Of a stretch of 14,528 bases of DNA, positions 1 through 14,528 are shown in pieces. The position numbers were made by a program, and so were the translations under genes. The DNA comes from Candidatus Hadarchaeota archaeon. GTDB taxonomy: Archaea > CAYQAE01 > CAYVLA01. How positions within the stretch are numbered: position 1 is the first letter of the stretch; each line of letters starts with the position of its first letter. The stretch is taken from assembly GCA_964460695.1 (NCBI GenBank), contig CAYWSC010000011.1, forward strand, positions 1 to 14,528, read 5' to 3'. The notes under the pieces were generated by a model, which worked only from the letters and a program-made list of their open reading frames with translations, did not search any database and was not told the DNA's origin.

Positions 1-740
1 ACGCGATGGCCCTCAAGGCAGAACATGCCATCGAGATCCTTGAGACGCAGGGACCGAGGCAGACCCTCTCATACATGAAGAGGATGATGCAGGATGCCCA
101 AGTTCGGGGTGCGCCTCGCTCGACCAAGTCGTTTGTCAAAGACGAGTCGATATCGGCCTTCACGGAATACCTAGAGAGACTGGTATACGCGGGTGCAGAT
201 CATCCGAAGATGTCCATGGTCGAGAAAATCGTCCTAGAGGAGATTAGGAAGAATCCTGAGAGTCGAATCATAGTCTTCACGAACTTCCGCGACACCGTCG
301 ACTTGATAGTGGAGCGGCTCTCCAGATACCCCCTCCTCCGGGTCACGAGATTCGTCGGCCAGTCTTCGAGAAGGTCTGCAGGCCTAACCCAGAGGGAGCA
401 GAGCAGAATCCTGGATCTCTTTAGAAGCGGCCGCTTCAACGTCCTGGTCGCCACCTCTGTGGCTGAGGAAGGCCTGGACATAGCTGAGGTCCAGATGGTG
501 CTTTTCTACGACTGCACGCCAAGCGCGATAAGGAACATTCAGAGAAGGGGCCGGACGGGCAGGAAAGGAGCCGGAAGGGTGGTCATCCTGATCACAGAGA
601 ACACGAGGGAAGAGGCCTACCACTGGGCAGGACAGAGCAGAGAGAAGAAGATGAGACAGCTTCTTAGGAGGATCGATGAGTCCCTCAAGAAGAGGCAGTT
701 GAGCCTCGACAGCTTCTACGCTGCTAGAACCTCCTCCTGA
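1..740 (+). CDS. Superfamily-2 helicase, C-terminal (HELICc) part, Hef/ERCC4-helicase-like; 5'-truncated by the window edge
   Basis: Translation of 6..740 carries helicase motifs IV-VI: IIVFTNFRDTVDLI, VLVATSVAEEGLDI, QRRGRTGR. The N-terminal DEAD/DEAH half is missing, so the gene must continue upstream of position 1. The ORF stops about 80 aa after motif VI with no nuclease domain. Confidence 0.8.
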   Translation, partial: AMALKAEHAIEILETQGPRQTLSYMKRMMQDAQVRGAPRSTKSFVKDESISAFTEYLERLVYAGADHPKMSMVEKIVLEEIRKNPESRIIVFTNFRDTVDLIVERLSRYPLLRVTRFVGQSSRRSAGLTQREQSRILDLFRSGRFNVLVATSVAEEGLDIAEVQMVLFYDCTPSAIRNIQRRGRTGRKGAGRVVILITENTREEAYHWAGQSREKKMRQLLRRIDESLKKRQLSLDSFYAARTSS

Positions 741-1053
741 ACTCCCTCTTCCTCAGAATCCTTAGCAAGACGCATTTGAGCTTGTAGTTGTCCGAGGCGG
801 CGCTCCCGTTCTTAAGCTCGTACTCGACTGCGCCTAGAATGTCTTCGGTCTTGTTCTTTATCCCCTTTGCGAACATTCCCATGCTGCCCTTGCTGTACAG
901 GTCGGCTGACTGTTTGTACAGCTCGGCAGCCTTCTTGAGGAGAGCGACGCGCAGCTGGTGGTCGTTCTTCTCCTTGTATGCCTTTATCAGGCACATGTCT
1001 GCCTGTCCCTCAAGCCAAGAAGCTTTTCTGACGTGGTCGGCCTCGAACCTCAA
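724..1053 (-). CDS. Small hypothetical alpha-helical protein (MIT-/TPR-like three-helix pattern); convergent with the helicase and overlapping it by 17 nt
   Basis: 109-aa ORF with protein-like composition (KAYKEKNDHQLRVALLKKAAELYKQSADLY...IKNKTEDILGAVEYELKN). The antisense ORF 788..1138(+) is low-complexity and looks spurious. An AT-rich TATA-like element lies about 30-40 nt upstream at roughly 1080-1095. Confidence 0.45.
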   Translation of the reverse strand: MRFEADHVRKASWLEGQADMCLIKAYKEKNDHQLRVALLKKAAELYKQSADLYSKGSMGMFAKGIKNKTEDILGAVEYELKNGSAASDNYKLKCVLLRILRKREFRRRF

Positions 1054-1079
1054 GCTAGCACCGGGCGCGAAATGGAGGC

Positions 1080-1096
1080 TGTTGAAATATAAATCT
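1080..1096 (-). promoter_or_regulatory. Candidate archaeal TATA-like element (TTTATATTTC on the minus strand) upstream of the small gene starting at 1053
   Basis: This is the only AT-rich block in an otherwise GC-rich intergenic region, at the right distance upstream of the start codon. Confidence 0.3.
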
Positions 1097-1185
1097 TATT
1101 TCGAATTTGAAAAGTTGCCGATTAATTTTCGCCGGTAACGCTACGAAACTACAACTCTCACAATGTCTCGCTGGCAACACGGCGT

Positions 1186-2031
1186 CTAGGGCATCAGCCT
1201 CAGCTTGAAGTCTATGGCCCTCGGGGAGTGGGTCAGCAACCCTATCGAGATGACATCCACCCCCAGCCTAGCGAGCTCCCTCACCTCCTCGAGCGATACG
1301 TTGCCGGATGCCTCCACCGTGACGGAGTCTCTAAGGCCTCTCTCCTTGAGAAGATCCAAGGCGGCAGAGATCTCCTCTCTAGACATATTGTCAAGCATCA
1401 CTATGTCGGCCCCCGCCTCCGCCGCAGCTGCTGCTCCGTCTGGACTGCTAACCTCCACCTCGATCTTCCGCACGAAGCTCGCCCTGCCCTTGGCCGCCTG
1501 GACGCAGGAGGACACGTCGCCGAAAGCCCTCACATGGTTGTCCTTGATCAGAACGCAGTCATGGAGAGCCATCCTATGGGTATCCCCGCCTCCCAGCTCG
1601 ACGGCCCGCTTGTCGAGCCACCTAAGGCCTGGGGCAGTCTTCCTAGTGGCAGCCACCTTCACATCGGGATTGCCGAGACGTGCCTCCTCGGCGAACCTGG
1701 AGGTGAGGGTCGCTATGCCGCTCATCCTCGAAAGAATGTTGAGAAGCGACCTCTCAAGAACCAAGATGGAGTCTTCTTTGCCGTGGAGTTCCAGCACGGT
1801 CTCGTCAGCCTTCACCCTCTCTCCATCCCCGCGAAGGGGCTCGCATTCCACCTCGAACATCTCTGCCAGTTCCAGCGACTCCCTGACTCCGGCTAGGACG
1901 CATTCCTCCCTCGGGAAGACCTCCGCCTCCACAACCACGGGCCTTGCCAGAATCTCCGTTGTCAGATCGCCGAAGTAGAGGTCCTCCTCAAGTATCCTCA
2001 AAAGCCTCTTTCTCAGGATCGGGTCTGCCAT
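1186..2031 (-). CDS. nadC: Nicotinate-nucleotide pyrophosphorylase (carboxylating) / quinolinate phosphoribosyltransferase
   Basis: 281 aa. The N-terminus LRILEEDLYFGDLTT and the central RKTAPGLRWLDKRAV...DNMS region are typical QPRTase. It is the last gene of the nadX-nadA-nadC cluster and sits only 2 nt from the nadA stop. Confidence 0.9.
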   Translation of the reverse strand: MADPILRKRLLRILEEDLYFGDLTTEILARPVVVEAEVFPREECVLAGVRESLELAEMFEVECEPLRGDGERVKADETVLELHGKEDSILVLERSLLNILSRMSGIATLTSRFAEEARLGNPDVKVAATRKTAPGLRWLDKRAVELGGGDTHRMALHDCVLIKDNHVRAFGDVSSCVQAAKGRASFVRKIEVEVSSPDGAAAAAEAGADIVMLDNMSREEISAALDLLKERGLRDSVTVEASGNVSLEEVRELARLGVDVISIGLLTHSPRAIDFKLRLMP

Positions 2032-2033
2032 CC

Positions 2034-3005
2034 TTACCTCCTCCCCAGATCCAGCATCCTCTGCGTCACCCTTCTCACGTCTCTCGCTATGGATGGATCG
2101 ACTTTGACCTCGTACTTATCGTTTTCTAGGGAATCTTTGAGCTTCTCCATGTCTATTGAGCGCATACCTCGGCACAGGGCCTCGCTGAGCGCAGGGAAGA
2201 ACCTCTTTTCGGGGAAGAGCCTGGCGAGGGTCTCGGCCATGGTGGCCTCGGTTCCGATGATGAACTCGTCGGCATCCGACTCCCGGGCCCTTGCAACCAT
2301 CCCCCCTGTGCTAACGACATAGTCAGCCAGGTCGACAACCTCTGGGTTGCATTCAGGATGGATGAGGATCTCGGCTGCCGGATGTATCCTCTTAGCCCTT
2401 TGTATGTCCTGCGTCGTAATCATCTTGTGCACGTAGCAGCCACCATCATCGGGAAGGGGTATGATGACCTTTTCCGGGAGCTGACTCTGAACGTACAGGG
2501 CCAGGTTCCTGTCGGGTCCAAACAGGATCTCCTCCTGCTCCAAGGACGAAACCACCTTCACGGCGTTTGCCGAGGTACATATCACGTCGGCCTCCGCCTT
2601 CGCCGAGGCTAATGAGTTTATGTAGAGGACTACGGCAGCTTCTGGATGCTGCCGCCTGGCCGCCCTGACCTGTTCTGGCCTCAGCATCGCCGCCATATCG
2701 CAGATGGCACGCCGGCTAGGGACGTAGACATCCTTGTCGGGGTTGAGGACAGACGCGCTCTCCGCCATGAAGTCCACGCCGCAGAAGACTATCCTTTCGA
2801 ATCCCTTTGATCGCGATGCGGCCATACATAACTCTAGGGAGTCCCCCACGTGGTCCGAGACCTCCTGTATCTCGGTCGGCTGATAGTTATGGCAGAGTAT
2901 CAGCGCTTTCTTCTCCTTCTTGAGCCGAAGAACTGCCTCTTTCAGGCCTTTCCTGTCAACCAATCTCAACATCGACCTAGGTCCCGATAACGATGCTTTC
3001 CTCAA
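2034..3005 (-). CDS. nadA: Quinolinate synthase A
   Basis: 323 aa with NadA hallmarks: ALILCHNYQ, FCGVDFMAE, ILIHPEC, TGGM. The called start at 3005 overlaps nadX by 29 nt. An in-frame ATG at 2972 (MLRLVDRKG...) is an alternative start that would remove the overlap. Confidence 0.9.
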   Translation of the reverse strand: MRKASLSGPRSMLRLVDRKGLKEAVLRLKKEKKALILCHNYQPTEIQEVSDHVGDSLELCMAASRSKGFERIVFCGVDFMAESASVLNPDKDVYVPSRRAICDMAAMLRPEQVRAARRQHPEAAVVLYINSLASAKAEADVICTSANAVKVVSSLEQEEILFGPDRNLALYVQSQLPEKVIIPLPDDGGCYVHKMITTQDIQRAKRIHPAAEILIHPECNPEVVDLADYVVSTGGMVARARESDADEFIIGTEATMAETLARLFPEKRFFPALSEALCRGMRSIDMEKLKDSLENDKYEVKVDPSIARDVRRVTQRMLDLGRR

Positions 3006-3762
3006 TGCCTTGAATGGCCCTCATCACGGACAGGGCGGCTAGGTAGCTCGTTCTGGGATTGTCCGGCGAGGGGAGATTGGAGATGAAGAACTTTGCCTCT
3101 CCGAAAGCCCCCTTAACCTCCACTTCGTGCACGTTGGTCCTAATCTTTGGGTCTACAAAGATCCTCACGTGAGGCCTCACACCGGACGCAATGGCTAGGG
3201 CAGCTGCAACATTGATGTTCCTCGGATAGAGCTCCACTGCCCTCTCCACGCTTCCCTCGAAAACAAGCCTGCGCTCAGTCGTCTCTTCCATGCCCAGACT
3301 GGCAGGATTCTTGGTAGTGGTGAGGGTGATGCTCTCTATCCCCCCTAGCGATCCCGCCTTGAGAACATCGAGTCCGCCGATCGCCCCCGATGGCACAATG
3401 ATCTTGCACCCATGCTCGCTCGCCAGTGACACCAGCCTTGCCCTCAACCCGTCGTCGAGGAGTGCACCGACGCTGAGAACCATCAGGTCTTTTCCGGACC
3501 TCAGAACCCTTTCGGAGTACTGCTTCACCGCGTCCACGCTCGCAGCTTCAACGACCAGCTGAACCTCACTCTTCATGAACTCGTCGAAGCTCTCCTTGGC
3601 CAGCGAGGGATCCCCAAGACGGTGGGCAAGTAGCTTTGACCGGTCGACCTTCGAGTCAAAAAGTGCCCCTATCGAGGCGCGTATCTTTCCCTCTCTCACG
3701 GCCTTTGCGACTAGACTCCCGACGTTGCCGCATCCGATAAGGCCTATGATCGTACCTCTCAC
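2977..3762 (-). CDS. nadX: L-aspartate dehydrogenase (NAD(P)-dependent), first enzyme of the NadX route to iminoaspartate
   Basis: 261 aa, GTG start. An N-terminal Rossmann motif IGLIGCGNVG is followed by aspartate-dehydrogenase-type sequence. It lies directly upstream of nadA and nadC on the same strand. Confidence 0.85.
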   Translation of the reverse strand: MRGTIIGLIGCGNVGSLVAKAVREGKIRASIGALFDSKVDRSKLLAHRLGDPSLAKESFDEFMKSEVQLVVEAASVDAVKQYSERVLRSGKDLMVLSVGALLDDGLRARLVSLASEHGCKIIVPSGAIGGLDVLKAGSLGGIESITLTTTKNPASLGMEETTERRLVFEGSVERAVELYPRNINVAAALAIASGVRPHVRIFVDPKIRTNVHEVEVKGAFGEAKFFISNLPSPDNPRTSYLAALSVMRAIQGIEESIVIGT

Positions 3763-3903
3763 TTCCTCAAATATAGGGCTCGCGGCGACGGCGGGCTATT
3801 AATGTATCTCAAAACCGCCATGCACTCCTTGAGGGGACACCCAGAGTGGGATTCCAAGCAACAGAGCCATGTCTCGACCGTTCAGTTACGGCCTAGCCTA
3901 ACC

Positions 3904-4326
3904 CTAGCTGCCCCTAGCCTGAACCTCCATGATCTTCTCCAAGAGCTCTAGGAGCTCAGAGAGGGCCTTGCAGTCTCCTTGAACCTCGACCCAGTCGCGG
4001 CCACTCGAAAGCTTCTCAGAATACTCCGAGATCTTCTGAACCACGGAGGCTCTCGCCTTCGAGAGAACTTCTTCGACATCTGGGGCCCCACGCTCCTCCC
4101 GGGGCTCGCCCTTCTTCTCTTCGACGGCCTTTCGAGGGGGCTCCTCCTCTTTTGGAGCCTTAGACTCCTTTTCCACCGAGGGTTTTCTCTTCTCTGCCTC
4201 CCACCCGCATCTAGGGCAGAAAGTCCTTCCCTGATACTGGAACAGGGGAGCGTTACACTTGGGGCAGCTCCTGTTAAGCATCTTCCCCCCTTTGAGAAGG
4301 ATCTCAGCCATGTCCTTTATCTCCAT
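3904..4326 (-). CDS. UPF0148 family zinc-ribbon protein (Sjogren syndrome/scleroderma autoantigen-1/p27-like, Auto_anti-p27 fold)
   Basis: MAEILLKGGKMLNRSCPKCNAPLFQYQGRTFCPRCG has a C4 zinc ribbon preceded by the conserved LL+G.+ML helix; the family is established knowledge. The ORF track extends the gene to 4389, where its ATG overlaps the neighbouring start by 1 nt. I prefer ATG 4326 (MEIKD...) or 4311 because that leaves a roughly 60-bp divergent promoter region containing TATA-like elements. Confidence 0.7.
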   Translation of the reverse strand: MEIKDMAEILLKGGKMLNRSCPKCNAPLFQYQGRTFCPRCGWEAEKRKPSVEKESKAPKEEEPPRKAVEEKKGEPREERGAPDVEEVLSKARASVVQKISEYSEKLSSGRDWVEVQGDCKALSELLELLEKIMEVQARGS

Positions 4327-4388
4327 GTGAACCGCCGAAAAGAGATTTATAGGTTCCACCTTAAAGCTTTGCTCAGGAGGGCTCTTCA
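4327..4388. promoter_or_regulatory. Putative shared divergent promoter region of the UPF0148/UPF0147 pair
   Basis: On the minus strand, CCTATAAATC (plus coordinates about 4340-4349) lies about 20-35 nt upstream of the 4326/4311 ATGs. On the plus strand, TTAAAGCTTT (about 4361-4370) lies about 25 nt upstream of the 4389 start. Confidence 0.3.
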
Positions 4389-4646
4389 TTGGACGTTGAG
4401 GAAAGGATAAACGCAGTCGCGCGGGTTCTTGAGCAGATCACTGAGGATACTTCCGTTCCAAGAAACATCAGGCGGGCAGCCAAAGAGGCCTACGACTGGC
4501 TTCAGGACAAGTCCCACACACCCGGTGTCAGGGCAAGTTCGGCCGTAAATATCCTGGACGAGATAAGCGAAGACCCCAACATGCCCGTTCACACCAGGAC
4601 GATGATCTGGAACATCGTCAGCGAACTGGAAGTGATAAAGGATTAA
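4389..4646 (+). CDS. UPF0147 family protein (small conserved archaeal protein, function unknown)
   Basis: 85 aa, ...TSVPRNIRRAAKEAYDWL..., characteristic of archaeal UPF0147. It uses a TTG start as called and is divergent from the UPF0148 gene, an arrangement recurrent in archaeal genomes. Confidence 0.65.
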   Translation: MDVEERINAVARVLEQITEDTSVPRNIRRAAKEAYDWLQDKSHTPGVRASSAVNILDEISEDPNMPVHTRTMIWNIVSELEVIKD

Positions 4647-4811
4647 CGCCCGCGTCGGATTCTCGCCGCCCATAGGGCTGACGGACGTGGACATCAGTAG
4701 ATAACGTACTCAATTATGTAGAAGACCATGGCCAGCACAATGGCCCAGTACAAAATGCTGAAATAAAGGAACCTCACTCGCTGTCCACCGACCCAACCCC
4801 CGCCCATTTGG

Positions 4812-4866
4812 CTTAAAAATATTTTCTAGCCTTTAAAAGGGAAGAGAACGGCTGCTTTTTTCCTCT
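4812..4866. terminator. Bidirectional oligo-T/oligo-A terminator region between convergent genes
   Basis: ttaaaaatattttct and gctgcttttttcctctt are T-runs on the plus strand downstream of the UPF0147 gene. Their complements give T-runs on the minus strand downstream of the 4873 stop. Archaeal termination at oligo-T tracts is established knowledge. Confidence 0.35.
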
Positions 4867-4872
4867 TATGCC

Positions 4873-5448
4873 CTACGGAGTCCGCTCCGCCCTCTTTTTC
4901 AGGATCCTGTAGCTCTCCACTTTTTTCCCATCTTCAGCGGCGTCCAGAATCACGCTACAGACGTAGAATAGTGCAGGGTGAACCATGTTCTCCACGGACT
5001 CTGTCCTCCTGGCATCTTCGAGGAGGAGGACCGCGGAACTTTTGGACAGACCAAGCAACGCGGGGCCGAGTCGCGTCCAGAGCTCCTTCTTCTCCTCAAA
5101 TCGAGCCACAATCTCAAAGGACGAGACGAGAGATCCTGCCCGGTTTATCACCAACAGCTGGATATCGGCCAGCCTTGCCATGGATCTTACTGCCAGAAGG
5201 ATCTGCTCCACACTTTCAGGGTGTCCGATCAGGATTCTACTGGAAGCCTGCTGCGAAATCCCGGAGAGAGAAATCGTCCGGTCACAGTCCAACAGGGCCG
5301 CGCGTCCACCGCCATCGACAGCCTTCGAGGCAGCCAGAAGAGCTAGCTCAATGTTTGCCCTCGGATGGTAGCCCAGAGCGAGAGAAATCCCAGACCCCAG
5401 AACAAGATGTGCCGCCTCATCCAGAGGCAGGAGGCCATCGTTACTCAT
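4873..5448 (-). CDS. RecA-superfamily (KaiC-/RadA-like fold) protein with a degenerate Walker A, a putative pseudo-ATPase
   Basis: The layout follows the KaiC/RecA core (beta1-Ploop, ...LLVINRAGSLVSSFE Walker-B-like strand, ...LLLEDARR...). The P-loop position reads LVLGSGISLALGY, with no GK[ST]. The start is probably ATG 5448 (MSNDG...) with AAGGTG 5 nt upstream. The ORF track extends to GTG 5520. Confidence 0.45.
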   Translation of the reverse strand: MSNDGLLPLDEAAHLVLGSGISLALGYHPRANIELALLAASKAVDGGGRAALLDCDRTISLSGISQQASSRILIGHPESVEQILLAVRSMARLADIQLLVINRAGSLVSSFEIVARFEEKKELWTRLGPALLGLSKSSAVLLLEDARRTESVENMVHPALFYVCSVILDAAEDGKKVESYRILKKRAERTP

Positions 5449-5755
5449 CGCGGCACCTTTCGAATGGGGGATAGCCCGGTACGGATTTCCGGCCTCTCTG
5501 GCTTTCGAACCGCAGTCCACGGATATCTCCGAGCCTCACTCACCAGAGTCCGTGATGCTTCCGTGGGGGCCTTGCTCCCTGACCACTACACCACCGGGCT
5601 ATCTGTCATAATTTGGTCCAGATCATTCTTAACTATTTCCGGCATTCGCGTTTAGGTCTTTTTGCCCCCTCTCACACGGCGGCTGGGACGAACAACGAGA
5701 AAAGAGATATTAGAGAAATGAGGGGTCCTCGCCACGAGGTGTCTCGTTGGCGAAG

Positions 5756-6772
5756 ATGAAACAAGCTAACCTCGTGGCGACCGAGAAGATCGTAATAGAG
5801 GAGGCCGAAGTTCCCGAACCCGCGGAGAACGAGGTTCAGATAAAGGTGGCCGTCTGCGGCATCTGCGGCTCCGACGTGCACGCATACCACGGCCGGCATC
5901 CCTTCGTCCACCCGCCAATCGTTCCCGGTCACGAATTCTCGGGGACCGTCTCGAAGTTGGGCGAAGGGGTGGAAGGACTTGAGGTCGGTGACAGAGTGGT
6001 CGTCGAGCCATCCCTCACCTGTGGGAAATGCTTCAACTGTAAGACGGGCAGGTACAACATCTGCACCGAACTCAAGGTACTCGGCTGTCAGGCACCAGGT
6101 GCCTTTGCCCAGTACATCGTCGTCCCTGCTAACAAGGTCTACAAGATGCCGGAGGGCATGACCTTCGACCAGGGAGCCCTCATCGAGCCGGCTGCCGTCG
6201 GAGTTCACGCCGTCCGGAGAAGCGAGATATCGCTCGGCGACAGAGTGGTGGTTCTAGGAGCGGGCGTGATAGGACTGATGATCATGCAGGCTGCTAGGGC
6301 CGCCGGTGCAGGGGAGATCATCATAACTGGTCATCACGAGGAGCGTCTGGCCGTCGCAAGGAAGCTCGGAGCCGACGTGACGTTCCTCGCCGGCGACACG
6401 GTCAAGTTCATAAGAGACAGATATGGCCCTGACGGGATAGACATAGTCTACGAGGCAGTCGGCGTGGGAACCACGATCAATGAGGCGATCGAGATAGCTC
6501 GGAAGGGGACCAAGATCGTTGTCGTTGGCGTCTTCGGCCAAGACCCACCCACCAAGATTGGTCTAGTTCAGGACCACGAGATAGATATGCGGGGATCGCT
6601 GATGTACGTGAACGAGGACTACCCGAGGACCCTCGAGCTCGTCTCCTCGGGCAGGATCCAGACAGACCCACTGGTCAGCGCAAGATACCCCCTTGAGAAG
6701 ATAGCTGACGGATTCAAACATATCCGGGAGAAGAGGGGAGAGACCCTCAAGGTCCTAGTCGACATCCCGTAG
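5756..6772 (+). CDS. Zinc-dependent medium-chain alcohol/polyol dehydrogenase (threonine/sorbitol dehydrogenase-like)
   Basis: Catalytic Zn ligands CGICGSDVH and GHEFSG; structural-Zn Cys cluster CGKCFNCKTGRYNIC; Rossmann motif VVLGAGVIGLM. The called TTG start at 5747 (MAKMKQ) is less likely than ATG 5756 (MKQ...). Confidence 0.85.
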   Translation: MKQANLVATEKIVIEEAEVPEPAENEVQIKVAVCGICGSDVHAYHGRHPFVHPPIVPGHEFSGTVSKLGEGVEGLEVGDRVVVEPSLTCGKCFNCKTGRYNICTELKVLGCQAPGAFAQYIVVPANKVYKMPEGMTFDQGALIEPAAVGVHAVRRSEISLGDRVVVLGAGVIGLMIMQAARAAGAGEIIITGHHEERLAVARKLGADVTFLAGDTVKFIRDRYGPDGIDIVYEAVGVGTTINEAIEIARKGTKIVVVGVFGQDPPTKIGLVQDHEIDMRGSLMYVNEDYPRTLELVSSGRIQTDPLVSARYPLEKIADGFKHIREKRGETLKVLVDIP

Positions 6773-9700
6773 CCGGCCTCTCCTCGCCAACAGGCCCGCC
6801 AGCGGCAGAGAGACGACGAGTAGCAGACCGATCCATAGCGGGAGCTGCGATCCCTTGGGAACCGCGACACCGGCGTGGCCCGCGCCCCCTCCCTGCGACC
6901 CTGCAGGCTGGGGTCCGAACTTGGACTGAACCTCTCCCTTCACCTCGAAGGGTTGGGGAGGTGCCTCGGCGTTGTCCTCGGGCCTGTAGTACGAGTAGGC
7001 TCTGCTGGTTCCTCCCCTCGCCTTGACAGGCATAACCGCAAGTATCTGGAACTGTATCTCGATCTCCTCTCCCCTCTTGAGGTCGTCGATGTAGAAGATG
7101 ACCTTCCTAGCTGCGACCTCGACCCTGCTGGCCAAGCCCTCGGAGACCACCTTGTCAAGGGAGGACTGGATAACCGAGAACCCTGTCGGTACGGCGACGT
7201 CGAGTATCATCATGCCGGTAGAGTTGTGCGGTCCATTGTACCTGACCCGGGCCGTCACGCCCACCACATCGTTCACATCCGCGGTCGTCGTATTGTAGCT
7301 GACCTCGAACTCGAACTCCTTCTGCCCTGACGGTTCCCAAGGGACGTTGAACCTCTTGACGAGTTGGAACATCACCTTGCCGCCTCCCTCCAGCCTAAGC
7401 TCGAGCTCTTTCCCGCCGAGAGGTATGGATACGACGTTGAGCACGTCGAAATTGTCCCTCGTCAAGCGGAGAGACTGGATCTCCCTGCCGTCAACCACGA
7501 TGTGTATCACCGAGTCGATGTTTCTCGACTGGAGCCTAGCCGCAGTCATGAGAGCCTTCATAGCCATGACTGTATCCTGAGTGCTGCAGAATCCTCCCAG
7601 AGAGTTCCTCTGGGACGCTATCCACCGCACAGCCTGCTCGGCCTCGGATCGGCCCGCCAGCATGAGCGCCAGTGCCGCATAGGACGTCGCTTCTACGACG
7701 CCAGAGCTGCCGCCCTTGGCTGGCGACCAGTAAAGGCCGTTTTCGTCCGAGCTTGCGAGCTTGAGCAACTCCGAGATTGCCTCGTCCGCCTTGCTTGACC
7801 CCACCTTCTCCAACAGGTAGGCCGATATCGCCGCGGCGTACGGGTCACCCGTTCCCAGTCCATTCTCCTCGATGAATCGTATGCCCCGCTCCAAGGCCTC
7901 CGAGGCCCTCCCGTAGTCTGCCAGAGCTATCGAGACGAAAGAAGTGAGGGCAACCCTTGAGCCCGGATTTAGACCTCCCATCATCTCACCGTGAACGACG
8001 AACCCTACGGGACTCCAAGAGCCATTTGAATTCTGATGCGACTCTATCCAGTTGGCCGCGTCCGCCAGGACCTTCTCGTCTACCGCTAGAACCTCTCTCG
8101 CCTCGCTGAAGACATCGAGCACGAAGGCGGTCAGCCATAGGCTCCCCTCCTCGTCGCTTGAGCCAAACGCCGAGAAGGATCCGTCTCCTCTCCTAAAGGT
8201 CAGCTCCCTCTGGTAACCGGTGGTCAGATACAACTCCGCCTTTGCCCGTACCTCTGGAACGAGCTGATCGGTCGCGTCGAGGTACCTGAGTATCTCCAGA
8301 TCAGGGGCCATGAACATCATGTTCTGCTCTCCACAACCGTAGGGCATGCCGAGAAGGTCTTCTACCCCACTTATGACCTGCCCGACAAGGCTGGGCGTGA
8401 TGCTCACCATCACCCTAGCCGAGTCGTTGACAATCCCCTCTGGCAGGGAAAGGTCAAGCGTCGCAGGCTTCTCCTCTGTTATGAATCCGTTCACAACCTC
8501 CTCGCGGCGGACGCCCTCCGGCTCGACCAGCATCTCCCTCCGCACGGCATCCGCCCTCCTGGGCGACCGAGCAGTGATCTCGACTTTGAATTGACCGATC
8601 TTCACAGGCTTTATCATGAACGATACAGCGACGACGGAGTTCCCAGGGATCTGCACCGTCTTCACAGCTTCGTCGAGCAGGGTGAACCAGTCCGCGGGCG
8701 TTATCGAGACTTGGACTTTCTGGCTAGACGAGAGGTAGTTGTAGATCTGAACCATCACGGGAAACTCCTCGCCACGCGTCACGGCGTATGGAAGATCCGG
8801 CTCTACGAAGAAGTCCTGAAACACCCTGAGGGATGCCTCTGCCAACCCTATGCCCTCCGAGCTGGACGAGACGGCGTGAAGGCGCCAGGTAGTTATCGAG
8901 TCGGGGACCGTTAGCCGCAGAGTTGTATGGCCCGTATCGTCGGTCAACAGGGTTGCGTTCCAGTACCAAGTCTCGGGGAAGAACTGACGTATCCTCCTGA
9001 CCTCTGCCAGTCCCTCTTCAGTACCCTCGCTCTGAGGAGCTGACGAGTGGGCAAGATCCATTCCCGCTTCGGCCTCCCTGACCCCTCCTTTGGCATACAG
9101 GATCATCGCTCCCCCATATCCCTCGGGCAGTACGATGTCCTTCGAGGCTATGACCTGTAGCCCGGACTCTTCGAACACATCTCTGGCTCCCTTGGTCAGC
9201 GGAGCGCCCCAGAACCTCTCCTCGGGATGGGCCTCGGCCCTTGGCTCCATGAAGATCTTCTCAAGTTCGTCGAATATCTGCTTCAGATTGAGCCTGCCCT
9301 CGTTGAGCGCATAGACCGACTCATCGACAATTGACAGCCCTATCATGGTTGCAACGCCGCGGCTGGATCTGAGATCGATCAGGACTGTGTCCCCGGGTGA
9401 GGCTGTATCGTTCGAAAATTCAGCCGACAGCCCAACGGGCGCCTCGATCTCGACGTCAAAGGGTAGCGAGTCTGCCGATATCTCCATGTTCGGGTTTATG
9501 GTGTACACCACGATGCGTGCTCTGGGCATCATCGACGGCGTGACCTTGAAAGAGATGTATCTGCCGGTCGTGTACCCAGAGAACACGGCGCGCCCTCCCG
9601 CAACTACGTCGTAATAGAGGGTCCTCCTCCCAGTCGAGAAGACCTTGAATGTGACCTCGTCGCCGACCTTGACGGCTCCTTCGGAGGTTTGCCTGATGTG

Positions 9701-11023
9701 AATGAAGTACCCGCTGGGAGAGTACATGCTCCTAAGAGTTACACGGCTCTCGGCCTTGTCCTCCGGTACCTGGGCAACTACTTCCGCCGAGGTACACTTC
9801 TCCGGAACGTCGAACTCAATGAGGGCAGTTCCCCTGAATGTCGAGACATCCTTGCTCCTACTGATAGTCGACCCGTCGTCCAGCACGAACCTCGCCTCGA
9901 CTGAGACATGCTTCTCCATGGGCTCTCCGCCTGGCGTCTCGGTAACGACGAGGAGCTCCATGGGCAGGCCTGGCTTTATCGTCTCGGCAGAAGGGATAAG
10001 CTGAATCACGGTCGACGACGGGGCTATCTTGACAAGCCTAGATGCTTCTTCCTGGTGCCCAGATCCATCCGTAACGGTTACGTTCAGCATCACCGATCCC
10101 ATTCCACCGGCACCGTATGTCCCTGCTACATAGCTGACCGGGGGTAGGGTGAAGCTGAGCGATCCGTCTTCGAGTTCGCCCCTGAAGGATGCATACTGCT
10201 CCCACTCAGCCAGGTACTTGTAGGCCCTGACCTCTACCATTCCCTGAACGGGCTTCCCGAAGAAGTATCTACAATCGATTCTCCCGCTGATCTCCTCGTC
10301 CACTAGGAACCAGTCCCTCGGCAGAGCAACATCCACTTTGAACTTAGGGAGCACGTACTTCTCGACCCTGATGTCAACCGTGGACATAGAGTCGGTTCCC
10401 TGGGCGACGATCTTCCACGTCCCGAGGTTCACCTCCCTCGCCAAAACCATGTCGAAAGCAGCCACTCCAAACCCGTTGGTGACAAGTGGCTTTCTAAACA
10501 CCCTGATGCCCTTGGAGTCGGATATAGAGACGTTCAGGCTGACCGACACTGGTTTCAGGTCGGAGTTCACTGCAAGTACCCTGCCATGCACCGTCTGGCC
10601 AGGCTTGTATATCGGCTTGTCGGTCTCCAACAGGAGAGTGATGCCCGCAGAAATGGCGAGCTGACCCGTCAATTGCTCATGGGTCCTTGGATTTTCCAAG
10701 ACGATGGTGTAGGTCCCGCGTTGAAGGCGAGGCACGTGGAACCTGACCACCTGATGACCGTCAGGCCCAGTCCACCCCGAGAAGAGGTCGATCCGACTCC
10801 CTTTCAGATCCAGTATGTATATGTCGACGGGGGCGTTGACTGGACGGTTCGTCTTGACGGAAAGGGAGTCTACGGTCACTGATGCCTCCGTTCCCGTGTA
10901 GAGCGTCTTTGGCGCGACCATCACGTACCGGATGCCAGCCTCTCCCTTTCCCTGCAGAGAGGGAGAGACAATCTGCAGAAGGATGACCAGCACGACGAAG
11001 ACGGCTCCAGATGCCGGCTTCAC
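6755..11023 (-). CDS. Alpha-2-macroglobulin / thioester-containing protein (TEP) family, full length: MG domains, bait-like region, thioester domain, receptor-binding-like domain, with signal peptide and C-terminal TM anchor
   Basis: 1422 aa, GTG start preceded by GGGAGGTG. Canonical thioester GCGEQ (aa 896-900, nt 8324-8338) within PYGCGEQNMMFMAPDLEILRYL; downstream TGYQRELTFRRGDGSFSAFG and SLWLTAFVLDVF (thioester-domain helices). His1011 in VVHGEMMGG (nt 7991-7993) sits at the C3 catalytic-His position. MG2-like TDKPIYKPGQTV; post-bait FFPETWYWN...TVPDSITTWRL...ASLRVFQDFFVEPDLPYAVTRGEEF; C-terminal A2M_recep-like MMILDVAVPTGFSV. These are near-identical to the hallmark blocks of vertebrate A2M/C3. 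Confidence 0.92.
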   Translation of the reverse strand: MKPASGAVFVVLVILLQIVSPSLQGKGEAGIRYVMVAPKTLYTGTEASVTVDSLSVKTNRPVNAPVDIYILDLKGSRIDLFSGWTGPDGHQVVRFHVPRLQRGTYTIVLENPRTHEQLTGQLAISAGITLLLETDKPIYKPGQTVHGRVLAVNSDLKPVSVSLNVSISDSKGIRVFRKPLVTNGFGVAAFDMVLAREVNLGTWKIVAQGTDSMSTVDIRVEKYVLPKFKVDVALPRDWFLVDEEISGRIDCRYFFGKPVQGMVEVRAYKYLAEWEQYASFRGELEDGSLSFTLPPVSYVAGTYGAGGMGSVMLNVTVTDGSGHQEEASRLVKIAPSSTVIQLIPSAETIKPGLPMELLVVTETPGGEPMEKHVSVEARFVLDDGSTISRSKDVSTFRGTALIEFDVPEKCTSAEVVAQVPEDKAESRVTLRSMYSPSGYFIHIRQTSEGAVKVGDEVTFKVFSTGRRTLYYDVVAGGRAVFSGYTTGRYISFKVTPSMMPRARIVVYTINPNMEISADSLPFDVEIEAPVGLSAEFSNDTASPGDTVLIDLRSSRGVATMIGLSIVDESVYALNEGRLNLKQIFDELEKIFMEPRAEAHPEERFWGAPLTKGARDVFEESGLQVIASKDIVLPEGYGGAMILYAKGGVREAEAGMDLAHSSAPQSEGTEEGLAEVRRIRQFFPETWYWNATLLTDDTGHTTLRLTVPDSITTWRLHAVSSSSEGIGLAEASLRVFQDFFVEPDLPYAVTRGEEFPVMVQIYNYLSSSQKVQVSITPADWFTLLDEAVKTVQIPGNSVVAVSFMIKPVKIGQFKVEITARSPRRADAVRREMLVEPEGVRREEVVNGFITEEKPATLDLSLPEGIVNDSARVMVSITPSLVGQVISGVEDLLGMPYGCGEQNMMFMAPDLEILRYLDATDQLVPEVRAKAELYLTTGYQRELTFRRGDGSFSAFGSSDEEGSLWLTAFVLDVFSEAREVLAVDEKVLADAANWIESHQNSNGSWSPVGFVVHGEMMGGLNPGSRVALTSFVSIALADYGRASEALERGIRFIEENGLGTGDPYAAAISAYLLEKVGSSKADEAISELLKLASSDENGLYWSPAKGGSSGVVEATSYAALALMLAGRSEAEQAVRWIASQRNSLGGFCSTQDTVMAMKALMTAARLQSRNIDSVIHIVVDGREIQSLRLTRDNFDVLNVVSIPLGGKELELRLEGGGKVMFQLVKRFNVPWEPSGQKEFEFEVSYNTTTADVNDVVGVTARVRYNGPHNSTGMMILDVAVPTGFSVIQSSLDKVVSEGLASRVEVAARKVIFYIDDLKRGEEIEIQFQILAVMPVKARGGTSRAYSYYRPEDNAEAPPQPFEVKGEVQSKFGPQPAGSQGGGAGHAGVAVPKGSQLPLWIGLLLVVSLPLAGLLARRGRLRDVD
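6785..6844 (-). other. C-terminal transmembrane anchor of the A2M/TEP protein (LPLWIGLLLVVSLPLAGLLA) followed by the basic tail RRGRLRDVD; a Gly/Pro-rich linker (GPQPAGSQGGGAGHAGVAVPKGSQ) precedes it
   Basis: A single hydrophobic stretch of about 20 residues at the extreme C-terminus plus an Arg-rich tail. The tripartite signature resembles archaeal/bacterial C-terminal sorting or anchor signals but has no PGF/PEP motif. Confidence 0.55.
10949..11023 (-). other. N-terminal Sec-type signal peptide of the A2M/TEP protein (aa 1-25, MKPASGAVFVVLVILLQIVSPSLQG)
   Basis: A positively charged n-region (K2), a hydrophobic core of about 15 residues, and an SPSLQG cleavage-like site. The MG1-like domain begins immediately after. 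Confidence 0.6.
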
Positions 11024-11029
11024 ACATCA

Positions 11030-11037
11030 CACCTCCC
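11030..11037 (-). promoter_or_regulatory. Shine-Dalgarno sequence GGGAGGTG, 6 nt upstream of the GTG start of the A2M/TEP gene
   Basis: Read directly on the minus strand: ...gatGGGAGGTGtgatgtGTGAAGCCG... Confidence 0.55.
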
Positions 11038-11144
11038 ATCAAGCCCTGTATGATCCTCTCCTAGAATCTTCCCAATCTGACCAACCAGTCGAAGAACGGC
11101 TGACGAGTTTGGAGTCAAACTTCATTCACCTGACACAGCCTAGA

Positions 11145-11228
11145 TGAAACGATACATATTGTTTCCCTGAAACGGTTGGGAAACGGGGAGAGAAGCCGCA
11201 GCAAGCTCTATTTCAAGCTGAAACGATA
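11145..11228. repeat. Cluster of GAAACG[A/G] repeats upstream of the A2M/TEP gene: direct repeat TGAAACGATA x2 (11145-11154, 11219-11228) plus an inverted repeat GTTTCCC-N10-GGGAAAC (11161-11184) containing two GAAACGG copies
   Basis: Seen directly in the sequence. Four GAAACG copies fall within 84 bp of the 256-bp region between the stomatin stop and the A2M start. Confidence 0.5.
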
Positions 11229-11279
11229 GCAGTTGGCTACCCGCACCTGTCGGTGAGCCGTTGCCCATGACTGGGAAGT

Positions 11280-12026
11280 CTACTTCTCTAGGAACCTCAT
11301 CAGTTCCATGGGGACCGGCAAAACGACGGTCGTCGGCTTACCAGTGGTAGCATCGGTTATCGCTCCGAGCAGGCGAAGCTGAAGAGCTCCTGGGCTCTCG
11401 GTCATTATCTTCGTCGCCTTCGCGAGCATCTCTGCCGCCTGCTTCTCTCCTTGGGCTATTATCACCCTAGAACGCCTCTGCCTCTCTGCCTCTGCCTGCC
11501 GAGCCATCGCGACCTTCATCTCGTCGGGGACCTCTACGTTCTTCAGCTCGACTGCTGAGACCTTGATTCCCCAGGGATCCGTTGCTTCATCCACCGTCGC
11601 CTGTAGCCGCTTGTTCAACTCTTCCCTCTCGGTCAAGATCTGGTCGAGGAACGCCGTCCCTATGACGTTTCTCAAGCTCGTCTGGGCATAGAGAGAGGTC
11701 GCCGCGATGTAGTTGGTCACCTGGACAAGAGCCTTCTCCGGATCCATAACCCTCATGTACACCACTGCGTCCACACGAACAGGGACGTTGTCCCGGGTTA
11801 TGACCTCCTGGGCGGGAACATCAAGAACCATCGTCCTGAGATCAACCCTGATCATCTTCTCGAAGATCGGAATGATGAAGAAGAGGCCTGGCCCCCTTGC
11901 CCCTACGAGGCGTCCGAGTCTAAAGATCACGCCTCTCTCGTATTCCCTGACGATCTTTATCGCAGATGCGAGAATGATTAAAAGGAAGAAGACCAATGCA
12001 GACACTGGTGCTAGCCAACCAGCCAT
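11280..12026 (-). CDS. Stomatin/prohibitin-family (SPFH/band-7) membrane protein
   Basis: N-terminal TM helix (VSALVFFLLIILASAI) then an SPFH domain (IKIVREYERGVIFRLGR...PAQEVITRDNVPVRVDAVVYMRV) and a coiled-coil ARQAEAERQRR. No NfeD partner is adjacent. Confidence 0.85.
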   Translation of the reverse strand: MAGWLAPVSALVFFLLIILASAIKIVREYERGVIFRLGRLVGARGPGLFFIIPIFEKMIRVDLRTMVLDVPAQEVITRDNVPVRVDAVVYMRVMDPEKALVQVTNYIAATSLYAQTSLRNVIGTAFLDQILTEREELNKRLQATVDEATDPWGIKVSAVELKNVEVPDEMKVAMARQAEAERQRRSRVIIAQGEKQAAEMLAKATKIMTESPGALQLRLLGAITDATTGKPTTVVLPVPMELMRFLEK

Positions 12027-12051
12027 ATCACCACTCCTACACTAATGCAAC

Positions 12052-12068
12052 GCCACCGAATAAATATT
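12052..12068 (-). promoter_or_regulatory. Candidate TATA-like element (ATAAATATTT) about 30-35 nt upstream of the stomatin start, in the divergent region shared with the AEC transporter gene
   Basis: A palindromic AT-rich block in GC-rich intergenic DNA. Confidence 0.3.
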
Positions 12069-12168
12069 TGTGGGTCGCACTAAACCGCAGCGCTGCACGA
12101 GTGGCCTCTGACTGATCTGAAAAGCCGAGCTGGGAACATTTTTCGAGCGCACTTCTCGCCTCCTGCCA

Positions 12169-13080
12169 ATGCCTGTACATGCCGTCGTCATAGAGATCCT
12201 GATACCGATTGTCGTGGGTTTCCTGCTTCGTGTGGTGGGTCTCTTCGGCGACGCCGAATCCGCAGTCCTCAGGAAATTCGTCGTGTACGTAACGATTCCG
12301 CTGTTGGTATTCCACTCCATGTACACGGCAAGACTTCCCTCTGCCGTGACAGCCGTCTCCGTCGTCGTCGCCCTCCCGCTCCTCACCCTCCTTTTCTACC
12401 TCATCGGGGCGGGGGCGGCCAAGGTCTCATCCTCGGCGCCCTCTCGCCGCGCTGCCCTCGCAGCGTGCATCACGTTTGGCAATTACGGATGGCTCGGTTG
12501 GAGCGCGGTCTATACAATCCTCGGCGAGCAGGCCTTGAACCAAGCCTTCTTCTTCACATTGCTCTGGTGGCCCGTTTTCTATGGATTTGGCGCGCTCATA
12601 GGGTCTGGATTCTCCGGTCGAGGCGGCATAGATATCAAGGGAGTCGTCCACGTGACCAGCCTCCCAGTCTGCTGCATCTCCGCCGGGATTCTTCTAAACG
12701 CGGCCCACGTTGGCATACCTAGCTTCATTCTCACCCCGGTTAGAAGCATTGGCGATGCGACGATACCGCTCATTCTCATATCAGTTGGGATGGGCCTCTT
12801 CGCCACCAACATAAGGCGCCTCCTCGTCCCGGCCCTCCTGGTCTCGGCCATACGCCTGGGCTTGGGCCCTCTGATCGGAATCCTAGTAGTCAAGGCATTG
12901 CCGGTTGGAGAGTTGGGTTGGAGCGTGATACTACTGGAGAGCGCTATGCCGGTTGCCACGGTGACCCCGATTCTTGGAGACTACTTTGACTTGGACAGGC
13001 AGCTGGTGTCTGTGTGCATAGTGACCTCGACAGTTCTGTCGCTTGTCACGTTGCCAGTCGTTATAGGAATCCTCTTCTAG
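12169..13080 (+). CDS. AEC-family (auxin efflux carrier / Mem_trans) membrane transporter
   Basis: 303 aa, multi-TM. The N-terminus IEILIPIVVGFLLRVVGLFGDAESAVLRKFVVYVTIPLLVF matches the conserved AEC N-terminal pattern, and there is a two-repeat hydrophobic architecture. Confidence 0.7.
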   Translation: MPVHAVVIEILIPIVVGFLLRVVGLFGDAESAVLRKFVVYVTIPLLVFHSMYTARLPSAVTAVSVVVALPLLTLLFYLIGAGAAKVSSSAPSRRAALAACITFGNYGWLGWSAVYTILGEQALNQAFFFTLLWWPVFYGFGALIGSGFSGRGGIDIKGVVHVTSLPVCCISAGILLNAAHVGIPSFILTPVRSIGDATIPLILISVGMGLFATNIRRLLVPALLVSAIRLGLGPLIGILVVKALPVGELGWSVILLESAMPVATVTPILGDYFDLDRQLVSVCIVTSTVLSLVTLPVVIGILF

Positions 13081-13120
13081 CCACCCTCACTGCCCATTCG
13101 AGAAGATATTTGAAAGAAAA

Positions 13121-14371
13121 ATGCAGGAACCGGCCACTTTGGCGGGAGAAGCAGACGAGGAACGCACGACTCTGATCACTGTTTTGCGAAACGCAGACTT
13201 TGCAAAGCTGTGGCTTGGCCAGCTCGTCTCAAACATGGGTGACCGGTTCAACTACATGGCCCTTGTGGCGCTCATCCTGTACGAGATGAACCGCTCGGCG
13301 GTGGAGGCTGGCAAGATCGTCCTCTTCATGACCATTCCCATCCTGATCTTCGGTCCCATCGCAGGTGTCTACGTAGATAGATGGAGCCGCAAGAAGACCA
13401 TGATAGCCTCGGACCTGTCGAGGGCGGCCCTAGTGACACTGCTCCCGTTAGCGGACAGGCTCTGGCAAGTATACGTCATCGTCTTCCTCCTCTCGACGGC
13501 CTCCCGATTCTTCTACCCTGCTAGGTCGTCGATAATTCCAAACATCGTTGAGAGGAAACAGCTGCTGATGGCCAATTCCATTTCCCAGGGAACCTTCATG
13601 CTAACCACTGTGGTCGGCCCTGCTGTGGGAGCAGCACTCATAGCCCTCATTGGCACGAGGAACGTGTTTTACCTCGACTCTGCCTCGTTCCTCTTCTCCG
13701 CACTCATGATTATGAGGATAGGCCTCGAAGAGAGGCGTTCAACGCAGGAAGAGGGAATCCGCCGTATCGGATCCCAGATGGCTGAGGGTCTGAGGTTCAT
13801 TCGATCGAACCGTGGCACCCTCTTCGTTGTATCCATGTTCACGGGTGTAATGCTGGCATACGGCGGCGTCAACGTCCTCTTTCTCGTCTTCATAAAGGAG
13901 GTCTTGCTCATGAATATCCGCGGCCTAGGTCTTCTAGAGTCGACTCAAGGAATCGGAGCCGTAATAGGATCGGTGGCCCTCGGCTACATGGGCCAACGAA
14001 TAGGAACGAGGAAGCTTACCTTGGGGTCGCTGCTAGTTGCCTCGCTCCTCTTCCTCTCGTTCACGCTTAACCGAATCATATACCTTTCATATCTCTTGAT
14101 GGCCGGCATTGGAATCGCGGTCACCTTCATAACCGTGCCGGCCAACACCTTGCTTCAGAAGCTGGTTCCCGATGCTCTTCGAGGAAGGGTCTTCGGCGTT
14201 CAAGGGACCCTCATCGAGGGGGCGGCCGTAGTCTCCATCGCCATAGAGACCCTACTGGCAGGGGTTCTCGGAGTCGTTCCTGTCCTCGTCTGGTCGTCTA
14301 TCGCCCTTATGGCCTGGTCGGTGATACTAATGTCCGTTAGGACGTTCAGAGAAGTCGACGAAGCGGACTAG
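13121..14371 (+). CDS. Major facilitator superfamily (MFS) transporter
   Basis: 416 aa with about 12 hydrophobic segments. An MFS signature-like GPIAGVYVDRWSRKK loop (G-x3-D-R/K-x-G-R-K/R type) lies between TM2 and TM3. A TATA-like GATATTTGAAAG lies about 20 nt upstream. Confidence 0.8.
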   Translation: MQEPATLAGEADEERTTLITVLRNADFAKLWLGQLVSNMGDRFNYMALVALILYEMNRSAVEAGKIVLFMTIPILIFGPIAGVYVDRWSRKKTMIASDLSRAALVTLLPLADRLWQVYVIVFLLSTASRFFYPARSSIIPNIVERKQLLMANSISQGTFMLTTVVGPAVGAALIALIGTRNVFYLDSASFLFSALMIMRIGLEERRSTQEEGIRRIGSQMAEGLRFIRSNRGTLFVVSMFTGVMLAYGGVNVLFLVFIKEVLLMNIRGLGLLESTQGIGAVIGSVALGYMGQRIGTRKLTLGSLLVASLLFLSFTLNRIIYLSYLLMAGIGIAVTFITVPANTLLQKLVPDALRGRVFGVQGTLIEGAAVVSIAIETLLAGVLGVVPVLVWSSIALMAWSVILMSVRTFREVDEAD

Positions 14372-14376
14372 AGCGG

Positions 14377-14528
14377 CTACTCCTCCCACTCCCAACCGAT
14401 CTGCCTCTCCACCTTTCGAATGTCCTCTAGGAACGGGGCCCCCTCCATGGGGCCGAGCTTGGTGATTGCAAAGGCTCCGACGGTGTTTCCGAGCCTCGCG
14501 CAGTCGATCAGCCTGTCTCCCTTCACAT
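14377..14528 (-). CDS. 3' end of a PfkB/ribokinase-family carbohydrate kinase (partial, continues beyond the window)
   Basis: My manual minus-strand translation ends ...VKGDRLIDCARLGNTVGAFAITKLGPMEGAPFLEDIRKVERQIGWEWEE*. The A-x-GN-x-x-GA-x-A-x-T-x-x-G pattern is typical of the C-terminal helix of PfkB kinases. It is not in the ORF track because it is truncated. Confidence 0.4.
   Translation of the reverse strand, partial: VKGDRLIDCARLGNTVGAFAITKLGPMEGAPFLEDIRKVERQIGWEWEE

Follow-up and report, generated by a model that had tools for sequence, protein, structure and literature searches.

A CD109-like thioester protein with predicted surface anchoring, encoded in a Hadarchaeota contig

What is a full-length protein of the alpha-2-macroglobulin (A2M)/complement type doing in an archaeon, and is it archaeal at all? 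The question is raised by contig CAYWSC010000011.1 of a Candidatus Hadarchaeota archaeon (assembly GCA_964460695.1), analyzed here as a window of 14,528 nucleotides. The gene in question and the domains of its product are located as follows:

6755..11023, minus strand: complete coding sequence of an alpha-macroglobulin family protein with thioester; 1422 aa, GTG start, stop codon included.
10649..10933, minus strand: MG1 beta-sandwich, approximately aa 31-125, from the strands at residues 6-100 of an AF2 model; no Pfam model covers it.
10151..10630, minus strand: MG2 (PF01835, aa 132-219) and MG3 (PF17791, aa 222-291), both by Pfam.
9305..9700, minus strand: A2M_BRD match (PF07703, aa 442-573), by Pfam.
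8705..8971, minus strand: A2M domain (PF00207, aa 685-773), by Pfam.
7547..8404, minus strand: thioester domain (TED), an alpha/alpha toroid, aa 874-1159, by PF07678 (4e-72), by CD109 (4.5e-63) and by a helical model.
6965..7222, minus strand: MG8, a receptor-binding-type domain (PF07677, aa 1268-1353), by Pfam and model.

The protein had been assigned to the A2M/TEP family by its motifs, and both profiles and folds bear this out. Pfam matches exceed the curated cut-offs by a wide margin (TED_complement, 4e-72; A2M, 6e-30; A2M_BRD, 1e-25), with further matches above cut-off to MG2 (1.5e-21), A2M_recep (4.5e-16) and MG3 (6e-13), and the folds of the AF2 models match CD109, A2M and C3. Two models were used, each covering part of the protein; they consist of serial beta-sandwiches, MG1 included, and a helical TED with beta segments on either side. 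CD109 is their top Foldseek match (E 6e-80 for the 1200-aa model), and the C-terminal model gives TMq values of 0.78-0.84 to native CD109, A2M, A2ML1, C3 and TEP1. The C-terminal model is closest to native forms and the 1200-aa model to activated forms; since the latter is truncated, with MG8 missing and a pTM of 0.55, no conformational state was deduced. The protein thus modelled has the MG1-MG8 core, the alpha/alpha-toroid TED within CUB and the CxEQ motif of the superfamily. Neither an anaphylatoxin nor an NTR/C345C domain is matched by Pfam in the 1422 residues, a length too short to accommodate either, and the bMG10 profile scores 19.1 bits, under its cut-off of 26.2. As judged from its sequence, the gene product is a complete A2M/CD109-like thioester protein.

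Two sites define the expected chemistry:

8324..8338, minus strand: thioester pentapeptide G-C-G-E-Q, aa 896-900 (Cys897, Gln900), read from the sequence; invariant in 124 of 124 homologues.
7991..7993, minus strand: His1011, at the alignment position of the C3 and CD109 catalytic His; no variation among the 124 homologues.

The pentapeptide, its surrounding block PYGCGEQNMMFMAPDLEILRYL, the thioester-domain segments TGYQRELTFRRGDGSFSAFG and SLWLTAFVLDVF, and His1011 are all found at the residue numbers originally given for them. His1011 lies in VVHGEMMGG, 111 residues past Gln900, and aligns with His in human CD109 (VIHSELQGG), His in human C3 (VIHQEMIGG) and Asn in human A2M (LLNNAIKGG), in agreement with its reading as a C3-type histidine; the C3d sequence used here was checked beforehand and is identical to PDB 6rmt_A. 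Neither GCGEQN nor His1011 varies across the 124 full-length homologues, and the dN/dS of the TED is 0.047. The original prediction paired A2M-like architecture with a C3-like histidine. The combination is indeed present, but it is not an unusual hybrid, since CD109 and A2ML1 share it. A2ML1 inhibits proteases, and its His makes an acyl-imidazole reactive towards hydroxyl groups (PMC9156758).

Because the top solved relatives are animal proteins and the source contig is short (14.5 kb), we considered whether an animal gene had entered the metagenome-assembled contig, whether the contig was chimerically joined, or whether the gene was decaying; such an artefact can practically be discounted. 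An independent JGI contig (cluster mate P0122) is colinear at 92.2% over 10,579 nt and spans both gene junctions, which excludes the chimeric assembly that had been a concern from the start, as far as sequence data allow. The order Band_7 - A2M - Zn-ADH recurs in two other MAGs, whose proteins are 58-64% identical; the GC and GC3 of the gene are those of its neighbours; and there are just 4 Cys in the protein, in contrast to its Cys-rich animal relatives. The reading frame is intact, with a gene-wide dN/dS of 0.10 against the orthologue on the independent contig, and the gene is under purifying selection. The surroundings of the gene are genuinely archaeal and have been inherited vertically. 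As had been described, they comprise aspartate dehydrogenase, NadA, NadC, a p27-type zinc ribbon, UPF0147 and a helicase, of which the C-terminal part is present; Band_7, Zn-ADH and transporters also lie nearby. The window holds no RNA genes. Upstream of the gene, two DNA elements stand out:

11030..11037, minus strand: Shine-Dalgarno-like motif GGGAGGTG, 6 nt 5' of the GTG start, read directly from the sequence.
11145..11173, minus strand: conserved upstream element GTTTCAGGGAAACAATATGTATCGTTTCA, with TATGTAT between two direct repeats of GTTTCA spaced by 23 nt.

The first of these adds to the evidence against an artefact. The second is the sole conserved block of the otherwise diverged Band_7-A2M spacer in three genomes, is unique within the window and was matched in 0 of 200 shuffles. 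Among 83 loci it is found only at the upstream position of the A2M gene in the Hadarchaeota-like clade, the one clade in which SPFH/Band_7 adjoins that gene, and we regard it as a candidate TATA-like box and regulator site. Neither pbpC nor a Mag-type operon is among the neighbours. A conserved partner, analogous to pbpC, was considered and rejected: tblastn of every window neighbour against 82 loci and a de novo grouping of 866 ORFs from the neighbourhoods gave only within-clade or within-genus synteny, and no partner gene (convertase-like, receptor-like or other) recurs across lineages in 80 loci.

The gene does not stand alone. Among species-level genomes the family has 487 matches, ranging over Methanosarcinales, ANME-2, Altiarchaeales, Hadarchaeota, Planctomycetota, Omnitrophota and Dehalococcoidia; RefSeq labels it "alpha-2-macroglobulin family protein", and the genomes of cultured Methanococcoides and Methanolobus carry annotated members. 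Archaeal A2M homologues with intact CxEQ were described by Makarova et al. 2021 (PMC8416519), and a Methanococcoides burtonii member of the same family, WP_011499743.1, is in their supplementary alignment. The identification of the gene is therefore solid but not new, the family being widespread and already annotated. An archaeal thioester protein had been put forward as uncharacterised, which is correct for biochemistry, in that we found in the literature no characterisation of any archaeal or prokaryotic member of the GCGEQN-type family, but not for its presence in archaea. Nor did our literature search turn up anything relevant on the M. burtonii protein or on TEPs having arisen in prokaryotes.

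Lying beside animal TEPs, the family is relevant to the question of how the complement/TEP system arose. In distance trees the order is: the CFEQ and CGEQS prokaryotic families, the family of the window protein, a second prokaryotic subgroup, and the animals. The animal clade is recovered in 50 of 50 replicates, animals together with subgroup A in 49, and prokaryotic monophyly in none, while 83% of 27,600 quartets agree with the tree order. These values are indicative of a placement of animal TEPs among the prokaryotic GCGEQN-type proteins; the trees are unrooted and by themselves give no direction of transfer. Archaeal monophyly, seen in one NJ tree, was dropped because its bootstrap was only 2/60. 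The usual hypothesis is that bacteria took A2M from metazoan hosts. A tentative reading, and one that we hold with some doubt, is that the prokaryotic GCGEQN/His family, far from having been copied recently from an animal gene, is part of the prokaryotic radiation that gave rise to animal CD109/iTEP, A2M and C3. If true, this would reverse the direction of that hypothesis, and the thioester-plus-histidine chemistry and the bait trigger would be older than animals and acquired from bacteria or archaea.

Where the protein acts can be predicted from its termini:

10949..11023, minus strand: signal-peptide-like N-terminus, aa 1-25, VKPASGAVFVVLVILLQIVSPSLQG; pattern-based, cleavage site uncertain.
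6845..6964, minus strand: linker specific to the clade, aa 1354-1393; an invariant F-x-V-x-G-E-[VI]-x-S-[KR]-F-G, then a Gly/Pro-rich spacer.
6758..6844, minus strand: C-terminal transmembrane helix, aa 1394-1413, LPLWIGLLLVVSLPLAGLLA, started by an invariant Pro, and basic tail RRGRLRDVD.

The N-terminus of the 1422-aa protein has no lipobox, and no NCBIfam (CTERM) model for an archaeosortase-type sorting signal matches the C-terminal tail, even at E ≤ 10. The C-terminal helix is limited to the Hadarchaeota-like clade (11 of 124 homologues). Other lineages have a lipobox (Methanosarcinales and Altiarchaeota; 59 of 124) or, in Planctomycetes, dockerin-like tails. The predicted signals suggest that: (i) the window protein is located at the cell envelope, (ii) every lineage tethers the protein to the surface of the producing cell, and (iii) the transmembrane anchor, like the conserved upstream DNA element, is specific to the Hadarchaeota-like clade.

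The remaining element is a variable stretch ahead of the A2M domain:

8996..9223, minus strand: bait segment, aa 601-676; hypervariable, with many indels, and disordered by prediction.

Among the 124 homologues this is the least conserved and most gapped internal stretch, with highly conserved blocks on either side, and the model pLDDT falls below 50 at aa 636-671. Its dN/dS, from 19 substitutions only, is 0.54, compared with the gene-wide 0.10. On sequence criteria only, the segment would be an exposed, protease-sensitive bait. Its retention bears on the idea of a covalent adhesin, in which the anchored protein would bond the cell to substrate, matrix or a syntrophic partner through the thioester. 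The predicted surface anchoring and hydroxyl-reactive chemistry would suit such a role, and the family is often met in groups that form aggregates or live in sediments (ANME-2, Methanosarcinales and Planctomycetota). A hypervariable protease-sensitive bait, however, is unnecessary for an adhesin, the thioester would be buried in the native fold, and no adhesion-related partner genes are conserved, so we give this explanation very little credence.

We propose instead, as the reasonably probable reading, that the protein is a functional thioester protein acting as a monomeric, CD109-like protease trap tethered at the outer face of the archaeal membrane. From the features above we infer that the protein is exported and forms its thioester, and that cleavage of the bait changes its conformation and leads to inhibition of the protease. 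The N-terminal signal sequence would export the protein, and the C-terminal helix, joined by some 40 flexible linker residues, would keep it attached. Folding to the MG1-MG8 / CUB / TED body would bury the Cys897-Gln900 thioester. An attacking endopeptidase would cleave the exposed, fast-evolving bait (approximately aa 601-676), and the ensuing rearrangement of the body would expose the thioester, which His1011 may turn into an acyl-imidazole reactive with nearby amine or hydroxyl groups. The protease would then be held at the cell surface by a covalent bond and hindered sterically, and the envelope proteins protected.

Protease capture and tagging of foreign surfaces had been offered side by side as functions at the envelope, and our analysis favors the former. 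In tagging of the complement or TEP1 kind, activated protein would be covalently deposited on viruses, competing cells or predators, marking or immobilising them. The catalytic His, common to C3 and invariant across the family, is a hallmark of surface-tagging C3 and C4B and would thus permit an opsonin-like or adhesive role; its acyl-imidazole route allows esterification of carbohydrate hydroxyls (PMC9156758), and complement-like immunity in archaea has been speculated on by Makarova et al. (PMC8416519). The same His is nevertheless present in CD109 and A2ML1, which are protease inhibitors (PMC12927315, PMC9156758). The C3-type anaphylatoxin and C345C domains are missing, PADLOC defence models give no match, and the genes conserved nearby include no activating protease, receptor or effector. 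Because every lineage appears to tether the protein to its own cell, tagging is less likely than protease trapping, and we consider it unlikely overall.

A surface-tethered protease trap would suggest that archaeal envelopes in sediment communities are protected against exogenous proteases. To our knowledge, everything known of bacterial A2Ms comes from very distant ECAM/MagD types. The CD109-like prokaryotic family has cultured hosts in Methanococcoides and Methanolobus, and its members, with no disulfide network or need for glycosylation, could serve as simple recombinant models of complement thioester-plus-histidine chemistry.

Finally, we compared the window protein with known systems. The Methanosarcinales/Planctomycetota family (e.g., M. 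burtonii WP_011499743.1 / Q12VC6) is 41-65% identical over 93-100% of the query; its members have a lipobox or dockerin-like tail, whereas the Hadarchaeota-like clade has the transmembrane anchor, the tail motif and the upstream element. With E. coli ECAM/YfhM and Salmonella A2M the protein shares the superfamily and the logic of an envelope-tethered monomeric thioester protease trap, but the ECAM/YfhM relationship is distant (TED, E 0.004-0.017; 13% identity at rank 49 in the fold search), and the lipobox, the pbpC neighbour and the extra N-terminal bacterial MG domains of that type are absent. The TED and C3d share 36% identity and have their His residues aligned, and native C3 and TEP1 give a TMq of 0.78; unlike C3/C4 and insect TEP1, the window protein has no anaphylatoxin, C345C or convertase partners, and is predicted to be tethered, not soluble. 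Human A2M is nearly identical around the thioester, but has Asn at the His position and forms a tetrameric cage. A2ML1 (TMq 0.82) is closer in being monomeric, with the catalytic His and protease conjugation via hydroxyl or amine; both A2M and A2ML1 differ as soluble, disulfide-rich glycoproteins. The top solved relative is human CD109 (PDB 8s3o, 9fx2, 9fx3; E 6e-128 over aa 127-1317, TED 4.5e-63). It is not an orthologue, as animal sequences form their own clade (50 of 50 replicates), and it differs in identity (about 27-32%), in Cys content (only 4 in the window protein), and in having a GPI anchor and furin-processed MG8 where the window protein has a transmembrane helix and basic tail. As read from the sequence, no polybasic site precedes MG8 in the window protein, so that furin-type processing and release from the anchor would not be expected. 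Common to both are the MG1-8 / CUB / TED body with neither anaphylatoxin nor C345C, GCGEQN with the catalytic His, and a C-terminal membrane tether past MG8; CD109 itself is a monomeric, membrane-anchored alpha-macroglobulin inhibitor that requires thioester conjugation (PMC12927315).

The longest open reading frame in the window, 6755–11023 (−), starts with a GTG codon, 6 nt downstream of a Shine-Dalgarno-like motif, GGGAGGTG, and encodes 1422 amino acids. The original prediction took it for a full-length protein of the alpha-2-macroglobulin (A2M)/thioester protein (TEP) family devoid of anaphylatoxin and C345C domains. A Pfam-A search at curated thresholds agrees on both counts: six domains scored far above cut-off, and no match to anaphylatoxin or NTR/C345C was obtained.

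Pfam-A domains of the window protein
aa 132–219: MG2 (macroglobulin domain), E = 1.5e-21
aa 222–291: MG3 (macroglobulin domain), E = 6e-13
aa 442–573: A2M_BRD, E = 1e-25
aa 685–773: A2M, E = 6e-30
aa 874–1159: TED_complement (thioester domain, TED), E = 4e-72
aa 1268–1353: A2M_recep, E = 4.5e-16

The bacterial bMG10 model remained under its cut-off (19.1 vs 26.2 bits). The protein contains only four cysteines (family median 5), and therefore lacks a disulfide scaffold.

The GCGEQ thioester motif (aa 896–900) and His1011, 111 residues beyond Gln900, are found at the residues originally assigned to them. In alignments, His1011 pairs with the histidines of human CD109 (VIHSELQGG) and human C3 (VIHQEMIGG; TED identity 36%, using the C3d sequence, confirmed identical to PDB 6rmt_A); in human A2M the aligned residue is Asn (LLNNAIKGG). 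This bears out the proposed C3-type histidine. Both G-C-G-E-Q-N and His1011 are invariant in 124 full-length family members. Across the same members, aa 601–676 has the lowest conservation and the most indels of the internal segments, and is flanked by two highly conserved blocks. Its dN/dS relative to an orthologue at 92% identity is 0.54, from only 19 substitutions. Taken together with low model confidence, these properties make the segment look like a bait region, as had been suggested.

The protein was modelled as two overlapping pieces from a 38-sequence alignment. The model of aa 676–1375 (mean pLDDT 82, pTM 0.76) consists of a beta-sandwich, a helical toroid and a second beta-sandwich; it superposes on the native forms of CD109 (TMq 0.81), A2M monomer (0.84) and A2ML1 (0.82), with 0.78 for both C3 and TEP1, and fits C3b (about 0.35) and induced A2M (0.42) poorly. 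The macroglobulin (MG) and thioester-domain folds expected from the sequence are thus recovered. The model of aa 26–1225 (mean pLDDT 77, pTM 0.55) shows serial MG sandwiches without MG8, including an MG1 in a region that Pfam leaves uncovered, and its only long low-confidence stretches, aa 576–609 and 636–671, lie inside the bait region. Its best fold matches are CD109 (6e-80), A2ML1 and A2M; the E. coli A2M, ECAM, ranks 49 at 13% identity. In view of the missing MG8 and the low pTM, this second model serves for fold comparison only, and conformational state is not read from it.

The possibility of an assembly artefact was rejected. A JGI metagenome contig that stems from a separate project matches window positions 1025–11591 as one colinear 10,579-nt block (92.2% identity) spanning both gene boundaries. 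Two more metagenome-assembled genomes (MAGs), with A2M proteins 64% and 58% identical, retain the order Band_7, A2M, convergent Zn-dependent alcohol dehydrogenase (Zn-ADH), and one of them also retains UPF0147, the p27-type zinc ribbon, NadX-NadA-NadC and the helicase. The composition of the gene (GC 0.584, GC3 0.728) matches that of its neighbours (GC3 0.69–0.75). Comparison with the orthologue at 92% identity yields a dN/dS of 0.10 over the whole gene and 0.047 within the TED. The archaeal neighbourhood originally described is therefore authentic. It includes the following features:

4386–4694 (−): open reading frame with UPF0147 orthologues
4873–5520 (−): open reading frame of 215 aa
5747–6772 (+): Zn-ADH, convergent with the A2M gene
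11145–11173 (−): conserved 29-nt block
11280–12026 (−): SPFH/Band_7 gene

The 3′ ends of the A2M and Zn-ADH genes overlap by 18 nt (6755–6772), and the orthologous gene pairs in two other genomes overlap by 4 nt (L002) and 18 nt (L084). The SPFH/Band_7 gene lies directly upstream of A2M on the same strand in 4/4 clade genomes; comparison with two MAGs shows 83–85% identity. It does not adjoin family members in other lineages, and no NfeD-type partner was seen. The 4386–4694 frame itself has no Pfam match at E ≤ 1e-3; L001 and L084 carry orthologues of it labelled UPF0147 (PF03685), and translation probably begins downstream of the listed start, giving 85 rather than 102 aa. The 215-aa frame, a lineage-specific hypothetical protein, has no Pfam or PADLOC match; the syntenic MAGs contain counterparts 40–42% identical to it, and L084 has an unannotated gene at the same place. 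Across lineages, neither the window neighbours nor de novo neighbour clusters yielded a recurring partner gene, and PADLOC defence models gave no match.

In three syntenic genomes the spacer preceding the A2M gene (256 nt) has diverged, except for the 29-nt block, GTTTCA-N9-TATGTAT-N-GTTTCA, which recurs at 9906–9934 in L001 and 9897–9925 in L002. The pattern occurs once in the window, in 0/200 shuffles, and, among 83 loci, only at this position upstream of the A2M gene; it is a candidate promoter and may represent a TATA-like box bracketed by a putative regulator site.

A word-indexed search with the window protein returned 503 matches at E ≤ 1e-10, and a one-genome-per-species scan 487 relatives, the closest genome being Candidatus Hadarchaeota archaeon. 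Archaeal hosts are the cultured Methanolobus and Methanococcoides, Methanomethylovorans, ANME-2, Methanoperedens, Altiarchaeales and Hadarchaeota; bacterial hosts are Sedimentisphaerales, Pirellulales, Phycisphaerae, Omnitrophota, Hydrogenedentota, Nitrospirales and Dehalococcoidia. Full-length identities to the window protein are 41–65%. Two Sedimentisphaerales loci (L047, L049) each hold, close to the first copy, another A2M-family paralogue that is very divergent. Members are named ‘alpha-2-macroglobulin family protein’ in RefSeq and, in many cases, ‘CD109 antigen’ at JGI. Makarova et al. 2021 (PMC8416519) treat archaeal A2M homologues in a section of their own (27 proteins in 24 genomes, TEDs with intact CxEQ), regard Methanomicrobia members as resembling bacterial A2Ms and probably acquired by transfer, and include in their supplementary alignment WP_011499743.1 (UniProt Q12VC6), the M. 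burtonii member of the present family. The window protein therefore joins a large prokaryotic family that has already been annotated. The original view that such archaeal proteins were uncharacterised stands for bench work, as our literature search found no experimental study of any archaeal member, but not for annotation and description. Two 2026 reviews name only metazoans and Gram-negative bacteria.

The mode of tethering varies among lineages. Lipobox-like N-termini occur in 59/124 members (Methanosarcinales and Altiarchaeota), and planctomycete members carry C-terminal dockerin-like or laminin-G extensions. The window protein and its closest relatives (11/124; the Hadarchaeota-like clade) lack a lipobox in their signal-peptide-like N-terminus and carry a C-terminal extension (aa 1354–1422; window 6758–6964, −). 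In order, this comprises an invariant F-x-V-x-G-E-[VI]-x-S-[KR]-F-G motif, a Gly/acidic spacer, a hydrophobic helix of ~20 residues with an invariant Pro at its start, and a basic end. This layout recalls sortase/archaeosortase-type sorting signals. Since curated archaeosortase/CTERM models gave no match to the tail, we take it for a simple membrane anchor, with the conserved Pro motif as a lead only. This clade-specific anchor is the main distinguishing feature of the window protein.

When 1.84 billion cluster representatives were searched exhaustively with HMMER, 17,547 matched at E ≤ 1e-3 (3,393 at E ≤ 1e-30), and four groups were told apart among the best 150:

Low-Cys GCGEQN group (the family of the window protein): His in 27/30 representatives
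Animal TEP/CD109-type (mosquito, snail, millipede, fish): 32–36% identity, colinear over full length
Very large prokaryotic G-C-F-E-Q-T-S group: residue at the His column variable; P0160 scores just 238 bits against human A2M
Smaller VSGCGEQS group: His column occupied by Tyr or Trp

The low-Cys G-C-F-E-Q-T-S proteins make up about 93 of the best 150 representatives (among P0158–P0278, e.g. P0160, P0164 and P0180); they are 1450–1900 aa long with a eukaryote-type Pfam domain set, many with anti-sigma-like (zinc-finger-type) or TM N-termini, and are not ECAM-like in sequence. The V-[ST]-G-C-G-E-Q-S group (P0179, P0191, P0197, P0217, P0224, P0237, P0247, P0253, P0269) is also prokaryotic.

In unrooted neighbour-joining trees of 59 sequences, the animal clade and a GCGEQN supergroup of animals and two prokaryotic subgroups were each recovered in 50/50 bootstrap replicates, animals with prokaryotic subgroup A in 49/50, and a clade of all GCGEQN prokaryotes without animals in 0/50; 83% of 27,600 quartets in a four-point test agree with animals plus subgroup A. 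A cytochrome-c oxidase operon adjoins one subgroup-A member on a bacterial contig. The order along the tree (CFEQ and CGEQS families, the window's family, subgroup A, animals) is compatible with animal TEPs arising within prokaryotic diversity, but is indicative only, as an unrooted distance tree gives no direction and long-branch effects are possible. Inside the window's family, bootstrapping firmly supports a single clade, the Hadarchaeota-like one (60/60); monophyly of the archaeal members came up in just 2/60 replicates and is unsupported. The position of this family close to the root of animal thioester proteins is a main reason for interest in the window protein.

Finally, the observation itself is confirmed, and its original interpretation, protease capture or tagging of foreign surfaces at the envelope, is partly supported. 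CD109 is membrane-anchored, and on bait cleavage changes conformation and conjugates the protease via its thioester (PMC12927315); A2ML1 uses the same His to form an acyl-imidazole and conjugates proteases via both hydroxyl and amine groups (PMC9156758). Judged from sequence features, the most likely function of the window protein, and one we consider probable, is to trap proteases covalently at the surface of the cell that makes it: an attacking protease would cut the bait and, in a CD109-like course, become conjugated by the thioester. We favor the trap because (i) self-tethering is found in every lineage, (ii) a hypervariable bait is kept and (iii) effector partners are absent. Points (i) and (iii) also speak against opsonin-like tagging, which we regard as unlikely; the His shared with C3 is no pointer to it by itself, since the inhibitors CD109 and A2ML1 have it too. 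Covalent adhesion is less likely still. In contrast to the bacterial YfhM-PbpC and Mag operon systems, which have partner genes of their own, the family has no recurring partner, and its nearest characterized proteins are CD109 and A2ML1, both monomeric alpha-macroglobulin inhibitors.

What the first reader, a model, noticed from the sequence alone, without database searches (positions are those of the whole stretch)
6755..6870. Unusual anchoring of the A2M/TEP: Sec signal peptide at the N-terminus plus Gly/Pro linker, single C-terminal TM helix and Arg-rich tail
Bacterial A2Ms are N-terminal lipoproteins (lipobox Cys) tethered to the inner membrane facing the periplasm. This protein instead has a cleavable-looking signal peptide (MKPASGAVFVVLVILLQIVSPSLQG) and ends with GPQPAGSQGGGAGHAGVAVPKGSQ-LPLWIGLLLVVSLPLAGLLA-RRGRLRDVD. 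That is a flexible linker, one TM helix and a basic cytoplasmic tail, the tripartite layout of archaeal C-terminal anchors and of archaeosortase/exosortase substrates, but without a PGF/PEP motif. That topology would hang the 1400-residue trap outside the membrane on a stalk, between the membrane and the S-layer.
Basis: partly seen in the sequence, partly recalled or inferred. Interest (0 to 1): 0.6.

Follow-up and report, generated by a model that had tools for sequence, protein, structure and literature searches.

The report
C-terminally membrane-anchored archaeal alpha-2-macroglobulin
A Hadarchaeota archaeon encodes a 1422-residue alpha-2-macroglobulin-type protease trap that appears to be tethered to the cell membrane by one helix at its far end, where its relatives use a lipid-modified front end; this is a lineage-specific swap of anchor, not a new kind of system.

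Summary
ORF 6755-11023 (-) encodes a complete A2M/TEP: MG2, MG3, bait region, a CGEQ thioester domain and the receptor-binding domain. It has a Sec-type signal peptide without a lipobox. Its C-terminus is a roughly 47-residue disordered linker, a 20-residue hydrophobic segment (LPLWIGLLLVVSLPLAGLLA) and the tail RRGRLRDVD.

The start codon is secure, and the hydrophobic segment is transmembrane-like rather than amphipathic. The same layout occurs in all ten members of the nearest clade. These come from Hadarchaeota MAGs that share gene order with the window.

Of the 120 best homologs, only the nine clade members among them have the C-terminal helix. Methanosarcinaceae, Altiarchaeota and Chloroflexota relatives carry an N-terminal lipobox and stop right after the last domain. 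ANME-2 relatives look like they have an uncleaved N-terminal anchor.

No curated C-terminal sorting-signal model matches the tails, while a synthetic PGF-CTERM control does. The best reading is a type I, permanently helix-anchored ectoprotein.

A cleaved, sortase-type signal is not excluded. One proline at the helix start is invariant, and a neighbouring Hadarchaeota gene carries a [IL]PE[FA]-helix-basic tail. Whether these genomes encode an archaeosortase could not be tested.

Verdict: a new variant of a known kind, of moderate to low interest.

The parts
6755..11023 (-). Gene for the A2M/TEP family protein (1422 aa plus stop). Pfam domains: MG2, MG3, A2M_BRD (bait region), A2M, TED_complement, A2M_recep.
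   Evidence: The best solved relative by sequence is human CD109 (8s3o_A, E 5.9e-128).
11030..11036 (-). GGAGGTG Shine-Dalgarno-like motif, 6 nt upstream of the GTG start codon at 11021-11023. An in-frame TGA stop lies at 11027-11029.
   Evidence: Read directly from the sequence.
10949..11023 (-). Sec-type signal peptide, residues 1-25 (MKPASGAVFVVLVILLQIVSPSLQG). The n-region is MK, the h-region is about 13 residues, and a helix-breaking SP motif follows. There is no lipobox Cys. Cleavage is predicted after G25, or after A29 (GEA|G).
   Evidence: Q17, S20 and P21 are invariant in the clade. Relatives end this region with ASA|EY.
8324..8335 (-). Thioester motif C897-G-E-Q900 in the TED domain.
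   Evidence: invariant G896, C897, G898, E899, Q900.
6845..6985 (-). Linker, or stalk, residues 1347-1393, rich in Gly, Pro and Ala. It contains the clade-conserved GEVxS[KR]FG and G-x-hydrophobic-G motifs and is otherwise variable.
   Evidence: The AlphaFold model gives pLDDT below 50 and no secondary structure here. Alignment. Homologs outside the clade stop before this region.
6785..6844 (-). Predicted single transmembrane helix, residues 1394-1413 (LPLWIGLLLVVSLPLAGLLA). Pro1395, encoded at 6839-6841, is invariant in the clade.
   Evidence: for the hydrophobicity and moment values, for the modelled helix 1394-1419, and for the invariant Pro.
6758..6784 (-). Basic cytoplasmic tail RRGRLRDVD (4 Arg, net charge +2), followed by the stop codon at 6755-6757.
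   Evidence: All clade members end in a K/R-containing tail with net charge +1 to +4.
5747..6772 (+). Convergent Zn-dependent alcohol/threonine dehydrogenase-family gene. Its last 18 nt overlap the end of the A2M gene. It is a conserved neighbour, not part of the anchor.
11280..12026 (-). SPFH/band-7 membrane protein gene, directly upstream on the same strand. It is a conserved neighbour in Hadarchaeota, and no functional link is shown.

Best explanation
The protein is a type I single-pass membrane protein. The N-terminal Sec signal peptide takes the chain across the cytoplasmic membrane and is removed by signal peptidase I. The roughly 1320-residue folded body, comprising the MG domains, bait region, thioester domain and receptor-binding domain, ends up outside the cell. 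The last hydrophobic segment (residues 1394-1413) stops transfer and stays in the membrane. The Arg-rich end remains in the cytoplasm, as the positive-inside rule predicts. A disordered linker of about 47 residues acts as a flexible stalk between the membrane and the folded body.

Functionally, the C-terminal helix replaces the N-terminal lipid anchor (lipobox Cys) used by the closest archaeal and bacterial homologs. Either way, the thioester protease trap stays tethered at the cell surface and is not released.

Shown here: the sequence features, their conservation within the clade, their mutual exclusivity with lipoboxes, and the lack of any known sorting motif. Inferred: signal-peptide cleavage, the topology, that the anchor is permanent, and the protease-trap function.
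For: The domain architecture is complete and the CGEQ motif is intact.

The start codon is fixed by an upstream stop and a Shine-Dalgarno motif.

Only two segments of the protein are strongly hydrophobic. The N-terminal one has a short h-region of about 13 residues followed by SP, and relatives carry an AxA-type site (ASA|EY). The C-terminal one is 20 uncharged residues with mean hydrophobicity 0.82 and moment 0.11, followed by RRGRLR.

AlphaFold modelling of the last 233 residues gives a well-folded receptor-binding domain, an unstructured stretch at 1347-1393, and a helix at 1394-1419.

The layout is conserved in all nine clade proteins from the protein search and in one more from metagenomes. 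These come from genomes that share gene order with the window and are labelled Hadarchaeota.

The two anchor types never co-occur. Nine of nine proteins with the C-terminal helix lack a lipobox, and all 56 lipobox homologs among the best 120 lack a C-terminal helix. Chloroflexota homologs are mostly lipobox proteins without a C-terminal helix. ANME-2 homologs have a long N-terminal hydrophobic segment with no Cys.

No NCBIfam C-terminal sorting model reaches its cutoff on any of the nine tails at E<=10, while a synthetic PGF-CTERM control scores 51 bits against TIGR04126.

A profile built from the A2M tails recognises only the A2M proteins among 8984 open frames in the window and the 78 genome loci then held. 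It does not pick up the neighbouring [IL]PE[FA]-tailed protein in L052.
Against: No dedicated predictor (SignalP, DeepTMHMM) could be run, and there is no experiment.

The window's helix contains two prolines, and its simple Hessa-scale sum is +1.0 kcal/mol, which is marginal. Relatives range from +0.03 to -3.7. The scale values were taken from memory, so these sums are approximate.

The helix pLDDT in the model is only 51-65.

The invariant Pro abutting the helix and the very short basic end are also what a cleavable sorting signal looks like. At least three related Hadarchaeota loci encode a second secreted protein with a conserved [IL]PE[FA]-helix-basic tail, so a sortase-type system may exist in this lineage.
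Confidence: 0.7

Rival explanations
1. The tail is a cleavable C-terminal sorting signal of a new, lineage-specific type: hydrophobic-Pro-hydrophobic, then a helix, then a basic cluster. After Sec export, an archaeosortase-like or other intramembrane protease would remove the helix. That would leave the protein lipid-anchored at its new C-terminus, or release it.
For: The layout is tripartite, with the motif abutting the helix and the basic cluster at the extreme end.

Pro1395 is the only invariant residue in the last 33 columns across the nine sequences. All exosortase and archaeosortase motifs described (PEP, PGF, PEF, PIP, VPXXXP) contain Pro; this is general knowledge, from the review PMC6098224 and the Haft 2023 preprint 10.1101/2023.06.07.544157.

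A second secreted protein with an invariant P-E before a C-terminal helix and basic end lies 2-3 kb from the A2M gene in L052, L080 and L081. This hints that the lineage has a PEF/PEP-type sorting system.
Against: No curated sorting-domain model hits any tail. The best result is one sub-threshold hit to GVDTG-CTERM on one relative, 18 bits against a cutoff of 29.

The residue after the Pro varies (L, M, F, W, A), unlike real signature motifs.

The linker is rich in Gly, Pro and Glu. It is not rich in Thr and Ser, as reported for archaeosortase and CGP-CTERM substrates (Haft preprint).

The tail profile does not recognise the [IL]PE[FA] tail.

No other protein carrying this tail was found. However, the global searches lacked power or failed their own positive control.

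No multi-pass protease gene lies within 10 kb in any of the six Hadarchaeota loci.
Confidence: 0.18
2. The N-terminal hydrophobic segment is not cleaved. The protein would then be held at both ends, by an N-terminal signal anchor and a C-terminal helix, with both termini in the cytoplasm and the body looped outside.
For: In relatives, the uncharged N-terminal run is 21-26 residues long. The window protein lacks the clean ASA|E site of its relatives; the aligned position has Ile at -1 (alignment made by eye).
Against: The run is split by an invariant S-P helix breaker, leaving an h-region of only about 12-13 residues. That is typical of cleaved signal peptides and too short for a membrane span.

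Acceptable (-3,-1) sites exist in the window protein, LQG|K and GEA|G.

ANME-2 homologs show what a real signal anchor looks like in this family: about 20 continuous hydrophobic residues and no small-residue site.
Confidence: 0.08
3. The tail is an annotation or assembly artefact, caused by read-through, a frameshift or a wrong start codon, and is not part of a real protein.
For: The window is a short MAG contig. The last 18 nt of the gene overlap the convergent ADH gene.
Against: The tail occurs in ten clade sequences, whose sources span NCBI, JGI, ENA and Logan. The reading frame is preserved, and indels in the linker are in frame. The start codon is bounded by an upstream stop.
Confidence: 0.02

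Closest known systems
Lipobox-anchored prokaryotic A2Ms of the same subfamily (Methanococcoides, Methanolobus and other Methanosarcinaceae, Altiarchaeota, Chloroflexota). Archaeal A2M homologs were noted by Makarova et al. 2021 (PMC8416519).
   Same: They have the same full-length architecture and the CGEQ thioester, at 42-53% identity over about 93% of the length. They are exported and predicted to be tethered to the cytoplasmic membrane.
   Different: Those proteins have an N-terminal lipobox Cys and end directly after the last beta-strand (...EIVVV). The Hadarchaeota clade has a signal-peptidase-I-type signal and about 60 extra C-terminal residues forming the linker, helix and basic tail.
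E. coli ECAM/YfhM-type bacterial A2M, an inner-membrane lipoprotein that acts as a snap-trap protease inhibitor (Garcia-Ferrer 2015, as cited in PMC8416519).
   Same: It is a membrane-tethered thioester protease trap outside the cytoplasmic membrane. The window protein most likely works in the same way.
   Different: It belongs to a different subfamily. The window protein matches the metazoan-type Pfam models (TED_complement, A2M_recep). bMG10 is only a sub-threshold hit. No ECAM-type chain is among the best 60 PDB matches. The anchor is at the opposite end and is proteinaceous rather than lipid.
Metazoan membrane-bound TEPs: CD109 (GPI-anchored) and Mcr (C-terminal transmembrane helix).
   Same: CD109 is the best solved relative by sequence (8s3o_A, E 5.9e-128). 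Both CD109 and Mcr are tethered through the C-terminus (PMC7016707).
   Different: The tails do not align; the CD109 match ends at query residue 1317. The intervening prokaryotic relatives have no tail, so the C-terminal anchor very probably arose independently. Mcr has lost the thioester and has an LDLa domain, and CD109's hydrophobic end is replaced by GPI.
Archaeal C-terminal anchors: permanent helix anchors such as Sulfolobus SlaB, and archaeosortase substrates (PGF-CTERM with ArtA, PEF-CTERM with ArtC, CGP-CTERM in Thermococcales).
   Same: They combine a signal peptide with a flexible linker, one C-terminal hydrophobic helix and a basic end (PMC6098224; preprint 10.1101/2023.06.07.544157).
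   Different: The A2M tails have no PGF, PEF, PIP, VPXXXP or CGP signature, and no curated model hits them. No other A2M-family protein with such an anchor is described in the papers I read. Within this subfamily, only the Hydrogenedentota locus L028 has a similar, unrelated tail.

Membership tests
Alpha-2-macroglobulin / thioester-containing protein superfamily | MG domains, bait-region domain, A2M domain, TED and receptor-binding domain, in canonical order | tested here: met
   Pfam hits all above their cutoffs: MG2 1.5e-21, MG3 6.4e-13, A2M_BRD 1.2e-25, A2M 6.4e-30, TED_complement 4.1e-72, A2M_recep 4.5e-16.
Alpha-2-macroglobulin / thioester-containing protein superfamily | Intact CGEQ thioester motif | tested here: met
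   G896-C-G-E-Q900 is present and invariant in the clade.
Alpha-2-macroglobulin / thioester-containing protein superfamily | Protease trapping or covalent capture activity | not testable with these tools
   This needs biochemistry.
Lipoprotein-type prokaryotic A2M (N-terminal lipid anchor) | Lipobox with an invariant Cys at the end of the signal peptide | tested here: not met
   There is no Cys in residues 1-45 of the window protein, and no lipobox in any of the nine clade proteins. 56 of the 120 best homologs outside the clade have one.
Type I single-pass (C-terminal helix-anchored) surface protein | Cleavable N-terminal Sec signal peptide | tested here: inconclusive
   The n-, h- and c-region layout, the short h-region with an SP helix breaker, and (-3,-1)-compatible sites are present and conserved. 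No trained predictor or experiment was available.
Type I single-pass (C-terminal helix-anchored) surface protein | One hydrophobic segment near the C-terminus that is non-amphipathic and long enough to span the membrane | tested here: met
   The segment is 20 uncharged residues with mean hydrophobicity 0.82 and moment 0.11. Clade ranges are 0.78-0.92 and 0.01-0.14. AlphaFold models a helix at 1394-1419.
Type I single-pass (C-terminal helix-anchored) surface protein | [quoted passage not shown] | tested here: met
   The tail RRGRLRDVD has net charge +2. All nine clade tails have net charge +1 to +4.
PGF-CTERM / archaeosortase A substrates | PGF signature motif abutting the helix (model TIGR04126) | tested here: not met
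   No hit on any of the nine tails at E<=10. A synthetic PGF-CTERM control scored 51.1 bits against a cutoff of 24.5.
Other curated C-terminal sorting domains in NCBIfam (for example GVDTG-, JDVT-, Heimdall-, GPS- and MYXO-CTERM, all of which appeared among the control's hits) | A match to the family's signature-motif model at or above its cutoff | tested here: not met
   The only hit is sub-threshold: GVDTG_CTERM at 18.4 bits against a cutoff of 29, on one relative (P0006). By eye, the tails contain no PEF, PEP, PIP, VPXXXP or CGP motif.
Archaeosortase/exosortase-dependent sorting in general | A cognate sorting enzyme encoded in the same genome, and several substrates sharing the signal | not testable with these tools
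   Only about 10 kb of flank per locus could be read. No multi-pass protease gene is present there. No archaeosortase query sequence was available. The global tail searches were underpowered or failed their control.

The most novel reading that the evidence does not exclude
The Hadarchaeota A2M tail, and the [IL]PE[FA] tail of the neighbouring DcrB-like protein, are substrates of a so far undescribed Pro-dependent C-terminal sorting system in Hadarchaeota. The helix would be cleaved off and the trap attached to an archaeal lipid through its new C-terminus. This would be a prokaryotic, independently evolved counterpart of the GPI anchor of CD109, which is the closest solved relative of this protein.
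Probability: 0.15. Interest if true: 0.7.

Novelty: new variant of a known kind. Interest (0 to 1): 0.35.

Why it matters
The result shows that, within one A2M subfamily, what is conserved is membrane tethering of the trap, not the way it is achieved. Methanosarcinaceae, Altiarchaeota and Chloroflexota use a lipobox, ANME-2 appears to use an N-terminal signal anchor, and Hadarchaeota use a C-terminal helix. This supports the view that prokaryotic A2Ms work as cell-bound guards of the envelope rather than as secreted inhibitors.

It also gives a first, small glimpse of how the almost uncultured Hadarchaeota display surface proteins. The two secreted proteins seen in these loci both have C-terminal helix tails, and neither has a lipobox.

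The practical consequence is modest. Annotation pipelines and anyone modelling archaeal A2Ms should not assume an N-terminal lipid anchor.

Tried and rejected
1. Exact-sequence lookup of the window protein in the contig index found nothing.

2. A 29-position profile of the tails, searched against 1.84 billion representative proteins, gave no hits at E<=0.001. On the clade itself the profile scores only 29-47 bits, so the search had little power.

3. A 61-position profile of the tails, searched against the 5.8 billion-protein index, gave no hits at E<=10. The same profile scores 67-95 bits on the clade locally. The search therefore failed its own positive control, and I treat it as uninformative.

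The scan with the C-terminal 233 residues added only one new clade member. It added no non-A2M protein carrying the tail.

5. A homolog search on the L052 protein with the IPEF tail found only itself and one fragment. No larger family could be defined until L080 and L081 were read.

6. Haft et al. 2012 (PMC3256604) is not held in the library.

7. No paper in the library mentions both archaeosortase and Hadarchaeota.

8. I considered and rejected a class III (prepilin-type) signal peptide. No [KR]-[GAS] cleavage motif precedes the h-region.

9. I considered and rejected a Tat signal. There is no twin-arginine motif in the window protein.

10. Rfam, tRNA, and sigma-70 promoter and terminator scans of the window found nothing relevant.
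Full report
**What is in the window.** The longest ORF, 6755-11023 on the minus strand, encodes a 1422-residue protein. Pfam finds the full A2M/TEP set in canonical order, all above their cutoffs: MG2, MG3, bait-region domain, A2M, TED_complement and A2M_recep. The CGEQ thioester motif is present at residues 897-900.

By sequence, the best solved relative is human CD109 (8s3o_A, E 5.9e-128), followed by human A2M, A2ML1, C4, TEP1 and C3. ECAM-type bacterial A2Ms are not among the best 60 matches. This protein therefore belongs to the metazoan-like prokaryotic A2M subfamily, not the ECAM/YfhM subfamily.

**The observation.** The start is a GTG at 11023. An in-frame TGA lies two codons upstream, and GGAGGTG sits 6 nt before the start, so the N-terminus cannot be longer. 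A shorter start at M35 would delete a segment that is conserved in every relative.

The interval 6755-6870 covers the stop codon and residues 1385-1422. On a Hessa-type scale, residues 1-25 and 1394-1413 are by far the two most hydrophobic 19-residue stretches of the protein. The scale values were taken from memory, so the sums are approximate.

The C-terminal segment, LPLWIGLLLVVSLPLAGLLA, has Eisenberg mean hydrophobicity 0.82 and helical hydrophobic moment 0.11. This is the signature of a membrane span, not of an amphipathic surface helix. Its simple free-energy sum is marginal (+1.0 kcal/mol) because of two prolines. Relatives range from +0.03 to -3.7.

It is followed by RRGRLRDVD. An AlphaFold model of the last 233 residues, built on a nine-sequence alignment, gives three regions:
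- a well-folded receptor-binding domain (10-residue block mean pLDDT 74-92);
- no structure and pLDDT below 50 for residues 1347-1393;
- one helix at residues 1394-1419.

**Where it comes from.** The window shares gene order with three genome loci. The shared genes are Hef, NadC, NadA, aspartate dehydrogenase, a p27-type zinc ribbon, two small ORFs, Zn-ADH, the A2M and SPFH.

L001 and L052 are labelled Candidatus Hadarchaeota, and L051 is labelled uncultured Thermococci. Their A2Ms are 58-64% identical to the window's. The window is therefore a Hadarchaeota contig. The gene sits in a stable housekeeping neighbourhood, not on an island.

**Comparison with relatives.** The nearest clade has ten members. 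Nine come from the protein search (P0001 is the window protein itself). The tenth (L081) was the only new one from the metagenome scan. Of the 120 best homologs, only the nine clade proteins (58-100% identity) have a C-terminal hydrophobic helix, and none of them has a lipobox.

Fifty-six homologs have an N-terminal lipobox (for example SGCIG) and stop right after the last beta-strand (...EIVVV). These are Methanococcoides, Methanolobus, other Methanosarcinaceae and Altiarchaeota. About twenty ANME-2 homologs have a long uninterrupted N-terminal hydrophobic segment with no Cys and no small-residue cleavage site, which is probably a signal anchor. Planctomycete homologs have a signal peptide plus dockerin-like C-terminal additions.

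Among the 78 genome loci, only the three Hadarchaeota loci and one Hydrogenedentota bacterium (L028, with an unrelated tail sequence) have a C-terminal helix. The Chloroflexota homologs I checked are mostly lipobox proteins.

So the two anchor types never co-occur in this data set. The roughly 60-residue C-terminal extension is a clade-specific addition.

Within the clade, the extension has these features:
- a conserved GEVxS[KR]FG motif;
- a G-x-hydrophobic-G motif;
- a nearly fixed length;
- one invariant proline at the start of the helix (P1395);
- a basic end in every member.
Indels in the linker are in frame.

**Is it a known sorting signal?** I scanned the nine clade tails, plus the unrelated L028 tail, against NCBIfam at E<=10. 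None reached the cutoff of any model. The single weak hit was GVDTG-CTERM at 18 bits against a cutoff of 29, on one relative.

A synthetic PGF-CTERM tail, run as a control, scored 51 bits on TIGR04126. It also picked up several other CTERM models at low score, so the method works. By eye, the tails contain no PGF, PEF, PEP, PIP, VPXXXP or CGP motif.

The linker is rich in Gly, Pro and Glu. It is not rich in Thr and Ser, as described for archaeosortase and CGP-CTERM substrates (preprint 10.1101/2023.06.07.544157).

**A complication found in passing.** In L052, L080 and L081, a DcrB/DUF1795-like secreted protein lies 2-3 kb from the A2M gene. It has a signal peptide and a C-terminal [IL]-P-E-[FA], then a hydrophobic stretch, then a basic end. 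The P-E is invariant across four sequences at 32-71% identity.

This looks like a PEF/PEP-CTERM-type signal, although no NCBIfam model recognises it. It suggests that Hadarchaeota may have a sortase-type system.

A profile built from the A2M tails does not recognise this tail, and the residue after the A2M proline is variable. I therefore keep the sorting-signal reading as a rival at about 0.18, not as the main explanation.

Whether an archaeosortase is encoded in these genomes could not be tested. Only 10 kb of flank per locus is readable, and those flanks contain no multi-pass protease gene.

**Mechanism.** The most likely sequence of events is as follows:
1. Sec export, driven by the N-terminal signal peptide.
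2. Cleavage by signal peptidase I. Relatives have ASA|EY, and the window protein has LQG|K or GEA|G.
3. Translocation of the folded body to the outside.
4. Stop-transfer at the C-terminal helix, with the Arg-rich end kept in the cytoplasm.

The trap then sits on a flexible stalk of about 47 residues at the outer face of the membrane. It plays the role that the N-terminal lipid anchor plays in related A2Ms. Whether an S-layer lies above it is not known for this lineage.

**Comparison with what is known.** A signal peptide combined with a C-terminal helix is an ordinary archaeal way of holding surface proteins (PMC6098224). Archaeal A2M homologs have been noted before (PMC8416519). C-terminal anchoring also exists in metazoan TEPs: CD109 through GPI and Mcr through a helix (PMC7016707).

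What is new is the combination, a prokaryotic A2M anchored by a C-terminal helix as a conserved trait of one archaeal lineage. I found no description of this in the papers I searched. The parallel with CD109 is best read as convergence, because the intervening prokaryotic relatives have no tail and the CD109 alignment stops at query residue 1317.

**Verdict.** This is a new variant of a known kind. Interest is 0.35. It would rise to about 0.7 if the tail turned out to be a new processed sorting signal, which I put at a probability of about 0.15.

Noticed in passing
L052 6722-7699 (+); L080 3113-4093 (+); L081 2634-3668 (+); P0122: A DcrB/DUF1795-like secreted protein lies 2-3 kb from the A2M gene in three Hadarchaeota loci. 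It ends in [IL]-P-E-[FA], then a 14-20 residue hydrophobic stretch, then a basic end, and the P-E is invariant. This looks like a PEF/PEP-CTERM-type sorting signal, but no NCBIfam model hits it. The gene is absent from the window.
   Followed up: partly
window 6755-6772: The A2M gene and the convergent Zn-ADH gene overlap by 18 nt at their 3' ends, which leaves no room for a terminator. The overlap is 4 nt in L052, and there is none in L001 or L051.
   Followed up: partly
window 10958-10975 (residues 17-22 of the signal peptide): The signal peptide carries an unusually conserved Q-x-x-S-P-x-L motif, with Q17, S20 and P21 invariant across nine sequences that are only 57-64% identical overall.
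   Followed up: no
L028 7214-11230 (Hydrogenedentota MAG): This bacterial homolog has independently acquired the same layout, a signal-peptidase-I-type signal plus a C-terminal helix and an RGRRR tail (...GDMLVLGTVVLVFILARGRRRPSCRTT). Its tail sequence is unrelated and matches no sorting model.
   Followed up: partly
window 11280-12026 (-); L001 9036-9815; L052 9028-9795; L080 5452-6198: An SPFH/band-7 membrane protein gene is always directly upstream of the A2M gene on the same strand in Hadarchaeota (83-85% identical in L001 and L052). I did not examine whether the two are functionally linked.
   Followed up: no
P0012-P0034, P0037 (ANME-2 homologs): The ANME-2 A2M homologs have neither a lipobox nor a C-terminal helix. 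Instead they have a roughly 20-residue uninterrupted N-terminal hydrophobic segment (for example MNSNKLTPIIISLLAISLILLLVFPTITQP). This suggests a third, signal-anchor way of tethering the same protein.
   Followed up: partly
window 6845-6985 (linker): The linker is not free-form. GEVxS[KR]FG and a G-x-hydrophobic-G motif about 11 residues before the helix are conserved. Linker length is nearly fixed in the nine aligned clade members, apart from a six-residue insertion in one (P0007) and three extra residues in another.
   Followed up: no
A 61-position tail profile found nothing at E<=10 in the indexed protein search. The same profile scores 67-95 bits on the clade's own proteins locally. The word-index step evidently did not pass those proteins on for scoring.
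   Followed up: yes
window 1186-3762 (-) and 6-740 (+): A NAD biosynthesis cluster (nadC, nadA, aspartate dehydrogenase) and a Hef nuclease/helicase fragment, cut by the contig end, lie here. Both keep the same gene order as L001 and L051.
   Followed up: yes
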